From contig JAPDLS010000001.1 of NCBI GenBank assembly GCA_025920425.1, forward strand, positions 92,288 through 156,287: a DNA stretch of 64,000 nucleotides, written 5' to 3'. This DNA is from Candidatus Haiyanarchaeum thermophilum. Lineage in GTDB: Archaea > Nanobdellota > Nanobdellia > JAPDLS01 > Haiyanarchaeaceae. Under the pieces are notes generated by a model. The model was not told the DNA's origin, did no database searches, and saw only the letters and a list, made by a program, of their open reading frames with translations. Each line of letters starts with the position of its first letter. The stretch's first letter is position 1. A program made the translations under genes and the position numbers. Shown one piece after another: positions 1 through 64,000 of the stretch.

Positions 1-157
1 TACTTTTTGAGCCACGATCTCAGAACCTTTGAAGTTTGGAATTCTTCCATCAAGTGGTAGGGGAAATCTGGCTACCCCTTTCTTCTCCAGCAATCTCCAT
101 ATATAGATTCTAATCTTCATCTTCTCCTCAGAGATTCCCATAAAGAAAGTTAATTTC

Positions 158-167
158 TTTATAAATA
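158..167 (+). promoter_or_regulatory. putative archaeal TATA box (TTTATAAATA) about 24 nt upstream of the ATG at 186; would give a leaderless or near-leaderless transcript
   Basis: AT-rich TATA-like octamer at the expected distance from the start codon; inference only. Confidence 0.3.
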
Positions 168-185
168 AAAAACATCTAAGTGTAT

Positions 186-938
186 ATGGAGCTCTTCCCT
201 GGAATGAGGATAATAAACAGCTTCCCAGCTCTCTATATAGAGCCATTAGATCTTTTAGTGATCTCAGATCTCCATCTGGGATTTGAAGGCATTATGAGTG
301 AACAGGGAGTTTTCTTGCCAAAGGTACAGTTTACCAAGCTCATAGAGATTATTGGAAAAGTTCTTCAGGAAGTTGAAGCTGAAAATTTATTGATAAACGG
401 AGACCTCAAGCATGAATTTAGTGAGACTACCTACCATGAGTTTAAAGAGGTAGGCGATTTTCTCACCTTTGCTAAAGAGAGATTTAAGAGAGTTATAGTG
501 ATAAAGGGGAATCATGATAACTTTATAATTTATGTGACTAAGAGATATGGAGCAGAGTTATATGATGAATTGAATCTGAGGGGTTTTTACTTCCTTCATG
601 GGCATAAACCAATTGATTGGAAGAGGAAGTTCAATTGTCTTATAATCGGGCATGAACATCCAAGTATCGTTTTGTTCGATGAGATTGGGGGTAAGGAAAA
701 GGTAAAGTGCTTTCTGTATGGTGAGGTGATGGGAAAGAAATTGATAGTTATGCCAGCTATGAGTTACTTTGCTTATGGGACAGATATTAATTTAATCCCG
801 CGAAGTGAGCTCCTCTCTCCAATTTTGAAAGAGATTGAGGTAGACTCGCTTAAAGCAGTAGGACTAATAGAGGGAGAACAACTCCTCAGGTTTCCGACCA
901 TTTTGGAACTTAAGAAGGCTCAAAGATTAGTGGAATAA
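186..938 (+). CDS. calcineurin-like metallophosphoesterase (COG1407-like)
   Basis: Translation carries the metallophosphoesterase motifs DLHLG, GDLKHEF and GNHD; ORF track begins at GTG 180, ATG at 186 is the more likely start. Confidence 0.6.
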   Translation: MELFPGMRIINSFPALYIEPLDLLVISDLHLGFEGIMSEQGVFLPKVQFTKLIEIIGKVLQEVEAENLLINGDLKHEFSETTYHEFKEVGDFLTFAKERFKRVIVIKGNHDNFIIYVTKRYGAELYDELNLRGFYFLHGHKPIDWKRKFNCLIIGHEHPSIVLFDEIGGKEKVKCFLYGEVMGKKLIVMPAMSYFAYGTDINLIPRSELLSPILKEIEVDSLKAVGLIEGEQLLRFPTILELKKAQRLVE

Positions 939-1023
939 GGTAATTTTTAGGGCAATACATAAAGCGTGAGTGTCTTACACTATTCTGATCCTCAGTTTTT
1001 GCAAGCAAGTCACAATTCGATGA

Positions 1024-1105
1024 CGCCGGGGCTGGGATTCGAACCCAGGAGGGCAAAGCCCACACGCTCTCAAGGCGTGCCCCTTAACCGCTTGGGTACC
1101 CCGGC
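1024..1105 (-). tRNA. tRNA-Ser (anticodon UGA), 82 nt, long variable arm
   Basis: Hand-folded cloverleaf: acceptor GCCGGGG/CCCCGGC, 3-bp D stem, anticodon stem CACGC/GCGTG with loop CTTGAGA, variable stem-loop GGGC-TTT-GCCC, T arm CTGGG-TTCGAAT-CCCAG, discriminator G. Confidence 0.85.
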
Positions 1106-1126
1106 TTATGAGAAAAAAATCCTGTG

Positions 1127-1136
1127 AATTTTTAAA
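1127..1136 (-). promoter_or_regulatory. putative TATA box (TTTAAAAATT) about 26 nt upstream of tRNA-Ser(UGA)
   Basis: AT-rich box at canonical archaeal spacing from the tRNA 5' end; the same arrangement recurs upstream of the other two tRNA-Ser genes. Confidence 0.35.
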
Positions 1137-1137
1137 C

Positions 1138-2136
1138 CTACTTCCTCTTTTTCCAAACCCTAGGATAAATATCTCTTGGCATTATTACCCTTTCCAGTTT
1201 TGCCACAATTCCTTTCTTAGCCTCGATCAAGCTTTCCCAATCCATCTGAGCTCTAGCTATGGCTACTAATTCTCCCTTCAAGGTCATAATAGCCAATATA
1301 TCATTGATCTCCCAGCCTGACTCAAACTTGACAACTCCAGGAACCATGAGGGGAGCTCCATAAGTGAGTGCCCCCACACTCGTATCACTCACATAAACTT
1401 TTGGTAAGTGGGCTACTGAGAATTCGCATGGGAGAATTAACTCAGCAATTTCTTTCTCATTTCCACTTTCCTTGAAAGAAAGGTAAGCCGCAGCTAATTT
1501 ATGAAGTGTAATAAGCTTTGTATTCTCATTGAATGCTCCAACCTTAGTCCTTCTCAGCTGTACCATATGTGCTCCCACTCCCAATTTTACACCTATGTCA
1601 TGGCATAATTTTCGAATATAGGTGCCTGATTCACATCCGATTTCTAAAAGTACATCTTTCCTCTCCACTTCTAAGATATTGATATAGTAGATCTCCCTTT
1701 CCCTCTCCACTCTTTTTGCTTTGGCCCTTACAGGAGGAATCTGCTTGATCTTGCCAACAAAACCTAGGATGGCTTCCCTCAACTTCTCAAATGGGACTTG
1801 AGAATGAAGATGCATGAGACATACATATTCCTTTCCAGCAAGCAGTAATGGTTTGATCAATTTCGTAGAATTTTGCAAGGCTACTGGTAATACTCCAGTG
1901 ACCTTCAAATCTAAAATTCCAGGATGTCCTGTTTTATCTAAATTAAGGATCCTCTTCACAAAATATGATACATTATGTGAACTTTGACCACTCGGCTTAT
2001 CTATATTCACGAATCCAAACTTCAACATTTCTGTAAGGTTTCTTTCTTCAGGAGGCTTCCCAAAAGAAGGATTCGATTCTTCCTCACGCTTTTCAATTAC
2101 CTCTCTCTTGACTTTCTCAAATGGAAGCAATCCCAT
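1138..2136 (-). CDS. cbf5: tRNA/rRNA pseudouridine synthase Cbf5 (H/ACA RNP catalytic subunit), apparently intron-free
   Basis: TruB-type motif GHPGILD, C-terminal PUA-like region, and conserved position downstream of L14e and cmk. Confidence 0.85.
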   Translation of the reverse strand: MGLLPFEKVKREVIEKREEESNPSFGKPPEERNLTEMLKFGFVNIDKPSGQSSHNVSYFVKRILNLDKTGHPGILDLKVTGVLPVALQNSTKLIKPLLLAGKEYVCLMHLHSQVPFEKLREAILGFVGKIKQIPPVRAKAKRVEREREIYYINILEVERKDVLLEIGCESGTYIRKLCHDIGVKLGVGAHMVQLRRTKVGAFNENTKLITLHKLAAAYLSFKESGNEKEIAELILPCEFSVAHLPKVYVSDTSVGALTYGAPLMVPGVVKFESGWEINDILAIMTLKGELVAIARAQMDWESLIEAKKGIVAKLERVIMPRDIYPRVWKKRK

Positions 2137-2378
2137 TATGGTTTGAGTACTCCTGCCTCAGTCAGCTTTTTCAGAATTTCTTCTTTACTCATCTCCTTCT
2201 TTACTTCCACCTTGGTTGGTAAAGGAGTTAAATGAGCTATGTTGCATCTCCTTCTTTTCACTTGCCCATCTACTAGCACAAAATTATCGTCTATGACTTC
2301 CAGTATCACGCAATATTTGCCTTTCTCATGCCCTTTTTCTTTTCTACATACTCTTCCTACTTCGATCATCTCTTCCAC
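2136..2378 (-). CDS. rpl14e: 50S ribosomal protein L14e
   Basis: 80-aa KOW-type basic protein (GRVCRKEKGHEKGKYCVILEV) in the conserved cmk-L14e-cbf5 context. Confidence 0.8.
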   Translation of the reverse strand: MEEMIEVGRVCRKEKGHEKGKYCVILEVIDDNFVLVDGQVKRRRCNIAHLTPLPTKVEVKKEMSKEEILKKLTEAGVLKP

Positions 2379-2932
2379 CTCTTCACATATTCTTCAACAA
2401 CAGCTTCAACATCAGCTAATGAGAGATAAGTAGTATCTATTACTAAATGGAAAGGGGAGAGATCCTCTCCAAGTTTAATCCCATACAACTTGAAATATAA
2501 TTCCTTATTCTTCTCGTCCCTTTCCTGAATTATCTTTTTAGCTACTTCTATATCTATTTTGTCCCTTAAGCTCATCCTCCTAGCTCTTTCATTTTCAGAA
2601 ACCTTTAACCAGATCTTGATAAATTCATCATTAGTAAGCCAAGGAAGGGTCCAGCTCGTTACTACACAAAATTCCTTTTCTATAAGCTTTTTGAGCTCTT
2701 CATCCACTTTTCTATCTATTTCTAACTTTCTCTCCCTCTCCTTTAGAAATTTCAAACCTTCCTCAGAATCCCAGAAATCTATATCTTCTGTATGTTCAAA
2801 ACCCATCTCTTTGGCAAATTTTCTCAAGATTTCTCCCCCTCCATAATAATTGATTCCAAACTTTTTTGCCAAACCCTTAGCTAGTGATGTCTTGCCTACG
2901 CAAGCTAAGCCTGAAATAATTATAGATCTCAT
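2366..2932 (-). CDS. cmk: cytidylate kinase, archaeal type
   Basis: P-loop GLACVGKTS at the N-terminus, about 188 aa, conserved neighbourhood. Confidence 0.8.
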   Translation of the reverse strand: MRSIIISGLACVGKTSLAKGLAKKFGINYYGGGEILRKFAKEMGFEHTEDIDFWDSEEGLKFLKERERKLEIDRKVDEELKKLIEKEFCVVTSWTLPWLTNDEFIKIWLKVSENERARRMSLRDKIDIEVAKKIIQERDEKNKELYFKLYGIKLGEDLSPFHLVIDTTYLSLADVEAVVEEYVKRWKR

Positions 2933-2941
2933 AAAGAATAT

Positions 2942-3325
2942 CTAAAACCCAAAATCTTTAATAAATTTCGTCCTCCTCAACACCACTTTCAGGAGAATCG
3001 AGAAGAGGAGGGAAATCAAAACGAAGAGGAAGACATGCTTAGCTAGATTGAAAAAGGAGAGCCCAATTATAACAATCAAGATGGAAGGGAAAGATGCCAA
3101 TATACTTTTTCCTACCAATCTTTTTGTGAATTCCTTGCTCAGTGCAATCATCTTGTTATTTAACTCACTTAGCTCGACACTTCCTTCTAGTATCTTCTTC
3201 TGCATTGTATTTAACTCTCTCCTTATCTCCATCAATACCCTATCCCTCCCCAGCAGATACTGATATACTACAATATTTAGGGAGGCAGAGATTAGGGCTA
3301 AAGCCACGATAAATAATTCTTCCAT
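2942..3325 (-). CDS. small membrane protein (occupies the slot where archaea usually encode a DUF106/YidC-like protein)
   Basis: Two hydrophobic segments flanking a charged coiled-coil-like stretch; no motif-level assignment. Confidence 0.3.
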   Translation of the reverse strand: MEELFIVALALISASLNIVVYQYLLGRDRVLMEIRRELNTMQKKILEGSVELSELNNKMIALSKEFTKRLVGKSILASFPSILIVIIGLSFFNLAKHVFLFVLISLLFSILLKVVLRRTKFIKDFGF

Positions 3326-3326
3326 T

Positions 3327-4730
3327 TCAACCAGCCAAGAATTTCCTGATTGACGGATGGATTTCCTCTAGATGCATCCTCGTGATCTGCTCGTAGAGGG
3401 AATAAATGATCATCACCGAAAGCAGTATTCCTGTTCCCCTAGAAAGGGCTCCTAGGACATCGGCTATTGTAGCTAAGAGTCCTACTACGAAACCTCCCAA
3501 AATGGCTAGAGAGTAGATGTACTTAGAAAGTATTTGTTCTATAATTGGCTTAGAACTCCTAAATCCTGGAATGAGCAACCCACTCGAAATTATCTGGTCA
3601 GCTATGCTGCTTGGATCTTGCCCTCCAATTTCCACCCAGAGGTAAGAGAAGAACATAGACCCTATCATCATGAGAGATCCGTAGACAAGAATTGAGATAA
3701 GATGATCCCATTTGGGATTTGTTAACATCTCTGTGAGGTGAGGAACATTGAGATATTTCACTAAGCCACTAGCAGGGACTTCCCTCCTCTGCCCCCCAAT
3801 TTCCACCACTTCATAAGTTCCCAGGATCGGGAGATTTGCATGGTATAGCATTACTCCCCACACTTCAAGACTTGCTATGAGAGAAGCTACGAGGATCACA
3901 GGGATGTTACTTGTATAGAGTAGGTTAAGTGGCCATTTGATCGAGAATCCACCAACCCTCCCAAAGCTTAGCGGAATTTCTACCCTTACACTCTGGAAAT
4001 ATGTGGAAAGGAAGAAAATGAGGAGAGTAGCACACAAAGCCACAATTCCGAATGTAAACACATCTGCTGCTTGGGGAGATGATGAAAGGAATGAATAGAT
4101 AATATTTGGAATTATTCCTATTGGTCCTGATTGAGTAGTTATTGGAGAAAAGGCCGAGACGAAGATTTCCCTAGCTACTCCTGCCACGATAAATAGAGAA
4201 ATTCCAGACCCTATCCCCCACTTGCTGGCTACTTCATCTAGAAACATGAGGAGAAATCCACCGACGACCAACTGAGAGATGAGGAGAAATTGGTTCCAGA
4301 GAGTAGGTTGGGCTGGCATGAGAGCTCCACTTAACACATAAATAGAATTCTCAAAGAGGATAAAGAACACTGTAAATACTGTTTGAAATTCTTGGTACCT
4401 CTTCCTTCCTTCCTTACTTTTTAAGTCCACCTTAATTACATCTGCTCCTACCAGAAGTTGGAGGAAGATGCTGCCAGTAACTATCGGTCCTATTCCCAAA
4501 CTCAGGATGGAACCAAAGCTTGCAGCCAGCAATACAGCTAGAGCTTCAAATCGAGCCACTTGCTCGGGATGAAGCCCGTACAATGGAGTCATGGAGAGTA
4601 AATAGAAGAGGAAGAGCACTATTAAAGTCCATTTCAACTTCTCGTTCAAACTCAATCTTACCTTGGGCCCATCTATTTCCGGGACCAGTGAGGCTATCCT
4701 ACTTATTACATCCAATGATCTCCCCTCCAA
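3327..4730 (-). CDS. secY: preprotein translocase subunit SecY
   Basis: 467-aa polytopic membrane protein with SecY-like N-terminus, positioned immediately after L15. Confidence 0.9.
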   Translation of the reverse strand: MEGRSLDVISRIASLVPEIDGPKVRLSLNEKLKWTLIVLFLFYLLSMTPLYGLHPEQVARFEALAVLLAASFGSILSLGIGPIVTGSIFLQLLVGADVIKVDLKSKEGRKRYQEFQTVFTVFFILFENSIYVLSGALMPAQPTLWNQFLLISQLVVGGFLLMFLDEVASKWGIGSGISLFIVAGVAREIFVSAFSPITTQSGPIGIIPNIIYSFLSSSPQAADVFTFGIVALCATLLIFFLSTYFQSVRVEIPLSFGRVGGFSIKWPLNLLYTSNIPVILVASLIASLEVWGVMLYHANLPILGTYEVVEIGGQRREVPASGLVKYLNVPHLTEMLTNPKWDHLISILVYGSLMMIGSMFFSYLWVEIGGQDPSSIADQIISSGLLIPGFRSSKPIIEQILSKYIYSLAILGGFVVGLLATIADVLGALSRGTGILLSVMIIYSLYEQITRMHLEEIHPSIRKFLAG

Positions 4731-5130
4731 GTGCCTTGACCTTTTCCAGAGCTCCTCTTGAGCATTTTCTGATCTTAAGCTTTACTTTTCTCCCAAATGG
4801 TTCAAATTTTCCCCCTATAAGCTTTGTATAACCCATGCTATCTAAATCGAGCATGATTTCCTCTCCACAGCCTTCTTTCACCTTCTCCTCTATCAGTTTA
4901 GTAACCTCGGTTAAAGTAATTTCTACTTCCCCATTCCTCTTTACTTTAAGAGATTTGAATCCCCTCTTTCCAAGTTCCCCCAAATAAGAGAACTTCTTAT
5001 GCTTACCCCTCTTTCCTACTCCAGCCCTTCCCCTCCCTCCTCTGCTTCCTCCACCCCTCCTTTTATCCCCAAGCTTTCTTTCCTTTCCTCTCTTCTTTCT
5101 ACTCTTCTTCTCCTTTCTCTTTGTGATCAT
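4699..5130 (-). CDS. rpl15: 50S ribosomal protein L15 (uL15)
   Basis: Gly/Arg/Lys-rich N-terminus (GGGSRGGRGRAGVGKRGK) and spc-operon position. Confidence 0.85.
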   Translation of the reverse strand: MITKRKEKKSRKKRGKERKLGDKRRGGGSRGGRGRAGVGKRGKHKKFSYLGELGKRGFKSLKVKRNGEVEITLTEVTKLIEEKVKEGCGEEIMLDLDSMGYTKLIGGKFEPFGRKVKLKIRKCSRGALEKVKALGGEIIGCNK

Positions 5131-5591
5131 ATCATCCTCCTCAACAATTCATTTATCTTCACTCCTCTATAGCCTAGGGCTCCTCCCACCTTAAATGGCT
5201 GCTTTATTCCCTTTCTCTCAAAACCTCCACTAGGAGGAGCAAGCCTGAACACTTCCTTGATTCCGAAATCTCTGAGCTCACATTTGAATTGCATGAAATC
5301 CTCCACGATTTGCGAGATATTCTTCCCAGTTCTCTCTTTCATGAGTTCATCACTTAATCTCTTCTTTCCTATCCTTCCCCTCTTCCTTAGAAGAGCTTCC
5401 ATAGTTTCCCTATCTATTTCTCCCCAAGTTACGTAATTTTCTACCTTCTTCAGCATTCCCAGAATAGATGGTACATCCTTAACTATTACACAGTTATATT
5501 TTCTTTTCAAGTTAAGCAATTCCAGAGTCCTTTTAATATCTGGGCTTACTCCAACCCTTCCTCTTATCCGGATTACTGCTATTCGTCTCAT
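5127..5591 (-). CDS. rpl30: 50S ribosomal protein L30 (uL30)
   Basis: Starts MRRIAVIRIRG..., about 154 aa, between S5 and L15. Confidence 0.85.
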   Translation of the reverse strand: MRRIAVIRIRGRVGVSPDIKRTLELLNLKRKYNCVIVKDVPSILGMLKKVENYVTWGEIDRETMEALLRKRGRIGKKRLSDELMKERTGKNISQIVEDFMQFKCELRDFGIKEVFRLAPPSGGFERKGIKQPFKVGGALGYRGVKINELLRRMI

Positions 5592-5592
5592 C

Positions 5593-6285
5593 TCAAGTTT
5601 TAATTCGGGAAAGATTCTTTAAGGCCTCGAAACATGCAAAGATGAGATTAATTCTAGTTCTAGTTTCTCCAAATGTCTGGCTCCACACATCCTTGATTCC
5701 TGCCAACTCCAAGATACGTTTGCATTCCTCACCAATACAAAGTCCAAGCCCTCTCGGAGCTGGCTTTAGGATGACGCGAACGCTTCCCACTTTGCCTTCA
5801 GTCTTGAACGGAATACTGTGCTCTCTTCCACAACCACATTCCCAAGAGCCGCACCCCCTCTTTACCTTGATTATATTTAGCTTTGCATTTCTTAGTGCTT
5901 TTTCCCTAGCTATTACAGATTCTCTACCACTTCCCAATCCTACTCCTACATATCCGTCCCTATTACCTACTACTGCCGCACAGGTGAACTTTGAGACACT
6001 TCCCTCAGCTGTCTTTCTTTGAGTCACCCTAAAGATCTTCCTCCTTCCCCCTCCAAATTTACCTTTAGCCTGTCCTATGAGGAGAAAATCATACTCTAGA
6101 TTGGGTAAGAGAGTATCTACTATTTCCACCTCCTTTATCCTTATCCCTCTTGCCAAGATTTCATCTATGTTCCTAATCTTCCCTTCCTTCACGAGTCTCC
6201 CTATTTCCGTTTTAGGAATCCATTCCTTTTCAGGAGGTTTAACTATCTCCAGTTTCTCTTCCTCTCCTCTTTCACTTTCCTCCAT
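5593..6285 (-). CDS. rps5: 30S ribosomal protein S5 (uS5)
   Basis: S5 fold signature ([20 protein letters not shown]) and operon position. Confidence 0.9.
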
Positions 6286-6874
6286 TTCCTAACTCCTCCA
6301 AGATCCTATGTTTTACCTCTTCGAAATGGGCTGGAAGTTTTATTGGATCCAATCCCTTTCTAATATACTCGGAGAATATCTTATTAAATTCTTGCTTTTT
6401 GAGCTCCTTGAGGCTCCTAGCATAATTGGCTATATGCTCCCCTCTGATCCTGTTCTCATCTGGGAGGATTTCAGGAGAGTGGGGGATGTGGATGCCAGCA
6501 TCTAGTGCCCCTTTTAGGGAAGCATAGAGGGCAGAACCCTTTGTACTCCTATAAATTCCAATATCCAGAATTGCATCTGTAATGCCCAACTGCTTAGCCC
6601 TCAACCCAGAGAGTAAACCTGTGAGATAGGCTGCTGGAAGATTACCAGGGTGTCCAAGATATCCAAATCTTGCCAGTTCTTTCGAGTGAGCTGATACGAG
6701 AGTTTTATCACCATTTGGAGAATACTGTATGAACTGACAGGTAATATATCTGTTTGATTTCCTAACTACAAATCTCAACCTTCCTGAAAGTAAGAGTCTC
6801 AACCTTTTCCTATAATTCGTTTTTCCTTCCCTCCTCCTTCTGAACTTTACCACGTATCTTGCGGTTAACGCCAT
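6272..6874 (-). CDS. rpl18: 50S ribosomal protein L18 (uL18)
   Basis: N-terminus [13 protein letters not shown] typical of L18; operon position. Confidence 0.85.
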
Positions 6875-7323
6875 TTCTTCTCCCCAAGCTCTTTCTCTAG
6901 GAAAAGCTTCAGATGATGAAGAGATTTAAATTCTCCCCCCTTGATCTTTCTATATGCTATCTCAAATAACTTCTTATCTATCAACCTCTTCTTCTTTAAG
7001 AATTTGAGAAATCTTCTCTGCTTCCTTACAGTATTCACCCACCTCTCCTTCTTGCCAGTTCTAGCTCCCCTTTTTCCCTTTCTCTTTCCAATACCTCTCC
7101 TCCTTCCTTTCTTCCTTTGCTCATGCCTCTCCCTAGCCCTAGCCCTTGATGTCCCCTTCACAGGCCTAGCTGAGATAATGCCCTTCTTTATTAATTTCCT
7201 TATATCCTCACTGGTCACAGCTTCACTGATCTCTTTCAGCTTAGTTGGGTCAAGCCAGATCCTATTCTCACCTACGCCTAGCAACCTAGCTGCTATCTTC
7301 CTCTGGAGGCTTAGCTTCTTCAC
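6865..7323 (-). CDS. rpl19e: 50S ribosomal protein L19e
   Basis: [27 protein letters not shown]-terminus, very basic, operon position. Confidence 0.85.
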
Positions 7324-7741
7324 CAGTCTTCACCTCCTTCAAGAGTTCAGGCTTTACGTTAGCGATTTTAAATCCAAGTTCAAGAGCTCTTTTAACGATT
7401 TCCATTTTCTTCTTCTTTCCTACCCTGCTTGAAATCTTTAGGATATGTTTCTTAGGATCTAGATCGGTAAGTACATTCGGATTTTCCACTACACGTTCGA
7501 CTAGTCCGCATGGATGGAGCCCCCTTACTGCTTTCGGCTTTCTATATCCAACCTCAGGCATAGGGGATACGTAACATTTCCTCAATCTCTGCCTACTTCC
7601 AGAACCTCGAGGCCTTCTCCACACTTCCTCAAGTCTCTTTCTTCTATGAGATTCTCTCCTCAGGAACTTTGGCTTTTTCCTCCTTAACTTTCTCCTCACC
7701 CTAAGTAGCCTTTCCACATTTTTCGATAATATAGATTCCAT
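7286..7741 (-). CDS. rpl32e: 50S ribosomal protein L32e
   Basis: Basic N-terminus followed by a conserved L32e-like core; operon position. Confidence 0.8.
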   Translation of the reverse strand: MESILSKNVERLLRVRRKLRRKKPKFLRRESHRRKRLEEVWRRPRGSGSRQRLRKCYVSPMPEVGYRKPKAVRGLHPCGLVERVVENPNVLTDLDPKKHILKISSRVGKKKKMEIVKRALELGFKIANVKPELLKEVKTGEEAKPPEEDSS

Positions 7742-8243
7742 CTTGGAAGACCCTCCTATCTAGTCCTCTTATTCGGGTAGCCTTCTCTATATTTGCGGCA
7801 GTCTGACCTGCAGCTTCTTTATCTATACCAAATACTATAATTTCATCCCCAATTACTCGCACTGAAGTGTTTCCTACTATTTTTGCTATCCTCGGCTGCT
7901 TTTGTCCCATGAAATTTTCTATTATTACTTCATTTCCTACCACTTTGACAGTCATTGGAAAGTGGGAGAAACAGATCTTTAGCTTGTAAGTAAATCCTTG
8001 AGTTACGCCAGTGATCATGTTCTTTACATGAGCCAAAACAGTTTTCATCAACTTCTTATATTTCCTATTCTCCTCTTCAGAGGAGATACGAAATTCCTTT
8101 CCTTCAATTGAAATTTCAATCCCTTTCATCAATTTGAATTCCCTTTCCGTCCTTCCAAGTTTTCCATCTACCACGATTTTCCCATTCTCATACTTTACCT
8201 CCACTCCCTCAGGAATTTGAAGTTTGTAGCTCAACATTTTCAA
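7701..8243 (-). CDS. rpl6: 50S ribosomal protein L6 (uL6)
   Basis: Two-domain L6-like sequence, about 180 aa, operon position. Confidence 0.85.
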   Translation of the reverse strand: MKMLSYKLQIPEGVEVKYENGKIVVDGKLGRTEREFKLMKGIEISIEGKEFRISSEEENRKYKKLMKTVLAHVKNMITGVTQGFTYKLKICFSHFPMTVKVVGNEVIIENFMGQKQPRIAKIVGNTSVRVIGDEIIVFGIDKEAAGQTAANIEKATRIRGLDRRVFQDGIYIIEKCGKAT

Positions 8244-8635
8244 TAGACATATGCCACCAATACCCCTCCGATCCCCTTCTCCTTAGCCTCCCTATGGGTC
8301 ATTATACCCTTAGAAGTGGACACTATCAAAATTCCAAAGTCTCTAGAAAGCAAATACCTCTTTTCATATTTCTCAAACTCATCAAGCTTGCAGAAGTATC
8401 TTGGCTTTATTACATTGCAATTGTTGATCCTTCCTCTCAATTTTACTTTCACCACTCCTCCCCTCTCATCATTGATCACCTCAAAATCCTCTATATATTT
8501 ATGTTCCTTCATTATAGTAAGAATGCTCTGAATCAATTTAGATGCAGGTTTAAATTCAACTTCCCTCTTCCCGATCCTATCAGCGATCTTAATTTCATTT
8601 AACAGATCGGCTAATGGATCCATTCTCATGCTCAC
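8240..8635 (-). CDS. rps8: 30S ribosomal protein S8 (uS8)
   Basis: [14 protein letters not shown]-terminus typical of S8; operon position. Confidence 0.9.
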
Positions 8636-8871
8636 ACCTCATGTCCATATTTTTTGAATCCGAGCTCAGGAGCTACTTCCCTGAAGCATTGCCTGCACAG
8701 ATTCAATCCATACCTCCTTATTAGGGCTTGCCTCCTTCCACATCGTATACACCTCCTACTTCCCTTCCCGAACTTTCTCTCTTTAGGCTTATTATATTTT
8801 AGAAACCTTGCTACCTTTGCCTTCTTATGAATTATTTGCTTCAGTATCTTCTCATAATCTTCCATAACCAT
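8632..8871 (-). CDS. rps14: 30S ribosomal protein S14 (uS14, zinc-binding type); N-terminus possibly shorter than the ORF
   Basis: C-terminal zinc-ribbon core [31 protein letters not shown]; ORF is longer than typical archaeal S14. Confidence 0.75.
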
Positions 8872-9383
8872 TATACCACCTTTACTCCAAATTGCTTTAC
8901 TATGAAATTTATTGCCTCCTCCTTAGTAATCCTATGAGTTTTCCCTACCTTAGCCTTTTTGTACTTCCTTCTCTCCACTCTGAAACCTGGCCTACTCAAC
9001 TTGATCGCCACACTTACTCCTACTACTCCCAAAGATGGATCATAGGCTACTCCTGGAATGTGAAGATACTCCGGAATTCCAAAGTTGATATTTCCATTGT
9101 TATCAAACCACTCACGTTTGAGTGTATTATCTACTGCCTTGAGCAATCTCGGGAGGAGCTGGAGAGCTTCCTTTCCCCTTAGAGTTACCTTTACTCCTAT
9201 TTCCAGTCCCGGCCTTATCCCAAATTCAGGGATCCTCTTCTTCGCTAAAGTTTTCACAGCTCTTTTCTGGGTAATCCTCTCGAGCAACTTTTTGCATTTC
9301 TCAAGCTTTTCTCCAGGTTCCCCCACTCCAATGTTCAATACGAGCTTTTCCACTCTGATTTCCCTCATTGGGTTCATACACAT
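8871..9383 (-). CDS. rpl5: 50S ribosomal protein L5 (uL5)
   Basis: L5-like sequence (VLNIGVGE...), about 170 aa, operon position. Confidence 0.9.
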
Positions 9384-10072
9384 TTCACCTCAGGTTTTTC
9401 CTTACCTACTGCTATTACATTCTCGATTGATGCTGTGAAGCTCTTTCCCTCTTCATCTCTTAAGTTCAAGCTTTTTCCCGAGATGCCCTCCACCCTAGCC
9501 AACTTTCCCGAATGCTCACCTCCCAGTACTAGTACCAAACTCCCTTCTTCCAGTGGAATATACTTCACAATTTGCTGAGAAGGAAGCTGGAGCAGGAGAG
9601 AGGATTGAGTGTGATATAGTTTAGAGAGATTATAATCTACGAGCACGTTTCTTCCATCATGCAAATTGAGTTGAAGCCTTCTTCCCTTCAATCTTCTCTT
9701 TCCAATGATCTTACAGATCTTCAAATTCCTCTCCCCTTCCGGAATTTCGATTAATTTAATCCTTCTCTTCCTATCTATTCCTATCCTATAGATGAGTTTT
9801 AGCTTTGGAATTTCTAGAAGATCCATGAAGCCAACTGGAAATTTATAATCCTTCCTAGGCACGCAGTCGACCAATACTTCTCCCGCATTTAGAATCCGTT
9901 TTCCTTCTCTAGCGTTTTTTACGAGCTTGAGGATATCCCTCAAGATAAGGAGGAGGGGCATACATCTTTCCAGCTTATGTCTTCCTGGCGATGGTCTCAC
10001 AGTGAACTTATAGGTCTTTCTCTCGATGATCCAAGTGCTAGGGGCACTCAGTCTCTTAAGATGTCTCTTCAT
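9374..10072 (-). CDS. rps4e: 30S ribosomal protein S4e
   Basis: HLKRLSAPSTW N-terminus typical of S4e, about 232 aa. Confidence 0.9.
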   Translation of the reverse strand: MKRHLKRLSAPSTWIIERKTYKFTVRPSPGRHKLERCMPLLLILRDILKLVKNAREGKRILNAGEVLVDCVPRKDYKFPVGFMDLLEIPKLKLIYRIGIDRKRRIKLIEIPEGERNLKICKIIGKRRLKGRRLQLNLHDGRNVLVDYNLSKLYHTQSSLLLQLPSQQIVKYIPLEEGSLVLVLGGEHSGKLARVEGISGKSLNLRDEEGKSFTASIENVIAVGKEKPEVKCV

Positions 10073-10434
10073 TTTCCCATCCTCCTCTTATCACTCAAAT
10101 TCAAATCCACTATCATTACTTTAGATGGATGAACTGGATATTTTACCTTTGATCCATCCTTCTTAGTGAGGAAAACGTTATCTATGTAGATCCTATAATT
10201 CTTGAGATCAACTTTCTCCACCGTTCCTATCACCCCTTTGAATTTTCCTCTCATCACTTTCACCTTATCTCCCTTCCTTACTGTAATTCGTTTGATATTG
10301 TATTTCTTCCTAAGTTCCTCACTTACCTTAGCTCTCATCAATTTCCTCCTTATATGAAGAGGAGCAAAGAGCAAGTATTTTCTTTGCTTTCTTGGAAGCT
10401 TGCTCCTCACAAAGCTTTGTGAGAACTTAGCCAT
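10069..10434 (-). CDS. rpl24: 50S ribosomal protein L24 (uL24)
   Basis: KOW motif (RKGDKVKVMRGKFKG) and operon position. Confidence 0.85.
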   Translation of the reverse strand: MAKFSQSFVRSKLPRKQRKYLLFAPLHIRRKLMRAKVSEELRKKYNIKRITVRKGDKVKVMRGKFKGVIGTVEKVDLKNYRIYIDNVFLTKKDGSKVKYPVHPSKVMIVDLNLSDKRRMGK

Positions 10435-10865
10435 TATGCCACCATTAAGGCTATTTTTCCAATGAGCGGGAACCTTTCCACAACCTCCCTAGCTACAGGA
10501 CCCTTTATCATGGTGGCCTGAGGCTCCCCCTTCTTCTCATCCTTTAATATCACACAGGCGTTGTCTTCAAATTTGACTCTCAGACCATTTGGCCTCCTGA
10601 TTTCCTTTTTCTGCCTTATGATCACTGCTTTCACCACCTTATGTCTCATTCCTTCCTCTCCTTCTTTGATGACTACTGTCACTATATCTCCTATGCCTGC
10701 AGTTGCAAGCCTTCTTCTCTTTCCATGATAACCCCTTACAGCGATGATCTGAGCTAATCTCGCTCCAGAGTTGTCAGCTACATTTAAATATGCTCCAACT
10801 GGTAGAGCTTTGGTTATTTTTGCCTTGAGAGGTCTTAAACCAGCAGTTTTTCTACCTGTTCCCAT
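10434..10865 (-). CDS. rpl14: 50S ribosomal protein L14 (uL14)
   Basis: Highly conserved L14 core ([10 protein letters not shown]...). Confidence 0.9.
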
Positions 10866-11190
10866 GCCCTACCACCTGCAGTACCACAAACTTTTTCCCC
10901 CTACTCAGAGGCCTACATTCCCCAATTATTACTTTATCTCCCATCTTGGCGTTGATACATTCAGGGTTATGTGCCATTACCCGGCTTTTTCTCTTTTCAT
11001 ATCTTTCATATTTAGGCAAGTAATGATATCTTATCCATTCGACCACTACTGTCTTACTACTCTTGTCACTTACTACTATTCCTTCGAACAATTTTCCCCG
11101 AATGCTTAACTTTCCATGCCAAGGACATTTCCTATCATTACATTCCTTCGGAGGTGGAAGTAAATTTGGAATTCCTATATTTCTAACCAT
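10852..11190 (-). CDS. rps17: 30S ribosomal protein S17 (uS17)
   Basis: OB-fold S17-like sequence, about 112 aa, operon position. Confidence 0.85.
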
Positions 11191-11471
11191 CTGCTCCTCA
11201 CCCTAGGTTTCATTTTAACCCTTTCCTCGGGCCTCCCTATGAGAGTGAGGCCGTTCACTATTACCTTTTTACCTGAAGGTAGCGTGAATTTAAAGATGGC
11301 ATGAGCTTTTAAAACTTTTTTCTCCCCTCTCTTTGTTTCTATCTTCAATAAGTGTTTGGTTTCATCCACTACTTTTCCTCTAATCCCGATTAAATAACGA
11401 TTTCTCGCCCTAATTACTTCTACCTTTAGTCCTATCAATTCATGCCTCACCAGATCTTTTTCAGAGATCAT
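11175..11471 (-). CDS. rnp1: RNase P protein component 1 (Rpp29/Pop4-like)
   Basis: 98-aa basic protein in the conserved archaeal slot between L29/SUI1 and S17. Confidence 0.7.
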
Positions 11472-11515
11472 CTATTCTTAGCTAAATTTGACTTCGCATT
11501 TTTGAATCTCTGGAA

Positions 11516-11821
11516 TTAGAGTGTTTCGATGATGTCTTCTGGGAATCCCTGCTGCACCAAGAGCTCTTTTACTTTCGCTCTATGATCTCCTCTGAGTTCA
11601 ATTACATCGTCCTTGAACGTCCCTCCACATGCTAATTTGGTCTTCAGGAATTTGAGTAGAGATTTTACATCCACTGTTTTCTTGTCAACACCCTCGATTA
11701 TGGTTACTGTTCTTCCAAATCTCTTCTTTTCAGTTCTTATCCTTATCCTCTCCTTCTCAGCTGAGATCAGTTTACAGGTGCAAAGATCTTTCGGCAATCC
11801 ACAGACTGGACAGTTTTCCAT
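11516..11821 (-). CDS. sui1: translation initiation factor SUI1 (aIF1)
   Basis: SUI1-fold sequence (RTEKKRFGRTVTIIEG...ACGGT...IELRGDH). Confidence 0.8.
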   Translation of the reverse strand: MENCPVCGLPKDLCTCKLISAEKERIRIRTEKKRFGRTVTIIEGVDKKTVDVKSLLKFLKTKLACGGTFKDDVIELRGDHRAKVKELLVQQGFPEDIIETL

Positions 11822-11823
11822 CT

Positions 11824-12030
11824 TTACTTCTTAATCCCCCTTTCCCTAAGCACAGTAAGTATCCTAGCGATGGTTTTTCTAATTTCCCTCACCTTTCCAG
11901 GATTATCAGGAGTCATATGGGCTCTTATCTTGCCCCGAATGTTGAGTAGTTCCAACCTAAGCTCATCTAACTTTTTCTGTAGCTCTTCATTTTTCATTTC
12001 TCTAAGTTTTTTCAAGCTTAGAATTGCCAT
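11824..12030 (-). CDS. rpl29: 50S ribosomal protein L29 (uL29)
   Basis: 68-aa helical protein with L29-like sequence, adjacent to S3. Confidence 0.8.
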   Translation of the reverse strand: MAILSLKKLREMKNEELQKKLDELRLELLNIRGKIRAHMTPDNPGKVREIRKTIARILTVLRERGIKK

Positions 12031-12664
12031 CTGAATCCATTTCCTCCTTTACTTCCTCTACCTTTATCTCCTTTTTGATCTTTACGTTATCTGGAAGCTC
12101 TACATTTGGAGGAAGGATTTTTACCGAAACTCCAATTATGCCTGCAGGAAGAAGAATTTGCTTTTTAGCTTTCAATACATAGTTGTCAGCTATATAACCA
12201 CTTTTCGGCAAGTATCCTCCAGTGAATTTCCAGGAAGCGGCCTTGCTTCCAGGAACCTTTCCACTAATCACTATTTCAGCCCCTATAGCTCCGGCATTCA
12301 AGATGTTCTGGAGGTTTCCATATCCAACAGCCTTGAACTTTTGCACTCCAAATCTAGCCAATTGGAGGCATACCTTCTGAGCCACTATCTGGGGATCCAG
12401 AAATATATTTTCTATTACTTGCACATCTATCTTAGGATTCTCAAGCTTATACTTCTCCTTGAGAATTTGAGTGATTCTCTCTATGTTTTCCCCTCCCCTC
12501 CCAATTACTGCCCCTGGACGGGATGTGTAGATTATTATTCTATGGCCCACAGGAGTACTCTGAATGGAAATGTGAGAATAACCGCGATGCATAAATTCCT
12601 TCTCGAGGAATTCCTTAACCTTAAGTTCCCTGATACTCTCTTCTATGAATTTCCTTTCTATCAC
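12002..12664 (-). CDS. rps3: 30S ribosomal protein S3 (uS3)
   Basis: KH-domain S3-like sequence, 220 aa. Confidence 0.9.
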   Translation of the reverse strand: MIERKFIEESIRELKVKEFLEKEFMHRGYSHISIQSTPVGHRIIIYTSRPGAVIGRGGENIERITQILKEKYKLENPKIDVQVIENIFLDPQIVAQKVCLQLARFGVQKFKAVGYGNLQNILNAGAIGAEIVISGKVPGSKAASWKFTGGYLPKSGYIADNYVLKAKKQILLPAGIIGVSVKILPPNVELPDNVKIKKEIKVEEVKEEMDSDGNSKLEKT

Positions 12665-13116
12665 TTCTCCTCACCTCTTTTATCCTCTGCACTTTCCATC
12701 GCTTTTTCCTCTGTCTTCTTTTCCATCATCTCCTCAACTTCCACTAAGATATGGGTAGATTTTTTAAATCCTAACTTTACTTTCTCCTTAGATACAGCCC
12801 TATTCGCCTCTATTTTTGAGATATATAGCTTCTGCACATCTAATCCCTTAGCCTTAGCATTTGCTACCGCATTCTCTATAACTTTCTTTATATATTTGCA
12901 TTCCTTTACAGGAAATCTTCCAGGTCCAAGCTTACCTCTACGGTGAGGCATGTCTCTCTTGTATCTGAAGAAAGGTATTGCCCTCCTCTTTTCTATTACT
13001 TCGTCTAACAATTTAATTGCCTTAAGTACTTCTTTTCCCCTTATGAATCGACATACATTTACAGAATCTTTGAATGAAATTGGCAAATCCAAACCTTTTG
13101 CAGAAGCCTTCCTCAT
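12661..13116 (-). CDS. rpl22: 50S ribosomal protein L22 (uL22)
   Basis: L22-like sequence between S19 and S3. Confidence 0.85.
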
Positions 13117-13505
13117 TTCACTGCAATTGCCGTACTAGATTTCGTAGCTCCTATTCCAGGAGCGGAGTGCTCCACCTTCTTCCTAGTAAGAGCAAATTCT
13201 CCGAGTCTATGTCCGATCATTTCTGGCCTGATTTCCACATATTTATACTCCTTGCCTGCATGTACTCCGATTGTTACCCCAACCATGCATGGAAGCACGA
13301 TCATATCCCTGCAGTGGGTTCTGATAGGTTTATTTAATCCCTTCCTCCTATATTCCTCTATCTTCTCTAATAGCTTCTTTTGTTCCTTTGTAAGCCCTCT
13401 CAAAAGACTTCTCCTCTCTCTAGCTGGAAGTAGCTTAGCAAACTCATTCAAACTCATCTTCTGAAGTTCTTCCAAAGTGTACCCCCTATATCTGAACTCT
13501 GCCAT
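13113..13505 (-). CDS. rps19: 30S ribosomal protein S19 (uS19)
   Basis: Conserved S19 core ([19 protein letters not shown]). Confidence 0.9.
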
Positions 13506-13506
13506 T

Positions 13507-14223
13507 CTACTTCCTCCTACCAGTCCTCCTAGCCGCTATCGATCCAACCTTAGCTCCGGGTGGAGCTCTTCGGCTTACGGATTTAGACTTTCTTCCGGTC
13601 CTAGCTCTCTTCCCTCCAAATGGATGAGCAGCAGGCACCATAGCAACTCCTCTTACTCTAGGCCAATACTTTCCTCTCCTCTTCATCGCATAGTGTTTGG
13701 CTCCAGCCTTAGTAAATGGCTTTTCAGTTCTTCCACCTCCAGCTACTACGCCAATAGTAGCTAAACAGCTGGGATTAAATGGCTTGAGCTCCCTAGATGG
13801 CAATTGCACTATTACCCTGTCCTTCTCATGGCTTATAATTTGGGCAGAAGTACCACTCGCCCTCACGAGCTTTCCTCCATCCCCAGGTTTGAGCTCTAAA
13901 TTGAATACACTCATTCCATCAGGGATCGAAGAGAGAGGTAGAACATTTCCTGGCTTAAGTTTGGCCCCCACTCCAATCTCCACCTCATCATTTATCCCAA
14001 TCCCGAGAGCAGCTGGAATGTGGATTACTTTGCCATCCTCAAGCCTGATCTTAGCTATTGGAGCAGAATGCAAGGCATCATGAATTAAATCCACAACTTT
14101 GCCCTTAGTTAATCGGTTAATATCTAGCTTTCCGTAGCTTATCTTCACCTTAGCAGCTTTAGCCGGAGCTCTAAACACGTTTTTTCCTTTCCCTCTCCTC
14201 TGCTGTCTCAATCTCTTGGGCAT
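13507..14223 (-). CDS. rpl2: 50S ribosomal protein L2 (uL2)
   Basis: Conserved L2 C-terminal region ([10 protein letters not shown]). Confidence 0.9.
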
Positions 14224-14474
14224 TACAACACACCTAGTTTAGTGGCAATCTCTCTTGCTTTAAATGCTTTGTTGACCCTAATATAAGCCTTTTTCTCTCC
14301 ATGCTTTGTAGTACATACCCTTACTTCATCCACCTTTACACCAAACTGTCTCTCAAACTCTCGCTTAATCTCTATCTTATTCGCTTTCTCATTTACTATG
14401 AAGGTAATAGTATTTTCCTGCTCTATGAGTTTAACACTCTTTTCTGAGATAAGGGGATAAAGCAATGCCTTCAT
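14223..14474 (-). CDS. rpl23: 50S ribosomal protein L23 (uL23)
   Basis: 83-aa L23-like sequence between L4 and L2. Confidence 0.85.
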   Translation of the reverse strand: MKALLYPLISEKSVKLIEQENTITFIVNEKANKIEIKREFERQFGVKVDEVRVCTTKHGEKKAYIRVNKAFKAREIATKLGVL

Positions 14475-14475
14475 C

Positions 14476-15276
14476 TTACATGAATAATTTTTCCTCCTTC
14501 AATTTCTCCATAGCTTTCCTACTCCATATAGTAAGTCTGGGAATTCCTCCTGGACAGAGAATGAGGGGATTTAAATCTTTTACCAGTACTACTTCTACTA
14601 AATTGCGAGCAGCTTTCATGAGATTACATTTCTCACTTACCACTATGAGTGGGGGAACCTTGCGCCTATACTTTCTACCCCTAAATTTTCCTTTACCTGG
14701 CCTTATCTTCCTCTCCTTTCCCCTCAACACCTCATCCAGTACTCCAAATTTTTCCATCACCTGTACGAATTCTTTAGTTTTAGCTATGCTTTCAATATCA
14801 TCTATGATCAGGGGAATTTCTTTCACCTTATCAAGGTGCTTATGTCTTAACTTTAGCAGATCTTTGATTACTGTGGCTGCAAGAGCTGACCTTATAGCTT
14901 TCCTTCTCTCCCTCTTGTTTATTTTTTCATAGATCTTCTTTTCTACCTTGGGAGGATGAGCTTCCCTTCCTCCAACAGTCTGGGGTGCAAAAGCTCCAAC
15001 CCAATAGAATCTTTCTCCCCTTCTCCACATGATCTTCCTTGGAGTTCTGCTGATCCCATATCCATACGTAGTTTTATAGCTCCTCCTCCTTTTGGAGAGA
15101 GAAATTACTTTCTTCTTACCTGCATGGATATCCGTACCTTTTGGGATTCTGGAATGTGAGAGAATTGCTAGAATGCTTCTCATGATCAAATCTTCCCTAT
15201 ACTCCTCTTGGAATTGGGGAGGAAGTTCCATTTCTCCAATTTTCTCCGACTGCAATGAATAAATGTTCGCCTTCAT
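14476..15276 (-). CDS. rpl4: 50S ribosomal protein L4 (uL4)
   Basis: L4-like sequence, 266 aa, between L3 and L23. Confidence 0.85.
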   Translation of the reverse strand: MKANIYSLQSEKIGEMELPPQFQEEYREDLIMRSILAILSHSRIPKGTDIHAGKKKVISLSKRRRSYKTTYGYGISRTPRKIMWRRGERFYWVGAFAPQTVGGREAHPPKVEKKIYEKINKRERRKAIRSALAATVIKDLLKLRHKHLDKVKEIPLIIDDIESIAKTKEFVQVMEKFGVLDEVLRGKERKIRPGKGKFRGRKYRRKVPPLIVVSEKCNLMKAARNLVEVVLVKDLNPLILCPGGIPRLTIWSRKAMEKLKEEKLFM

Positions 15277-15277
15277 C

Positions 15278-16282
15278 TTATGTTACAACAGAAATTATCT
15301 TTGGAGGCACATTTGGCAATTTTCGATTACTTCTCAGAGCAAGCCTCAATCTCACAAGCCTCTTCTTGGCTCCAGGTACAGAGCCCATGAGTACTATATA
15401 TTCATTTCTTAGTATACCGTAATGAGGAAATCCTCCAGCAGGAGTGATGCTTCCACCATCATTCCGTATGTCCAAGATCCATTTGTTGTATTCGCACCTG
15501 CTGAAGAAGCCAAGTTGTCCGGCTAGTGGTACTGTAAAAAGTACCTTTCCAGGTCTCTCAGGTCCCAGAGTTCCTGGCTTCCTTCTTCCCTTCTTTGCTT
15601 TATGGTGAAGGAGCTTAATCCCAAATCTCTTCACAGGGCCTTGGAGACCTTTCCCTTTCGTAACTGCAAACACATCCACCTGTTCCCCAGGCTTGAATAC
15701 ATCACTTACCCTTATGAGTTTTCCCAGAAAATTCTTCAAGAAGTTGAACTTTTCTCTCACGTCCTTACCACCTACAGCCACTTCGAAGATTTCAGGCTTC
15801 TTCTTGATCTTGGTCAACCTAGGGATGGTGACACAGATAGCTCTAACATCAGTATACTCATCAATCTTAGCTTCCACATCCTTCAGCATCTTCTCAACAT
15901 CCTTATTTTGCTTCGGCAATTTTACCTTCCTACTAAGATCCTTAGCTAATTCCTTACTTATTTCAGCATGGATTTCTGTTTCACATACTAAGCCAGTTGT
16001 TTTTTTCTTATAGAATCTAAGCCCCCAAACTAAGATGGGAGGAGTCTCTAGAATTGTGATGGGTACACTGATTTCCATTCCTCGAGTAGGAGAAAACTTT
16101 CTATTGTCTATTATAATGGCATGTCCCATTCCCACTTTATATCCAGCAAATCCGAGGAAGCGCAACTCCTCAACCTTTGGCCAGTTTCTTATCCTTGGAT
16201 AGATCCTCCTAGCTCTAACTCTTGGGTAAAACTGAAGACTTCCTTTATGAGGGGTATGTGCCTTTCCAATCTTATGACCCAT
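15278..16282 (-). CDS. rpl3: 50S ribosomal protein L3 (uL3)
   Basis: L3-like sequence, 334 aa, first gene of the S10-type operon. Confidence 0.9.
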   Translation of the reverse strand: MGHKIGKAHTPHKGSLQFYPRVRARRIYPRIRNWPKVEELRFLGFAGYKVGMGHAIIIDNRKFSPTRGMEISVPITILETPPILVWGLRFYKKKTTGLVCETEIHAEISKELAKDLSRKVKLPKQNKDVEKMLKDVEAKIDEYTDVRAICVTIPRLTKIKKKPEIFEVAVGGKDVREKFNFLKNFLGKLIRVSDVFKPGEQVDVFAVTKGKGLQGPVKRFGIKLLHHKAKKGRRKPGTLGPERPGKVLFTVPLAGQLGFFSRCEYNKWILDIRNDGGSITPAGGFPHYGILRNEYIVLMGSVPGAKKRLVRLRLALRSNRKLPNVPPKIISVVT

Positions 16283-16321
16283 AGTTAATGTGTAAATCCA
16301 TTTAACTTAAAAACTTTAGGA

Positions 16322-17764
16322 TTAACCTTTGACCACACCCAGTGGTACTAGCCTAGCCACCAATTTCCCAATTCCAGCCCTATCACTTACAATGGCCACC
16401 TCATCTATATCTTTATATGCCCCTGGGGCCTCTTCTGCCACGATCTCCCAAGAAGCAGCCCTCACCAATATTCCCTTCCTTTCCAATTCTTGAGCAATTT
16501 CCTTCCCCCTGAACTTCTTTATTGCAGCATTCCTACTCATTTCCCTTCCAGCACCATGAGCAGTGGAATAAAAAGTTTTCCTTGCCTCAGGATTTCCAAC
16601 TAGAACATAACTTGCTGTGCCCATACAACCCGGAATTAGCACTGGTTGACCGGTTCTCCTATATTTTTGAGGCAAATCCTCACTTCCTGGGGGAAAGGCT
16701 CTAGTGGCTCCCTTCCTGTGCACGAATACTTTAACTTTCTCACCATTTACTTCATGATCTTCAATTTTCGCTATGTTATGTGCCACATCGTAGACTACTT
16801 GCAACCCCAAGGCATCCGGTTCCTTTTCAAATACTTGTTTGAAGCTTTCCCTTGTCCAATGCAAAATCATCTGCCTATTGCACCAAGCATAATTAGCTGC
16901 CGCACACATTGCAGCGAAGTAATTTTCAGCTATTTCACTTTTGGAAGGAGCATAAACCAGCTCTCTGTCAGGAAGCTTAGCTATCACTTCATGATATTTC
17001 CTCTCCATCTCTCTCAAGTAATCAGAACATACTTGATGCCCTAAGCCCCTCGAGCCTGTATGGATCATTATCATCACTTGTCCCTCTTCCTCTATTCCAA
17101 ATACTTTAGCTACTTCCCTATTGTAGATTTTGTCCACCTTTTGAACTTCTAGGAAATGATTTCCAGCCCCCAAGCTTCCAAGCTGGGGTAAACCTCTACT
17201 CTTAGCGGTGCTAGATACCTTTGATGGATCTGCTTGAGACATCCCTCCATTTTCCTCAAGATGCTCGAGATCCTCCTTCCAACCAAATCCATGCTCCACA
17301 GCCCACTTAGCTCCGAGCTGGAGCACTTGATCTAGTTCAGTGGAAGATACTCTTATCTTCCCACCCTTCCCCACACCAGATGGTATATTCCTAAAGATGA
17401 TCTCAAGCAATTCCCTAAGCCTAGGGCGGACATCTTCTTCTCTTAAATTACTTCTCACTAGGCGGACTCCACAGTTGATATCATACCCTATTCCTCCTGG
17501 GCTAATACAACCTTCCTCATAATCTATAGCTGCTACCCCTCCAATGGGAAAGCCATAGCCCTCATGACCGTCAGGTAAAGTAATGGAGTATTTGTAGATT
17601 CCAGGCAAACATGCAACTCCAGCAGCCTGAATCAAAGTCCTATCCTGCTTCATTTTCTCCAGAAGCTTAGGACTAGCTATGATGAGGGCTGGTACTCTCA
17701 TTCCCGGAATACTCCCTTTAGGAATTTCCCACTCTATGTCGCTTATTTTCTTGAGCTCAACCAT
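16322..17764 (-). CDS. rtcB: RNA-splicing ligase RtcB (3'-phosphate/5'-hydroxyl ligase), no intein
   Basis: Conserved RtcB blocks GYDINCGVR, GAGNHFLEV, HTGSRGLG, STAHGAGR in a 480-aa protein. Confidence 0.9.
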   Translation of the reverse strand: MVELKKISDIEWEIPKGSIPGMRVPALIIASPKLLEKMKQDRTLIQAAGVACLPGIYKYSITLPDGHEGYGFPIGGVAAIDYEEGCISPGGIGYDINCGVRLVRSNLREEDVRPRLRELLEIIFRNIPSGVGKGGKIRVSSTELDQVLQLGAKWAVEHGFGWKEDLEHLEENGGMSQADPSKVSSTAKSRGLPQLGSLGAGNHFLEVQKVDKIYNREVAKVFGIEEEGQVMIMIHTGSRGLGHQVCSDYLREMERKYHEVIAKLPDRELVYAPSKSEIAENYFAAMCAAANYAWCNRQMILHWTRESFKQVFEKEPDALGLQVVYDVAHNIAKIEDHEVNGEKVKVFVHRKGATRAFPPGSEDLPQKYRRTGQPVLIPGCMGTASYVLVGNPEARKTFYSTAHGAGREMSRNAAIKKFRGKEIAQELERKGILVRAASWEIVAEEAPGAYKDIDEVAIVSDRAGIGKLVARLVPLGVVKG

Positions 17765-17796
17765 AAAACTACTAATTGAATTCCTTTTTAAAATTT

Positions 17797-18249
17797 TTAG
17801 ATATCTAACACTACATGAACGTAGAATTTTCCATCCTTTTTGCCAACTCTCATGCCATGATAGGTCACAGCTTTAACTACAGCGCGTCCTCTATGTTTCC
17901 TTGGATCGAACTCTTCTCCGAGCAGCACAGCAGAGACCTTAAGCTTATTTCCCTCCTTCCATATTTTAGATACCTTCACTTCAGAGAAGAATATATTTTC
18001 CGAATCATTGATGATCAGAATTTTTTCGAGGAAATCGTACAGAAGACTTTCATTATCTTCCCCTTCTGCTACGATTTCCCTCCTCACCTTCTTCTCTACT
18101 TCATGCAGATCAATCATTACGCTTTGCATAGCTATAGCTGCCCTCTCAAAGGCCTGCTCGAGAGAGTTTCCAAGAGCTTCGAATTCGACATCTGCTGTGT
18201 GTTCCAGAAATTTTATGTACTTAGACTCCATTTTTATATACGAAGACAC
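17797..18249 (-). CDS. archease (RtcB activator)
   Basis: N-terminal FLEHTADVEF and C-terminal KAVTYHGMRV archease signatures; directly upstream of rtcB on the same strand. Confidence 0.8.
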   Translation of the reverse strand: MSSYIKMESKYIKFLEHTADVEFEALGNSLEQAFERAAIAMQSVMIDLHEVEKKVRREIVAEGEDNESLLYDFLEKILIINDSENIFFSEVKVSKIWKEGNKLKVSAVLLGEEFDPRKHRGRAVVKAVTYHGMRVGKKDGKFYVHVVLDI

Positions 18250-18273
18250 AATAATTATTTTAAATAGTTTGGA

Positions 18274-19134
18274 ATGGTATGGATTCAGAGGTTTGATCCA
18301 TGGAGGAGTACCTTATGTACCTGTCCTTTCAAATACTCACTTAATATCTATACAGGATGTGCTCATGCATGCATCTATTGTTATATTACTTCTTATATAA
18401 GAGATGGATTCAAACCGAGGCCGAAGAGGGGATTGATAGGCGAATTGGAAAGGGAACTTCAGCGCTTTCATGCTAGAAGAAAAGTGGTAAGCATTTCCAA
18501 TAGCTCAGACCCTTATCAACCTATAGAAAAGAAACTAGAGCTAACTCGAAAGTGCTTGGAGCTTTTCAAGCGATTCGGATGGAAAATACTAATCGTTACG
18601 AAGAGCAATTTGATAACAAGAGACCTAGATCTCTTAAAGGAAGATTGTGTAGTGAGTGTTACAATCACTACCCTGGATTCAAAGCTGGCTCACATACTTG
18701 AGCCCAATGCTCCATCACCTTCCCTTAGAATAGATGCTATAAAATTGCTTAAACTCTACCATATCCCCGTATGTGTAAGAATAGATCCCCTAATTCCCTT
18801 CATCAATGATGATTGGGAAAAGCTTGAGAAATTAGTTAAGATTCTAGCAAAGCTAAAAGTGGACCATGTGATTTCTTCTACCTACAAAGCAAGAGGAGAC
18901 AGCCTAGCTAGATTAAGCCTGAACTTTCCTGAGAGATACATTAAATTATTGAAGCTCTACTTGATGGGTGAAAGAATCTCCAATTATTATTATCTCCCTA
19001 GGGATCTGAGATATAGACTAATGAGTAGGCTTAAGCAGCTCTGTGAGGAATATGGTCTAAGCTTTGCCTCCTGCAGAGAAGGCTTTAGGGAGCTCAACGA
19101 TAATATATGTGACGGGAGCTTTCTCCTCTCATAG
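18274..19134 (+). CDS. radical SAM protein, spore-photoproduct-lyase-like family (COG1533)
   Basis: CxxxCxxC cluster inside SLNIYTGCAHACIYCY, the characteristic N-terminal signature of this family. Confidence 0.65.
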   Translation: MVWIQRFDPWRSTLCTCPFKYSLNIYTGCAHACIYCYITSYIRDGFKPRPKRGLIGELERELQRFHARRKVVSISNSSDPYQPIEKKLELTRKCLELFKRFGWKILIVTKSNLITRDLDLLKEDCVVSVTITTLDSKLAHILEPNAPSPSLRIDAIKLLKLYHIPVCVRIDPLIPFINDDWEKLEKLVKILAKLKVDHVISSTYKARGDSLARLSLNFPERYIKLLKLYLMGERISNYYYLPRDLRYRLMSRLKQLCEEYGLSFASCREGFRELNDNICDGSFLLS

Positions 19135-19699
19135 ATTTTTTATCCAAAAAATTGTGAACTATAGTAATGCATTGACTGGAGAAGTAGGGTAGTGGGCCCA
19201 ACGAGATAGTATCTTTACAAAATCGCTTTGCAATTTTCTTCTCCCTCCTCGGGAGTCCTAGATGGTCTCCCAAGATGAATACAGGATCTTCCCCAATTTC
19301 CACATCATCTATCAATTTTCCCCTTTCATCCAACAAATAAATGTTTCTTCCACCATGCTCCTCAACTACTTCCTTAAAACCCTTCTTCTCTATATAGATT
19401 CCTGGAAATGCTAAGACCTTTCTTCCCTTCTTATATTTCCAGAGAACATATCTGAGGAGATCTCCTACATCCTTCTTTGAAATCGGCATTTCCTCATGGC
19501 TTATGAACTCAATATGTTTTGGAGGATCGGGGGGGCCGTTGAGGATGATATGAAGATTTACATCCATTCGCATCGCGTTCGAGATGAAAAAGGCGGCGAT
19601 GATGCTATGGCAGACTATGTCCAGCCTTCCTGCCTCCATTAGGCTCTTGAAATTTCCACTTGTCCTGCCATGTTCTGAGAAAAGGATAAATTCTCTCAT
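19094..19699 (-). CDS. trmY: tRNA (pseudouridine54-N1)-methyltransferase TrmY (SPOUT, DUF358)
   Basis: Strong resemblance to the TrmY core (GRLDIVCHSIIAAFFISNAMRMDVNLHIILNGPPDPP). Confidence 0.7.
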   Translation of the reverse strand: MREFILFSEHGRTSGNFKSLMEAGRLDIVCHSIIAAFFISNAMRMDVNLHIILNGPPDPPKHIEFISHEEMPISKKDVGDLLRYVLWKYKKGRKVLAFPGIYIEKKGFKEVVEEHGGRNIYLLDERGKLIDDVEIGEDPVFILGDHLGLPRREKKIAKRFCKDTISLGPLPYFSSQCITIVHNFLDKKSMRGESSRHIYYR

Positions 19700-19752
19700 C
19701 TAATCAAAAAGGTTTTAAATGTTAAAAAGCTTAACTTTACTGAAGTGAGACC

Positions 19753-21438
19753 ATGAGAAGATTAATTTTACCATTACTAATCTTATTCCTTGGAGTAGCA
19801 TTTGGGCAGGAAGCAATTCTTACCACCACTCTTACTTACCCAGATACTTTAGTGGCTGGAGTGATCGGAGCCAGAGACAGCATACCTATTTTTCTTACTT
19901 ACAGAGACATTCTCCCTCCAGAAGTACTGAGTGAACTCCAACAATTGAATATAACCAAAATATATATCATAGGGGGACCAGCAGTAGTAAGTGAGGCTGT
20001 AGAGAATACTCTGGTTCAAAATGGCTTTGAAGTGGTGAGGCTGTGGGGGATGACTCGATTTGGAACAGCATGTGAAGTAGCACAGTACTTCTGGCCTACA
20101 GGATCAAACAAAGTAGTAATTACTTGGGATCAACTTGATTCTCCTGAGCAGAACCTAACCACGGCTCAGCAATTGGCTATAGCAAAGGAGTTAGCAGTTG
20201 CAGAGAAAGTACCTCTTTTGATCATACCTAGAGATACCCTTCCTTGGACAATAGCAGACTGTCTAGCTCAGTTGAGGGTAAGCCGAGTGAAGATAGTAGG
20301 TGATATAGGGGAAATGGCCAAAAGGAAGCTTGCCGAGCTTGCATTTAACATCGAGGAAGAATTCACAGGAAATCTTAGCCAAATTCAAGAGAGAGTTAGG
20401 AGTAGAATTAGAGAAAGGATAGGGAAAAGTTTAATAGTAGCTGCCGTAGGGAACTGGACAGATGTGGTCAAAGCTCCCTATCATCCTGGAAATGGGACAG
20501 TAAGATTGATTTCAAGTGAGGCAGAGATTGAGCAGTTAATAGAAGAGATTCAAACTTATAACTATACAAATATAAAAATAGTAGGTAAACCAGATTTGGC
20601 ACAGAGAATTTGGGATGCATTAGCTTCTAAGGGAATTAATTCTACATTAGTTTCTGCCAAGCCTCTTCCCCAACAAGTAATTCAAAATGTGGAAGATCAT
20701 CTAAATGAGATGAAGAAAATTAGGGAACGACTGAGAGTTCAAATCCAAGAGATGAAGGAGATGGTTAAAGAGACGATCAGAGAGACAATTGATAAATGCA
20801 TGGACCAATATTTGGAAAGTGTTAGAAAGATCGAAGAGATTGGGAGCAGGGTAGTGATTCCAGGAAGGCCAGCTATCATGGATGAGCTCAATCGTACTAG
20901 GGATGAGCTTCAAAGGAGAATAGCAGAGAACAAAACGATAGAGGCCTATGAATCTTGTTTAAGATTACGAAAGCTAGTTCACCTAGTAAAGTGGAAGACA
21001 AATCAAACTGAAGAACTAATTGATGTCGAGACTAAGCCATTCAATCTGACGATCGGAGTAAAATCAGGAGATTACATCAGATACATGGTCGGAGATTTTG
21101 AAATTATGGTAAGGATTTTGGAAGTCAACCAGAGTGAGATTAAGCTCCAAGTAACTGGATTCAGGGAGAGCAGTAATCAAACCATTACTCTTAAACCTAC
21201 ACTTGCACCTAGTGAAGGACCTTTCATCCCAGCCAATTTATCTGAATCTTACTTGATCTCAAGACCACCATTCTGGGTAGTTTCAGTGGAAACTAAAGAG
21301 TATTTAGGGAAGGTAAGGGAAGTAATTAGAATAAAGAGGGAAAGGGGAGAAGCTTACTACGACAAGCTCACAGGAGTACTACTTGAGTTAAGAGAGGATT
21401 CTAATCGCCTCATAATAAAAGAAACAAATATCTTCTGA
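19753..21438 (+). CDS. secreted protein with three N-terminal cell-wall-binding-like (CWB2-type) repeats and many N-glycosylation sequons
   Basis: Signal peptide MRRLILPLLILFLGVAFG; repeats carrying the motif KIYIIGGPAVVS...RLWGMTRFGTA; more than ten N-x-S/T sequons. Confidence 0.5.
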   Translation: MRRLILPLLILFLGVAFGQEAILTTTLTYPDTLVAGVIGARDSIPIFLTYRDILPPEVLSELQQLNITKIYIIGGPAVVSEAVENTLVQNGFEVVRLWGMTRFGTACEVAQYFWPTGSNKVVITWDQLDSPEQNLTTAQQLAIAKELAVAEKVPLLIIPRDTLPWTIADCLAQLRVSRVKIVGDIGEMAKRKLAELAFNIEEEFTGNLSQIQERVRSRIRERIGKSLIVAAVGNWTDVVKAPYHPGNGTVRLISSEAEIEQLIEEIQTYNYTNIKIVGKPDLAQRIWDALASKGINSTLVSAKPLPQQVIQNVEDHLNEMKKIRERLRVQIQEMKEMVKETIRETIDKCMDQYLESVRKIEEIGSRVVIPGRPAIMDELNRTRDELQRRIAENKTIEAYESCLRLRKLVHLVKWKTNQTEELIDVETKPFNLTIGVKSGDYIRYMVGDFEIMVRILEVNQSEIKLQVTGFRESSNQTITLKPTLAPSEGPFIPANLSESYLISRPPFWVVSVETKEYLGKVREVIRIKRERGEAYYDKLTGVLLELREDSNRLIIKETNIF

Positions 21439-21514
21439 ACCTTACTTTAAATTTTTTATTATTGCCCTGGCGTTGGAAAGATTTAAATATCTTTAAGATG
21501 AAATTTAGAGAGGT

Positions 21515-23467
21515 ATGGAAGTAGCAATAATGGTGCTCTCCATCTTTTCCATCATCCTTCCTCTATACTTCTATTACTATATCAAAAAGCAAGCGGTAGG
21601 AACTCCAAGAATGGCTAAAATAGCGTCTTTCATCGAAGAGGGAGCAATGGCTTACCTCAAGAGACAATTCCTAGTACTTTCTATTTTCGTAATAATCTTT
21701 TCAGTCCTTCTAGCAATTTTTTTCTCCATTGGGATAGCACTCTCCTATCTCTTAGGAGCATTCCTGTGCAGTTTAGCCAGTCTGCTTGGGATGATGAGTG
21801 CGGTTAAGACAAATGTTAGGGTAGCTCATTTAGCTAGACGTGGTGTGAAGCCCGCCTTCAGGATCGCTTTTTTGGGTGGTTCTATTACTGGATTTTCAAT
21901 TGTAGGTTTGGCCCTATTTGGAATAGCTTTGCTTTACTACTTATTCAAAGACCTACAGTTGATTCTAGGCTTCAGCTTTGGGGCGAGTTCACTCGCACTT
22001 TTCGCCAAGGCTGGTGGAGGAATATATACCAAGACAGCTGACATAAGCGCAGACTTAGTAGGCAAGGTGGAGCTGGGGATTCCAGAAGACGATCCTAGAA
22101 ATCCGGCTGTAATCGCAGATAATGTTGGAGATAACGTAGGAGATGTGGCTGGAATGGCTGCAGACCTTATAGATTCCTATATCGCCAGTCTCATTGCTGC
22201 CATGATACTTGGATCAACAATTGGAGTTGCTGAAACTGTTCTTCCTCTACTATATGCGGCTGCAGGACTGCTAGCTTCTTGGCTTGCTGTAGCAATCATC
22301 ATCAGAAAGGATCCTGAGACCATGATGAATTTAGGTACTTTATTCACATGTGTAATCTTCGCCATTTTTTCCTCACTAGCTACTTATCTGCTAAATGTGA
22401 GTTTCAATGTATACTTTGCTATGCTCTCCGGATTGACGGTTGGAGCGATAATGGGAATTACTACGAATTATTTTACATCCATCGATAGAAATCCTGTCAG
22501 GAGAATCGCGAGCTCATCCACCAGCGGAGCAGCCCTAAACATCCTATATGGATTTTCCTATGGAATTATGAGTATAGTGCCATCTTTGATAGGAATTGCC
22601 ATTGCTACTATCTTAGCTTGGAATTTTGCCGGAGTATATGGGATTTCTATGGCTGCAGTAGGATTGCTTAGCATAGTAAGCTGGGTTGTCTCTGGAGATG
22701 CATATGGCCCAATTGTGGATAACTCCAAGGGGATTGCTGAACAATCCAGACTCCCAAAAAAAGTAATAGAAGTATGTGATAGATTAGATTCGATTGGAAA
22801 TACGACCAAAGCTGTAACTAAAGGGTTTGCTATAGGGGCAGCAGCTCTTACCGTACTTTCACTATTTTCAGCCTACTCTGAACTGGTTAAAATAGAGGTG
22901 TTGAGCTTAATTGATCCTCTTGTGATAGCAGGAATATTCATCGGAGCTATGGTTCCTCCACTACTCTCAGCTCTCCTGATCTTGGCTGTAGGTAAAAATT
23001 CAAATAGGATGATAGCTGAGATCAGGAGACAGTTTAGGGAAATTCCAGGATTAGTGGAGGGGAAGGCTAAACCAGATTATGGGAAATGTGTAGATATAGC
23101 CACTAAAGGAGCTTTGTTAGAACTAATGCCTATCTGTCTCATTTCGATTCTGTTCACTTTAGGAGTGGGTTTCCTCCTAGGAAAGGCAGCCTTGGCAGGC
23201 TACCTCGCTGGAAGCATAGTTACTGGAATTATCTTTGCACTCTTCATGGCCAATTCAGGAGGAGCTTGGGATAATGCAAAGAAATTGATTGAGTCAGGAG
23301 AATTTGGAGGGAAGGGTTCTGAAGCCCATAAGGCTGCAGTAATTGGGGATACTGTAGGAGATCCATTCAAAGATACAGCTGGACCATCTTTAAATACTCT
23401 AATCACTGTAATGTCCCTTACTGCCTCTGTCTTTGCCCCCCTGATCTCCGCATTCGCTCTTTTATAG
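21515..23467 (+). CDS. hppA: membrane-bound H+-translocating pyrophosphatase, predicted K+-independent subtype
   Basis: DNVGDNVGD signature, about 15 TM segments, GNTTKA motif with Lys at the K+-dependence position. Confidence 0.9.
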
Positions 23468-23477
23468 ATCTTAAATG

Positions 23478-23485
23478 TTTTAAAC
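23478..23485 (+). promoter_or_regulatory. putative TATA box (TTTTAAAC) about 26 nt upstream of tRNA-Ser(GGA)
   Basis: AT-rich box at canonical spacing from the tRNA 5' end. Confidence 0.35.
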
Positions 23486-23506
23486 TTCAAATTCATCTTC
23501 ATTCTA

Positions 23507-23588
23507 GCCGGGGTACCCAAGCGGTTAAGGGGCACGCCTGGAGAGCGTGTGGGCTTTGCCCTCCTGGGTTCGAATCCCAGCCCCGGCG
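23507..23588 (+). tRNA. tRNA-Ser (anticodon GGA), 82 nt
   Basis: Same cloverleaf as the gene at 1024..1105; anticodon loop CTGGAGA; differs from the UGA copy only at position 34. Confidence 0.85.
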
Positions 23589-23689
23589 TCCTCAACTTAA
23601 TTTAATATGCCTGTTTTCCTCCATAACTATCGGTGTGGGAAGTAATGTTACAAGTGAGAAAGGCTAGATTAAGAATCAGTGGTAATAGT

Positions 23690-24829
23690 CTATCTCGTAA
23701 CCTCAAGCTCCCGCATTTCTTCTAAATATTTCTTCCCATTTCCTTCTAGGAAATATTTTCTGGCCGGTTCTAAGATCTGAATGAGGTAGTTAGCAACAGT
23801 ATCCTTAAGATCCATTGGATGAATTTTTCCTTCCATGTATTCCTTCTCCAAATCTCCAAACACTTTGAATTTCTTCACACCTCCTTTCTTTAAATTCTTA
23901 ACTTGAAACTCTTCCTCTCTTCTACTTAACCATGGAAATATGATATGCTGGGCAATTTCCACTATAGGATTCAACTCAATCTCATTAGGTGGGCAGAAGG
24001 CGCTGCGAATTTTTTTTCTTATCTCCTCCTCACTATCATGGATAAATATAGCACTTTGAGGTCTAGACTTGGACATCTTAATATCTATAATACTCTCTTC
24101 AAATGTTTTCCTATCTCCTCTCTTTCTCGCTTCCAAGATTTTCCTTCTTTGCTCCTCGCTTACATGGATTCCCATTAGAAGATGATGATGTACTGCAACA
24201 GGCTTATATCCAAATTCTTTCCATACTTCAATAGCAATTACATGAGCCTTTCTTTGATCAAGTCCTCCATGAGCCAAGTTTACCCCTAAGCTGAAGATAT
24301 CTGCTACTTGCATCGGTACGTAAATCAACTGGGCAAAGTCAAGTTTTTCCCCCATTTTTCTTCCCATTATTGTTATGCTCCTCATAGCCCTTCCCAAACT
24401 TATTTTCTCACTTACCTTAATCACATTTTCTAGATACTTGAGGCCAAGTTTCCCATAAAATTCAGAGCCTAAGATGAATTTAGTCTTGCTAGGGTCTCCT
24501 CCAATACATTTTAATGAAATCTTGAGGGCTTCTTGGAAATATCCTCCAGCCACTTTTTTGATCACATCCAAATTTCCATTTAACTTCTTGTTGATCCAAG
24601 AATGGTAATCAGCCAAAAATATGGCGGTCTCAATTCCAGCCTCTTGAAAATCTGCCACTTTCCTAAGAGCTACGAGCCCCAAGCCTATATGTACTTCTCC
24701 AGAAATTTCAAACCCTATGTAGTGCCTCAATCTTTCTTTCTTTTCTAAGTATTCTAGTAATTTTTCCTCAGTTAGGATTTCCACAGTAGGAGGCTTCTTG
24801 ATTAACTCCAACATTTCGTGCCGATCCAT
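23690..24829 (-). CDS. tyrS: tyrosyl-tRNA synthetase (class I), divergent, with insertions
   Basis: KMSKS motif present; blocks YVPMQVADI...GGLDQRKAH and HPMDLK match archaeal TyrRS; likely start at the second Met (MDRHEML). Confidence 0.8.
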
Positions 24830-24886
24830 CGATATCACTTTATTCCTCAATTTTTATAAAGTTATTCCTATCAATTAAGATTAGTA

Positions 24887-25810
24887 ATGCAACTCATCGA
24901 TCTGGTGTGTATAGGAGATATTACTTTAGACATAGTTTCATATCCCCTCAGAGACTTTCCCAAGAAGGAGGAAGAGATCTCAACGCACGAGGAGATAAGA
25001 TTCCAAATAGGAGGAGGAGCAGCGATAGCTGCCTGTTCAGCTTCTTCGCTAGGTTTGAACACTGTGCTCTTGGGTTGTGTAGGTAGGGATTGGGCAGGAG
25101 ATTTTCTATTGAAACAAATCGGGAAATGGGGGGTGAAGTGTGAAGTGCGAAGGAAAGAAGTGAGTACAGCGAAAAGCATAATAATCTCGTTTGAAGATGG
25201 TCTTCGCAGCATCATTAATTATGCCGGGGCCAACGCACATTTAGCTTTGGAGGATCTCAATCTCAGCATCTTGAGGAGAACTAAGAACTTGCTCCTTTCA
25301 GGAGTTTTTCATTTGAAGAGATTAAAGAGAGATCTATGGAAGATTCTTAAGCTAGCTAAACAGAGTGGAGCCCATACTTTTATAAATCTCTCCACTGTTC
25401 GAACTGGAGCAAGCTATCTCTCTAAATGCTTAAGTTATATAGATTTCATCTTCTGCACTCAGAGAGAGCTTCATCTGCTTCTCAAGGAAATTTCAATTCC
25501 TAACGTTAGAGAGGTCTTCAGAAGGTATCCTATCACCCTAGTGATTCATCTAGGCAAAAAAGGAGCAGTGCTTCTGAGTAAGGACAAGTTGATCAGGCAG
25601 AAAAGTATTAAAGTCAAATCCCTCAATCCAGTAGGTTCAGGGGATGTGTTCAATTCAGCATTTATCTTAGCGATGCATAGAGGATTCAGTTTTGATAGGG
25701 CATTGAAGTTTGCCACTGCCTCAGCAGTCACATATCTTATGAAACCTGCTCAGCAATTTAGTAACTTTGAGGAAGTGAAAAATTTCGAGAAAAATTTTAA
25801 TCAAATCTAG
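24887..25810 (+). CDS. PfkB-family carbohydrate kinase (ribokinase-like)
   Basis: N-terminal GG motif (IGGGAAIAA) and C-terminal GSGDVFNSAF anion-hole motif. Confidence 0.7.
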   Translation: MQLIDLVCIGDITLDIVSYPLRDFPKKEEEISTHEEIRFQIGGGAAIAACSASSLGLNTVLLGCVGRDWAGDFLLKQIGKWGVKCEVRRKEVSTAKSIIISFEDGLRSIINYAGANAHLALEDLNLSILRRTKNLLLSGVFHLKRLKRDLWKILKLAKQSGAHTFINLSTVRTGASYLSKCLSYIDFIFCTQRELHLLLKEISIPNVREVFRRYPITLVIHLGKKGAVLLSKDKLIRQKSIKVKSLNPVGSGDVFNSAFILAMHRGFSFDRALKFATASAVTYLMKPAQQFSNFEEVKNFEKNFNQI

Positions 25811-25824
25811 TTCCTATAAAAAAT

Positions 25825-27690
25825 ATGTGGGAAAATATCTTTTTGATCGAGGTATCCTCTGAAACCGCCAGAAAGATAGGTGGAATTTATACTGTGCTTA
25901 TGAGTAAGTCTCACAGAATAGTAGAGATTTTCAAACAAAACTATCTCCTAGTTGGACTCTATGATCAATATGTTGGGAAAGGTGAATTCTTTGAAGAACA
26001 ACCTCCTGATGAAACTCTAGCCAAGATTTTTTCCGAATTGAAGGGTTTGGGAATTAAATGTTATTATGGGAAGTGGATCGTTGGAGGGGATGCTAGGGTA
26101 ATCTTGATTGAGCCTAGTGAGTTTGGAGAGAAAACAGTAAATGGGGAAAAGCAGATTAACTTAATAAAATATGAGTTGTGGAAGGACTTTGGAATAGATT
26201 CTCTCTTCATGGGGTGGGACTTCAATCGTAACGTATTATGGGCATATGCTGCTGGTATACTGATAGAGAAGATAATTAATTCCTATCCCAGTTTTAAATT
26301 CATAGTTCACTGTCATGAATGGATCTCAGGAGCAGCGCTCCTCTATTTGAGGAAGAAGAAGGTAAGAGCCTCCCTCATATTCACAACTCACGCTACCTCA
26401 TTAGGGAGGGCGAAAGTGGCTGCAGGAGAGGATTTAATCAAAGAAGTAAATGAGGGAATTAAAAGTGGTAAGACAGTAGATGTTCAGATAGCATACAGGT
26501 TCAAATTAGAGGGCCAGCATCTACTCGAGAAAGCCTGTGTAAATCACTGTGATGTGTTTACCACTGTGAGCGATGTAATAGACAGAGAGGCTGAATACAT
26601 GTTCGGTAGGAAGAGCGATGTCATCACTCCAAATGGAATAGATTTCAATAGGGTACCAAATGTAGGAGAGGTCAAGCATATAGCTAGGAGTGCTAGAGAA
26701 GAGGTGGAAAAATTATGTTATGCTATATTTCTTCCTTACTATGCCATTCATCCAAAAGATTCTCTATTTATCTATCTCTCCGGGAGATATGAGATGTATG
26801 ATAAGGGGATAGACCTCTATATCAAATGCCTAGCCAAGTTGGATGAACTCCTGAGAAAAAAACAAATTATAAAGGACATTTTTGCTTTCATCTTCGTACC
26901 TACTAGCATTACTAGACCAAATGAAGATATCTGTACTAATCTATTGATAGTAGATAGGATGTACGATTTGTTTAAGTCATATAGGATAGATCCCGAGATC
27001 CTCTCAGATTTCAATGAAGTTACCAAATTTCTAGCCGAATTTTCTGATGGGAAGAAAGTAGATATAAGTAAATTCTCTCAGTTTTTCCTAGATTTGCCCC
27101 AAGATGTGAAGATGGAAGCTGTGAAGCTCTATAAAAACTTAAGAAAATCAAATTCCAATCCTCCAATTAACTGCTTCCTCCTCACTTATCCAAATGACCA
27201 AATACTCAATCTTCTCACTTCTCTTGGCTTAGTAAATAGCCAATTTAATAGGGTGAAAGTGATATTTTATCCTACTTATCTCAGGCCAGGAGATGGGCTC
27301 CTCCATATGGAGTACTGGAAAGTGATCAGCGCCTTTGATCTGGGAATTTTTCCCTCCCGCTACGAGCCTTGGGGTTATACTCCTGTAGAAGCAGCTACAA
27401 TGCTAAATTTAGCTATGACTACAGATAAGGCAGGATTCGGAAGGTATATTCTCGAAAAATTTGGGGAGAAGTTGAGCATAGCAGTAATTCCTATGGTAGA
27501 TAGGAGTGAAGAAGAAGTAATTGAGTGGATGACTCAGCATGTGTTAAAGATATTGAACTTGAGTAGGGAGGAACTAGAACTGCTGAAGGAAGAAGCTAGA
27601 AAAATAGTAGAAAGTTGTGATTGGAGTACTCAAATAAATAGCTATCTCAAAGCATATGAGCTGGGGTTGAGGAAGGTTGAGGGAAAATAA
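25825..27690 (+). CDS. eukaryote-type glycogen (starch) synthase, glycosyltransferase family GT3-like
   Basis: Block-by-block resemblance to animal/fungal glycogen synthase: KIGGIYTV, HCHEW, FTTHATSLGR, TPNG, RVKVIFYP...FPSRYEPWGYTPVEA. Confidence 0.75.
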   Translation: MWENIFLIEVSSETARKIGGIYTVLMSKSHRIVEIFKQNYLLVGLYDQYVGKGEFFEEQPPDETLAKIFSELKGLGIKCYYGKWIVGGDARVILIEPSEFGEKTVNGEKQINLIKYELWKDFGIDSLFMGWDFNRNVLWAYAAGILIEKIINSYPSFKFIVHCHEWISGAALLYLRKKKVRASLIFTTHATSLGRAKVAAGEDLIKEVNEGIKSGKTVDVQIAYRFKLEGQHLLEKACVNHCDVFTTVSDVIDREAEYMFGRKSDVITPNGIDFNRVPNVGEVKHIARSAREEVEKLCYAIFLPYYAIHPKDSLFIYLSGRYEMYDKGIDLYIKCLAKLDELLRKKQIIKDIFAFIFVPTSITRPNEDICTNLLIVDRMYDLFKSYRIDPEILSDFNEVTKFLAEFSDGKKVDISKFSQFFLDLPQDVKMEAVKLYKNLRKSNSNPPINCFLLTYPNDQILNLLTSLGLVNSQFNRVKVIFYPTYLRPGDGLLHMEYWKVISAFDLGIFPSRYEPWGYTPVEAATMLNLAMTTDKAGFGRYILEKFGEKLSIAVIPMVDRSEEEVIEWMTQHVLKILNLSREELELLKEEARKIVESCDWSTQINSYLKAYELGLRKVEGK

Positions 27691-29632
27691 GAAATGTTAC
27701 CTAATTGCTGGTAATGAATGTTTTTTGCTTAGATTTACCAATACTTTTTTCGGTTCGAAATGGTTTGGAATTTGGTTTCCCCCGTATAAGTTCCTGGACT
27801 ACTTTGCTTATAGGATCACTCATGGCAATGATACTTTCTGGTTGACTAAGGATACACAGGAGCATTTTACATACCTCCCAGATATGGCGAAGCATATATT
27901 CAAGTATAAATCCCACGTAATCTTGGAAGAGGTCTATCCCACTATCGGATCGGGAATTGTAAGTGAACTAAAGTGGCTGGAGAAACCGGAGGGTGAAATA
28001 GAAGTTTTCTGTGAGGTAGGAGTGAACTTAAGAAAGTACTATGAGGATTTCTCATCTAATGATGTGAAGGTGCAGGAAACCGAAAATGGATTTAAGATAT
28101 ATAATTCTACTGTGAATTTCTTGTTAGGTTGTGACCATAAATTGAGAATCAATAGAGGCTTCTGGAAAGAACATTTTCCAGGAGATTATGTAAGAGATTG
28201 GATGTTCTTCAATGAGGTACCTCAGAGATGCTTCGTAATAGAATTGTCAACTGGACTGAAGGGGAATTCGATTAAATTTTTATTCTCAAGAGACGGAAAG
28301 TGGGAAAAACTTGAAAGGAAGGTGGAAGTAGATGTAGATCAAACCTATGAAGAAATTCTAAGAAGCTCTCTACTCTCTCCATCCATTTTCAAGCAAAGCT
28401 ATGATGGAAATTTTGGATATGTGGCAGGATTTCCATATTTTTTGGACTTCTGGGTAAGAGATGAATGTATAAACATCCAGAACTTCTTATTCCTCGGAGA
28501 ATTTCAAAACATAAGGAAAGCGCTTGAGAAGCATATCAAGATGGAGAGAAAAGGGACCATTCCTTTTCTGATAAGGCATAATGGCCAGATATTGTATCAC
28601 TCAGCAGATACAACCCCCCTCTGGCTTATCACCCTTTTTCATTACCTCAAATTTACGAATGACTGGAAGTTTTTGGCAGAATATGAGGATAGGATCAAGA
28701 ATTGTTTATTTAGTTTCTTTAAGCTGGATGAGGATGACGATTATCTCGCAGAATGTAGAAATCTCCTCAGCTGGATGGACTCAATAAATAGAGAGGGAAA
28801 ACCAATCGAAATCCAAGCTTTATGGGCAAAGGCTTTTCTCGAAGCCTACGATTTATTTGAGGAAAAATGGTTAAGAAGCATTGGAGAGAAAATTCTAATG
28901 CAAATTGAAAAGTTCTATCATGAAGGATTCTACTGGGACAGATTGGTAAACTCTTGGAAAGGAATGGGGAGAAGTTCCAATCCAGTTTGGCTCACCTTCT
29001 ATAAGTTACTAAATAAGCAAAGGGCTGAACAAATCTTAAATGTGTTGGAGGGGGAGGAGTTTACTACGAGGAGAGGCATAAGGAGCTTTTCTACTCAGGA
29101 TCCTCACTTCTCCCCGAATTCTTACCACAGAGGAATGGTATGGAACTTGCTCACTAACCTTATGATCATCTCTGAGTTTAATTATGGAAGGGTAGAAAAA
29201 GGTTTCAAATATCTAGAGTTACTCCTTCAGAACTACGGAGCTCGGTGCATGGGGAGCTTGGATGAAGTGTATGATGGTAATTTATCTCCACAAGGGGCTC
29301 TCTCCCAAGCTTGGAGCATTTCATTCATTCCAAGAATATTTTACGAGTTTATTCTTGGAATAAGGCCGAACACCTTTGAAAAAATTATTACTATGGCTCC
29401 GATAGATCAAGATAAGGTGAAGAGATTTTCTGGCAAGTTTAGGGTGGAAGACAGAGTGTTTGAGATTAAGTTTCGAATAGATAGGGAGGGAAGAAAAGTG
29501 TTCAGGATCCTAGAATTTCCTGAGGATTACAAATTACTCCTTACACCTCCTTCTCAAAAATTTTCAGTGAATCACGATATTTATACTGAGAAAGCAGTTT
29601 TGGAAGGGAAATATTTTGAAATTAGATATTAA
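27677..29632 (+). CDS. glycogen debranching enzyme-like protein (amylo-alpha-1,6-glucosidase C-terminal domain, GH133-like)
   Basis: Catalytic-domain blocks FLDFWVRDE and GALSQAWS; start overlaps the glycogen synthase gene by 14 nt. Confidence 0.55.
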   Translation: MRENKKCYLIAGNECFLLRFTNTFFGSKWFGIWFPPYKFLDYFAYRITHGNDTFWLTKDTQEHFTYLPDMAKHIFKYKSHVILEEVYPTIGSGIVSELKWLEKPEGEIEVFCEVGVNLRKYYEDFSSNDVKVQETENGFKIYNSTVNFLLGCDHKLRINRGFWKEHFPGDYVRDWMFFNEVPQRCFVIELSTGLKGNSIKFLFSRDGKWEKLERKVEVDVDQTYEEILRSSLLSPSIFKQSYDGNFGYVAGFPYFLDFWVRDECINIQNFLFLGEFQNIRKALEKHIKMERKGTIPFLIRHNGQILYHSADTTPLWLITLFHYLKFTNDWKFLAEYEDRIKNCLFSFFKLDEDDDYLAECRNLLSWMDSINREGKPIEIQALWAKAFLEAYDLFEEKWLRSIGEKILMQIEKFYHEGFYWDRLVNSWKGMGRSSNPVWLTFYKLLNKQRAEQILNVLEGEEFTTRRGIRSFSTQDPHFSPNSYHRGMVWNLLTNLMIISEFNYGRVEKGFKYLELLLQNYGARCMGSLDEVYDGNLSPQGALSQAWSISFIPRIFYEFILGIRPNTFEKIITMAPIDQDKVKRFSGKFRVEDRVFEIKFRIDREGRKVFRILEFPEDYKLLLTPPSQKFSVNHDIYTEKAVLEGKYFEIRY

Positions 29633-29937
29633 TCAGTGATCTCTATCTCCATGTGAACATCCTTTGGTACAGGAATCCTCATAATGAGTCTAAGAGCTCT
29701 CTCATTCAAATTGAGGTCTATTGTCCTCTTATGGATCCTGAGCTCCCAAGTCTCATATAATTCCCTTCCTTGCCCACAGGGAGAAGTTCTTACAGGGACC
29801 TTCAATCTTTTAGTTGGTAGAGGAATTGGCCCACGCATATCTGCCCCTATCTTCTTCACAATATCTTTAATTTGTTCACATACCTCATTTAATTTCTCTA
29901 TATTCGTACTGCTCAGTTTTATCCTGGCCCTAGGCAT
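29629..29937 (-). CDS. rps10: 30S ribosomal protein S10 (uS10)
   Basis: 102-aa S10-like sequence (ARIKLSSTN...GPIPLPTKR). Confidence 0.85.
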   Translation of the reverse strand: MPRARIKLSSTNIEKLNEVCEQIKDIVKKIGADMRGPIPLPTKRLKVPVRTSPCGQGRELYETWELRIHKRTIDLNLNERALRLIMRIPVPKDVHMEIEITD

Positions 29938-29986
29938 AAATGTGTGGAAAAAGGTAAAGTTAAAAAGTTTTCGTAATGTGAATCCA

Positions 29987-30724
29987 TTACCTTAGGAAGA
30001 TCCTGATATTTTCTTGAAAGACTTTCTCATTATCTCCAATAGCTCTTTCTACACTTAGTATGGAGGCTTGATAAAAATCATCATCACACTGAAGTCCGAA
30101 ATCGCTTTCAAATACTACCATATTTTCCAGTCCATCCTCCATAGCTTTAGCTACCTTCTCATTTGGTATATAAAAGAGGAAGTTTGAAGGGGAAGTTCCT
30201 AAAAGGAGGTTTCCTTCCAATCTTCTAAGTTGTCTAGCATTAATTTCAGTAAGATAATTGTAGAGAGCATCTACTCCATGCGCTACATAGATTAAAGCAT
30301 CATATTCCCTAATGTATCGGGAGAGTATCTCTAGGAACTCCTTAGTGAAATAATGACCATGAATTTGGATTTTTTTGAAGTTTTGAGAAAGAGCATCTTC
30401 GATCAAGTTTACCTTTTTCATATAGGGATGTATATCATCAGCCCCTATCTTAACGAACTGAAATTTGGAGATTTTCTTCAATTTTCCTATGTTTTCTCTA
30501 GGCGTGAGATAAATGCCAGGATAAATATATGGTGCTTTTTCCAGTATAGCCTTAACTAATGGTAAGTTTGGAGGAATGAAAATGCCTACGATCTTATCGA
30601 TGTTATACCTTTTTCTGATTCCTCCCACTCGTTTTAGGTCCTCATCTAAACTAATATCCATACTCCACCCGGGAACTAATCTCGGAGCTGGGTAATGGAA
30701 ATGAAAGTGCCCATCGTTGATCAT
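29987..30724 (-). CDS. metal-dependent hydrolase, amidohydrolase/TIM-barrel family
   Basis: N-terminal DGHFHF metal-binding motif and FESDF near the C-terminus. Confidence 0.45.
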   Translation of the reverse strand: MINDGHFHFHYPAPRLVPGWSMDISLDEDLKRVGGIRKRYNIDKIVGIFIPPNLPLVKAILEKAPYIYPGIYLTPRENIGKLKKISKFQFVKIGADDIHPYMKKVNLIEDALSQNFKKIQIHGHYFTKEFLEILSRYIREYDALIYVAHGVDALYNYLTEINARQLRRLEGNLLLGTSPSNFLFYIPNEKVAKAMEDGLENMVVFESDFGLQCDDDFYQASILSVERAIGDNEKVFQENIRIFLR

Positions 30725-30762
30725 AAGCCAAAAAGTAAGAAGAAAAGTTGGCTAGATACCAT

Positions 30763-32031
30763 TTACTTGAGCGGTACAACGTCAATACAAACTCCTGCTC
30801 CTATAGTTCTACCCATGTCCCTTATAGCAAAGCTCGCGAGCTGTGGGATTTTGTCCTTTTTCTCTATTACCACTGGTTTAGTAGGTTCCACTACGATTAC
30901 TGCTACATCTCCAGTTTTCAGTGACTCCGGATTTTCCTCAATTGTTTCACCTGTCCTAGGATCTATCTTCTTCAATATCTTCTTGATCTTACATGCTACC
31001 TGGGCCGTATGCATATGGAATACCGGTGTGTAACCTGCAGTAATCATAGTCGGATGGTATAGGACTACCATTTGAGCTGTGAACTCCTTCGCCACGGTTG
31101 GTGGATCTTCAGGATGTCCTATTACATCTCCCCGCTTCAGTTGCTCTTTTGTCACTCCGCGCAGGTTTACTCCTACATTATCCCCAGGGATAGCTTCAGG
31201 CAGCCTCTCGTGATGCATTTCAATGCTTTTCACTTCAGCTATGAGATTTGGTGGCTGAATTATCACTTTATCATTCTCCCTCAACCTTCCTGTTACCACT
31301 CTTCCTACTGGTACCGTACCTACTCCTGTGATGGAATACACTTCTTGGATAGGCATTCTCAATGGTAGGTTGATTGGTGGCTCAGGCACCTGTAGATTAT
31401 CGAGAGCCTCAACCAATGTTGGCCCCTTCCACCACTTCATATTTTCTGAAGGTTTTACTAAGTTATCCCCCTTCAATCCTGAGATAGGAATAATCTGGAT
31501 CTTGCTTACATCATAACCTATCGTCTTAAGGAATTTCTGGACCTCATCCCTGACTTGATTGAATCTCTTTTCATCGTAATTGGCGGCATCCATTTTGCTG
31601 ATAGCCACTATTAGTTGTTTCACTCCAAGTACCTTGCAGAGATAGGCATGTTCCCTAGTCTGAGGTTGAATTCCATCTACGGCGTCTATTACTAGTACAG
31701 CAGCATCAGCTTGCGAAGCTCCGGTGATCATATTCTTCACGAAGTCCACATGCCCAGGTGCATCGATAATGGTGAAGTAATACTTCTTGGTATCAAATCT
31801 CCTATGTGCTAAGTCGATGGTCATCCCCCTGAGTCTTTCATCTTTGCTTACATCGAGGATGAAGGCCCACTCGAATGTAGTTTTCCCTAGAGCTTGAATT
31901 TCCTTCTTGAATTTCTCCAGGTCTTGGTCGGTTACAGCCCCTGTTTCATACAATAACCTTCCTACAGTAGTAGACTTCCCATGATCTACATGGCCTACGA
32001 AGATGAGGTTGAGATGTGGCTTCTTCTCCAT
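30763..32031 (-). CDS. tuf: translation elongation factor 1-alpha (aEF-1A)
   Basis: GTPase motifs [18 protein letters not shown]; 422 aa. Confidence 0.95.
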
Positions 32032-32099
32032 TTCAATCCCCTATATCTATAAAACCAAGTGATTTAAAAACATTACCATCTTCTTCGAGGAATTGAGAA

Positions 32100-34301
32100 T
32101 TACTCCTCAATAATCCCCTTTCTCTTTCTAATCTGTTTAATGATTTCTTCTTCTAGGGAAGTGGGGAGTTTCTCAAATCTAGAGTCAACTAGAAACCATG
32201 CCCCCCTTCCTTCAGTAGTGCTCCTCAGCTCATCTGTGAATCCAAACATTTCAGCTACAGGCAGGTCGCAGATGAGAATACCTCTTCCATCTTCCTCTTT
32301 TACCTCTAGTAGTTGTCCCCTTCTACTCTGGATGATCTTTATTACTTTCCCACTGTACTCGGGAGGAAGATCTATCCTGATCCTCTGGATAGGCTCCATT
32401 AGGATCGGTTTGGCTTGGAGGATAGCATCCCTAATGGCACTCTTCACAGCAGGAATTACCTGAGCAGGTCCCCTATGAATTGAATCCTCATGGAGTACAC
32501 AATGGACTAGTTTAACTTTGATTCCGAAACACTTTTCATGTGCGAGGGGGCCCCTCTTCATAGCATCCTCGAAAGCAGTCAAACACATTTCCATCACTTC
32601 ACCTATATGCACTACTCCTCTAGTTTCATCGATGAATATATTTCTTTCATAGATGTGCTTTACCCTTTTAGCTTCTTCCCTATCCATTCCAGCTTCAACC
32701 AATTTGCTCCAAAGTTCCTCAGTTTTTCGCTTGATTTTTCCTTCAGGTATATCTCCCCGTACGATGGCTTCATAAACCCCTTTTTCCAGAGGTTCAACCA
32801 CTATATAGAACTTGTTATGTTTATTTGGGGATTTACCCTCTACCACAGGGCTTTTATCGGTAACGCTTTCTCTATATACCACTATGGGGTTAGACTTGGT
32901 TATGGGAATTCCTCGCTCCACACTTATTTTATATTCGACTATTTCTAGGTGAAGTTCTCCTAGCCCAGAGACAAGGTTTTCTCCTGTCTCTGGATTAATC
33001 TCTACCTTGATAGTAGGATCTTCTTTTGCAATGTCATTGAGGGCTTCGATGAGCTTAGGGAGATCCCCTGGTCTTGTGGGTTCAATGGCCTTAGTTACTA
33101 CTGGCTCAAAGATATGCTTGATCTCCTCAAATGGGGTTACAGGTTCTCTGCTCACAGTTTCTCCAGCATTTATTCCCTTCAGCCCGATCAATCCACATAT
33201 GTTTCCAGCATATACTTCATCGATAGGGTAACGATGAGCACCTCTCCATACTAATATCTGTTGAACTTTCTGCACGCTCTTGGCTGAGTTAAGATATACT
33301 TCCTCGCCCCGTGTCAACTTCCCAGCGAAGAGACGTCCTACAGCAATTTCTCCAGCTTGGGGATCGACGATAATCTTAGACACGCAGAAAATTGGTTTGA
33401 AGTTATGGTCACATGCTAGCAGAGCTTTTCCCACATCTGAATCTAGATCTCCACTCCAGATCCTTGGAATCCTGTACTTTTGAGCTTCGACAGGACTTGG
33501 TAGATGCTTTATTATCATTTCTAGCAAAATTTTGTGGAGAGGAGCTTTCTTCGCAAATTCCTCAATCTTCCCCTCTCTATACGCCTGGATTACATCCTTA
33601 AAGGAGAGGTTAGTTTTTTGCATGTAAGGATAACTTAGCGCCCATTTTTCCAGAGCAGAACCAAAGGCTACTGTACCTTCATTTACCCTTAACTGCCATT
33701 TCTCTTTAAATGGGGAGGGGGCGAGGGCAGCTATTAGTTCGTTGACATTCATTATTACCTTGATGAACCTCTCCTGAATTTTCTCAGGAGGTAATTTTAG
33801 TTCGTTGATTAATCTATCTACTTTATTCAAAAAGAGCACAGGTTTTACCCCTTCTTTAAGAGATTGCCTCAACACCGTCTCGGTTTGAGGCATTACTCCT
33901 TCCACAGCATCGATGACGAGGAGAGCACCATCTATAATCCTAACAGCCCTAGTTACATGCCCCCCAAAATCTACATGTCCTGGAGTATCTACTAAGTTTA
34001 TTAAATATTCTTCCCCATCTATCTCAAAAACAATATTGGCATCCGCACTCTTAATCGTCATCTGCCTCTCTTGCTCGATCTTTACATAGTCCAATGCTAA
34101 CTTTTTTCCAGCTACTTCCCAAGAGAGCATGCCAGCTCCAGCTAAAAGGGAGTCGCACGTAGTGGTCTCGATGGGTTCTAAACTTGAAGTTTAGAACTTT
34201 CCATGATCTACGTGCGCGATAGTTCCTATGTTTCTAATCCTCTCCTTTTCCTTCATCAATCTGTTTATCTTTTGAATGAGCTCCTCCTCCTTTGTTCCCA
34301 T
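32100..34301 (-). CDS. fusA: translation elongation factor 2 (aEF-2) in two exons, 34301..34199 and 34168..32100, separated by a 30-nt bulge-helix-bulge intron
   Basis: Exon 1 encodes [35 protein letters not shown]; exon 2 continues [12 protein letters not shown]...DTPGHVDF; between them lie 30 nt with an in-frame TAA that fold as a BHB motif; joined product is 723 aa. Confidence 0.85.
34169..34198 (-). other. predicted archaeal BHB intron inside the EF-2 P-loop coding region
   Basis: Transcript-sense 5'-AGUUCUAAACUUCAAGUUUAGAACCCAUCG-3'; central helix AUGG/CCAU, 3-nt bulges AAA and CGA, 10-bp inner helix with UCA loop; cutting after the 2nd nt of each bulge restores the frame. Confidence 0.75.
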
Positions 34302-34333
34302 AGCACATCACCTCTTCAAGAAAGGTGAAAGCA

Positions 34334-34343
34334 TTTAAAATTT
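34334..34343 (-). promoter_or_regulatory. putative TATA-like element upstream of fusA, followed by a GAGGTGA Shine-Dalgarno-like sequence before the ATG
   Basis: AT-rich AAAATTTTAAAT about 38 nt upstream of the start codon in the S7-fusA intergenic region; inference only. Confidence 0.25.
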
Positions 34344-34354
34344 TTTGGTTTTTC

Positions 34355-34945
34355 TTACCTAGATGCTAGAGCCTGCCTCTCCACCTCTATTTTCTTCGAG
34401 ACGGAAAAGCTCTTCAGATCGTTCTTGCTAGCCAAGATCAATTCATCTGCGAGGGCTTCAGAGATCTTCTTTTTGGAAGTCACAGCAGCATTATATGCTC
34501 CTTGTGCTATCCAACGTAGAGCTAAATCTATCCTCCTCTGGGGGGAGCAATCAACAGCTTTTGGATACCTTACCCCTCCATATTCTATAGTGGTGGTCTC
34601 TTCTCTCGGAGCTGAGTTCTCAATCGCTCTCACAAGTACTTCTACTGGATTCATTGATGTCTTCTTTTCAATTAATTCAAATGCCTTTTTAACGATTCTG
34701 TAACCCAAATAGAACTTTCCAACATTCCTTCCTGATGTTCTCCAATGCTTTTTCCCTTTATGTCCGGAGACCAACAATTTGTTGATGAGCCTCTCTACTA
34801 TATGCACCTTACTTTTTCCAAACCTCTTCTTCGCCAGCCTTCCATGACTTCTTGGGAGGAGTTTTGGATCTAAATTGATGTATGGAGCTAATCCAGGATC
34901 ATTCACCTTTATTCCATTACACTCCCATCTATCGAAGAGCTTCAT
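34355..34945 (-). CDS. rps7: 30S ribosomal protein S7 (uS7)
   Basis: S7-like sequence, 196 aa, in S12-S7-EF-2 order. Confidence 0.9.
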   Translation of the reverse strand: MKLFDRWECNGIKVNDPGLAPYINLDPKLLPRSHGRLAKKRFGKSKVHIVERLINKLLVSGHKGKKHWRTSGRNVGKFYLGYRIVKKAFELIEKKTSMNPVEVLVRAIENSAPREETTTIEYGGVRYPKAVDCSPQRRIDLALRWIAQGAYNAAVTSKKKISEALADELILASKNDLKSFSVSKKIEVERQALASR

Positions 34946-35376
34946 CTCAATGGCTTTTCCTTCCTCCCAGCCAAAATTTCCTTTAGAGCTACTCCATTTA
35001 CCTTTACTACTTTGAAATTAACTCCAGGAAGATCTCCCCTCGCTCCCCTCTGAGCTCCTCCAATTTTCTCTACCACCACTTCATTATGCTCATCTATATG
35101 CTTAATTGCCCCCATGCCTGGGCAAAAGGCAGTGATCACTATATTATTCTTTACGAGCTGCACTTTCACACATTTCCTGAGCCCGCTATTAGGCTTTCTT
35201 GGCTCTATTGCCACTTTCTCTATGACTATTCCCCTCCCCATTGGGGCTCCCTCCAAAGGATCGGTCTTAATCCATTCCCCAGTAGCTCTTACCCACTTAC
35301 CTTTCTTTGCGAACTTGAACTTTTTCCTATCTTCCTTGATTTTTCTCCCACTGAAGAGACCTCTTCCCATTTTCAA
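34942..35376 (-). CDS. rps12: 30S ribosomal protein S12 (uS12)
   Basis: Conserved S12 core (PNSGLRKCVKVQLVKNN). Confidence 0.9.
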   Translation of the reverse strand: MKMGRGLFSGRKIKEDRKKFKFAKKGKWVRATGEWIKTDPLEGAPMGRGIVIEKVAIEPRKPNSGLRKCVKVQLVKNNIVITAFCPGMGAIKHIDEHNEVVVEKIGGAQRGARGDLPGVNFKVVKVNGVALKEILAGRKEKPLR

Positions 35377-35783
35377 GAGATGAGCACATCATCTATCTCA
35401 AAATATTTTTGGAGCATCAATTTAGCTCGCCTCAATTTACTTCCAGTGAGGGGATGATTTTTAACTGTTTCGATACGCATTATCTTCTTCCCTCCCTGCT
35501 CATGCAGTTGCACATTTCCCACCTTGAGGGGCTTGAAGATGTTGCGTACGAAGATTTTGGGATCTGGAGAGAACTCCATAACCTCCACCTCTTTTCCAGT
35601 AATTTCACTCACCTTCCTCACATTTTTTCCATCCTTTCCGATGGCGATGCCTGCTTCTCCTTCATTCACCACGAAAATGAGTTTGTTGTCCTCTATCAAG
35701 CAGTCCTTGATGGTAGCTCCGGTTAGGGTTTCAAGCAATGTAATATACCTCATTACCTCAGAATTGAGCTTAATCTTCACCAT
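35373..35783 (-). CDS. nusA: archaeal NusA-like protein (two KH domains)
   Basis: 136-aa KH-domain protein (GKDGKNVRK) in the conserved slot between L30e and S12. Confidence 0.8.
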   Translation of the reverse strand: MVKIKLNSEVMRYITLLETLTGATIKDCLIEDNKLIFVVNEGEAGIAIGKDGKNVRKVSEITGKEVEVMEFSPDPKIFVRNIFKPLKVGNVQLHEQGGKKIMRIETVKNHPLTGSKLRRAKLMLQKYFEIDDVLIS

Positions 35784-36039
35784 TTTTGAGGATCCCTAAT
35801 ACACTGATCCCATGTTTTCTTCCACAAATTACCCCTAGCTCATAATTCGAACCATCGAAGTTTACTAACTTCACCTTAAAACTTTGAGCTACATCCTCAA
35901 ATTTCTTTCTCAGCATTTCAGGACAATTTTTGGATAGATAGATCTTACGTACCTTACCTGAGAGGAGAGCCTTCCATACTTCTCTCGCCCCAATTACCTT
36001 ATTACTTCTCTTTAGCTCCTCTATTTCCTCCATCCTCAC
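35770..36039 (-). CDS. rpl30e: 50S ribosomal protein L30e
   Basis: 89-aa L30e-like sequence between rpoA'' and nusA. Confidence 0.8.
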
Positions 36040-37147
36040 TCACGCCATATATGAGTTTCGGTATTCCAGTGCCTATTGGAATTGGCTGATTGGCTATAAC
36101 ATTTGGAATGATGCTCCTGAATTCATCTATCTCATTGAAGATAGAGGCCTCCACTAAGTGGTGGAGAGGAATTTCAAAGCTAGCTCTGGTAAGCACACTT
36201 GCTTTTTCTCCAGTGATTCCGTATCTGGTCACTCCTCTAATCCTACCGCTCCAACACATTAGGTCAGCAATTAGTAAAATGTGCCTAATATCCACCACTA
36301 CCCCCTGCTCCGAAAGAGTTCTCTCTATTTCTTCTACGATCATATTCCTCGCCGCTTCTATTCCTAGTACTCTAGCCACTTCAAATATATCGTTTGTGAT
36401 CGTACGAGTTGGATCTACCTCCTTCAACTTGAGAACATCTTTAAGATTCGAGCCGCTAGTTTTAATTATCCATTCATCTCTCTCCTTAATTGGAAGCACT
36501 TGCTTAATTCCATGAATTCCTTTGATGTGGAGGTTCTCCACGAAGTTCTTAGCATCATATAACTCCTTAACCCCTATCCTCCTCCTCTTTGGAGTAAGGA
36601 TAATCCAATTTTCCTTCTTCCTGATCTTAAAGGCTTTAAGAAGATTTCTGAGAGCAGCATTTACCTCATCAAACCTAACTCCTAGTGCCTTCATCTTCTT
36701 CAAATTGAGGAGGATCTCAATCCTCTTTTCAATTAGATCAATGGTGATTTCATCTGCTATATTCTTGCAGGTGATCTCTAGGAGTTTCTTAGCAACTCTC
36801 TTGGCATCCTCAGCATTCCTATACTCCTTCTTTAGATAGATCTGCATCGTCGGAGTAGATGGTTCCTTTTTAGCATCTAAGATCTCGATAAGCCTAGGTA
36901 AGCCCAAGGTGATGGTAATTTCCCCAACTCCTGAAGTAAGCTTAGTTCTCATAGTAAGTTGAGTTCCTGGCTCACCTATGGATTGGGCAGCTACTACTCC
37001 TATAGCTACTCCAGGAGTGATCAAACATGATTCCCAGGCTTTCCTCACGTTGGCTATAATTTTCTCTTTCTCTTCCTTTCCTAGTTTTTTCTCCTCACAA
37101 ATTCGATTTATCTCTTCCAAAATTTTAGGTGGAAGCTCTAAGTTCAT
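36002..37147 (-). CDS. rpoA2: DNA-directed RNA polymerase subunit A''
   Basis: 381 aa with conserved largest-subunit C-terminal blocks; follows rpoA'. Confidence 0.9.
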
Positions 37148-39743
37148 TTATCACACCTTCAACGATTTTGTGAAATGTTGGGTCTAATCCATCCTCCCCA
37201 TATATGAATTGGACTATTTTATTTTCACTATCTCTCACGCTTAGGTCGTAGGAGACCTTCAGATCTTGGAGAGCATTTACAAGCCTCCTCTGTAAGTAAC
37301 CCGATCTTGGAGTTCTCAAGCTGGTATCCATTACTGAATCTCTTCCAACTATAGAATGGAAGAAGAATTCGATTGGAGTGAGGCCTGCTTTGTACCCATG
37401 AGTAATGAATCCTCGAGCTGCAGCACTAAGATCTCCTCTCTCGAAATGAGGCAGAGTTCTTTCCTTATATCCTCTTCTTATTCTTAGCCCTCTCAAATTT
37501 TGCTGTCCCACGCAAGCAGCCATCGATGCTAGATTTGAGAGACTCCCCCTGGCTCCAGATCTTGCCATTTGAAGAGTTGGAATGTTTGGAGAACTTATGT
37601 ATTTCTCCACGATCTGAGCTACTTTATTTCTGGTCCTGTTGAGTTCCATCATCGCCATTAGCTCAAATGTCTCCTCCAAAGTTTTACCTGGATAGGCTTC
37701 CAGCTCACCTTTTCTATATATCTCGATGAGTCTGTCCACTTTCTCTACTCCTCTCCTGATTTCTTCCTTGATCTCCTTGATCGCCTCGGGAGGAAGATCT
37801 GTGTCGCTGATATAGATGGAGGAACCATGATACTGGAGAAATAATATCCCTAGCATAGAGACTTTCTGGATAAAATCGTATGCTTCCTTCATCCCTAGGT
37901 CATTTACGATCTTTTGAATGAGGAATCCCTTCTCTGGGGCTATAAGTTTAGCATCTATACATCCAGAAATTAGCTTCCCATTTCTGATCTTTACATATGC
38001 TCCATATTCACACTTTTCAAGCTTGCATTTTTCACATTTTCTACAACTTAAGTTCTTATCTTCATAATTAACCTTGGGGAGGGAACAGCTGAACAGAAGC
38101 TTTCCAGAATAGTACCTCTTTCCATCCTTCTTCACATCTGGCTCAGGCATATCATATATTCCCATAAAATACAATATCTTCTGAGCTTCATCCTCCTCTA
38201 CTAGAGTATCTGGCTGTGTGAGCAGGTAACATCCCAGTACATAATCTTGAATACATCCTATGATAGGAAGACCATATCTTGGAGTAAGAATATGTTGTCT
38301 GACACTCATAAGGATTTCAGCTTCAGCTCGAGCTTCCTCAGTCTGAGGCACATGCAGGTTCATCTCATCCCCATCAAAGTCAGCGTTATATGGGATGGTA
38401 GCACATACATTGATTCTAAAGCTTCTATATGGAAGTACTTTCACCCTATGGGCTATAATGCTTATCTTATGGAGACTTGGCTGCCTGTTGAAGAGTACTA
38501 TATCCCCATCCTGTAATTGTCTCTCCACGATATATCCTGGGGCAAGCTCTTTGAGGATGAGTTCCTTTGTCTCTTTAGTTACCCTCTTCCTCTTATTATC
38601 TGGCGTGACTACATAAAGGGCGCATGGATAATTTTCAGCATTTTCTATGTATTTCTTCATTTGCTCAATATTGAGTTCATTCACTCTCTCAGGAACGGTA
38701 AGTTCCATTGCTATTTCTAGTGGCACTCCTACCTCATCTATACCAATGAATGGATCCGGAGATATCACGGTTCTGGCGCAGAAGTTTACCCTCTTTCCAG
38801 CGAGATGCTTCCTGAAGATTCCATCCTTTCCCCTAATCCTTTGGGCTAAGGTCTTGAGGGGCCTTCCACTTCTATGCCTTGCCACTGGAATTTGGGCTAT
38901 AGTATTGTTAAAGTATGTAGTCACATGATATTGGAGAAGTTCCCATAGGTCCTCTATGATTACTTCAGGAGCTCCCGCATTCAAATTTTCATACAATCTC
39001 TCATTATTTCTAATGATGTCACTTAACTTATGTGTGAGATCATCCTCACTCCTTTGTCCAGTCTCCAAGGTGATGGTGGGTCTCATTGATGGAGGGGGAA
39101 TTGGCAAGAGGGTTAATACTGCCCATTCAGGTCTACCGACATTCGGATCAAGGCCTAGGAGAATGCAGTCCTGATCAGGTACTTTTTCTAATCTTTCCCT
39201 TACATCTATAGGGGTAAGTTGTTTATTTCCTTCGTAGAAAGTGCTTGGCTTCTCAAGCTTGATCTTTTCCTGGATAGTATGGCAGTGAGGACATTTCTTC
39301 ACATTTTTAAGCTTATTTATTATCTGCCCTACAATATACTTTCTTCTTATCTTGCTTTCAGCCTTAAGGATCTTTGCCTTCCACTTTTCACACTCTTCGT
39401 CACTCATTAATATCCTTCCACACTTTCTGCACGTGCATCTGAGGAAATTGTAGATGAGAGGTACGTACTCCACATGGATGACTGGATAGGCCAGTTCTAT
39501 ATATCCAAAATGTCCTGGACAGTCATTTATACTCCCTCCACAAGTCCTACATCTAAGGGCAGGATCGATGGAACCCATCCTCGGATCCATAAGGCCCCCT
39601 TCAGTGGGATAACCATCAGCATCATAAAGTTCAGAAGAAGTAATTTTCACCACTGCCATCTTCTTGATCATCTCAGGAGAAAGCATTCTAAATTCAATTC
39701 CAGCTATTTTCTCTCTACAAATCTCTTGTTCCATTTCACTCAC
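37125..39743 (-). CDS. rpoA1: DNA-directed RNA polymerase subunit A'
   Basis: 872 aa with N-terminal zinc-binding clamp ([21 protein letters not shown]) and NADFDGDEM active-site motif. Confidence 0.9.
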
Positions 39744-41532
39744 CCTTAGGTTTGAGGATCAACTTGGGATAAATACATAGGCTCTTCAGTTCATCCAATA
39801 AGAGCTTGAATGCATAGCTTACCTCTACTAAAGTAATTGGAGCATCAGCTCCACAAACCGGGCAGAAATATTTGTTCTTAGGTTTGTTATACACTGCTAC
39901 AAGGCCGCAGTTTTTACATACAGGAATTATCCATCTATCTGAATCGAATCTTTCTTTCAGGAGGAGTGAAGCTCCATGAGCCACTAGACAATCTTTCTCC
40001 ATTTCACCTAGCCTCAGTCCTCCTTCCTTACTTCTTCCTTCAGTAGGCTGTCTTGTAAGTAGTTGCATAGCCCCTCTTGCTCTAGCTTGGATTTTACCAG
40101 CTACCATGTGGCGAAGCTTGAGATAATACATGTTCCCAATGAATATCCTCACCTTGTACATCTTCCCAGAGATTCCATCATACATAGTCTCCGTCCCATT
40201 ATCCCTAAATCCGAGCTCAAGCAACCTTTTTCTAAGATCGAATTCGTTCTCATCATTCCAAGGAGTACCATCTATGTACCTTCCCTCTAAAGCACCCACC
40301 TTTCCGGCCAAAATTTCAAGCATATGACCGAAACTCAGCCTACTGGGAAGGGATTGAGGTGAGAAGATGATATCGGGCACAATTCCACTGGCAGTGAATG
40401 GCATATCTTCTTGAGGCACTATCATCCCAATTACTCCCTTCTGACCATGTCTGCTAGCAAACTTATCCCCAAGTTCAGGAATTCTATCGTCCCTCACTTT
40501 CACCTTTACTAGTTTGTTTCCCTCAGCACTTTCAGTAATAATTACATTTTCCACTATCCCCTTCTCAGCAAATTTTACCACTTCTGAAGTTTCCTTTCTT
40601 TCAAGGGTTACTCTAAATCCTCCTTCTAGAAATCTGGGTGGAGAGGTCTTTCCAATGAGTACATCTCCTGCCTTGACTTCTACCTCAGGATAAACAATTC
40701 CATCCTTCTCTAGGAATCTATAACTCTCTTCGCTCTTATATCCCCTTATATCCTTGGATGGCACTTCTATCTTATCTACCTGACCTCCAGGGTAGCGGAG
40801 CTCCTCAGATTTGTATGGCCTATAATAAGCAGATCTCCCGAATCCTCTTTCTACACTCCCTTTATTTACTACAATTGCATCCTGCATGTTATAACCATAA
40901 TGTTGCATTACAGCAACCACTATATTCTGACCAATTGGATGGGAATCGTATCCTACATAATCCTGAGTCATCGTTCTCACAATTGGCCTTTGAGGATAAA
41001 TTAAGAATGAAGAATCTGTATCAGCTCGTATGAGGAAATTGGTCACATAGAGCCCAAGCCCCTGCTCTAAAGACTTAGGTCCAAGCAAGGCTCTGAATGC
41101 CTGATTGTGTTCCACAAAGGGAATTAGCGAAGTTAATATGCCTAACATAGCTAAAGGAGTAATTTCTAGGTGAGTATGCTTCTTGGTTAACTCGCTTTCG
41201 TCCATAGCCACTAAACAATTCTCTTCCTCTTCAGCATCTAAGTATTCGATGATTCCCATCGAAATTAAATCATCCCAGCTTAGTTCCCCCTTCTCCACTT
41301 TTTCCAAGATTTCTGAAGTTAGTTTTGGCTTCCCATTCTCCACGATGATCAGAGGCCTTCTGGCCCTCCCCTTCTCAGTGAAGATCACTACTATATCCTC
41401 ATCTTCATTATAGGCTACATTGAGCTCAGGAGGCAGTTCCCCACTTCTTCTTAACTGCCTTATCTTCTCTACAAATTCTTTCGGATTTTCGCAGAATCCT
41501 ATCAACCTATTATTTAGAAATACATCCGTCAT
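39736..41532 (-). CDS. rpoB1: DNA-directed RNA polymerase subunit B' (C-terminal part of a split B subunit)
   Basis: 598 aa with conserved second-largest-subunit C-terminal blocks and C-terminal zinc ribbon (CKNCG...CPVCG). Confidence 0.9.
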   Translation of the reverse strand: MTDVFLNNRLIGFCENPKEFVEKIRQLRRSGELPPELNVAYNEDEDIVVIFTEKGRARRPLIIVENGKPKLTSEILEKVEKGELSWDDLISMGIIEYLDAEEEENCLVAMDESELTKKHTHLEITPLAMLGILTSLIPFVEHNQAFRALLGPKSLEQGLGLYVTNFLIRADTDSSFLIYPQRPIVRTMTQDYVGYDSHPIGQNIVVAVMQHYGYNMQDAIVVNKGSVERGFGRSAYYRPYKSEELRYPGGQVDKIEVPSKDIRGYKSEESYRFLEKDGIVYPEVEVKAGDVLIGKTSPPRFLEGGFRVTLERKETSEVVKFAEKGIVENVIITESAEGNKLVKVKVRDDRIPELGDKFASRHGQKGVIGMIVPQEDMPFTASGIVPDIIFSPQSLPSRLSFGHMLEILAGKVGALEGRYIDGTPWNDENEFDLRKRLLELGFRDNGTETMYDGISGKMYKVRIFIGNMYYLKLRHMVAGKIQARARGAMQLLTRQPTEGRSKEGGLRLGEMEKDCLVAHGASLLLKERFDSDRWIIPVCKNCGLVAVYNKPKNKYFCPVCGADAPITLVEVSYAFKLLLDELKSLCIYPKLILKPKGE

Positions 41533-43022
41533 GAGATTCGCCTCAATCCGATTTTTTCCAGCATCCTTTCTAACTTCTCATCAGAGATACTTGGCTCAGT
41601 TGAGACTTCGCACATTAGAGCTAAGTGTTTCCTCAGTCCTACGTTAATCCCTTCTGGAGTATGAGCAGGGCAGATTCTTCCATAATGTGTGGGATGAACA
41701 TCCCTAGCCTCGAAGTTTTCCTTTCCACTCGTGAGCAGAGATACAACTCTTCTCAATTGGGAGACGAGAATGTATTGATTCAACCGGTTAAGGGCTTGAC
41801 AGATCCCAGTCCTCTCCCCAACCCATTCCCCAGTTGCCATAGCACTTCGTATCCTACTAGTCAGTTGCTGAGCTCTTACTACAGTTTCAACCGATGGAAT
41901 TTTTCCTCTCCTTATGATCCTTTCCAAACTATACTTGATATCACTTACAAATACCCTAAACACGACTCTAAAAAGAGATTCCATCAGATCTCCACATAGC
42001 CTCAATCTCTTATTGGCATAGTGATCCTTATCATCCTCACTCAAACGATTTGTAGCTACCATGAGCAATTTCTTAATGGCCCTTCCCAAATAATATGCCT
42101 TGAATATCCTATCCTTCCTCTCAGATCCAAGGTGTGGAAGAAAGAACTTATCTAACATTTCAATACTTCTCTGGATCTTTACTGACTTTTCTTGAGTAAT
42201 TCCTATCTTCCTTCCAATGAATTCCAAAGCATCTTCCCTTGATCTAATATCAGCAGTGTGGTAAAGATTAAGATAGATCTCATTGAAGAATTCTTCCCCT
42301 CCACATAACTCTAGGATTTCCTTATCCTTCGTCACTCCGAGTGCTTTCATTATGATTGGGAAAGGTATCCTATGAACCCTAGCAAAGCTTACGAAGATAA
42401 TTCCATCTTTTCTCCTTTCTATCTCATGCACTACTGCCTGTCTAGCTTCTGAGAATATCTTGGCCACATAGGGAAATGGTCCATCCTTCCTCTCCACGAA
42501 GGGCTTATTCGGGGCCAGATCTTCTACAGTTACGATTAATCTTTCAGTACCATTGATGATAAAGTACCCTCCAGGATCATCTGGATCCTCTCCTAAGCTG
42601 ATAAGTTCCTCTCTACTTTTTCCGTATAAGTGGCAGTACTTGGATTTGAGGAGAATAGGGATAGATCCTATATACACGTGTCTGTTGGTCTCAAGCTCCA
42701 CATCATCTTTGATGAGGGTCATTTCCATGAAGAGAGGAGCTTCGTAAGTGAGATCTCTAAGTCTAGCTTCCATTGGATAAATAACTCTTTTAGTCCCATC
42801 AGCTTCTATAATTGAGGGAGGCTCCACATATACTCTGCCGAATTTTATCTTAAGGCTTTCACACCCTGGAGGAAGAATATCAGAAGCTACTTCCCCTATC
42901 TCATCCACCACTCTCTGAATTCCAAACTCCATGAACTTATTGAAAGATTCAATGTTATGACTAACCAGGCCTCTACTTTTGAAGTAAGCATCCAACAATA
43001 CTTTTTGGACGTGCTTATTCAA
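41529..43022 (-). CDS. rpoB2: DNA-directed RNA polymerase subunit B'' (N-terminal part of a split B subunit)
   Basis: 497-aa N-terminal homolog; its stop overlaps the rpoB' start by 4 nt. Confidence 0.9.
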
Positions 43023-43278
43023 CTATCACCACCCTATAATATTTAGTTTCTCCAGCGGTAGGGGAACTACGAGTAATTTCTATCACATCTCCAGGCTTAG
43101 CCCCAAGCTTCCGTACGACAGGATCCGTGATTAGAATCCTCGGGAGATCTGCGAGTTTGGCATTATATTTGGTTAGCAACTCTCTCTTCTCCTCCTCGCT
43201 AATGATCCTATGTCTAGGTACGAGTCTGTGGGTAAAGATGTCAAATTCTTCTTTATCTCTCTCCTCTATCATCTTCAT
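43015..43278 (-). CDS. rpoH: DNA-directed RNA polymerase subunit H (Rpb5-like)
   Basis: About 85-aa Rpb5-like sequence ([10 protein letters not shown]...[12 protein letters not shown]); the ORF-track N-terminus runs into tRNA-Lys, so the true start is MKM at 43278 or MIE at 43272. Confidence 0.8.
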
Positions 43279-43400
43279 GGGCCGTGCGGGATTCGAACCC
43301 GCGACCACTGGGTCTCTTCATCCTCAGGTTCAGAGCTTTTATCTTGGGATAAAAGCCCAGTGCTCTTGGTAAGCTTTCTACCAGGCTGAGCTAACGGCCC
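43278..43400 (-). tRNA. tRNA-Lys (anticodon UUU) with two predicted introns: about 11-13 nt in the D-loop and about 36 nt at canonical position 37/38
   Basis: Removing both insertions gives a standard 73-nt tRNA-Lys (acceptor GGGCCGT, D stem GCTC/GAGC, anticodon stem CTGGG/CCCAG with loop CTTTTAA); canonical intron has a CUUU/GAAG central helix. Confidence 0.7.
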
Positions 43401-43539
43401 GAGATCAGAAGATATTCTGTCATCATTAAAGGGGGAAATACTCATAGCATTTTGTATGATAATAGAATATTTTTTAAATTTTACGGTAGCTAGATTCGTG
43501 AAAATCATTTTAAATGTGGTGAGTTATGATTTTTTTATA

Positions 43540-44241
43540 ATGATTTCAGTGATCATTCCTACCCTCAATGAAGAAAAATTAATAGGTTTTACCTTGAAAT
43601 GCTTGAGAAATCAAGATTTCAGTGGAAAGTATGAGGTAATAGTTGCAGACTCATGCAGTACGGACAATACTGTAAGAATTGCTCGGAAATATGCAGATAA
43701 AGTAGTAATCGATAGGAAGGGAGGTGTTTCTGCTGGGAGAAACTTAGGAGCAAGGGCCGCAAGGGGCGAAATCTTAGTGTTTGTGGATGCAGACGTCTAT
43801 GTTTTACCTAATTTCCTCTCAACAATCAATAAACATTTCAGAGACAAGAACTTGATAGGACTCCAAATAGCCCTGATGGCTACATCCTATCCACATATCA
43901 AATGGCATGTGCTTGGTGGTATCTTCCATAGGCTTTCCTTCAAGCTGAATTTTCCAATCGCTTCCACTGGCGCCTTCGCTTGCAGGAGGAAGCCTTTCTT
44001 CGAAGTGGGAGGTTTTAATGAAAAGTTGAGATTGGGAGAAGATGTAGATCTTGGAATGAGATTAGCAAGATATGCCAAAATTCATGGTAAGTACCTAAAA
44101 TACACTTCAGATACTTTTGTTATGGCCTCAACGAGAAGATTGGAGAAGTGGGGGATGATAAAAGTGCTTACGAGATGGCCATTAGGTTATTTCATCTGGC
44201 GTTTCTTTAAGAAAAATTTAGCTTACGATCCTATCAGATAA
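43540..44241 (+). CDS. family 2 glycosyltransferase (GT2)
   Basis: N-terminal SVIIPTLNEE and DxD-like VDADV motifs; start taken at the internal Met because the longer ORF overlaps tRNA-Lys. Confidence 0.7.
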   Translation: MISVIIPTLNEEKLIGFTLKCLRNQDFSGKYEVIVADSCSTDNTVRIARKYADKVVIDRKGGVSAGRNLGARAARGEILVFVDADVYVLPNFLSTINKHFRDKNLIGLQIALMATSYPHIKWHVLGGIFHRLSFKLNFPIASTGAFACRRKPFFEVGGFNEKLRLGEDVDLGMRLARYAKIHGKYLKYTSDTFVMASTRRLEKWGMIKVLTRWPLGYFIWRFFKKNLAYDPIR

Positions 44242-44451
44242 GTTTCTCAGCCCTATAATGAGGAGAAGTACTACAAGTAGTAACCAGAGAATAGAAAATA
44301 ATAAGATAGCCCTTACACCTGAAAGCTCCTTAAAACCATAGCTTAACCCAGTTACATTAGCTGTGAGGAAGGCGAGAAATAAGACTACTAAAATAGAGGT
44401 TACTAGTACTAGATCTCGAAATATAACTTTCCTTAAGTTATCCATCCCCAC
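44218..44451 (-). CDS. small hypothetical membrane protein
   Basis: 77 aa with two hydrophobic helices; no motif support. Confidence 0.25.
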   Translation of the reverse strand: MGMDNLRKVIFRDLVLVTSILVVLFLAFLTANVTGLSYGFKELSGVRAILLFSILWLLLVVLLLIIGLRNLSDRIVS

Positions 44452-44507
44452 CCTCGTTGTAGCTAAAAAGATGGAAGTTTAAAAAAGTTTCTCAGGATAG
44501 AACATTT

Positions 44508-45521
44508 ATGGAGAAGATAAGGATAAGTGGGAGAGTCTTGGAAAAGCTAAAGAAGGCACATTATGGAGTCTTCGGTCACTCGGCTGTGGAGATATGCCTA
44601 TGGAATAAGAAGGCGATAAGGGGAGAGGGAGTATGTTATAAGCGCAAATTCTTTGGAATAGAAACACATAGGTGTATGCAGTTCTCTCCAGCAGCTGCCT
44701 ATTGTGAGAATAGATGCATCTATTGTTGGAGGTTTTCAGAGTTCTATAGAATTTTGAATATGCCTGAGGAAGCTGTAGATGATCCGCAAGAGATAATTGA
44801 GAATTTAATGAGAGAAAGGAGAAGATTACTCTCAGGGTTTTTTGGAAATGTGAAGGCAAATAAGGAGCTTTTGAAGGAGGCAATGATTCCCAGCCACTTT
44901 GCTATTTCCCTTATAGGAGAGCCTACACTTTATCCCAAGCTTCCAAAGATGATCAAGTATTTGAAGTCCCTTCCCCATACGAGATCTGTTTTCTTGGTTA
45001 CCAATGGGCAGGAGCCACAAATGCTTAAGAGACTCGAAGCTGAGAGAGCCCTACCTACTCAACTTTATCTCTCTTTAAATGCTGGCTCAATGGAGAAGTT
45101 TAGAGAGATTAATAGACCCTTGCTTCCCGATGCATGGGAGAGATTCTGGGAAAGCTTGGAGTTCCTGAGAAAAAATGAAGTGAGAAGCGTGATTAGGGTT
45201 ACACTTATTAAAAGTCTTAATACTAATGAGGAAGAGCTTGAGAAGATGTGTGAATTGATAAAGGTAGCAAATCCCAACTTCGTGGAAGTGAAGTCTTACA
45301 TGCATTTGGGCTATTCCACCCGGAGACTCAGTAAGACTAACATGCTTACTCAACTTGAGTTGAAAAAATGCATAAATAAAATGTTAAAGCATCTTCGGTT
45401 TTTCAAATACATGGATGAACAGGAGGAATCTAGAGTCATAATCCTTCAGAACGTTGAAAGATTTGTGGAACGGTGGATTCTTAGACCTGAAGAGTCAACT
45501 CTCCATAAATTCAACTTATAA
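44508..45521 (+). CDS. taw1: tRNA 4-demethylwyosine synthase Taw1/TYW1 (radical SAM)
   Basis: GIETHRCMQ...CENRCIYCWR radical SAM region and the SLIGEPTLYP block typical of TYW1 homologs. Confidence 0.75.
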   Translation: MEKIRISGRVLEKLKKAHYGVFGHSAVEICLWNKKAIRGEGVCYKRKFFGIETHRCMQFSPAAAYCENRCIYCWRFSEFYRILNMPEEAVDDPQEIIENLMRERRRLLSGFFGNVKANKELLKEAMIPSHFAISLIGEPTLYPKLPKMIKYLKSLPHTRSVFLVTNGQEPQMLKRLEAERALPTQLYLSLNAGSMEKFREINRPLLPDAWERFWESLEFLRKNEVRSVIRVTLIKSLNTNEEELEKMCELIKVANPNFVEVKSYMHLGYSTRRLSKTNMLTQLELKKCINKMLKHLRFFKYMDEQEESRVIILQNVERFVERWILRPEESTLHKFNL

Positions 45522-45528
45522 TTCCAAT

Positions 45529-45601
45529 CGCCCCAGCCGGGATTTGAACCCGGGTCCCGAGCTCGACAGGCTCGGATCCTAGGCCACTAGACTACTGGGG
45601 C
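45529..45601 (-). tRNA. tRNA-Asp (anticodon GUC), 73 nt, no intron
   Basis: Cloverleaf: acceptor GCCCCAG/CTGGGGC, anticodon stem CGAGC/GCTCG with loop CTGTCGA, T arm CCGGG-TTCAAAT-CCCGG, discriminator G. Confidence 0.85.
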
Positions 45602-45684
45602 TCCGAAGAGGAAATACTCCTCCTTACTTTAAATTTTTATCCTCTAACCTCCAACATCATTATTTCCCACAAAAGAAATTGGAA

Positions 45685-45804
45685 TCCTGCGGGCCGGATT
45701 TGAACCGGCGATCTTCCGGTAACCGCTGAGTTTTGGTCATCGATACCAATACAGTTACTCCCAACTCTACAGCCGGACGCGTTACCGGGCTACGCTACCG
45801 CAGG
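45685..45804 (-). tRNA. tRNA-Tyr (anticodon GUA) with a canonical-position intron of about 45 nt
   Basis: C1:G72 acceptor pair, D stem GCGT/ACGC, anticodon stem TCCGG/CCGGA with loop CTGTAGA after removing the insertion, T arm GCCGG-TTCAAAT-CCGGC, discriminator A. Confidence 0.8.
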
Positions 45805-45876
45805 TCAATTATAATATTCCGCTTAGATCTTTTAAAGCTTTTCTGCAAATTTGGTCTTTCTGAAAAGTTTAAAAGA

Positions 45877-46485
45877 GTGGAAAGCTTTCCCAATAAAGTG
45901 GGGGGATGGCTATATTTTGAATTGAAACCATCGACCTTAGCCAGAATCATCGAGGCCTTGGAGGAGAAGGATGAGGTTTACAAGAGAGCTAGGATATTTT
46001 TTCCTTATGCTAATTCACCAGAGGAATTAAAACAAACAATAGGAGGCTTAGAACATTTAATTGAAGAGGTGGCTAGGCGAAGATATCAGGAAAATAGGTC
46101 GAAAGCTTCTATAGTCCCTCCTAAGTGTAAGGAGACGATAGAAAGTTTCTTTAAGGAAGAGGTAAAGAAAAATATTCCTTATCCAGTAGAGGGAGCTAAT
46201 CTTTACTTTTCAGAGTTCGAAAAATCTTTTCTCGTAGCAGTAAAAACTGATATCGAAGGATTGGTTGCAGCCAGATACGATGAGGATTTATTCGGATGGA
46301 GACTAACAAATATAGTAGTCACCCAAAAGCATGAGCTAGATCATGGAATAACCACCTTGCATGAAGGTGCAGCTTTATTCAATCTCCCCAATTTTTTGAG
46401 AAAATCTAAGCCTCCTTACGCTCCATTTTCCTACGAATTTGACTCCCTCTCAATTCCGATATCAAAAACCTTTCCAAAAAGTTAA
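45877..46485 (+). CDS. hypothetical protein, start uncertain
   Basis: Long ORF with no internal Met; its annotated N-terminus overlaps tRNA-Tyr, so a downstream GTG start (45877) is assumed. Confidence 0.3.
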   Translation: MESFPNKVGGWLYFELKPSTLARIIEALEEKDEVYKRARIFFPYANSPEELKQTIGGLEHLIEEVARRRYQENRSKASIVPPKCKETIESFFKEEVKKNIPYPVEGANLYFSEFEKSFLVAVKTDIEGLVAARYDEDLFGWRLTNIVVTQKHELDHGITTLHEGAALFNLPNFLRKSKPPYAPFSYEFDSLSIPISKTFPKS

Positions 46486-46511
46486 TATAGAAGTTTGTCA
46501 CCACAGCAATT

Positions 46512-46787
46512 ATGGCAAAAGTTACGGTTACTATCTGTGATATTTGCAAGGAGAGATTGGCCATATCCACTTGTCCAATCTGTGGTAAAGATCTATGCAA
46601 GACATGCACCAAGAACGTGAGCTTTAATCTCGCAGTCAAATTTGGGCCAGCATTAGAATTTTGGAAGGGAAATATGTGCGATGATTGCTTCAGGAAGATC
46701 GAGAGCAGATACAAGGAGATCATTCAAGAATTATCAACAAAAATTGAACCAGAAGTGGTAAATGTTGTGAAGAAATATTCAGCCTAA
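46512..46787 (+). CDS. small zinc-ribbon protein (four CxxC pairs)
   Basis: 91 aa with CDIC, CPIC, CKTC and CDDC pairs. Confidence 0.35.
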   Translation: MAKVTVTICDICKERLAISTCPICGKDLCKTCTKNVSFNLAVKFGPALEFWKGNMCDDCFRKIESRYKEIIQELSTKIEPEVVNVVKKYSA

Positions 46788-48161
46788 TACAATTTTAGCA
46801 TAGTTAGACTCAGAAGAATAGGTTTTTCCATCTACCTTGCACTTCAATTCGAAGGGTGGAATAGATATTTCCCCTACCAGTTGAAGCCTGCTTCTTACCT
46901 TGTAAGAGATTATCACTTCTTCTCCAGCAGAGATCTCAGGGAGTTCCCACCTTACTGTCCTCTTCTCCTTGTTTAAGATGGCCTTTGCACTGAATGCCCC
47001 AATTTCATGCACGAACTTGGGAATGACATCTATTATTTCTACTTCACTCAACCTCTTAGACGTAGTATTCCTAATCCTCAGTACAATTTTAGCTTCTATT
47101 TTATCGTCTACGTGTCTTTTCTCCACTACATTTTTCTCTAGGATAATGCCTCTCCTGAAATGCAGGAATACCCACCCAGCTACTATTATCACCACTGGAA
47201 TTAGGATGAGGGGGAGATAGGAAATCGAGATACGAATCTCTTTTTCCTCTCCGGGCTGGAGAGTGATTTCATAAATTATTTTGTCCCCCTTCCTCACGTA
47301 GTTAGGGGTGATCCCTGTTAAGAAGAGATTATCTAGGAAAGAGAGAGTGAATTCGAATCTGAATGTGGAGCTTTGAGTTCCTTCATTTTTCCAAGCATAA
47401 TAGATTTCCCTTCCGAAGAGACTTGTGATTTCCTCTTTAGCAATAGGAACCACTTTTTCATAACCCAGCACACTAAAGTTTAAGGAACTAGAAGCAGTAG
47501 AATTGAGGAAGGAAATGGTGAATACTAGAGTATAATCGCCAGGTGCCTGAGTATCGTTAAGTTTCAGGAGCTCTTGTAATACATAGAGAGCTGCAGGAGC
47601 TATGGGAGAGGTGACATGTTTCTCGAGTATAATTTTTCCGGAGCTATCATATATTTCTATTTTCTTCTCAGTGGTGTCTTCTTCTAGGTTAGAAAAGATG
47701 GATATCTTAAGCGATACAACTTCTCTAGGATCTATGGAGGTAGGAAAACTTAGGTTTAAGATCTTCACGTCCCAGATCTCTCCAGCAGCCACTTTAGCTC
47801 CGTAGAGCTTAGAATCATAGGATATATAGATCTTAAAGCTTACTTTGTTTGGGTATCTATAGGAGGAAAAGGTACTGATTTCAAGTGGCAAGTATACTTC
47901 AGTTCTGGGAGGGATAGAGAAGGCAAAGGCATAGGTAGTGGTAGTATAATTCCAGCGGACACCATATTCTGGGGAAGTGGGTAATGTTAAGTAAACAGTG
48001 ATGGTCGAATCCTCATTATTCCAAAATCTTAATCTGTAGAGAAATGTATCTCCCACCATTATCTTATTTTTCACATCAATTACTTCCACTTCAAGTCCTT
48101 TAGCACAGTTTAGCAGTAAGAAACTTATCGCCAATAATAGGATTATGCACTTCCTTATCAT
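46779..48161 (-). CDS. hypothetical surface glycoprotein with signal peptide and one C-proximal transmembrane helix
   Basis: N-terminal signal sequence, beta-rich ectodomain with several N-x-S/T sequons, hydrophobic segment LPLILIPVVIIVAGWVFL. Confidence 0.4.
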   Translation of the reverse strand: MIRKCIILLLAISFLLLNCAKGLEVEVIDVKNKIMVGDTFLYRLRFWNNEDSTITVYLTLPTSPEYGVRWNYTTTTYAFAFSIPPRTEVYLPLEISTFSSYRYPNKVSFKIYISYDSKLYGAKVAAGEIWDVKILNLSFPTSIDPREVVSLKISIFSNLEEDTTEKKIEIYDSSGKIILEKHVTSPIAPAALYVLQELLKLNDTQAPGDYTLVFTISFLNSTASSSLNFSVLGYEKVVPIAKEEITSLFGREIYYAWKNEGTQSSTFRFEFTLSFLDNLFLTGITPNYVRKGDKIIYEITLQPGEEKEIRISISYLPLILIPVVIIVAGWVFLHFRRGIILEKNVVEKRHVDDKIEAKIVLRIRNTTSKRLSEVEIIDVIPKFVHEIGAFSAKAILNKEKRTVRWELPEISAGEEVIISYKVRSRLQLVGEISIPPFELKCKVDGKTYSSESNYAKIVLG

Positions 48162-48212
48162 TTCCCTTCCTTAAACCACAAACCGCATAAAGTATTTAAA
48201 TTTTTTCAGCAC

Positions 48213-48830
48213 TTAGAAAAGTCCAAACTTATTCACGAATTCGTCCACTCTAGTATAAAGTTCAACCAAGGATCCATCATTCTCTATTTTATAATCTGCT
48301 ATCTTCTCCAACTCCTCTAGGTCGAATGTTTCCCTCTCAGCCAATTCTTGGAGAAGGAATTGATCGAAGTTCTTAGGATCTCCTTCCCTTCCTCGTTTAA
48401 CAAGTCTTTCAAATCTTATCTTAGGATCAGCATCTATTACCAGGAGCACTACCCTGTCATTTATGAAAGCCTGCTTAAGTACCTTTATATCTTCGATTCT
48501 TCTGATTCCATTCACCACTATCTTTTCGGAAGCTATGCTTTGAATTTTTTCCACAGCCCTTTTTCCCCAATATTCTCTTCCGAATTGTTCCACGTACCTT
48601 TTCTGGAGTTTAAGAAGATTCTCACGACTTGGCTCTAATTTGAGCTCATTAGCCAGATCTCGCACTAGATCCCCCATTATTATTTCTATGTATCCATATT
48701 TCTGAGCCAAATAATGGCTTACTACATCTTTGCCGCTCCCTATGGTTCCTGCGATTCCGACTATCTTCCTCACTTTTTCACCTATGGAGTAACTTTTCGG
48801 AAGGGGAAAGTTGTCCCTATACTTTTCCAT
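48213..48830 (-). CDS. P-loop nucleotide/nucleoside kinase-family protein (CoaE/NMP-kinase-like)
   Basis: Walker A motif GIAGTIGSGKD in a protein of about 200 aa. Confidence 0.4.
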   Translation of the reverse strand: MEKYRDNFPLPKSYSIGEKVRKIVGIAGTIGSGKDVVSHYLAQKYGYIEIIMGDLVRDLANELKLEPSRENLLKLQKRYVEQFGREYWGKRAVEKIQSIASEKIVVNGIRRIEDIKVLKQAFINDRVVLLVIDADPKIRFERLVKRGREGDPKNFDQFLLQELAERETFDLEELEKIADYKIENDGSLVELYTRVDEFVNKFGLF

Positions 48831-48886
48831 GAGATAATTGGCAGATATATAAATTTTTAAAGTTTGGACCTTTATTTCAACTATTA

Positions 48887-50083
48887 ATGATAGCTATTGT
48901 TGGAGTGGGAAGAACTAAGTTCGGAGAACTTTTCGAGAAACAACCTGAGGAGCTAATCGAAGAAGCTGGCTTAATGGCTTTGGAGAGTGCAGGAGTGGAG
49001 AAAAAAGAACTGAAAGCTTGCTTTCTAGCAGATTATTTCCTTCCCCTTACCAATAAGATTGGAGTGGAGGAAGGAATGCTGGCTGAAATGCTTGGAACTA
49101 ATATTCCAATGGAGAAATTTAGGAGCTTTAATGGAGCATTAGCAAATGCAGCGAATGCATTAGAGCTAAAAAAGTATGATGTGGTACTTGTAGGAGGACT
49201 GGAGAAGATGACTGATAGATTAGATAAGATAAGAGATGATCTGATGATCCTTGAGGATCCATGGAGCTTCCATACAGGAGCTACTCCAGAGGCAAATCAT
49301 GAGCTCCTAGCTAAGGAATATATGAAACCTCTCTCAGCTGAGGAGAGGAATAAATTCTTACATGCTCTTGGCTGGATCTCAGTGAAAAATCATGGAAATG
49401 CTCTTAAGAATGAGTACGCCCACTTTAGGAGAAAGATAAATCTAGAAGATGTCCTGAAAGCCAGAAGTAAGGGGAGGGTACTTGGAATGTATGACTTCGC
49501 CCCCATTTCTGACGGGGCTACAGCCTTAATAGCTACCCGTCCCGAACTAGCTGACTGTTTTGAGGAGAAAATTTACTTGGTGGCTTCAGGTTCCGCCACA
49601 GATTATTTGAGCTATCATGCTAGAGAGGAGAGAAATTCGTTAAGAGCTGTAAAATTAGCTTGTGCGACAGCTTTACACCAGCTTAAGAATCTCATAGGTG
49701 AAACTCCGGATAGGTTGCTAAACAAAATTAAAATAGTTGAAACATACGACCAGTCTACTCTTCTCGAACTCCTCTCCCTTGAGGATCTAGGTTTCGTTGA
49801 GAGGGGAAAAGCTTGGAAGATTGTATTCGAAAGCTTAGAAGGGATAAACAAGTTCCCTGCACCCTATAAGACAGAAGCGGGAGAAATATATTTCAACACA
49901 AATGGCGGTCTTAAAGCCGACGGAAATCCTCTAGGGGCTACAGGAGGGGCGCAAGTATTTGAGATCTTCAGACAGCTTACTGGAAAAGCTGGGGAAATGC
50001 AAGTGGATACAGAGTACGCCCTTTCCCTAGAATTGGAAGGATTTGGCACTAAGGCCTATGTAAACATTTTCTCCAAAGCCTAA
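48887..50083 (+). CDS. thiolase-fold protein, apparently lacking the canonical catalytic Cys/His residues
   Basis: Thiolase-like N-terminus IAIVGVGRTKFG and C-terminal GNPLGATGGAQ block, but no Cys at the expected nucleophile position and Asn in place of the expected His. Confidence 0.55.
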   Translation: MIAIVGVGRTKFGELFEKQPEELIEEAGLMALESAGVEKKELKACFLADYFLPLTNKIGVEEGMLAEMLGTNIPMEKFRSFNGALANAANALELKKYDVVLVGGLEKMTDRLDKIRDDLMILEDPWSFHTGATPEANHELLAKEYMKPLSAEERNKFLHALGWISVKNHGNALKNEYAHFRRKINLEDVLKARSKGRVLGMYDFAPISDGATALIATRPELADCFEEKIYLVASGSATDYLSYHAREERNSLRAVKLACATALHQLKNLIGETPDRLLNKIKIVETYDQSTLLELLSLEDLGFVERGKAWKIVFESLEGINKFPAPYKTEAGEIYFNTNGGLKADGNPLGATGGAQVFEIFRQLTGKAGEMQVDTEYALSLELEGFGTKAYVNIFSKA

Positions 50084-50089
50084 TTTTCA

Positions 50090-50177
50090 TGGACCGGCCG
50101 GGACTCGAACCCGGAGCCTTCTCCACTTCCGAGTACCCTCTGCGAAGGAGACGCTCTACCAGTTGAGCTACCGGCCC
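50090..50177 (-). tRNA. tRNA-Ala (anticodon CGC) with a 15-nt intron at position 37/38
   Basis: G3:U70 wobble pair in the acceptor stem, anticodon stem TCTCC/GGAGA, intron with UUCG/CGGA central helix, T arm CCGGG-TTCGAGT-CCCGG. Confidence 0.8.
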
Positions 50178-50197
50178 ACTAATGAAATTAATCTTCA

Positions 50198-50989
50198 TCA
50201 CTTAATAAATCTCACATATTTTACTAGTTTGGTTGGAGTCCTGCAGATCTCATCGATCCTATCTTTTGGGATCTGGAGGAAATGAGGAATCCCTCCATAC
50301 ACTCTTGTGGAAGAAATCGTAACTACCTTTCCTCCATGCGAAAAATAAATGCCATCTCTCGCTAAATTTGGTTGATGGCTCCTTATGATTAAACTTGCAC
50401 CCAGTTTTTTCAATACTTTTTCAGTTACGTCCTTCCCAAACTTTACCCCAGCGCCCCTCCAATTTGGTACCTCTCCTTCCTCATCTGGGTCGCTCCAAAG
50501 AATATCTTCCTCAACCTCTCTCGAGGGGACCCTAAGATCATTTATTCCACTTATTTTGGAGCTAATTCCTCCATGAAGAAGGAGAATTCTCCCATCCACG
50601 ATAGCAGCCAAATAAAGATTCTCCAAGAATGTTTTTAGCTTACTTCGAAAATAGGAGTACCAATCTCCAAATTTTCTATAGACTTCTGAGATTAATGTAC
50701 ATGGGGAAAAATTCGGAATTCCAGAGCTGGAGTAATCTTCATGATTGCCCTTTAACAATACAACGTTTTCAGCACTTCTCAACTTCATTAATTCTTCCAA
50801 TACTTCATAACCCATTTCTCCCCGGTCTGCATAATCTCCAAGAAATATAAGGTATCCTAGATTTGAATTTGCTAATATGGTTCGAAAGGAAGTATAATCC
50901 CCATGTATATCTCCAACTATAAGTAAGTTCTCCAGCTCCCCAAGCTCAAGTTCAACTAGTTTTCCAGAGTTCCTCCTCATAAGATCCAC
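50198..50989 (-). CDS. serine/threonine protein phosphatase (PPP-family metallophosphatase)
   Basis: GDIHGD, GDYADRG and GNHE motifs. Confidence 0.7.
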   Translation of the reverse strand: MDLMRRNSGKLVELELGELENLLIVGDIHGDYTSFRTILANSNLGYLIFLGDYADRGEMGYEVLEELMKLRSAENVVLLKGNHEDYSSSGIPNFSPCTLISEVYRKFGDWYSYFRSKLKTFLENLYLAAIVDGRILLLHGGISSKISGINDLRVPSREVEEDILWSDPDEEGEVPNWRGAGVKFGKDVTEKVLKKLGASLIIRSHQPNLARDGIYFSHGGKVVTISSTRVYGGIPHFLQIPKDRIDEICRTPTKLVKYVRFIK

Positions 50990-51036
50990 ACTTAGAAATA
51001 TTGTTTTTAAGTTTTTTCAAAATTTTTAAATAAGGG

Positions 51037-52053
51037 GTGACTAGAATAAGCATGTACTTTAAATTAAATGAGCTTGAGAAAGTGGTGAACACAAAAGTAT
51101 ATGACGAAATTCATAAACAGGAGATTGAGAGGACGATCATTTTCAGAGAGAATCCAATTTTCATGAGCAGGGCCAGAATTGAGCCATCCAGAGAAGAGAG
51201 GAAAATAGAGACAGATTTTGCCTATCCTATTAAGGTGAAGGAGGAAGAATGCTTTTTCTGTCATCCCAATGAAAAATGCTCCAAGTTCCGGCATGAAAAT
51301 CTGAGCCCTATTTATTTTCTCAACGAGAGTGTTGTATTCTCTAACCTTTATCCTATAGATGAAATAATGGGGGTAGTGGTTTACGATTATAAGAGACATG
51401 TAGTCTCTCCGCTTGAGCTGAATTCCTCTCACTGGAGGGATGGATTGTTGTTAGTAAAAAAAGTGTTCGAGAGTTCTGGTAAAAAGTATGTATACAATCA
51501 TCTCAACTTTGGACCAAAGTCAGCAGCCTCAATTGAACATTTCCATGGCCAGTTTATCTGTAGTAATTACGAAAGCATACTCACGAGCAGAGTGAGGGAG
51601 AATGCGAGGAAGTTAGAAGTAAGTCCAAGGCTAGCATTAAAATCTTGGATTGAGGCGCTTGATGAAAAGGGATTAATACTAAAGCGAGATGAGAATACTA
51701 GCACTTATCTCTTTGTAGAATGGGCTCCAGTATTTGGTAAGAGTGAGCTGGTAATTACCTCCACTTATCATTCTAACTTAGGGGAGATGGAAGATTTAGA
51801 AATTCAGAAGGTAGCTGAGTTCTTAGAGCTTGGTAGTAAACTTTTTTTTACTCATGTGAGCAATCAATTTACCATAATCAATGTAGCCTCCTTCAAGTCC
51901 GATGAGTTCTGCAATCAGTTTAGGATAGTAGCAAGAGCCCCCTTAGAGCAGGGGATGAAGAGTTGGGAGGGTTTCTTAGAGCTTTCGGGGGAAAGTGTAC
52001 CAAATATACTACCAGAAGCTTTGGCTCAAAAATTGAAGAATGAATTACGTTAA
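51037..52053 (+). CDS. galactose-1-phosphate uridylyltransferase-like nucleotidyltransferase (HIT superfamily)
   Basis: N-terminal CFFCHP zinc-type motif and HFHGQ active-site-like motif. Confidence 0.5.
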   Translation: MTRISMYFKLNELEKVVNTKVYDEIHKQEIERTIIFRENPIFMSRARIEPSREERKIETDFAYPIKVKEEECFFCHPNEKCSKFRHENLSPIYFLNESVVFSNLYPIDEIMGVVVYDYKRHVVSPLELNSSHWRDGLLLVKKVFESSGKKYVYNHLNFGPKSAASIEHFHGQFICSNYESILTSRVRENARKLEVSPRLALKSWIEALDEKGLILKRDENTSTYLFVEWAPVFGKSELVITSTYHSNLGEMEDLEIQKVAEFLELGSKLFFTHVSNQFTIINVASFKSDEFCNQFRIVARAPLEQGMKSWEGFLELSGESVPNILPEALAQKLKNELR

Positions 52054-52367
52054 GGCTTTTCTATAAGTTCCTTCACGATTTTAGCTAGTTCTTCATAACT
52101 TTTGTAGCCGACCACTCTTGCTACCTCTCTGCCATCCTTAAAGAAAATAATCGTGGGAACGCCGAGGATCTCATATTTTTCAGCCACTTCTGGAGATTCT
52201 GCAATGTTACATGTAGCAAATTTAACCATTTTGAATTGCTTGGAAACCATCTCAAAGTTTGGGGCAAGCATTCTGCAGAAAATACAGTTTGGGGACCAGA
52301 AATCTATTGCTATCAATCCTTTTTGTTTGAGTACTTCATCCAGTTCAGAGGAATTTAACTCGAGCAT
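52050..52367 (-). CDS. trx: thioredoxin
   Basis: CIFC active-site pair in WSPNCIFCRM and a thioredoxin-fold length of about 105 aa from the internal Met. Confidence 0.7.
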   Translation of the reverse strand: MLELNSSELDEVLKQKGLIAIDFWSPNCIFCRMLAPNFEMVSKQFKMVKFATCNIAESPEVAEKYEILGVPTIIFFKDGREVARVVGYKSYEELAKIVKELIEKP

Positions 52368-52410
52368 GAATCGAAGAAATAATTTAAATTTAATAAAGTT
52401 AACTAAAACT

Positions 52411-52869
52411 ATGGAGGGGCTCAGAATAGAGAAATTCAATCCAGAGGAACTAGATGAAGTATTAGAAGTGGAGAGGGATTGCTTCCCAAAAAAACCATAT
52501 GATGCTGCTACCTTTCTTATCTACTCCTCACTTGAGCCGGATGGCTTCTTTGTGGCCAAGCTTTTCGATGAGATAGTTGGGTATATAATAGCCTCCTCAA
52601 AAGCTAGTGAGATAGTTTCAATAGCTGTTAAACAAAAATATAGGAAGATGGGAATTGGGAGGGCTCTTGTGAAGAGGGCAGTTGATTACTTGATAGCGAT
52701 GAACTGTAGGGAAATAAAGCTTCATGTAAGAGAGAGTAATGTTGGAGCCATAGCTTTCTATGAGAAGTGCGGATTTAGGAAAGTGGAAAAGGTGAGATGT
52801 TATTATGGAGATGAAGATGGGTACCTCATGAAATTAGAAAAATTTTTTAAGGAGGATAGAGAAACATAA
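52411..52869 (+). CDS. GNAT-family N-acetyltransferase (RimI-like)
   Basis: Acetyl-CoA binding motif QKYRKMGIGRALV; start taken at the internal Met to avoid overlap with thioredoxin. Confidence 0.7.
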   Translation: MEGLRIEKFNPEELDEVLEVERDCFPKKPYDAATFLIYSSLEPDGFFVAKLFDEIVGYIIASSKASEIVSIAVKQKYRKMGIGRALVKRAVDYLIAMNCREIKLHVRESNVGAIAFYEKCGFRKVEKVRCYYGDEDGYLMKLEKFFKEDRET

Positions 52870-52873
52870 ACAC

Positions 52874-53182
52874 ATGTTTTGCGAAAAATGTGGGTCAGTA
52901 CTTGTAGTGAAGGAAAAAGACGGGAAGAAGTTTTTCTATTGTAAAAGCTGTGGAAGTACTTTTGATATCACCTCAGAGCTTAAGATCAGAAGCAAATTTG
53001 GGGAGGAGGAAAGAATGATAGAATTCACTGAAAGTCTGGGGGAAAAGACCACAGCCATCTGTCCGAAGTGTGGAAATAATGAAGCCTTTTTTTGGGTACA
53101 GCAGACGAGAGCTGTAGATGAGCCACCTACCCGTTTCTATCGTTGCACCAAATGCAACTATACTTGGCGAGAATATGCTTGA
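52874..53182 (+). CDS. tfs: transcription factor S (TFIIS-like zinc ribbon)
   Basis: N-terminal CxxC...CxxC ribbon and C-terminal QQTRAVDEPPTRFYRCTKCNYTW motif. Confidence 0.8.
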   Translation: MFCEKCGSVLVVKEKDGKKFFYCKSCGSTFDITSELKIRSKFGEEERMIEFTESLGEKTTAICPKCGNNEAFFWVQQTRAVDEPPTRFYRCTKCNYTWREYA

Positions 53183-53522
53183 AAAGCTGAAGAGGGCTTT
53201 CATAGAGAAGGAAATAGGAGAAATAGATCCAGATAGAGATAACTTAGTAAGCTTCTTTGGTACTGTAGTCAACATAGATGAAACCAGTTCATCGATAATC
53301 GTAGATGATTCAAAAGCAAGGGCCACTGTAGTGATAAAAGATGAAAACACTTTGAAAGAGTTAAAGGTTGGAGAACTAGTAAGGGTGATGGGAGCAGTAA
53401 TAAAGCATGAGGAGGGATTTGAGGTGATAGCTGAGTTAGTTCAGCATATGGATGGTATGAACAGGAAGCTTCTCCAAGAATATCTGGAATTGAGAAAAAG
53501 ATTTAAAATTTCTATGTGTTGA
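53175..53522 (+). CDS. hypothetical protein, possible OB-fold
   Basis: About 115 aa, beta-rich; located between tfs and the PCNA gene; no motif support. Confidence 0.3.
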   Translation: MLEKLKRAFIEKEIGEIDPDRDNLVSFFGTVVNIDETSSSIIVDDSKARATVVIKDENTLKELKVGELVRVMGAVIKHEEGFEVIAELVQHMDGMNRKLLQEYLELRKRFKISMC

Positions 53523-53528
53523 GGAGAT

Positions 53529-53732
53529 ATGAAATTTAAACTAACAGTTATAGGTTTAATCCTTACCTTATTTGCAGCCTTTCTCCTATTACCTGCACAA
53601 TTTTTGGGAAGCTTAGCAGAGTATAGGGCTTACTTTCAAACTGTTGCTGAAGCTAAGATTTATAATGTAGAGCTCCCACTGATAATTTTATTAATAGGTT
53701 TGATCATATTATTTTGGGGATTGAAAAGGTAG
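53529..53732 (+). CDS. small hypothetical membrane protein
   Basis: 67 aa with two hydrophobic helices. Confidence 0.25.
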   Translation: MKFKLTVIGLILTLFAAFLLLPAQFLGSLAEYRAYFQTVAEAKIYNVELPLIILLIGLIILFWGLKR

Positions 53733-53735
53733 GGG

Positions 53736-54497
53736 GTGAATGCGTTGTTTAGACTTGTAACCAATGAAGTGGGAATAATCCGGGATAGCTTCGATACAAT
53801 TTCCAGCTTAGTTTCGGAGGGCACATTCCACATTTCGAAGGATGGGGTAAAGCTAGTGGCTATAGATCCATCGAATGTAGCGATGGTTATCTTCAACCTC
53901 TTTTCAATAGCCTTCTCCGAGTATGAGGTAAAGGAGGAAACTCCAATCACAGTAAACATAGAACAGCTAGTAAAAGTACTGAAGAGAGCTAAAGCCAGCG
54001 ACCAGATCGTATTTCAGCTAGATGAGAGCAAATCAAGGCTCATGATTCAAATGCTCGGCACAGTGAAACGATATTTCAGCATACCTCTGATAGGAACTGT
54101 GGAAAGTGAGACGAAGGTACCTGAATTTGATAGAAAATTTACCACCAAGATCGAACTAGATGCAGAGATTCTGGAGGATAGTATTAAAGATGCTGAGATG
54201 ATAAGTGACTCTCTTACTTTTGAGGCTACAAAAGATAAATTTGTGCTTTATGCTTCTGGGGATAGCAGTGAAGTGAGAACCGAACTTACTAGAGATTCTC
54301 CAAGTCTGATTTCACTAGATGTATCAGAAAGCAGCAGAGCCAAATATTCAATCGAATATCTCTCCAAAGCAATCAAAGCAGCAAAAATAGCAGATACGCT
54401 GATCATTCAATTTAAGACTGATTTCCCGATAAGGTTAGACTTTAAGGCGGTGGATAAACTGCAGATAAGCTTCATCATAGCTCCAAGGGTAGATTGA
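53736..54497 (+). CDS. pcn: DNA polymerase sliding clamp (PCNA)
   Basis: PCNA-like N-terminus (FRLVTNEVGIIRD) and C-terminal IAPRVD; GTG start preceded by a G-rich ribosome-binding-like sequence. Confidence 0.85.
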   Translation: MNALFRLVTNEVGIIRDSFDTISSLVSEGTFHISKDGVKLVAIDPSNVAMVIFNLFSIAFSEYEVKEETPITVNIEQLVKVLKRAKASDQIVFQLDESKSRLMIQMLGTVKRYFSIPLIGTVESETKVPEFDRKFTTKIELDAEILEDSIKDAEMISDSLTFEATKDKFVLYASGDSSEVRTELTRDSPSLISLDVSESSRAKYSIEYLSKAIKAAKIADTLIIQFKTDFPIRLDFKAVDKLQISFIIAPRVD

Positions 54498-54502
54498 AGA
54501 TC

Positions 54503-55051
54503 TTACCAGTAAACTTTGCCGGTGGCTGAATCCACTACTGCAAATGCATCCACACCAGCCTCCCAGTTGCAGAGAAGATAGAGTGCGTAGTAATCATCGA
54601 CGATAGGAGGTACTGGTTCATCCAATGGAAAATCATAATGTTGGGGTACTCTGATTGCATTATCTATTATGCTAGCCACCTCCTGATTACATTCATCAAA
54701 GAGAGGGATATTTTCTCCAAACTTATAGTAAGCATTTCCTCTCTTACATGCTATTGATAATGTGTAGTTTCCCTTTTTTATGTGGATGGTAAGAATTATG
54801 GAGTCTGAAGTAAATGGAGAAGTACAGTTAGATTCATTCCACAGACGCTTCATCCTTTCCGAGTAGAGGAAAAATTTCTCAGCATCTTCGAAGCTTCGCA
54901 CCCTTAGTAGTGGTGGTTCTTGAATATGATCAGTAGGCTTAGAAACTTTACCTTCAACCCCATATCTAAGCAATAAAGCTACCGAGGAGAGAAAGAAGGT
55001 AATGATTAGAATAAGCGCTATATTCATGCAGACCTCATATGTTTTCATCAT
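54503..55051 (-). CDS. hypothetical membrane-anchored, Cys-containing protein
   Basis: N-terminal signal anchor followed by a 150-aa soluble domain; no motif support. Confidence 0.3.
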   Translation of the reverse strand: MMKTYEVCMNIALILIITFFLSSVALLLRYGVEGKVSKPTDHIQEPPLLRVRSFEDAEKFFLYSERMKRLWNESNCTSPFTSDSIILTIHIKKGNYTLSIACKRGNAYYKFGENIPLFDECNQEVASIIDNAIRVPQHYDFPLDEPVPPIVDDYYALYLLCNWEAGVDAFAVVDSATGKVYW

Positions 55052-55079
55052 AGCTGCTAGGATTTAGGAGTATAAAAAA

Positions 55080-55730
55080 TTATCTTCCAAGCACTAGGGT
55101 GAGCACATTATTTTTAAACTCTTTCGTGAGAATTTGAAAATCCTTTGGAATCGGTAGGAGCTTAAAATAAGCCTTATCCTTAGCTATAGCCTTGATCTCA
55201 ATAGACTGCTCCAGCTTACGGATCTCAATGTTCTTCTCATCTTTCACATCCGGCAATGTAATTTCTATCCTCATGTAATCCTTTCCCTTTTCCACCTTAG
55301 TTTCAGGCTCCTCGGTCACAGGAGGCATCTTCAACTCCATCTTCTCCTCTTCCTCACTAATTTCTCTTACTCCTTCACTTACTCCAAGTCGAGCCTTGAT
55401 TTCAGGCTCATACTTCTTGAAATCTCCTGTGGTCTTTACCCAGATTTTTGGCTTACCCTTCCCTGTGCTCTCTATTCTGATACTAATTCCTCCCCCACTC
55501 ACATAGGGAAGACCCATCTCTAACTGCTTGAACTCCTTATCCAACCTACTAAATTCCTTCTCAATTTCTTTCTCGATTTCCTCGAAGAAGCTAAAACCAA
55601 ATGTCCCTAGCTCCCCCCACTTTGTCTTTAACCCTATTTTTTCTCCGATCGTGGCTCCACAGTAGGGGCAATAGCTCCACTCATCCTTTATAACTTTACC
55701 GCAGCTCTCACACCTCTTTCTCTTCAGCAT
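55080..55730 (-). CDS. zinc-ribbon protein with C-terminal Hsp20/alpha-crystallin-like domain
   Basis: N-terminal CESCG...CPYCG ribbon and C-terminal sHsp-like signature (ITLPDV...NNVLTLVL). Confidence 0.4.
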   Translation of the reverse strand: MLKRKRCESCGKVIKDEWSYCPYCGATIGEKIGLKTKWGELGTFGFSFFEEIEKEIEKEFSRLDKEFKQLEMGLPYVSGGGISIRIESTGKGKPKIWVKTTGDFKKYEPEIKARLGVSEGVREISEEEEKMELKMPPVTEEPETKVEKGKDYMRIEITLPDVKDEKNIEIRKLEQSIEIKAIAKDKAYFKLLPIPKDFQILTKEFKNNVLTLVLGR

Positions 55731-55817
55731 TTTAATTCACAGTAATTTCGTTTATTTTAACTTTTCTATCCATTCCTCCCACAGCTTTTTAATATATAGA
55801 CAAGTTTTAAGAATAGG

Positions 55818-58343
55818 ATGAAAGTGGAGTTGGCTTGGAAGAAAAGTGTAGAGGAAGTGATAAAAGAACTGAATTCTTCTCCTAAAGGTCTAAGTAAGGA
55901 AGAAGCAAAGAGGAGATTTAGAGAATTTGGAGAAAATGATGTTCCAAGGAGAAAGGAGAGGGGAAAGCTCTCTTTGCTTCTCTCCCAATTTAGGAATCCT
56001 CTTGTGATGGTACTCATTTGCGTAGCTATTCTCTCATTCCTTACTGGAGGGGAACTTGAAGCTATCACAGTAATAGGAATAGTACTCATCAATGCATTGG
56101 TAGGATTTGTTCAAGAGCATAAGTCAGAGGAAGCTTTAAGCAAACTCTGTAGATATATCACTTACACTGCAAAGGTAATCAGAGACGATGAAATAATAGA
56201 GATAGATAGTAGGGAAATAGTCCCCGGAGATATAGTAGTTATAGAGAGTGGAGATAGGGTTCCAGCAGATCTGCGTCTTATTGAGGTAAATGAATTGGAG
56301 ATGGATGAATCCATAATTACTGGAGAAGCATTTCCAGTGGAGAAGAACGTAGCTCCTATTCAAACTGAGAAGCTGGAAGCCAAGGAAATGAAAAATATGG
56401 CATTTATGGGAACGATAGTGGCGAGTGGAAGTGGGAAGGGAATAGTTGTGGCCACAGGAATGGATACAATGTTTGGAGAGATCGTTGGGTATTTGAAGGC
56501 TGAAGAGCCAAAGACTAGTTACGAGGAGAATATTAAGAACTTCAGCAATTTCTTAGTAAAGCTCATCTTAATAGGAACAATTTTCATCTTCTTAGTAAAC
56601 TTTATCATTCTCAGAGAGTTAGTTGAGGTACTTCTTTTCTCAATAGCTCTCGCAGTGGCTGTTACTCCGGAGGCATTGCCGGTAATAATCACTATCTGTT
56701 TATCTCAGGGGGCAGTAAGGATGAGTAGACTTGGCATCTTCGTGAAAAGACTCTCCGCAATAGAAGATCTGGGTGATATGGATGTAATATGTTTTGATAA
56801 GACTGGAACCATCACTGAAAATCTAATTCAGCTTGTCGATTTCTTTGATCTAAACGAGAGGAGGAACTTGGAAGTGCTCGAATTGGCAAGAGCCTGTATT
56901 TCGGTGAGAAAGACTGGAAAGAGGTTAAGCGGAAATCCGTTGGATCTGGCTATTTACAATTATAGTGAAGTAAAGGTGATGAGAGAATTTGAAGTAATTG
57001 AACAAATTCCTTTCGATTTTGAGAGGAAGAGGATGAGTTCTGTGATCAAGGAGAAGGGGAAACTATGGTTGGTAACTAAAGGTGAGCCTAGGAGCGTCAT
57101 TTCAGCATGCACTTATATGTTGTGGGAAGGAAAGATAGAAAAAATAGATAGAGAGAGGGCAATTTCCCTCTTCGAGAAGAAATCAGCCGAGGGATATAGG
57201 GTACTTGCTCTAGCCTTCAAAAGTATTCCATATAAGCAAAATTATGAGAAGAGCGATGAGCATGACTTAATCCTCTTGGGTTTTCTCTGTTTTACAGATA
57301 AGCTCAAGAAGGATGTGGGGGAATTTGTGAAAAGACTAGAGAAGCTTGGGGTGAAGATAAAGATCCTTACTGGAGATAATGAGATTGTAAGTCAGAAAGT
57401 GGCTAGAGATGCTGGAATTGAGGTGAGGGGAGTAATTACTGGAGCTCAAATCGATGCGATGAGTGAGGATGAACTTATAGAGGCAGTGGAGAGGGCCAAT
57501 CTATTCACTGGTCTAAGTCCAAAACAGAAAGTTAGGATAGTAGAAGCTCTAAAGAAGAGGGGTCACACAGTTGGTTTCCTCGGAGATGGGGTGAACGATG
57601 CTCCAGTACTCAGGTTCAGTGATGTAGGAATCTCCGTGAGCAGCGGAGTTGATGTGGCTAAGGAGGCTTCGGATATAGTGTTGAATAGGAAAAGCCTTAA
57701 GGACATATTAAATGGAATCATTGAGGGAAGGAAGACATTTGCAAACACCACAAAATATATCCTCAACACAGTTTCGGCAAATATAGGAAATACGATAACT
57801 TTAGCCCTCGTCTCCCCTTTCCTAGGATTCCTAGCGATGCTTCCAGCCCAGATTCTATTAACAAATTTATTGAGTGACTGTCCCCTCCTTGCCATTTCCA
57901 TTGATAATGTAGATGAGGATGAACTTAGGGCTCCAAAAAAATGGAACTTAGCATTTATAAGCAAGTTCGTCCTCCTCTTTGGAGCAGTGAGCTCTGTTTT
58001 TGATTTAGTTCTGATCCTCTCATTCAATTTTTTCCTAAAGGTAAGTGAGAGTTTATTGAGGACAATTTGGTTTGTATATTCAACACTCTCCGAAATTGCA
58101 GTAACATTCGTCATAAGGACGAGAAAGCCATTCTTCAAGAGTAGACCAAGTAAGATATTACTCCTCACTTCGACGATTTTTTCCATAATTACCTTATTGG
58201 TAATTTTTCCACCAATGGCAAACTGGTTTGAGTTTTCTACTTTAAACTCACAACATATTTCCCTACTTTTCTTGGTAATCTTCCTATACTTCATTACGGA
58301 GGAAGTAGCTAAGCTTCTTTTTTTCGCCAGATCTCAAGCTTGA
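55818..58343 (+). CDS. P-type cation-transporting ATPase (P2/P3-like)
   Basis: Phosphorylation motif DKTGTIT, hinge GDGVNDAP, TM4 PEALP, about 10 TM segments. Confidence 0.85.
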   Translation: MKVELAWKKSVEEVIKELNSSPKGLSKEEAKRRFREFGENDVPRRKERGKLSLLLSQFRNPLVMVLICVAILSFLTGGELEAITVIGIVLINALVGFVQEHKSEEALSKLCRYITYTAKVIRDDEIIEIDSREIVPGDIVVIESGDRVPADLRLIEVNELEMDESIITGEAFPVEKNVAPIQTEKLEAKEMKNMAFMGTIVASGSGKGIVVATGMDTMFGEIVGYLKAEEPKTSYEENIKNFSNFLVKLILIGTIFIFLVNFIILRELVEVLLFSIALAVAVTPEALPVIITICLSQGAVRMSRLGIFVKRLSAIEDLGDMDVICFDKTGTITENLIQLVDFFDLNERRNLEVLELARACISVRKTGKRLSGNPLDLAIYNYSEVKVMREFEVIEQIPFDFERKRMSSVIKEKGKLWLVTKGEPRSVISACTYMLWEGKIEKIDRERAISLFEKKSAEGYRVLALAFKSIPYKQNYEKSDEHDLILLGFLCFTDKLKKDVGEFVKRLEKLGVKIKILTGDNEIVSQKVARDAGIEVRGVITGAQIDAMSEDELIEAVERANLFTGLSPKQKVRIVEALKKRGHTVGFLGDGVNDAPVLRFSDVGISVSSGVDVAKEASDIVLNRKSLKDILNGIIEGRKTFANTTKYILNTVSANIGNTITLALVSPFLGFLAMLPAQILLTNLLSDCPLLAISIDNVDEDELRAPKKWNLAFISKFVLLFGAVSSVFDLVLILSFNFFLKVSESLLRTIWFVYSTLSEIAVTFVIRTRKPFFKSRPSKILLLTSTIFSIITLLVIFPPMANWFEFSTLNSQHISLLFLVIFLYFITEEVAKLLFFARSQA

Positions 58344-58354
58344 GAACCTTTGGA

Positions 58355-58453
58355 TGGGCCCGGTGGGATTTGAACCCACGACCTACGGTTCTCTTAGATG
58401 TGCGGAACTCGGTCTTATAAGACCGTCGCTCCACCAGGCTAAGCTACGGGCCC
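58355..58453 (-). tRNA. tRNA-Ile with predicted anticodon UAU and a 25-nt intron at position 37/38
   Basis: Acceptor GGGCCCG/CGGGCCC, discriminator A, anticodon stem ACGGT/ACCGT, 5-nt variable loop; intron has a perfect CUUA/UAAG central helix with 3-nt bulges, leaving loop CUUAUAA. Confidence 0.7.
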
Positions 58454-58487
58454 TTATTTCTCTATGGAGGAGTTGAAATTTTAAAGT

Positions 58488-59465
58488 TTACTCAAGTCTA
58501 CATTCATAGATCGTCTTATCCTCCCTAATCCTCAAAAATACTGGAGCCCTCAATTTCTTGTCCTTTGTAATTTCCATGCATTTCACCTCACATATATATC
58601 TTGGCTCAACGAAGACCATCTTTTCAGCCATGTTTGGTTCCTCTTCGAAGATCTCAAATGGGTTTTTATCGATTGTAATTGGTTCGAGCATTTCTTTGAG
58701 CTTAGCTAGATCACTCTCACTAAAACCGGTTCCTACTCTCCCAACATATCTCAGCTTTCCCTCATCCAAACATCCGAGCACTAGGGCTCCTAAGTATTTC
58801 TCCCGAATCCCTTCTCCTCTCGTAAAGCCACAGATCACACAGTCCACAGTCTTCGTAGCCTTTATCTTAAGCCAGTACTTAGATCTCTCTCCAATCAGAT
58901 AGGGACTGTCTATCTTCTTAGCCATTATTCCCTCGAAACCTTTCTTTGCCACTTCTTCAAAAAATTTGATCCCACCTCCTATTATGAATCTCGTAAGCTT
59001 CACCCTTTCTCCTTCAGTTACACATTCTCCTAAAATTCTCTTCCTCTCGATAAGTGGGAACTCAAGGAGAGATTTTCCATCTTTATAGAGAATATCAAAT
59101 ATGAAGAGGGTAGCCGGGCTCAATTTGGAGAGAAGTTCTATCCTTAGCTCATCACTTGTGTGTTCCCTCTCCTGCAATTTCCAAAAGTTTGGCTTCTCCC
59201 CATCCAGCACTACGATTTCTCCATCTAGAATTCCTTTATTTCCTAGGAAGGCATTAGGAAGCTCTTTTAATATTTCTGGATATCTCTTCTCAAAGAAGAG
59301 GCCTCTCCTATTGAGGAACTTAACTCTTTCCTTCTCTTTATCTATGTATACGATGGTTCTAGTTCCATCGTATTTTATTTCAAATAAATACTGCTCAGAA
59401 TCAAAAGGCCTAGCTGAAAATGCTAGCATTGGCTTTATCTTCTGATCGAAAAGATCTCCTTCCAT
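58488..59465 (-). CDS. ATP-dependent DNA ligase, small LigD/LigC-like ligase domain
   Basis: Motif I KxDGxR (EIKYDGTR) in a protein of only 325 aa; immediately downstream of the Ku gene. Confidence 0.75.
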   Translation of the reverse strand: MEGDLFDQKIKPMLAFSARPFDSEQYLFEIKYDGTRTIVYIDKEKERVKFLNRRGLFFEKRYPEILKELPNAFLGNKGILDGEIVVLDGEKPNFWKLQEREHTSDELRIELLSKLSPATLFIFDILYKDGKSLLEFPLIERKRILGECVTEGERVKLTRFIIGGGIKFFEEVAKKGFEGIMAKKIDSPYLIGERSKYWLKIKATKTVDCVICGFTRGEGIREKYLGALVLGCLDEGKLRYVGRVGTGFSESDLAKLKEMLEPITIDKNPFEIFEEEPNMAEKMVFVEPRYICEVKCMEITKDKKLRAPVFLRIREDKTIYECRLE

Positions 59466-60260
59466 TTAGCTGATCTGAGATACTTTCTTTTTCTTCTTTT
59501 CCAACAACTCCAAACTGCTTTTGAGAGCATCTACCAATGATTCAGTTACGATCTCTTCCTTCTCCTCCTTGGAAATAAATTCTCTCCCTTCCACCTTAGC
59601 TTTGATAAGTTCCTTGACCTTTTCACTAAATTCATCTTTAAACTTAGTGATATCGAATTCACTACTCAACTTCTGAATGAGCATTTGAGCTAACTTCAGT
59701 TCTTCCTCGCTTACCACTACCAACTGCTTCATTTCAGGAATCTCCTCCAGAGGCTTTACTTCAGAAAGATAATGAAGAATGTGCATAAGCAAACCATCCT
59801 TGTATGGCCTCAAGGCTACGAGATATTCCTTATTTCGCATGACTACCTTACCTATTGCCACTTTATTCGTAAGTCTTAGGGCCTGTACGAATAAGCTAAA
59901 TGCTTTGGCTCCTAGTTCCTGGGGCACCAAATAGTAGCTCTTCTCAAAGTAGATGGGATCTATTTGGGCTGGATCCACAAATTGTTTGATTTCTATTGTC
60001 TTTGTGGTCTTCAATTTAATCTTTTCAAGATCACTTCTTTCCACTACTACATACTGATCTTTGCTTATCTTGTACCCTTTCTTTATTTCATCCCACGAGA
60101 TCTCCCTATTGCAAACCGGGCACCAGCGTTTATGCTCTATAGGATGACCCTCCCTACAGAGATTCTTAAATTTTATGCCTGTACTCTCAGTAGCTACATA
60201 TACTTTAACCGGAATGTTGATCAGGGAGAAGGAAATACTCCCAGCCCAAATAGCTTTCAT
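59466..60260 (-). CDS. ku: Ku protein, bacterial-type (non-homologous end joining)
   Basis: Bacterial-Ku N-terminal signature MKAIWAGSISFSLINIPVKVYVA and core DPIYFEKSYYLVP. Confidence 0.8.
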   Translation of the reverse strand: MKAIWAGSISFSLINIPVKVYVATESTGIKFKNLCREGHPIEHKRWCPVCNREISWDEIKKGYKISKDQYVVVERSDLEKIKLKTTKTIEIKQFVDPAQIDPIYFEKSYYLVPQELGAKAFSLFVQALRLTNKVAIGKVVMRNKEYLVALRPYKDGLLMHILHYLSEVKPLEEIPEMKQLVVVSEEELKLAQMLIQKLSSEFDITKFKDEFSEKVKELIKAKVEGREFISKEEKEEIVTESLVDALKSSLELLEKKKKKVSQIS

Positions 60261-60283
60261 AAATGGATAGGTAAGTCCTTAGA

Positions 60284-60586
60284 TTAAAAACTTTTTGAAC
60301 CTTCAAGTGTAAGCATTTTATTCCCATTTTCCCTCTCATCTCTCCCAAAAAACTCTATGGATCTTCTAAAGATGCATTTCTTGTCGTTGCAATCCAAAGC
60401 CCTACTGCAATTGTAGTAATACTTCACATCTATCACTTTTCCCTCCTCCCTTTCGAACTTTTGCCTCGATAGATAAAGCATAGTTTCTCCACCATAAGAT
60501 GGACAGTAAAGCTTAGCCACGAGATTTGGGAGATGAAAATGGATCTCCTGCCCAAGAATTTCCTCTAACCCCTCGACAACCTCCAT
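60284..60586 (-). CDS. hypothetical Cys/His-containing protein upstream of ku
   Basis: 100 aa, co-directional with ku and separated by 24 nt; no motif support. Confidence 0.3.
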   Translation of the reverse strand: MEVVEGLEEILGQEIHFHLPNLVAKLYCPSYGGETMLYLSRQKFEREEGKVIDVKYYYNCSRALDCNDKKCIFRRSIEFFGRDERENGNKMLTLEGSKSF

Positions 60587-60609
60587 AAAAATAAAGAATA
60601 ACTCTACTT

Positions 60610-61524
60610 TTAAATCTTTATTCGCTTGAAGAGAGATGCTACTAAGATGGGAAGATTAATAGTAGCATCCCCGTAAACTACAGCCTGCTTCGCCCCCTCT
60701 TTTACCTTTCCCCAAGAAATTCCCTCCCTAGAGTGAGCTCCACTCAGGCTACCATCCCATTCAACCGCTGTACTAAGATATACCACATAGTCTAATCCTC
60801 CCTTAAACTGATTCCACCAGATCACATGATGTTTGGAAATTCCTCCCCCTATTACGAGGGCTCCGCTAAGCTTAGCTTTCCATACCAGCTCACTAAGCAG
60901 ATCTTCGTCCTTAAATTGATCTATTCTAAGTTTCTTCCCAAATTCCCAGATATGGTATCCTACAGCCCCATCTGTAAGACCAGGGATTATCATAGGTATC
61001 CTATTCCTGAAACACCAGTAAAGGATCGAGTCCTCATTTCCTATAAACTCTCCTAGTTTCCAGCAGAGCTCATAGGTGCTAAGCTCCTTATCAACCGTTA
61101 ATCCTTTGATGAACTCTCTCATCTTTTCCTCAATAATTATTCCATAGCTCTCATTTGGAATGAAGACGTTTCCCAATCTGCAAATTCCCTTCCTCCTCAA
61201 TTCAGAGTCATCAGTAAAAAAGCTCCCGTGAAAATACTCCTTGAAACTTCTAGCTAGATCATGATCAAGAGTACCACATGTGGTAATTATCACATCGAAC
61301 AATTTTCTCCTCACGAGTTCTCTTATTATTCCCCTACACCCAGTAGCTATTATGCATGCTGGAAAAGATAGAAATTTCAAGCAATCCTTTTGCTTTATCA
61401 TCTCTTCCAAAATATCTACAGCTTCTCCAAGTTCCTTTGCCATAAATCCTCCGGAAGCCTTCAGCTCCCTCAATAACTCGTCCACATCATGTTTTATCTC
61501 AATATCCTTCACTGGAATTTGCAT
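60610..61524 (-). CDS. dys: deoxyhypusine synthase
   Basis: Conserved blocks DVIITTCG, IPGLTDGAVG, GGGISKHH and DGSLSGA. Confidence 0.8.
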   Translation of the reverse strand: MQIPVKDIEIKHDVDELLRELKASGGFMAKELGEAVDILEEMIKQKDCLKFLSFPACIIATGCRGIIRELVRRKLFDVIITTCGTLDHDLARSFKEYFHGSFFTDDSELRRKGICRLGNVFIPNESYGIIIEEKMREFIKGLTVDKELSTYELCWKLGEFIGNEDSILYWCFRNRIPMIIPGLTDGAVGYHIWEFGKKLRIDQFKDEDLLSELVWKAKLSGALVIGGGISKHHVIWWNQFKGGLDYVVYLSTAVEWDGSLSGAHSREGISWGKVKEGAKQAVVYGDATINLPILVASLFKRIKI

Positions 61525-61570
61525 AGAATCCCAAAACCCTTCTAGATTTAAAAAGCTTGAGATAGATATC

Positions 61571-61578
61571 TTTATTTA
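61571..61578 (+). promoter_or_regulatory. putative TATA box (TTTATTTA) about 27 nt upstream of tRNA-Ser(GCU)
   Basis: AT-rich box at canonical spacing from the tRNA 5' end. Confidence 0.35.
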
Positions 61579-61601
61579 GAGGAGATTTCTCTGAGTTTTT
61601 A

Positions 61602-61683
61602 GCCGGGGTACCCAAGCGGTTAAGGGGCACGCCTGCTAAGCGTGTGGGCTTTGCCCTCCTGGGTTCGAATCCCAGCCCCGGCG
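61602..61683 (+). tRNA. tRNA-Ser (anticodon GCU), 82 nt
   Basis: Same body as the other two tRNA-Ser genes; anticodon loop CTGCTAA; differs only at positions 35-37. Confidence 0.85.
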
Positions 61684-61754
61684 TCTGGTAACAATTAAAA
61701 AATTTCTAAGAAATGTGAATAATCTTTAAATCCATGTAATTTACCATACTGATC

Positions 61755-62216
61755 ATGATAAGGGAAGCTAGGAAAGAAGATGTAAATTCTATTCTTCAGA
61801 TAATAAATGAAAGTAATCGTAAAAGTTTCAGTCAAGTGATTCCTAAAGAATACTTCAGGCAGCCTATCCTAACACTGGAGGATTTACTTCAAGATTTTGA
61901 AAAAATGAAGTTTTTAGTCTACGAAGAAAATGGTCTTCCAATAGGTGTAGCAGGTTTCTATGTGAAGCCAGAAGAGGGTGTATGTCGAATAAGATGGTTC
62001 TCTGTGCATCCAGAATATCAAGGGAGAGGAATTGGGAGTAAAATGATGGAATTCTTACAAAATGAAGCAAAAAAGCTTGGATTGAGGAAGATGAGAGTGG
62101 TAACTTTAAGAGAAGCATATTGGGCTGTAAATTTTTATTCAAAATGTGGATATAGGGAAGTGGAGAGAATTCCTAGGCCATGGGGAACTGACGTAGTTTT
62201 GGAGAAAGAACTATGA
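61755..62216 (+). CDS. GNAT-family N-acetyltransferase
   Basis: Acetyl-CoA binding motif QGRGIGSKMM, 153 aa. Confidence 0.7.
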   Translation: MIREARKEDVNSILQIINESNRKSFSQVIPKEYFRQPILTLEDLLQDFEKMKFLVYEENGLPIGVAGFYVKPEEGVCRIRWFSVHPEYQGRGIGSKMMEFLQNEAKKLGLRKMRVVTLREAYWAVNFYSKCGYREVERIPRPWGTDVVLEKEL

Positions 62217-62296
62217 AAAAAAACCAAGCTTTTCGAAAAGATTTCGGGAAATTAACTAGAAAACTTTTTATAGAGAAAGAAAATAGAAACCACTAG

Positions 62297-63130
62297 ATGG
62301 TAACCAAAAAAGTTTGGGCTAAAGAACCTAGACCCGATTTTTGTTTGGTACGGGTGCCTTCTTACCTAGGTAAGAAATATTCAATGGTTTTATTTGGGAA
62401 ATGTAATTTTCGGTGTAAATTTTGCTTCGAGAAAGGAGATAAAGCTGACGAGAAAGGAGTACTCCCGGATGCAAGATTAATGGATTTCAGTGAGCTGGAG
62501 GAATTCGTAAGAAGAGAAGCCAGCGCTGGGAAGCCAATAAAAATAACAGGGGGGGAACCTTCACTCTATCCTGATGAAACTATTCAGTTAATTAAAATAG
62601 CTAAATCCCAGAACGTATTCACACAGGTAGATGTAAACGGTTCTCTTCCTGATGTGTGTGAGGAGTTAGCAAAATATGTGGATTCTATTGGGTTAGATAT
62701 AAAAGGTAATGAAAAAAACATAGAGTACTTGACAGGGGTCAATAAGAAGATAAGTCTTGACGCCCCACTCGAGACACTTCATCGAGCAGAAAAATTTCCA
62801 TGTTTCGTAGAGTTTAAGACAGTAATGTTTGATTTTACAGACATTGATCATTTAGAATGGTTGTATAGTCATTTACCTAAAAAGGCTTTTTGGGAGCTTA
62901 AGCAGTATAGGCCCCATGAGGGAGTAGAAAGAACTCCAAAACAAATAGATCTGAGGCCTGCAAGCAAAGAACAGATATTACATCTAATGGATGAAATGTG
63001 TAGAAGACATCCTGATTTAGAAGACAGAATGGTAGCAATAATAGGGTCAGCCAAAGATTATAGAAACTATTACTGCCCAGGTGGGAAGAACCTACTTGAG
63101 AAATTTTTGGGTGTTGGAAATATCCAATGA
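62297..63130 (+). CDS. radical SAM protein (activating-enzyme-like, COG1180-type)
   Basis: CNFRCKFC cluster near the N-terminus and ITGGEPSLYP SAM-binding block. Confidence 0.6.
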   Translation: MVTKKVWAKEPRPDFCLVRVPSYLGKKYSMVLFGKCNFRCKFCFEKGDKADEKGVLPDARLMDFSELEEFVRREASAGKPIKITGGEPSLYPDETIQLIKIAKSQNVFTQVDVNGSLPDVCEELAKYVDSIGLDIKGNEKNIEYLTGVNKKISLDAPLETLHRAEKFPCFVEFKTVMFDFTDIDHLEWLYSHLPKKAFWELKQYRPHEGVERTPKQIDLRPASKEQILHLMDEMCRRHPDLEDRMVAIIGSAKDYRNYYCPGGKNLLEKFLGVGNIQ

Positions 63131-63936
63131 AAGTAAATCCCATAGCGGATACGGATTTCATAATTTTCTTTAAAACAACTCAGGAGGAAAAAGTGAAAAA
63201 AATAGAAAGTGTTTTAGAAAAGTTTAATTTACTCGATCAGTTCAATAACAAGAGAGTTTTTATCAAACCCAATCTTGTCTCAATGGAACCGTTCCCAACC
63301 ACTACAGATCCAAGAGTTCTCGACCTCCTTTTAAATAAGCTAAAAAAAATTTGTAAAGAAATCCTAGTTGGGGATCTTCCAGCTCAGAGGGGTATAAAAA
63401 TTGAGGAACATCCTCTAGTGAAGGTAACTCGCCAGCACGAGGTTAAATTTACAAACTTTTTAGATACGGAACTATCTCAAATTACAATCGATGGGGAGAG
63501 TGTGAAAATTTACACATTGGCTACAACCTTTGATAGAATAATTTCACTGCCAGTACTTAAAGAACATAAAGTTTGTAGGATGACTTTTTCTCTAAAGAAT
63601 AATGTTGGCTTCGTGGAGAGGGATTATAGGAATTTGCTTCACAAAAATGTAAGCCTCCTGAATAGGACGATAGCTGTGCTTTCTACTTTCTTTAAGCCTT
63701 CGTTGGTAATTGGAGATGCTTCTAAGATTATGGTAGAAGCTCAAGAGGTAAGATGGGGTGGAAGGGAAAGGGAGCTTGGCTTTTTCTTCATCAGCAATAA
63801 TCCCGTAGAGCTAGATATCTTCGCATCTCAATTTTTAAATTTATCCTACCAAGACGTACCTTATCTAATTGAGAGTATAAAAATTTGGGGGAGAAAGGAG
63901 TGTGTAATAAAAGATGTCACAGAGGATTTCCACTAA
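63127..63936 (+). CDS. DUF362-like domain protein
   Basis: N-terminal block RVFIKPNLVS...TTDPRVL resembles the DUF362 family; start overlaps the radical SAM gene by 4 nt. Confidence 0.45.
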   Translation: MKVNPIADTDFIIFFKTTQEEKVKKIESVLEKFNLLDQFNNKRVFIKPNLVSMEPFPTTTDPRVLDLLLNKLKKICKEILVGDLPAQRGIKIEEHPLVKVTRQHEVKFTNFLDTELSQITIDGESVKIYTLATTFDRIISLPVLKEHKVCRMTFSLKNNVGFVERDYRNLLHKNVSLLNRTIAVLSTFFKPSLVIGDASKIMVEAQEVRWGGRERELGFFFISNNPVELDIFASQFLNLSYQDVPYLIESIKIWGRKECVIKDVTEDFH

Positions 63937-64000
63937 ATGGGAAGAAAGATTGAGGAGAGTGAAGGAGTTGTGGGAGAGTGGTTTTTATGAAAAGATGGAT

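What the first reader, a model, noticed from the sequence alone, without database searches (positions are those of the whole stretch)
43278..43400. tRNA-Lys(UUU) carrying two introns, one at a non-canonical D-loop position
The locus is 123 nt but yields a standard 73-nt tRNA-Lys only if two segments are removed: roughly 11-13 nt inside the D-loop (containing AAGCUUACCAA, closed by a UGGUA/UACCA helix) and about 36 nt at position 37/38 (central helix CUUU/GAAG). Multiple and non-canonical tRNA introns imply a splicing endonuclease with relaxed specificity, the same activity needed for the fusA intron.
Basis: partly seen in the sequence, partly recalled or inferred. Interest (0 to 1): 0.55.

Follow-up and report, generated by a model that had tools for sequence, protein, structure and literature searches.

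The report
Two-intron lysine tRNA gene, DPANN archaeon
This is a real lysine tRNA gene in a hot-spring nano-archaeon, interrupted by two short introns, one at the usual site and one in the D-arm; standard tRNA finders miss it, but this kind of interrupted archaeal tRNA gene is already well known.

Summary
On the minus strand, 43400..43278 is a 123-nt pre-tRNA-Lys(UUU). Removing 13 nt from the D-arm and 36 nt at position 37/38 gives a 74-nt tRNA with every invariant nucleotide, and ARAGORN then calls it tRNA-Lys. Default ARAGORN and the Rfam tRNA model both miss the unspliced gene.

The gene sits directly upstream of rpoH. That position is shared by at least 42 of 80 archaeal genomes sampled. 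Two relatives have exons identical at 74 of 74 positions, while both inserts differ: the D-arm insert is 13 nt versus 29 nt (41% identity) and the anticodon insert is 36 nt versus 41 nt (68% identity). The helices next to the splice sites stay paired through U-A to U.G changes. More distant relatives have no intron, one intron at 30/31, or D-loop introns at 15/16 or 19/20.

Both Lys introns form relaxed bulge-helix-bulge motifs. The ligase RtcB is encoded in the window. The endonuclease was not found there.

The organism is Ca. Haiyanarchaeum thermophilum, a DPANN archaeon related to Parvarchaeales. D-arm introns and multi-intron tRNAs are documented in Thermoproteales and in DPANN, so this is a new member of a known kind. 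Interest is modest.

The parts
43278..43400 (-). Complete pre-tRNA-Lys(UUU) gene, 123 nt, with no encoded CCA
   Evidence: Sequence. ARAGORN -i finds the same boundaries. The spliced product is called tRNA-Lys(ttt), 74 nt.
43378..43400 (-). Exon 1: tRNA positions 1-22 (acceptor 5' strand, U8, A9, D-stem 5' strand, D-loop AGCCUGGUA, G22)
   Evidence: Identical in L003 and L106.
43365..43377 (-). D-arm intron, 13 nt (AAAGCUUACCAAG), cut at 22/23. Because AGA repeats at both junctions, cuts from 21/22 to 23/24 give the same product. The alternative is an 11-nt intron at 43366-43376.
   Evidence: H helix U17aGGU20/ACCA lies 2 nt from both cuts. The orthologue insert is 29 nt in L003, and the 13-nt insert in L106 carries 3 substitutions, with the helix kept as U-A or U.G. 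Relatives without a D-loop intron have a 9-nt D-loop.
43350..43364 (-). Exon 2: tRNA positions 23-37, with anticodon UUU at 43351-43353
43314..43349 (-). Canonical 36-nt intron at 37/38, of relaxed hBH type: H = C32UUU35/GAAG, h = the anticodon stem, and no adjacent h'
   Evidence: The orthologue intron is 41 nt and 68% identical in L003, and has 3 substitutions in L106. H pairs are kept in all three sequences.
43278..43313 (-). Exon 3: tRNA positions 38-73 (anticodon stem 3' strand, variable loop, T-arm, acceptor 3' strand, discriminator A73)
   Evidence: The same 29-nt 3' end occurs in intronless tRNA-Lys(UUU) genes from metagenomes.
43333..43343 (-). Conserved block GAUAAAAGCUC inside the anticodon intron. 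It is antisense to G31-A37 plus the first 2 intron nucleotides, and this pairing competes with the BHB fold.
   Evidence: Invariant in the window, L106 and L003 although the rest of the intron diverges. The alternative fold is -51.8 kcal/mol, against an MFE of -53.3, and it is the MFE itself in L003. Chance level is only p about 0.01-0.02.
43401..43453 (-). 5' leader of about 53 nt carrying C/D-box-like motifs (AUGAUGA, 11 nt, CUGA at 43405-43426) and ending at the tRNA 5' end
   Evidence: Weak Rfam sR9 hit, 18.7 bits against a gathering score of 36. The boxes and the 5' AAAAUGCUAUG are conserved in L003 and L106. Its function is inferred only.
43465..43481 (-). TATA-like element (AAAUUUAAAAAAUAUUC) about 25 nt upstream of the leader start
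   Evidence: Read directly from the sequence. A similar AAGUUUAAAAA sits at the same place in L003. N. equitans box A is TTTAAA at -27 (PMC3491384). Inferred promoter.
43015..43278 (-). rpoH, whose first ATG overlaps the tRNA discriminator A73 by one base (second ATG at 43270-43272). It heads the rpoH-rpoB''-rpoB'-rpoA operon.
   Evidence: Co-transcription is inferred.
16322..17764 (-). RtcB tRNA-splicing ligase gene, the trans-acting machinery that would join the three exons
   Evidence: Pfam PF01139, E = 2.2e-175, full length.

Best explanation
This is the functional tRNA-Lys(UUU) gene of Ca. Haiyanarchaeum thermophilum, sitting at an ancient position directly upstream of rpoH.

Inferred pathway:
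1. The primary transcript probably starts about 53 nt upstream at a TATA-like promoter and may run on into the RNA polymerase operon.
2. RNase P and RNase Z trim the ends, and CCA is added, because it is not encoded.
3. The archaeal splicing endonuclease (EndA) removes two introns.

The first intron is 36 nt at the canonical 37/38 site. Nucleotides 32-35 (CUUU) pair with GAAG near the intron's 3' end to form the 4-bp central helix. The cut sites lie in the flanking UA|U and AG|A bulges, and the anticodon stem is the outer helix.

The second intron is 13 nt in the D-arm, most likely cut at 22/23. U17a-G18-G19-U20 pair with ACCA at the intron's 3' end. The 5' cut falls in the hairpin loop and the 3' cut in an AG|A bulge, making a bulge-helix-loop type substrate.

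RtcB, encoded in the window, ligates the three exons into a 74-nt tRNA with a normal 4-bp D-stem and a 9-nt D-loop.

Shown here: the gene anatomy, exon conservation against intron divergence, retention of the splice-site helices, and the presence of RtcB. Inferred: the transcription unit, the actual cleavage and the exact cut positions, and the type of endonuclease.
For: 1. Removing 13 + 36 nt gives a sequence that ARAGORN calls tRNA-Lys(ttt), 74 nt. By direct reading of that sequence it has U8, A14, G15/C48, G18G19, A21, U33, A37, G53, U54U55C56, A58 and C61.

2. The spliced sequence aligns without gaps, at 86-90% identity, to seven intronless 74-nt tRNA-Lys(UUU) genes (six from the metagenome scan plus L104). 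Six share the same acceptor and T-arm, and all have a 9-nt D-loop.

3. The syntenic orthologue in a relative with 74% RpoB'' identity (L003-L005) has identical exons (74/74). Its D-arm insert is 29 nt rather than 13 (41% identity) and its anticodon intron is 41 nt rather than 36 (68% identity). For comparison, the leader is 62%, rpoH 64% and rpoB'' 71% identical at the nucleotide level.

4. A closer relative (L106, RpoH 88% identical) has 0 substitutions in 74 exon positions, 3 in the 13-nt intron, 3 in the 36-nt intron and 4 in the 53-nt leader.

5. All 30 proposed pairs, including both splice-site helices, form in all 3 sequences (90/90 cells). Register-shifted controls give 33-48%. The only variable pairs are the two exon-intron pairs, which switch between U-A and U.G.

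6. The same syntenic tRNA-Lys has other intron states in relatives. It has none in L104. It has one textbook hBHBh' intron at 30/31 in Ca. Jingweiarchaeum (L006, 136 nt; the L102 copy shows the same junction and 3' half but was read only in part), and an insert of about 27 nt read by eye at about 30/31 in L103. Woesearchaeota carry D-loop plus canonical pairs at 15/16 (L008) and 19/20 (L012).

7. RtcB is intact in the window. Four of the eight tRNA genes in the window, and fusA, carry BHB introns, so splicing is clearly active in this genome.

8. The literature documents D-arm positions 20/21 and 22/23, up to three introns per gene, and in vitro cleavage of a 13-nt BHL intron by a DPANN endonuclease (PMC4090602; PMC3239211; PMC12397907).
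Against: - There is no RNA evidence. Splicing, aminoacylation and the exact cut sites are not shown.
- Neither Lys intron forms a strict 3-4-3 hBHBh' motif. The canonical one lacks an adjacent h'. The D-arm one has only a 1-2-bp outer helix, and that helix competes with the D-stem.
- BHB-constrained folds are 7-14 kcal/mol above the MFE.
- No compensatory double changes are available, because the exons are invariant across only three sequences.
- No EndA domain was found in any window ORF of 90 aa or more that was scanned.
- ARMAN-4/5, which are related Parvarchaeales, were reported to have only strict canonical introns (PMC3239211).
Confidence: 0.9

Rival explanations
1. The gene is the same, but the D-arm intron is 11 nt (AAGCUUACCAA, 43366-43376) cut at 21/22. 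This uses the helix G18G19U20A/UACC and leaves a 76-nt tRNA with an 11-nt D-loop (AGCCUGGUAGA).
For: BHB geometry fits equally well or slightly better. H is 4/4 paired, the outer helix h is 2 bp (U17a-A23, C17-G24), and the 3' cut falls at the loop/D-stem junction in the window. In L003 the 7-bp inner hairpin abuts this H on the 3' strand. The constrained fold is -40.2 against -39.2 kcal/mol. ARAGORN also accepts the 76-nt product.
Against: All 11 relatives examined have 9-10-nt D-loops ending ..GGNA|GAGC (in L012, GGCUA|GAGC). The 74-nt product aligns to them without gaps, whereas the 76-nt product needs a 2-nt insertion.
Confidence: 0.15
2. The D-arm segment is not an intron. It is kept in the mature tRNA as an expanded D-loop with an extra hairpin, and only the 37/38 intron is spliced.
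For: The D-arm motif is far from a strict BHB. In the unconstrained fold the segment is simply a stable hairpin.
Against: The segment varies from 13 to 29 nt, with 41% identity and its own unrelated 7-bp hairpin in L003, while the exons are 100% identical. It would bury G18 and G19, which must pair with the T-loop. Seven relatives lack any D-loop insert. The 4-bp helix keeps the 2-nt offset to both junctions in all three taxa.
Confidence: 0.04
3. The locus is a decaying tRNA pseudogene or an integration-site remnant, and a different gene supplies tRNA-Lys(UUU).
For: Standard finders reject it. Only 64 kb of the genome could be inspected, so a second copy cannot be excluded.
Against: There are 0 substitutions in 74 exon positions across three taxa whose neighbouring protein-coding DNA is 64-71% identical. 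All invariant tRNA positions are intact. It occupies the conserved tRNA-Lys(UUU) slot upstream of rpoH, seen in at least 42 of 80 archaeal genomes.
Confidence: 0.02

Closest known systems
Multi-intron and non-canonical-intron tRNA genes of Thermoproteales and other Crenarchaeota (Sugahara et al. 2008/2009, as reviewed in PMC4090602)
   Same: They have up to three introns per gene, with positions including 20/21 and 22/23 in the D-arm alongside 37/38. The motifs are relaxed (HBh'/hBH) and are cut by EndA. Default tRNA finders miss them.
   Different: Those organisms are TACK archaea with (alpha-beta)2 EndA carrying the crenarchaeal loop. This one is a Parvarchaeales-related DPANN archaeon whose EndA type is unknown.
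Disrupted tRNA genes of ARMAN-2 / Ca. Micrarchaeum (Fujishima et al. 2011, PMC3239211)
   Same: It is a DPANN organism. A 13-nt BHL (hBH) intron at a non-canonical site was shown to be cleaved in vitro. There is a two-intron tRNA-Pro, and a tRNA-Ile(UAU) with a 25-nt strict canonical intron, which is exactly what the window also has at 58355-58453.
   Different: The ARMAN-2 examples are in the T-loop (53/54, 59/60), not the D-arm. Its enzyme is the epsilon2 type. ARMAN-4/5, which are closer to this organism, were reported to have only strict canonical introns.
Position 30/31 disruption of tRNA-Lys: split tRNA-Lys(CUU) of Nanoarchaeum equitans and Staphylothermus (PMC4090602)
   Same: The syntenic tRNA-Lys(UUU) of the sister lineage Ca. 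Jingweiarchaeum (L006; the partly read L102 copy agrees) is interrupted at 30/31 by a perfect hBHBh' intron, and L103 carries an insert read by eye at about 30/31.
   Different: Those are trans-spliced halves of the CUU isoacceptor. The window's gene is contiguous and is not interrupted at 30/31.
C/D-box guide RNA inside tRNA introns (tRNA-Trp of Haloferax and other Euryarchaeota; tRNA-Met intron of N. equitans, PMC3491384)
   Same: The 36-nt intron contains a conserved antisense stretch to the anticodon loop, followed by CUGA, 8 nt, then AUGAAGA. The fifth nucleotide upstream of CUGA would pair with U34, the same wobble position that is methylated in tRNA-Trp.
   Different: The intron has no terminal C and D boxes. 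The antisense match runs into the 'box'. The AUGA(A/G)GA element is explained by the BHB central helix. No Rfam C/D family hits the intron. It is not filed as a member of this family.

Membership tests
Archaeal elongator tRNA (tRNA-Lys, anticodon UUU) | Cloverleaf with a 7-bp acceptor stem, 4-bp D-stem, 5-bp anticodon stem and 5-bp T-stem, plus the invariant nucleotides, after removal of the inserts | tested here: met
   ARAGORN calls tRNA-Lys(ttt), 74 nt, on the spliced sequence. All stems pair in 3 of 3 taxa. U8, A14, G18G19, A21, U33, U54U55C56, A58 and C61 were read directly.
Archaeal elongator tRNA (tRNA-Lys, anticodon UUU) | Orthology to recognised tRNA-Lys(UUU) genes | tested here: met
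   It is 86-90% identical, without gaps, to intronless tRNA-Lys(UUU) genes. It occupies the same slot upstream of rpoH as in at least 42 of 80 archaeal genomes.
Archaeal elongator tRNA (tRNA-Lys, anticodon UUU) | Expression, processing and aminoacylation with lysine | not testable with these tools
   No RNA data are available. Purifying selection on the exons (0/74 changes) is indirect support only.
EndA-spliced BHB intron, canonical position 37/38 | An insert between nucleotides 37 and 38 whose removal restores a 7-nt anticodon loop | tested here: met
   Removing the 36 nt gives the loop CUUUUAA.
EndA-spliced BHB intron, canonical position 37/38 | A 4-bp central helix with both cuts 2 nt 3' of its strands, in 3-nt bulges, flanked by helices h and h' | tested here: inconclusive
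   H is CUUU/GAAG, 4/4 paired, and h is 7 bp. But h' is 0 bp adjacent to H and exists only as 2 bp after a 2-nt offset, so the motif is a relaxed hBH. The H pairs are kept in 3 taxa.
EndA-spliced BHB intron, non-canonical (D-arm 22/23) | An insert relative to intronless orthologues that varies in length and sequence while the exons are constant | tested here: met
   The insert is 13, 13 (with 3 substitutions) and 29 nt in the three taxa, and absent in L104, L006, L103 and the metagenomic copies.
EndA-spliced BHB intron, non-canonical (D-arm 22/23) | A 4-bp helix joining the two junctions with the BHB 2-nt offset | tested here: met
   UGGU/ACCA in the window and UGGU/GCCA in L003 and L106. With the stated filters (4-bp H plus a normal spliced D-arm), the scan returns this 13-nt solution and its 1-bp-shifted 11-nt neighbour in the window, plus one further 7-nt-D-loop solution in L003.
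EndA-spliced BHB intron, non-canonical (D-arm 22/23) | Two 3-nt bulges with outer and inner helices (strict hBHBh') | tested here: not met
   h is 1-2 bp, and h' is absent in the window because the 5' site lies in a hairpin loop. The motif is therefore a BHL/relaxed type. Relaxed forms are accepted members of the family when a broad-specificity EndA is present (PMC3239211).
EndA-spliced BHB intron, non-canonical (D-arm 22/23) | The genome encodes a broad-specificity EndA ((alpha-beta)2, epsilon2, or alpha4 with the L3 loop) | not testable with these tools
   No EndA domain was found in the 58 window ORFs scanned. A tblastn with an M. jannaschii EndA sequence recalled from memory gave nothing below E = 3. 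The rest of the genome could not be reached.
EndA-spliced BHB intron, non-canonical (D-arm 22/23) | An RtcB-type ligase to join the exons | tested here: met
   RtcB at 16322-17764 (-), Pfam E = 2.2e-175.
Intron-encoded C/D-box guide RNA (tRNA-Trp type) | Terminal C (RUGAUGA) and D (CUGA) boxes plus internal C'/D' boxes | tested here: not met
   Only a CUGA/CAGA, 8 nt, AUGA(A/G)GA arrangement is present, with no terminal boxes (read). No C/D family hits the intron at E <= 10.
Intron-encoded C/D-box guide RNA (tRNA-Trp type) | A guide of 9 nt or more, complementary to a target and lying next to a D or D' box | tested here: inconclusive
   GAUAAAAGCU pairs with G30-U(i1), placing U34 at N+5 (manual reading; fold). 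However, the complementarity to exon 2 alone is 7 nt (p about 0.01-0.02), and in L003 it extends into the 'box'.

The most novel reading that the evidence does not exclude
The canonical intron may be more than a spacer. Its invariant GAUAAAAGCU(C) block base-pairs with the anticodon loop in a fold that excludes the spliceable BHB. It is followed by CUGA/CAGA, an 8-nt linker and AUGA(A/G)GA.

This could be a minimal intron-borne C'/D'-type guide that directs 2'-O-methylation of the wobble U34 of tRNA-Lys before or after excision, perhaps as a 36-nt circle. Alternatively it could be a conformational switch that holds back splicing.

Together with the C/D-like leader, the locus would then be a compact sRNA-tRNA-mRNA processing unit at the head of the RNA polymerase operon.
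Probability: 0.06. Interest if true: 0.6.

Novelty: new member of a known kind. Interest (0 to 1): 0.27.

Why it matters
The practical point is annotation. The gene that reads AAA codons in a 40% GC genome is invisible to default ARAGORN and to the Rfam tRNA model. Ca. Haiyanarchaeum and similar DPANN genomes may therefore look as if they lack tRNA-Lys. PMC5829648 explicitly notes incomplete tRNA sets in DPANN.

The evolutionary point is that one syntenic tRNA-Lys locus shows at least five intron states across DPANN: none, 30/31, 15/16 + 37/38, 19/20 + 37/38 and 22/23 + 37/38. That makes it a clean case for studying intron gain, loss and sliding.

The finding also predicts a broad-specificity EndA in the thermophilic relatives of Parvarchaeales, unlike what was reported for ARMAN-4/5. 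None of this changes what is known about how archaeal tRNA introns work.

Tried and rejected
- Default ARAGORN and Rfam at gathering threshold found nothing at the locus. Rfam at E <= 10 gave only a spurious tmRNA fragment and weak C/D hits in the leader.
- ARAGORN -i gave wrong models: Leu(gag) here and Ser(gga) in relatives. I rejected these as artefacts of forcing a single intron.
It was still useful for the rpoH synteny survey and for the two Woesearchaeota examples.
- The metagenome scan with the 3' exon found no close relatives with introns. It found intronless tRNA-Lys genes and some 3' halves without a nearby 5' half.
- My naive BHB enumerator is not specific on its own, because it lists many continuous helices. 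I used it only with extra constraints.
- K-loop idea: an apparent compensatory change (U-A against A-U) between the 'D' and 'C' boxes' of the window and L003 disappeared once the introns were aligned properly. L106 also breaks the proposed C66-G87 pair. I downgraded the idea.
- A tblastn with an M. jannaschii EndA sequence recalled from memory, plus Pfam scans of 58 window ORFs, found no endonuclease.
L105 proved identical to the window.
Full report
**1. Observation**

The minus strand of 43400..43278 reads GGGCCGUUAGCUCAGCCUGGUAGAAAGCUUACCAAGAGCACUGGGCUUUUAUCCCAAGAUAAAAGCUCUGAACCUGAGGAUGAAGAGACCCAGUGGUCGCGGGUUCGAAUCCCGCACGGCCCA. It has a 7-bp acceptor stem (GGGCCGU/ACGGCCC), a perfect T-arm (GCGGG-UUCGAAU-CCCGC), a D-stem (GCUC/GAGC) and an anticodon stem (CUGGG/CCCAG). 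The D-loop and the anticodon loop are both too long.

ARAGORN in default mode and the Rfam tRNA model at gathering threshold list seven tRNAs in the window but not this one. A simple T-arm scan finds eight, and this is the only one missed.

Removing 36 nt after A37 and 13 nt from the D-arm gives a 74-nt sequence that ARAGORN calls tRNA-Lys(ttt). By direct reading, the product carries U8, A14, G15/C48, G18G19, A21, U33, A37, G53, U54U55C56, A58 and C61. The precursor folds with a z-score of -4.15. The only corrections are 74 nt rather than 73, and a cut best placed at 22/23.

**2. Organism and context**

The neighbouring RpoB'' is 100% identical to proteins named Ca. Haiyanarchaeum thermophilum. 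This is a thermophilic DPANN lineage related to Parvarchaeales, from Tengchong hot springs. The describing paper does not mention introns at all (PMC10134863).

The tRNA lies immediately upstream of rpoH-rpoB''-rpoB'-rpoA. Its discriminator A73 is the A of the first rpoH ATG.

A tRNA-Lys(UUU) in this position, same strand and a few hundred nt before rpoB'', occurs in at least 42 of the 80 archaeal loci fetched. These include methanogens, Thermoplasmata, Archaeoglobi, Halobacteria and DPANN. The locus is therefore an old, conserved tRNA slot.

**3. Comparative test of the intron reading**

The nearest other species (L003-L005, RpoB'' 74% identical) has the syntenic gene with all three exons identical (74/74). 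Its D-arm insert is 29 nt instead of 13, only 41% identical, and contains its own 7-bp hairpin. Its anticodon intron is 41 nt instead of 36 and 68% identical. Over the same pair the leader is 62%, the rpoH region 64% and rpoB'' 71% identical at the nucleotide level.

A closer relative (L106, RpoH 88% identical) has no change in 74 exon positions. It has three changes in the 13-nt insert, three in the 36-nt intron and four in the leader.

On the three-way alignment, all 30 pairs of the proposed structure form in every sequence (90/90 cells). The structure comprises the cloverleaf stems, the helix between U17a-A21 and the 3' end of the D-arm insert, and the CUUU/GARG helix. Register-shifted controls give 33-48%. 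The only varying pairs are two exon-intron pairs that switch between U-A and U.G. No double compensatory changes exist, because the exons never vary.

More distant relatives show other states of the same gene:
- L104: no intron.
- Ca. Jingweiarchaeum (L006): a single 136-nt intron at 30/31 with a textbook hBHBh' (H = CAUC/GAUG, h' = 14 bp). The L102 copy shows the same junction sequence and 3' half, but only part of it was read.
- L103: an insert of about 27 nt, placed at about 30/31 by eye only.
- Two Woesearchaeota: a D-loop intron plus a canonical one. L008 has 52 nt at 15/16. L012 has 32 nt at 19/20.

This pattern of constant exons, free inserts, retained junction helices and presence/absence among orthologues is what introns show. 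It is not what pseudogenes or structural expansions show.

**4. Intron anatomy and boundaries**

*Canonical intron.* With the 5' cut after A37 and the 3' cut before A38, nucleotides 32-35 (CUUU) pair with GAAG. Both cuts lie two nucleotides 3' of that helix, in the UA|U and AG|A bulges. The anticodon stem extends the outer helix to 7 bp, but no inner helix abuts H (h' = 0). Two C-G pairs form only after a 2-nt offset. This is a relaxed hBH motif.

*D-arm intron.* Two solutions obey BHB geometry and restore a normal D-arm in both species.
- Solution (a): H = U17aGGU20/ACCA, cut at 22/23, a 13-nt intron (29 nt in L003), a 9-nt D-loop and a 74-nt tRNA.
- Solution (b): H = G18G19U20A/UACC, an 11-nt intron (27 nt in L003), an 11-nt D-loop and a 76-nt tRNA.

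An AGA repeat at both junctions makes 20/21 to 23/24 equivalent in the window. L003 narrows this to 21/22-23/24.

I favour (a), because all eleven relatives examined have 9-10-nt D-loops ending in GGNA|GAGC (in L012, GGCUA|GAGC). Only the 74-nt product aligns to them without gaps. In the window the 5' site lies in the 7-9-nt hairpin loop and the outer helix is 1-2 bp, so the motif is BHL-like. BHB-constrained folds cost 7-14 kcal/mol relative to the MFE, which is usual for non-canonical introns that compete with the cloverleaf.

*Other introns in the window.* Those of tRNA-Ile(UAU) (25 nt), tRNA-Ala(CGC) (15 nt) and fusA (30 nt) are strict hBHBh'. The tRNA-Tyr intron (46 nt) is hBH.

**5. Mechanism**

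*Shown:* the anatomy above, and an intact RtcB ligase gene at 16322-17764 (Pfam E = 2e-175).

*Inferred from established archaeal tRNA biology:*
- Transcription starts at a TATA-like element (43465-43481) about 25 nt before a conserved 53-nt leader.
- RNase P and RNase Z trim the ends.
- EndA cuts at the two motifs.
- RtcB joins the three exons.
- CCA is added, because it is not encoded.

No EndA domain was detected in the 58 window ORFs scanned, nor by tblastn with a recalled M. jannaschii EndA. The enzyme type therefore remains untested.

The literature links relaxed and non-canonical introns to (alpha-beta)2, epsilon2 or loop-bearing alpha4 enzymes. It reports that a DPANN epsilon2 enzyme cuts a 13-nt BHL intron in vitro (PMC3239211; PMC5829648). 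However, the fusA intron is a strict BHB and does not itself require relaxed specificity.

**6. Comparison with what is known**

Reviews list positions 20/21, 22/23, 25/26 and 30/31 among others, up to three introns per gene, and D-arm introns explicitly (PMC4090602; PMC3239211; PMC12397907). ARMAN-2 shows the same syndrome in DPANN, including a tRNA-Ile(UAU) with a 25-nt intron like the one in this window.

This is therefore a new member of a known kind. Two things are mildly new. First, the syndrome occurs in thermophilic relatives of Parvarchaeales, whereas ARMAN-4/5 were reported to have only strict canonical introns. Second, the intron positions turn over at one syntenic locus.

**7. Loose ends**

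The anticodon intron keeps an invariant GAUAAAAGCUC block that is antisense to the anticodon loop. That pairing excludes the BHB and is nearly as stable as the MFE in the window (-51.8 against -53.3 kcal/mol). In L003 it is the MFE itself.

The block is followed by CUGA/CAGA, 8 nt and AUGA(A/G)GA, and U34 would sit at the N+5 position of a C/D-type guide. [quoted passage not shown]

Several points argue against the idea:
- The terminal boxes are absent.
- The AUGARGA element is explained by the H helix once the introns are aligned.
- The apparent compensatory change vanished.
- The exon-only complementarity is 7 nt (p about 0.01-0.02).

I rate this reading at about 6%.

**8. Verdict**

The gene is real and almost certainly functional, and both inserts are introns (confidence about 0.9). 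The 13-nt/22-23 boundary is favoured over the 11-nt one by roughly 5 to 1. It is ordinary for intron-rich archaea, useful for annotation, and of modest interest (0.27).

Noticed in passing
window 34169-34198 (-), within fusA/EF-2 (exon 1 34199-34301, main ORF 32100-34130 extended upstream to 34168): A 30-nt insert (AGUUCUAAACUUCAAGUUUAGAACCCAUCG) with an in-frame stop splits the P-loop codons AHVDHGK|TTT of EF-2. It forms a strict hBHBh' motif: H = AUGG/CCAU, bulges AA|A and CG|A, and an inner helix that I read as 9 bp by hand and the script counted as 10 bp. Removing it restores ...[19 protein letters not shown]. The only archaeal protein-gene BHB introns cited in the papers I read are in cbf5 (PMC2738675, PMC12397907). 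The cbf5 gene here (1138-2136) is uninterrupted.
   Followed up: partly
window 43401-43453 (-): The tRNA leader carries AUGAUGA, 11 nt, then CUGA, ending 4 nt before the tRNA 5' end. It also has a 5' AAAAUGCUAUG that is conserved in L003 and L106, while the 'guide' between the boxes varies. It gives a weak Rfam sR9 hit (18.7 bits, gathering score 36). This could be a C/D-like sRNA co-transcribed with the tRNA, as in the N. equitans dicistronic precursors.
   Followed up: partly
window 43270-43278 (-): The tRNA discriminator A73 is the first base of the first rpoH ATG, and a second ATG lies 6 nt downstream. RNase Z cleavage would leave a nearly leaderless rpoH-rpoB-rpoA mRNA. A tRNA-Lys(UUU) just upstream of rpoH is seen in at least 42 of 80 archaeal genomes sampled.
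   Followed up: partly
window 58355-58453 (-), 50090-50177 (-), 45685-45804 (-): These are three further intron-containing tRNA genes. tRNA-Ile(UAU) has a 25-nt strict BHB intron, as in ARMAN-2. tRNA-Ala(CGC, G3:U70) has a 15-nt strict intron, though the table labelled it Arg(tcg). tRNA-Tyr(GUA) has a 46-nt hBH intron, though labelled it Ser(cga). In all, 4 of the 8 tRNA genes in the window are interrupted.
   Followed up: partly
L089, L091, L093, L094, L097-L099 (metagenome contigs): These are tRNA-Lys(UUU) 3' halves (anticodon loop to CCA) with an identical T-arm and acceptor strand, but no recognisable 5' half within 260 nt upstream. They could be very long introns, split tRNAs or attachment-site remnants.
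   Followed up: no
window 16322-17764 (-), 44508-45521 (+), 19094-19699 (-): Genes for tRNA-maturation enzymes lie in the window: RtcB ligase, a TYW1/Taw1-like radical-SAM wyosine enzyme, and a PF04013 RNA methyltransferase that I recall as TrmY-like.
   Followed up: no
L008 995-1157 and L012 about 2060-2195 (Woesearchaeota genomes): The syntenic tRNA-Lys(UUU) genes also carry two introns, one in the D-loop at 15/16 (52 nt) or 19/20 (32 nt) plus a canonical one. ARAGORN mis-called or missed them.
   Followed up: partly

Follow-up and report, generated by a model that had tools for sequence, protein, structure and literature searches.

An intron-containing tRNA-Ile(UAU) gene in the hot-spring archaeon Candidatus Haiyanarchaeum thermophilum and the conserved complementarity between its intron and exons

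The minus strand of a 64-kb stretch of DNA from Candidatus Haiyanarchaeum thermophilum (the window, which here means the whole stretch analysed) carries a complete tRNA-Ile(UAU) gene with an intron of 25 nt. The host is a species of hot-spring metagenome-assembled genomes (MAGs) in the phylum Nanobdellota, order Jingweiarchaeales, within DPANN; Ca. Haiyanarchaeum comes from very hot springs and is a relative of the Parvarchaeales (PMC10134863). An intron-containing tRNA-Ile with a UAU anticodon had been proposed at positions 58355 to 58453, and the gene lies exactly there, with Rfam, ARAGORN and the BHB geometry in agreement. The features at the locus are as follows.

58355..58453, minus strand: complete tRNA-Ile(UAU) gene, 99 nt including the intron, CCA not encoded (Rfam RF00005, ARAGORN intron search)
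58416..58453, minus strand: 5' exon, tRNA positions 1-37 (acceptor 5' strand, D arm, anticodon-stem 5' strand, C32-A37)
58417..58419, minus strand: anticodon U34 A35 U36 (ATA on the plus strand)
58391..58415, minus strand: 25-nt intron AGACCGAGUUCCGCACAUCUAAGAG at the canonical 37/38 position, with BHB geometry read from the sequence
58393..58396, minus strand: intron strand UAAG of the 4-bp central BHB helix, pairing with C32-A35 (58418-58421)
58355..58390, minus strand: 3' exon, positions 38-73 (A38, anticodon-stem 3' strand, variable loop, T arm, acceptor 3' strand, A73)
58479..58485, minus strand: TATA-box-like TTTAAAA, 26-32 nt upstream of the mature 5' end, recognised by its sequence

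Rfam RF00005 matched the gene over its full length (60.5 bits against a gathering score of 29; E = 1.3e-10), and the alignment placed a 26-nt insertion past the anticodon. The RNA reads GGGCCCG UA GCUU AGCCUGGUG GAGC G ACGGU CUUAUA / AGACCGAGUUCCGCACAUCUAAGAG / A ACCGU AGGUC GUGGG UUCAAAU CCCAC CGGGCCC A, where slashes mark the ends of the intron; the precursor 5' of the anticodon stem ACGGU is GGGCCCGUAGCUUAGCCUGGUGGAGCG, and the part between AGGUC and CGGGCCC A is GUGGGUUCAAAUCCCAC. ARAGORN in default mode left the gene unnamed and proposed a 4-base 'aaga' anticodon, and with intron search switched on it called tRNA-Ile(tat). Spliced in silico, the 74-mer gave a perfect cloverleaf in ARAGORN, again as tRNA-Ile(tat), with 21 of 21 stem pairs standard and a 7-nt anticodon loop CUUAUAA (U33, A37 and A38; anticodon UAU). 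The short variable loop and the discriminator A of the original prediction were borne out (5 nt; A73). Reading the gene as a tRNA-Leu, or with another anticodon, was rejected on the 5-nt variable loop and on the 7-nt anticodon loop, which results from the canonical cuts only. The intron-bearing gene is a warning for annotation by default ARAGORN. Elsewhere in the window, the default mode gave wrong labels to two further tRNAs with introns and overlooked a fourth.

The intron ends lie in a strict hBHBh' motif, with two opposite 3-nt bulges, a 4-bp helix and flanking helices of at least 2 bp. The central helix joins C32-U33-U34-A35 to the UAAG of intron positions -6 to -3; the 5' bulge consists of U36, A37 and the first intron nucleotide (UA/A), and the 3' bulge consists of the intron AG and A38 (AG/A). 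The outer helix h is the 5-bp anticodon stem (ACGGU/ACCGU), and the inner helix h' is exactly 2 bp (G-C, A-U). Cuts made in silico after the second base of each bulge removed 25 nt and left the 74-nt RNA, so that the 25-nt intron, the CUUA/UAAG helix, the 3-nt bulges and the loop CUUAUAA of the original prediction are correct in every detail. A random 4-mer pairs fully with CUUA with a chance of 1 in 64; given these odds, the identity of the gene in six assemblies and the pair-preserving changes in its orthologue (see below), the BHB match is not a chance one. A box C/D guide inside the intron was rejected by eye, since 25 nt is too short and holds no C/D box pair.

A ligase for the exon halves is encoded in the window, 41 kb from the tRNA gene.

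16322..17764, minus strand: RtcB, tRNA-splicing ligase (Pfam PF01139, E = 2.2e-175, full length)

The splicing endonuclease EndA was not found among the 30 window open reading frames (ORFs) of at least 230 aa that were scanned. The window also encodes Cbf5 and a wyosine-synthesis enzyme.

Upstream of the gene, the TTTAAAA element stands directly past the stop codon of a ligase gene, and the orthologous locus in a related genus (L012) has an AT-rich TTTTTTATAT at the matching position. TTTAAAA is a putative archaeal TATA-like promoter element of the tRNA gene.

Most archaea decode AUA with tRNA-Ile2(CAU), in which agmatidine is made by TiaS. Here, the gene very probably encodes a functional AUA-decoding tRNA-Ile3(UAU) that is spliced via the BHB motif and RtcB and replaces the Ile2(CAU)/TiaS route. 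Transcription would start from the TATA-like element about 29 nt upstream, and the precursor would take the strict hBHBh' fold at 37/38, at least transiently. The archaeal splicing endonuclease would then cleave past A37 and past intron nucleotide 25, the exon halves would be joined by RtcB, and CCA would be added. The mature 74-nt tRNA, with the loop C-U-U-A-U-A-A, would be charged by IleRS and would read AUA via a U34:A pair, and it would take the place of tRNA-Ile2(CAU) and its agmatidine (TiaS) route. We infer the expression of this tRNA, its actual splice junction, its charging and the state of its U34.

The tRNA gene was 100% identical in six independent assemblies, and position 34 was encoded as U (58419 is A on the plus strand) in six of six. 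The neighbouring genes for deoxyhypusine synthase, PCNA and the ligase were likewise identical in GCA_025920525.1, GCA_025920555.1, JGI hot-spring metagenomes, an ENA assembly and a Logan assembly. L012, the closest of the matches listed, is syntenic, with PCNA, ligase and Ku at 68-81% amino-acid identity. Its tRNA is identical to that of the window at 93 of 99 positions (94%), and the flanks cannot be aligned; among the substitutions are U50-A64 to A50-U64, which is compensatory in the T stem, and one of A to G that leaves U34 paired in the central helix. A decaying or silent tRNA pseudogene is the least probable reading of the locus, and barely credible: all 21 cloverleaf stem pairs are standard, the gene is unchanged in six assemblies and is kept at 94% identity in another genus, with a compensatory stem change, despite unalignable flanks, and AUA, the most used isoleucine codon, needs a decoder.

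Homologues of the gene were sought in one genome per prokaryotic species with a pattern made up of an Ile-like D arm, a CUUAUA loop, an obligatory insertion and a standard T loop; because the insertion was required, intron-less UAU genes lie outside the scan. It returned at least 119 loci, of which at least 118 parse as UAU tRNAs and one is a Parcubacteria false match. The homologues, at least 118 in number, share the Ile-type body of the window tRNA and have introns of 16-39 nt at 37/38 and an anticodon stem paired at five of five positions. Almost all of the records listed are from DPANN (Woesearchaeota, Pacearchaeota, Micrarchaeota/Anstonellales, Aenigmatarchaeota, Nanoarchaeota, Iainarchaeum, Undinarchaeota and Parvarchaeota), and the matches listed include the complete genomes AR10 and AR20 and one labelled Thermoprotei, some names being placeholders or doubtful. 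Among the matches listed, 114 homologues are distinct, and in these each cloverleaf stem pair is formed in 95-100% of sequences and covaries where the pattern left its positions free. The four pairs of the central BHB helix are paired in 96, 94, 97 and 76% of these 114, with only G-U-compatible variation opposite the invariant CUUA, and the two pairs of h' are paired in 90 and 79%, with A-U/G-C covariation.

Published surveys gave a narrower distribution. Out of 167 genomes, tRNA-UAU was found only in N. equitans and K. cryptofilum, and the K. cryptofilum gene has an intron and is otherwise the same as its own tRNA-Ile(GAU) (PMC6000648). In tRNAscan-SE 2.0 the isoacceptor is named tRNA-Ile3(UAU) and makes Ile2 unnecessary (PMC8450103). 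Fujishima et al. in 2011 reported tRNA-Ile(UAU) in ARMAN-2, -4 and -5, with tRNA-Ile(CAU) and TiaS lost (PMC3239211). The ARMAN-2 precursor, which has a 25-nt 37/38 intron and a strict hBHBh' motif, was cleaved correctly in vitro by its own endonuclease (PMC3239211; reused in PMC12397907). The original prediction had restricted a UAU tRNA-Ile to a few lineages (Nanoarchaeota and Korarchaeota). The host does fall within the 'Nanoarchaeota' radiation so named, since its phylum is Nanobdellota; the claim of rarity is out of date, because the ARMAN-2/-4/-5 genes were published in 2011 and at least 118 genomes with intron-containing UAU tRNAs are listed here. An encoded UAU with a 37/38 intron is the usual DPANN solution, already published for sister lineages, and the window gene adds an ordinary example to a described, if uncommon, kind of tRNA, in a phylum where it is expected. 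With it the thermophilic Ca. Haiyanarchaeum (Jingweiarchaeales) joins the archaea that would read AUA with an encoded UAU anticodon. Over the DPANN phyla this solution is the norm, not a curiosity of two or three genomes, and the intron is always present in the sequences retrieved, all of which had to match a pattern with an insertion.

AUA codon usage, which the original prediction had named as a check, proved to be heavy: AUA is the commonest isoleucine codon in the window, with 616 of 1,679 (36.7%), or 32 per 1,000 codons (65 non-overlapping ORFs). When 106 AUA codons in seven conserved genes were compared with DPANN orthologues, they aligned with Ile in 46%, Val in 22%, Leu in 13% and Met in 0%. 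AUU and AUC had the same alignment spectrum, and AUG differed, aligning with ATG in 51%. Reassignment of AUA to Met was rejected on the 0% alignment of these 106 codons with Met; judged by the alignments, AUA means isoleucine in the host.

The isoleucine identity of the tRNA was approached through its body. A search of JGI metagenomes with a relaxed body pattern yielded 89 GAU/CAU loci from hot springs, and the acceptor stem and T arm of the window tRNA are identical to those of these 89 Ile-type tRNAs, several of which differ from it only in the D loop and anticodon arm; these loci bear on the Ile-type body only. In a DPANN locus (L113), UAU and GAU tRNAs lie 3 kb apart and, the anticodon arm aside, a single D-stem position distinguishes their bodies. 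An isotype comparison of bodies by ARAGORN was discarded because many of the same UAU genes were misnamed. By its sequence, A73 included, the tRNA has an Ile-type body, and it would be charged by IleRS. Searching the JGI metagenomes for a host tRNA-Ile(GAU) or tRNA-Ile(CAU) with an identical body gave no exact match. None of the 89 GAU/CAU loci had the host tetranucleotide signature (r <= 0.80), for which the references were the window against itself (0.96-0.98) and the sister genus (0.95).

Neither TiaS nor a CAU tRNA was found in the 64-kb window. The TiaS catalytic motif was absent from the window and from all retrieved loci (1.59 Mb in total), and no TiaS Pfam domain occurred in the 30 scanned window ORFs of at least 230 aa. 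A protein search with the first 153 residues of A. fulgidus TiaS (100% identical to PDB 4RVZ) gave no DPANN-named match among the best 120 of 232; the matches were fragments, few of them named, and the search is hence uninformative. K06932/tiaS was not seen in the listed part of the supplementary annotation tables of the MAG paper. For tRNA-Ile(UAU) itself TiaS would not be needed, because U34 is encoded and there is no cytidine to agmatinylate. By analogy with its relatives, the host probably lacks TiaS and tRNA-Ile2(CAU) genome-wide.

A genuine tRNA-Ile(UAU) might instead coexist with tRNA-Ile2(CAU) and TiaS encoded elsewhere, as a redundant or supplementary AUA decoder. The window is part of a genome of roughly 1 Mb, and CAU tRNAs whose body is Ile-type are present in other small-genome archaea from similar hot-spring samples. 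We nevertheless consider coexistence quite improbable, because every archaeal lineage so far studied in this respect (N. equitans, K. cryptofilum and ARMAN-2/4/5) has the UAU tRNA in place of TiaS and tRNA-Ile(CAU) (PMC3239211, PMC8450103, PMC3575796), because ARMAN-4/5 are Parvarchaeales, the group to which Ca. Haiyanarchaeum is related (PMC10134863), and because the host signature is missing from all 89 GAU/CAU loci. Replacement of the agmatidine route by the encoded UAU anticodon is the reading that we prefer.

On that reading, the closest known systems are those of ARMAN-2, -4 and -5 (Micrarchaeota, Parvarchaeota), which are likewise DPANN and have a UAU anticodon, a 37/38 intron and a strict hBHBh' motif (PMC3239211); with ARMAN-2, even the intron length of 25 nt is shared. 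The window gene differs in coming from the order Jingweiarchaeales and from a thermophile, and it is known here from its sequence, whereas cleavage in ARMAN-2 was demonstrated in vitro. As in N. equitans and K. cryptofilum, the encoded UAU would make tRNA-Ile2(CAU) unnecessary (PMC8450103, PMC6000648). K. cryptofilum shares the intron and itself stands outside DPANN. Unlike the N. equitans tRNA, which was described as unusual in its body and without a homologue (PMC2237900), the tRNA of the window is built on the archetypal archaeal Ile body. Like the tRNA-Ile2(CAU)/TiaS system, it would read AUA, not AUG, as isoleucine with an Ile-type body, and other hot-spring archaea have CAU tRNAs in which the acceptor stem and T arm are identical to its own; unlike tRNA-Ile2(CAU), it has an encoded U, not C, at position 34. 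In Mycoplasma mobile, too, a tRNA-Ile(UAU) replaces the modified-cytidine system in a reduced genome, though that tRNA is bacterial and without an intron, and its U34 was shown to be unmodified (PMC3575796). Eukaryotic cytoplasmic tRNA-Ile(UAU) shares the UAU anticodon and an obligatory 37/38 intron that pairs with the anticodon region (PMC11408192, PMC4090602). Unlike the eukaryotic intron, which is recognised by a molecular ruler, the archaeal one is recognised via the BHB motif, and the extra complementarity of the window intron extends into the D arm; in the window gene, the pairing with the anticodon region occurs in the central BHB helix and again in a predicted alternative hairpin.

This extra complementarity gives the unspliced RNA a second predicted fold.

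58399..58436, minus strand: long hairpin predicted as an alternative fold of the precursor, in which intron nucleotides 1-17 pair with the D-arm 3' half and the anticodon-stem 5' strand

The hairpin contains a 16-nt perfect palindrome, CGGUCUUAUAAGACCG, and is the predicted minimum-free-energy fold of the precursor, rather than the cloverleaf with BHB. In the predicted structure, intron nucleotides 1-6 pair with U33-C28 and nucleotides 8-17 with the D-arm 3' half, U34-A37 form a tetraloop, and neither the acceptor arm nor the T arm is disturbed; the hairpin is incompatible with the BHB motif, the D arm and the anticodon stem. By nearest-neighbour energies, which disregard tertiary contacts, modifications and proteins, the hairpin was favoured over the canonical cloverleaf with BHB at 37°C (-48.7 versus -29.2 kcal/mol) and at 75°C (-17.7 versus -3.7 kcal/mol).

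Splicing at other sites, or a precursor locked in the alternative hairpin, would give another anticodon loop or inefficient maturation. That the minimum-free-energy precursor fold is not the BHB, that h' is just 2 bp and that default ARAGORN proposed the 4-base 'aaga' anticodon speak in favour of such an outcome, which is nonetheless very hard to reconcile with the remaining evidence. No cuts other than the canonical ones yield a perfect cloverleaf and a 7-nt loop that has U33 and a purine at 37; the central helix and h' are conserved in the 114 distinct homologues among the matches listed; the equivalent ARMAN-2 precursor with its 25-nt intron was cleaved at the expected sites in vitro (PMC3239211, PMC12397907); and the energy models disregard tertiary structure and enzyme binding. 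Canonical splicing to tRNA-Ile(UAU) is preferred here.

The intron-exon complementarity extends to the homologues. Among the matches listed, intron positions 2-5 were paired with positions 32-29 in 97, 92, 96 and 68% of 118 homologues, and the stem variants covary (CCCGC with UGGCG, CUCGA with UGUCG, CUGCU with UGAGC). These 118 gave 352 paired cells against 314 +/- 5 in shuffles. In a junction-anchored alignment, the covariation score was 0.194, compared with 0.146 +/- 0.007 for shuffled sequences (0 of 500 reached it) and 0.05-0.14 for slid partners, and 65.9% of cells were paired versus 26-49% in controls. The duplex between the middle of the intron and the D-arm 3' half had a mean energy of -9.6 kcal/mol (controls: shuffled introns, -6.9 +/- 0.2 kcal/mol; D arms of other genes, -8.0 +/- 0.2 kcal/mol). 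The anticodon stem was kept in the predicted fold in 13% of real sequences, as against about 30% of stem pairs with shuffled interiors, and real introns displaced the anticodon stem more often than did introns with shuffled interiors (Wilcoxon p = 2e-17). By these statistics the complementarity is genuine. Since the canonical BHB pairs are conserved as well, both the BHB fold and the alternative hairpin appear to be under constraint.

No description of the intron-exon complementarity was found in the literature searched, and among these results it alone might surprise a specialist. In yeast, Pus1 makes Psi34 and Psi36 in tRNA-Ile(UAU) only when the intron is present, and the intron blocks ncm5U34 (PMC11408192, PMC4090602). 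The DPANN intron may conceivably have been kept for a role that precedes its removal, with the hairpin gating an intron-dependent step, an idea to which we give a small though real chance. If true, the hairpin could gate modification of U34 or U36, or shield U34 from xm5U-type enzymes and so prevent misreading of AUG, and it would be an archaeal counterpart of the eukaryotic tRNA-Ile(UAU) Pus1/intron system. On a more cautious reading, the hairpin could be a co-transcriptional folding intermediate or by-product, or the complementarity could be a relic of the origin of the intron, kept by drift in a conserved context. The complementarity is a testable handle on why tRNA-Ile(UAU) retains an intron in archaea and eukaryotes.

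The complementarity is also largely specific to the UAU isoacceptor among the DPANN introns compared: at least four consecutive pairs were present in 64% of UAU introns, compared with 11% of those of other isoacceptors from the same DPANN loci, and on these figures the idea that DPANN tRNA introns in general form the hairpin was rejected. Within the window, hairpin complementarity does occur in the introns of the Tyr and Ala tRNAs.

The origin of the UAU species could be approached through L113, a locus from outside the window organism, on which the two isoleucine tRNA genes lie 3 kb apart:

L113 2237-2348, tRNA-Ile(UAU)
L113 5592-5667, tRNA-Ile(GAU)

With the anticodon arm left aside, these tRNAs differ at a single position, in the D stem, and the pair is direct evidence that the UAU species is a paralogue of tRNA-Ile(GAU). 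The contig is from a DPANN archaeon; the label of its record, "uncultured Methanosarcinales," is probably a placeholder name.

Within a few kilobases of the Ile(UAU) gene in the DPANN loci L007 to L125, tRNA-Glu(UUC) (43 predictions) and tRNA-Gly(GCC) (24 predictions) recur, which suggests that many DPANN genomes share a conserved tRNA cluster with Ile(UAU). This Glu(UUC)/Gly(GCC) arrangement is absent around the Ile(UAU) gene of the window organism. Directly upstream of the tRNA lie two adjacent protein-coding genes (58488-60260):

58488-59465, minus strand, ATP-dependent LigD-like "non-homologous end-joining" (NHEJ) ligase
59466-60260, minus strand, Ku

Together they form an NHEJ module of two genes in the reduced genome of this DPANN archaeon, and the module is kept at the syntenic locus of the sister genus (L012). 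Three genes of tRNA maturation also share the window with tRNA-Ile(UAU):

1138-2136, minus strand, Cbf5 pseudouridine synthase (TruB, PUA, and DKCLD domains)
16322-17764, minus strand, RtcB splicing ligase
44508-45521, plus strand, Taw1/TYW1-type wyosine radical-SAM enzyme

Two open reading frames (46779-48161, minus strand, 460 amino acids; 51037-52053, plus strand, 338 amino acids) had no Pfam match at an E value of ≤1e-5.

Apparent users of the CAU route are represented by three hot-spring contigs of low GC content (0.35 to 0.38):

Ga0272449_1000001 (1.08 Mb), loci L168 and L210
Ga0185307_1000015, loci L171 and L134
Ga0326760_1000007, loci L179 and L214

Each carries a tRNA-Ile(GAU) together with a CAU tRNA whose acceptor stem and T arm match; judged from these genes, the organisms look as if they use the Ile2(CAU) route, and their habitat is of the same type as that of the window organism. 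Outside the window proteins, the N-terminal kinase-like domain of TiaS, the agmatidine-forming enzyme of that route, matched PDB 3U02 (Pyrococcus furiosus, 252 residues; E = 1.2e-33), which was deposited as "putative transcription-associated protein TFIIS" and looks like a truncated TiaS paralogue.

Other tRNA genes of the window are also interrupted:

43278-43400, minus strand, tRNA-Lys(UUU), two introns: a 13-nt intron in the D loop and a 36-nt intron at 37/38
45685-45804, minus strand, tRNA-Tyr(GUA), 46-nt intron at 37/38
50090-50177, minus strand, tRNA-Ala(CGC), 15-nt intron at 37/38, G3:U70 alanine identity pair

Spliced in silico, the alanine gene gives a clean tRNA-Ala fold and the lysine gene, with both introns removed, a perfect tRNA-Lys cloverleaf. 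ARAGORN with default settings (no intron search) labeled the former tRNA-Arg(tcg) and returned tRNA-Ser(cga) at 45684-45777 for the tyrosine gene. The lysine gene was detected neither by Rfam at the gathering score nor by default ARAGORN, and was named Leu(gag) when intron search was on. In tRNA-Tyr(GUA), as in tRNA-Ile(UAU), the 5' strand of the anticodon stem can pair with the start of the intron (6 bp).

The window also holds three serine tRNA genes:

1024-1105, minus strand, tRNA-Ser(UGA)
23507-23588, plus strand, tRNA-Ser(GGA)
61602-61683, plus strand, tRNA-Ser(GCU)

As a rule, the AGY-reading GCU species has a body of its own. Here its body is the same as those of the UGA and GGA species, all differences being confined to the anticodon loop.

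Follow-up and report, generated by a model that had tools for sequence, protein, structure and literature searches.

The closest described counterparts of the locus analysed here are the Ku and LigD systems of bacteria such as Mycobacterium tuberculosis and Bacillus subtilis (YkoV/YkoU) and the end-joining system of the archaeon Methanocella paludicola (Bartlett et al., PMC4797286). In bacterial LigD the ligase is usually fused to a polymerase domain (Pol) and often also to a 3'-phosphoesterase domain (PE), and LigD ligases favour ribonucleotide-terminated nicks made by Pol. PMC9638933 describes the C-terminus of bacterial Ku as the region that recruits LigD. In Methanocella, one operon encodes PE, the primase-polymerase and the ligase, and Ku, Lig, Pol and PE, each a separate protein, have been shown to cooperate; the archaeal primase PriSL also mediates end joining. 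Surveys of NHEJ and Ku describe archaeal Ku as rare, with 10 to 19 genomes, and in that of Sharda et al. (2020, PMC7719229) Ku never occurs without a LigD-type LIG domain, for example in Archaeoglobus, in a minority of archaeal genomes. DPANN lineages go unmentioned in the surveys consulted (PMC7719229 and two others).

The locus lies in a 64-kb stretch of DNA (hereafter the window, whose coordinates are used throughout) from the hyperthermophile Candidatus Haiyanarchaeum thermophilum, a hot-spring member of the DPANN archaea that belongs to the order Jingweiarchaeales. The initial annotation had proposed a bacterial-type Ku gene and a small ligase gene in an archaeal context, with a 100-aa ORF upstream, and all three ORFs are indeed found on the minus strand: the ligase gene (lig) at 58488..59465, the Ku gene (ku) at 59466..60260 and the 100-aa ORF (orf100) at 60284..60586. 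The archaeal context is borne out by the source organism and, within the window, by ribosomal and RNA polymerase operons of archaeal type and genes for PCNA and for deoxyhypusine synthase. The ku-lig block recurs unchanged on 19 contigs that come from several independent assemblies, and we therefore reject an assembly artefact. The pair is already known: NCBI independently names the two genes "Ku protein" and "non-homologous end-joining DNA ligase", and a table in the genome paper lists Ku (YkoV) in 14 of 14 Jingweiarchaeales MAGs, with K01971 (LigD) beside it.

The 264-aa product of ku is a prokaryotic-type Ku. Residues 2-250 span positions 1-259 of the 259 positions of TIGR02772 (Ku_bact; 277.3 bits against a curated cutoff of 150, E=1.1e-82) and residues 10-189 match Pfam PF02735 (172 bits against a cutoff of 25, E=1.5e-50), so that the protein belongs to both families with a full-length core; the bacterial Ku signature first noticed in the translation is thus confirmed, and a non-Ku fold is excluded. 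Its best solved relative is B. subtilis 9VNQ (E=4.6e-49), and M. tuberculosis 8V53 is also matched (E=3e-40). The protein consists of a core beta-barrel/bridge domain, a C-terminal LVDALKSSLE motif and a KKKKK tail, the latter two aligning with the DLMxALxxS motif and Lys-rich tail of bacterial and archaeal Ku, and as a single-domain protein it falls within the 250-300 aa class that has a minimal C-terminus and a basic tail. The Ku core, the C-terminal motif and the adjacency of ku and ligase genes are all features shared with bacterial Ku and LigD systems; bacterial Ku proteins are about 31-43% identical to the one encoded here. By analogy with them, the protein would form a homodimeric end-binding ring.

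The adjoining gene encodes a stand-alone ATP-dependent ligase of 325 aa, in which Pfam finds adenylation and OB domains alone (DNA_ligase_A_M, PF01068, 2.3e-39; DNA_ligase_A_C, PF04679, 2.2e-29), with no N-terminal DNA-binding domain, Pol or PE. It scores above the equivalog-domain cutoff of TIGR02779 (NHEJ_ligase_lig; 261.4 bits against 227.75, E=9.8e-78), and it matches only the ligase portion of the multidomain LigD models TIGR02776 (204.6 bits, cutoff 373.2) and PRK09632 (238.9 bits, cutoff 989). It aligns end to end with 1VS0, the ligase domain of M. tuberculosis LigD, with all motifs (E=1.4e-41; residues 9-319 on 1VS0 residues 8-304 of 310). Motifs I, III, IIIa, IV, V and VI are all intact and are conserved among 21 aligned ligases. 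The motif I originally read as KYDGTR is present as EIKYDGTR (residues 29-36; 59358..59381, minus strand) and aligns with EGKWDGYR of 1VS0, its K and DG being at least 90% conserved in the same 21 ligases; Lys31 (codon 59373-59375) is the lysine predicted to be adenylated. The protein keeps a length of about 315-332 aa both across 18 related loci and among 120 of the 120 closest relatives listed, every one of which is a stand-alone two-domain ligase lacking Pol and PE.

Could such a small enzyme be a general or replicative ligase, or a back-up nick-sealing enzyme, beside a Ku that serves in end protection or as an AP/dRP-lyase? Bacterial Ku does process abasic sites (PMC4245934), the Haiyanarchaeum genomes are the most compact of their group (genome paper), and the archaeal replicative ligases 3GDE and 2CFM match the ligase (E about 1e-40 to 1e-41) nearly as well as the M. 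tuberculosis LigD domain does. That similarity, however, extends only over the C-terminal part of the replicative enzymes (about residues 250-540), and the protein is far shorter than archaeal replicative ligases of about 550-600 aa. PF04675, their N-terminal domain, has no match in its 325 residues, and the dnl1 model (TIGR00574, Lig1/Cdc9) is reached at only 183.4 bits, under its cutoff of 217.8. Taken with the NHEJ-ligase score, the full-length alignment to 1VS0 and the conserved size, these results exclude a fragment of the replicative ligase. It is true that no PF04675 Lig1-type ligase is encoded elsewhere in the 64-kb window, but the window is a small fraction of the genome, and related Parvarchaeales MAGs encode a Lig1 of about 590 aa (K10747) as a separate enzyme. 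The strict linkage and translational coupling of the ligase to Ku in many lineages also argue against a general role, and we consider that reading unlikely.

The linkage is tight in this locus. The Ku stop codon directly abuts the ligase ATG (...AGC TAA ATG GAA...), which substantiates the proposal that the two genes follow each other without a gap; among 17 related loci, 13 have a Ku-ligase spacer between -4 and +87 nt. Since the organism is archaeal, we analysed the position of TATA boxes rather than scanning for sigma-70 promoters. Over the window, TATA-like hexamers peak at -28 to -32 from gene starts, occurring there in 20 of 71 genes, compared with 1 of 71 for the control interval. A TATA-like box (TTTTTAAT; 60283..60290, minus strand) starts 28-29 nt 5' of the ku ATG, where it overlaps the stop codon of orf100, and none precedes lig; in a related locus (L022) ku has such a box at -30/-29 although the upstream gene differs. 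The box at 60283..60290 is a putative promoter of a leaderless ku-lig transcript. The basis of this promoter and bicistron model is the motif-position statistic, on which it is the most likely arrangement. An intron-containing tRNA gene (58355..58453, minus strand; ARAGORN; Rfam RF00005, 60.5 bits, E=7e-13), whose anticodon loop carries a 26-nt insertion, starts 34 nt beyond the ligase stop and is the 3' boundary of the unit. Antisense ORFs within ku and lig (58558-58902, 59101-59445 and 59964-60287, all on the plus strand) were also considered as genes and rejected, their apparent conservation being a shadow of the sense genes.

On the 5' side, orf100 and the deoxyhypusine synthase gene dhs (60610..61524; PF01916, E=1.2e-102; NF002294, 423.5 bits) lie upstream on the same strand. 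The initial annotation allowed that orf100, which it placed 24 nt from ku, may belong to the same unit; the spacer is in fact 23 nt (60261-60283). An operon of orf100-ku-lig, or of dhs-orf100-ku-lig, with ORF100 as a new zinc-binding end-joining accessory, would fit the common strand and the 23-nt spacers, the adjacency of dhs and ku-lig in two further loci (L021 and L022), and the four Cys and two His residues (H16, H18, C28, C60, C66 and C71) conserved in the three known homologues of ORF100. The comparative evidence points the other way. A search of 5.8 billion proteins returned only two relatives of this genus-restricted orphan, and orf100 is missing from 19 of 20 related archaeal Ku loci. 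One relative is 65% identical on a contig where Ku is 91% identical, a sign of much faster evolution, and in L022 an AlaX-like gene separates orf100 from ku, orf100 there being 24 nt after dhs and also frameshifted. In the window orf100, like ku, is preceded by a TATA-like box of its own at the genome-typical position of -29. It has no match in Pfam, NCBIfam, PHROGs or PADLOC, and its AF2 model, built from three sequences, is unusable (pLDDT 58.8, with residues 1-33 below 50). An accessory role thus appears improbable, and orf100 is probably a neighbour that stands outside the NHEJ unit. The dhs gene, with its own TATA-like box at -29, is 5' context and no NHEJ component.

With orf100 set aside, the unit contains two genes, and the claim that the window lacks LigD polymerase and phosphoesterase domains stands. 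PF21686 (Pol) and PF13298 (PE) are absent from the Pfam annotation of the whole 64-kb window. Pol and PE queries taken from the Sphingobacterium (L028) and Desulfomonilaceae (L033) proteins, run as phmmer, tblastn and a small two-sequence PolDom HMM, found no LigD Pol or PE in the window, whether in its ORFs or in its six frames, nor within 10 kb of Ku in 20 related archaeal loci, and recovered nothing but the bacterial loci themselves; the PE tblastn, with a single bacterial query domain, is of limited sensitivity. Hence neither an NHEJ polymerase nor a LigD-type 3'-phosphoesterase is encoded near ku and lig in the window or these loci, nor is either domain part of the ligase polypeptide. Because the characterised NHEJ systems possess both activities, the pathway may be incomplete or may work differently: with Pol and PE missing from the neighbourhood, end processing would be absent, encoded elsewhere or supplied by general enzymes.

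Several observations bear on the origin of the pair. Both proteins have their closest relatives in archaea, for the most part in Aenigmatarchaeota and other DPANN lineages; DPANN Ku proteins are 57-91% identical to the one here, against at most 43% for the best bacterial Ku. A Ku gene followed by a ligase gene of about 320 codons is kept in 18 of 21 archaeal loci, and NJ trees of Ku and ligase have broadly matching topologies. The GC content of ku-lig (0.40) and its GC3 match those of housekeeping genes; a composition like that of the rest of the genome argues against a recent import from bacteria. The flanks are core genes (dhs, a P-type ATPase gene and PCNA) with no integrase or phage genes among them, and PHROGs and PADLOC gave zero matches at the locus. 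On these features of the sequence, the ku-lig pair in this locus is chromosomal and native. That it is a recent bacterial acquisition, or the cargo of a virus or integrative element beside the tRNA gene, is therefore very unlikely, even though Ku is often transferred according to the literature, is absent from Parvarchaeales MAGs of the sister order (genome paper), and is listed with the ligase as putative HGT in the HGTector table of the genome paper: the donors named there are Thaumarchaeota and Archaeoglobales, an older transfer between archaea is compatible with the native module we favour, and every one of the 14 Jingweiarchaeales MAGs carries the pair.

We therefore regard the locus, with considerable confidence, as a native two-gene NHEJ module, most likely a ku-lig bicistron, with a predicted role in end joining. 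As we envisage it, a Ku homodimer ring would thread onto and bridge the ends of a double-strand break, and its conserved C-terminal arm would bring in the stand-alone LigD-type ligase, which would adenylate itself on Lys31 and then seal the ends. Both proteins would be made from one leaderless bicistronic message that starts downstream of the TATA-like box 28-29 nt 5' of ku, translation of the ligase occurring by termination-reinitiation at the TAA-ATG junction. Processing of the ends might be absent altogether, compatible ends being joined directly, or might be provided by genes elsewhere or by general enzymes such as PriSL. Such joining in vivo, like the contact between Ku and ligase, is predicted by analogy with the systems characterised in bacteria and in Methanocella.

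The locus itself matters little, as its genes are correctly named in GenBank and listed in the genome paper. Its wider interest lies in the company it keeps. Archaeal Ku-ligase pairs, most of them of DPANN origin, are very numerous in metagenomes and all show the same reduced layout of two proteins, and the description of the pair as rare in archaea, made in the initial annotation, holds for the cultured genomes of published surveys but fails for DPANN MAGs, where the pair is common. We put forward, tentatively and as a proposition whose chances are a little short of even, that a minimal Ku-ligase module, long resident and inherited as a pair, is common to DPANN archaea (Aenigmatarchaeota, Jingweiarchaeales, Micrarchaeia, Undinarchaeota and others) and joins ends without a dedicated LigD Pol or PE. 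This module may make use of the replicative primase or, in Aenigmatarchaeota, of a linked nuclease of the bifunctional-nuclease-domain (BFN) family. If so, Ku-dependent end joining would be far commoner in Archaea than cultured-genome surveys indicate, and would be retained even by highly streamlined symbiont genomes. That a hyperthermophile whose genome is among the most compact of its group retains Ku and ligase beside RadA and Rad50 suggests selection for template-independent break repair, and the two proteins offer a small, thermostable candidate end-joining system that is open to biochemistry.

In the related loci of Aenigmatarchaeota (L007-L016), Ku is an orthologue of ours (57-64% identity), and the ligase that follows it, of about 322 aa, is orthologous too. 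Seven of these loci also carry, downstream of the ligase gene and on its strand, a gene for a PF02577 BFN protein of about 175-200 aa, where the window has the tRNA gene instead; the BFN gene comes directly after the ligase in four of the seven, and one of the seven is cut by a contig end. The BFN protein is a possible end-processing partner in Aenigmatarchaeota. A conserved 365-aa radical-SAM gene 5' of Ku in the same phylum was considered as a repair partner of the SplB (spore-photoproduct lyase) type, splB being named in the genome paper, and was set aside because NCBIfam gave it only weak matches of the glycyl-radical-activase or NrdG type.

Set against the described systems, the locus shares its Ku type and a ligase homologous throughout to the M. 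tuberculosis LigD ligase domain with bacteria, but its ligase is reduced to adenylation and OB domains where the bacterial enzyme is usually a fusion such as the 830-aa Sphingobacterium LigD. It resembles that of Methanocella in joining a prokaryotic-type archaeal Ku to a stand-alone ligase, and differs in having Ku and ligase only in place of a set of four cooperating proteins. And whereas Sharda et al. (PMC7719229) found the pair in 10 of 243 archaeal genomes, the pair described here belongs to a large, mostly DPANN clade of metagenomic sequences that takes in Aenigmatarchaeota, Jingweiarchaeales, Micrarchaeia and Undinarchaeota.

Three minus-strand open reading frames occupy exactly the coordinates that the initial annotation gave them: a 325-aa ligase gene (lig, 58488–59465), a 264-aa Ku gene (ku, 59466–60260) and a 100-aa Cys/His-containing ORF (here orf100, 60284–60586). 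At the ku–lig junction (AGC-TAA-ATG-GAA) the TAA stop codon directly abuts the ligase ATG, so the two genes are indeed without a gap, and the predicted ligase motif I, KYDGTR, is found within EIKYDGTR at ligase residues 29–36. The spacer between orf100 and ku is 23 nt rather than the 24 nt first reported. Nineteen contigs in NCBI, ENA, JGI and Logan assemblies carry an identical block, which rules out an artefact of assembly.

Profile searches leave the first protein a Ku, as proposed, and not a non-Ku fold, with hits to Pfam PF02735 (E = 1.5e-50) and, over nearly its whole length, to the NCBIfam equivalog TIGR02772 'Ku_bact' (277 bits; cutoff 150). Among solved structures it comes closest to B. 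subtilis Ku (9VNQ, E = 4.6e-49), followed by M. tuberculosis Ku (8V53, E = 3e-40). The C-terminus, LVDALKSSLE followed by KKKKK, lines up with a motif conserved at the C-terminal end of bacterial Ku proteins and with their basic tail, a region that PMC9638933 describes as an arm binding DNA and recruiting LigD. Residues 35–50 (60111–60158, minus strand) hold a C-P-x-C pair common to archaeal Ku (C47 in 20/20, C50 in 19/20) that is preceded by His/Cys residues, in this protein C35, H39 and H43, and looks like a probable zinc-binding knuckle. A CxxC is also present in B. subtilis Ku; the second Cys is absent from all six bacterial Ku proteins aligned.

The ligase contains only an adenylation domain (PF01068) and an OB domain (PF04679). 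Each of its six nucleotidyltransferase motifs is intact, and all six are conserved when 21 related ligases are aligned. The ligase domain of M. tuberculosis LigD (1VS0) matches it end to end (E = 1.4e-41); archaeal replicative ligases align with it only via their C-terminal two-thirds, with nearly equal E-values. The window ligase scores above the cutoff of the NHEJ-ligase equivalog-domain model TIGR02779 (261.4; cutoff 227.75) and below that of the replicative-ligase model TIGR00574 (183.4; cutoff 217.8), and is thus a small NHEJ-type ligase and not a fragment of a replicative one. With both Ku fold and ligase type checked, the original reading of the two genes as an NHEJ-like pair therefore stands.

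Exact-sequence look-up identifies the source of the proteins as Candidatus Haiyanarchaeum thermophilum (Archaea; Nanobdellota (DPANN); Jingweiarchaeales). NCBI names the products 'Ku protein' and 'non-homologous end-joining DNA ligase', with orf100 a 'hypothetical protein'. In the paper describing Jingweiarchaeales MAGs (PMC10134863), Table S6 places YkoV/Ku (arCOG10146) in 14/14 Jingweiarchaeales MAGs and in none of the Parvarchaeales MAGs, and Table S8, an HGTector output, contains Ku (K10979) and the adjoining gene as LigD (K01971). Given these names and tables, the pair at this locus was correctly recognised but is already known, having been annotated and tabulated before. Supplement tables of the same paper also record RadA and SbcC/Rad50, so homologous recombination is retained, and the authors infer the genus to be hyperthermophilic, with the most compact genomes of the group.

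The suggestion that orf100 belongs to the ku–lig unit fares less well. Searches with it against Pfam, NCBIfam, PHROGs and PADLOC gave no match, 19 of 20 related archaeal Ku loci lack it, and at the related locus L022, where it is frameshifted (8972–9297; either an assembly error or a pseudogene), an AlaX-like gene separates it from ku. Besides a truncated copy of orf100, the protein database yields a single relative; it is 65% identical, compared with 91% for the Ku encoded on the same contig. Wherever it is seen, it sits 23–24 nt (24 nt in L022) after a deoxyhypusine synthase gene (dhs; 60610–61524, minus strand, in the window). Its conserved residues H16, H18, C28, C60, C66 and C71 suggest metal binding; an AlphaFold2 model (mean pLDDT 58.8) was too poor for use. 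We conclude that orf100 is a real gene, specific to its lineage and evolving fast, and that it is probably an orphan neighbour outside the ku–lig unit; its linkage to dhs is no weaker than that to ku. The dhs gene itself adjoins ku–lig in three lineages in differing order: dhs–orf100–ku–lig in the window (58488–61524), dhs–orf100–alaX–ku–lig in L022 (8000–11803) and ku–lig–dhs in the related locus L021 (913–3658).

When the starts of TATA-like hexamers were recorded relative to the start codons of 71 non-overlapping window ORFs, they formed a sharp peak at −28 to −32, and a box began between −34 and −22 in 20 of the 71 genes versus one in an equal-width control interval. The position of this peak suggests that leaderless transcription may be widespread in the window and that, the genome being very compact, many promoters would overlap the stop codon of the gene before them. 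Each of dhs, orf100 and ku has a TATA-like box at −29/−28 (minus-strand examples at ~61548–61554, 60610–60616 and 60283–60290), and lig has none. In L022 the gene upstream of Ku encodes an AlaX-type editing protein, yet the Ku box is kept at −30/−29. A TATA-like hexamer lies 18–40 nt upstream of Ku in 15 of 20 related archaeal loci (eight starting at −34 to −22) but upstream of the ligase in only 2 of 17. The most economical reading of these patterns is that ku and lig would form a bicistron with its own promoter.

Beyond the ligase stop codon lies a tRNA gene (58355–58453, minus strand; Rfam RF00005, 60.5 bits) whose anticodon loop is interrupted by a 26-nt intron and which has a TTTAAAA box ~32 nt upstream of its 5' end. 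ARAGORN gave it no type; judging from the loop sequence CUUAUA, the anticodon would be UAU (Ile, decoding AUA), an uncommon choice since most archaea use a modified CAU. Elsewhere in the window, just upstream of PCNA, a 134-aa OB-fold protein (53118–53522, plus strand) weakly matches Ten1, RPA3 and tRNA_anti-codon; PMC10134863 annotates a gene two positions after PCNA in a related MAG as arCOG05741, 'ssDNA binding protein RPA14'.

Several lines of evidence argue against a recent import from bacteria. The best 120 Ku relatives among 5.8 billion proteins are 49–91% identical, and the named entries among them are all archaeal, mostly Aenigmatarchaeota with Jingweiarchaeum, Micrarchaeia and Nitrosomirales. 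A genome scan with Ku returned 20 archaeal loci at 45–84% identity (those labelled beyond 'uncultured archaeon' being Aenigmatarchaeota, Undinarchaeota, Woesearchaeota, Hadarchaeota and Hydrothermarchaeota) and bacterial loci, none of them above 43% across most of the protein. The best 120 ligase relatives are all stand-alone proteins of 282–335 aa with an adenylation domain, and with an OB domain in all but one truncated entry; none carries a Pol, PE or N-terminal DNA-binding domain, and those named belong to Aenigmatarchaeota, Parvarchaeota, Micrarchaeia and one Halobacteria MAG. Ku is followed by a same-strand ligase in 18 of 21 archaeal loci, the window included, and in the remaining three the contig ends at or within ~200 nt of the Ku gene. 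In rough neighbour-joining trees, built without support values and with thin, non-random bacterial sampling, all archaeal Ku proteins form a single clade, as do all archaeal ligases; the window groups with L022 in either tree, and the topologies are broadly similar. The GC/GC3 values of ku (0.40/0.46) and lig (0.40/0.42) match those of housekeeping genes. This sequence evidence argues for the pair having long been resident as a unit within archaea, largely DPANN.

Within the archaea, ancient transfer among DPANN is as plausible as vertical descent with loss, since the pair is lacking in Parvarchaeales and the same hot springs (DRTY-6 and JZ sites) also yielded several of the Aenigmatarchaeota MAGs. 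As donors, Table S8 of PMC10134863 gives Thaumarchaeota (Ku) and Archaeoglobales (ligase). In current databases both proteins find their nearest relatives in other DPANN archaea, several of these from those springs (Ku identity 57–64% for Aenigmatarchaeota against 53% for Nitrosomirales), so these assignments look out of date, out-ranked by DPANN sequences. In Aenigmatarchaeota loci (L007–L023; for example L009, 7264–9984) a conserved gene order is seen, CTP synthase, a 365-aa radical-SAM protein, Ku and ligase, the radical-SAM gene mostly ending ~5–25 nt ahead of the Ku start; its product was considered as SplB and rejected, being activase-like.

The description of such pairs as rare in archaea agrees with published surveys but not with present metagenome data. 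Ku with a LIG domain was found in 10 of 243 archaeal genomes (PMC7719229), OrthoDB has 19 archaeal Ku proteins, those listed in PMC11936186 all coming from euryarchaeal methanogens or Archaeoglobus, and complete NHEJ has been called 'relatively rare' in archaea (bioRxiv 2023.09.30.560322); DPANN go unmentioned in all three surveys. The one mildly new element lies outside the locus itself: a uniform minimal Ku–Lig module, widespread in DPANN, that NHEJ surveys have overlooked.

The sequences themselves establish family membership, intact motifs, close coupling of the two genes and conservation of the pair. By homology to characterised bacterial and Methanocella systems, we infer that a Ku dimer would bind and bridge broken ends, that its C-terminal arm would recruit the ligase, and that the ligase, adenylated on Lys31, would then seal the break. 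As the initial annotation had stated, the window encodes no LigD primase-polymerase (Pol) or 3'-phosphoesterase (PE). Its Pfam annotation (precomputed gene matches on matching contigs plus direct scans of the remainder, E up to 1) contains no PF21686 (Pol), PF13298 (PE) or PF04675 (replicative-ligase N-terminal domain). Further queries were the Pol and PE domains of a Sphingobacterium LigD (a fusion protein of 830 aa) and a PolDom that stands alone in Desulfomonilaceae. Run with phmmer, tblastn in six frames and a small HMM on the window and on every fetched locus, they matched only the bacterial loci themselves, an absence that also takes in up to 10 kb of flanking sequence at Ku in the 20 related archaeal loci. 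Without these activities nearby, either only directly ligatable ends would be joined, or partners would be encoded elsewhere, or general enzymes would substitute. In Saccharolobus the archaeal replicative primase PriSL mediates microhomology-dependent end joining (PMC12019639).

A candidate end-processing partner for a DPANN NHEJ module is a bifunctional-nuclease-domain protein (PF02577, ~175–200 aa) encoded on the same strand downstream of the ligase in seven Aenigmatarchaeota-type loci (L009, 11890–12453; L007, L008, L010, L012, L015 and L016), directly after it in four; one of the seven is cut by a contig end. The window encodes no homologue of it; the next gene after the ligase there, 34 nt downstream, is the tRNA gene with the intron.
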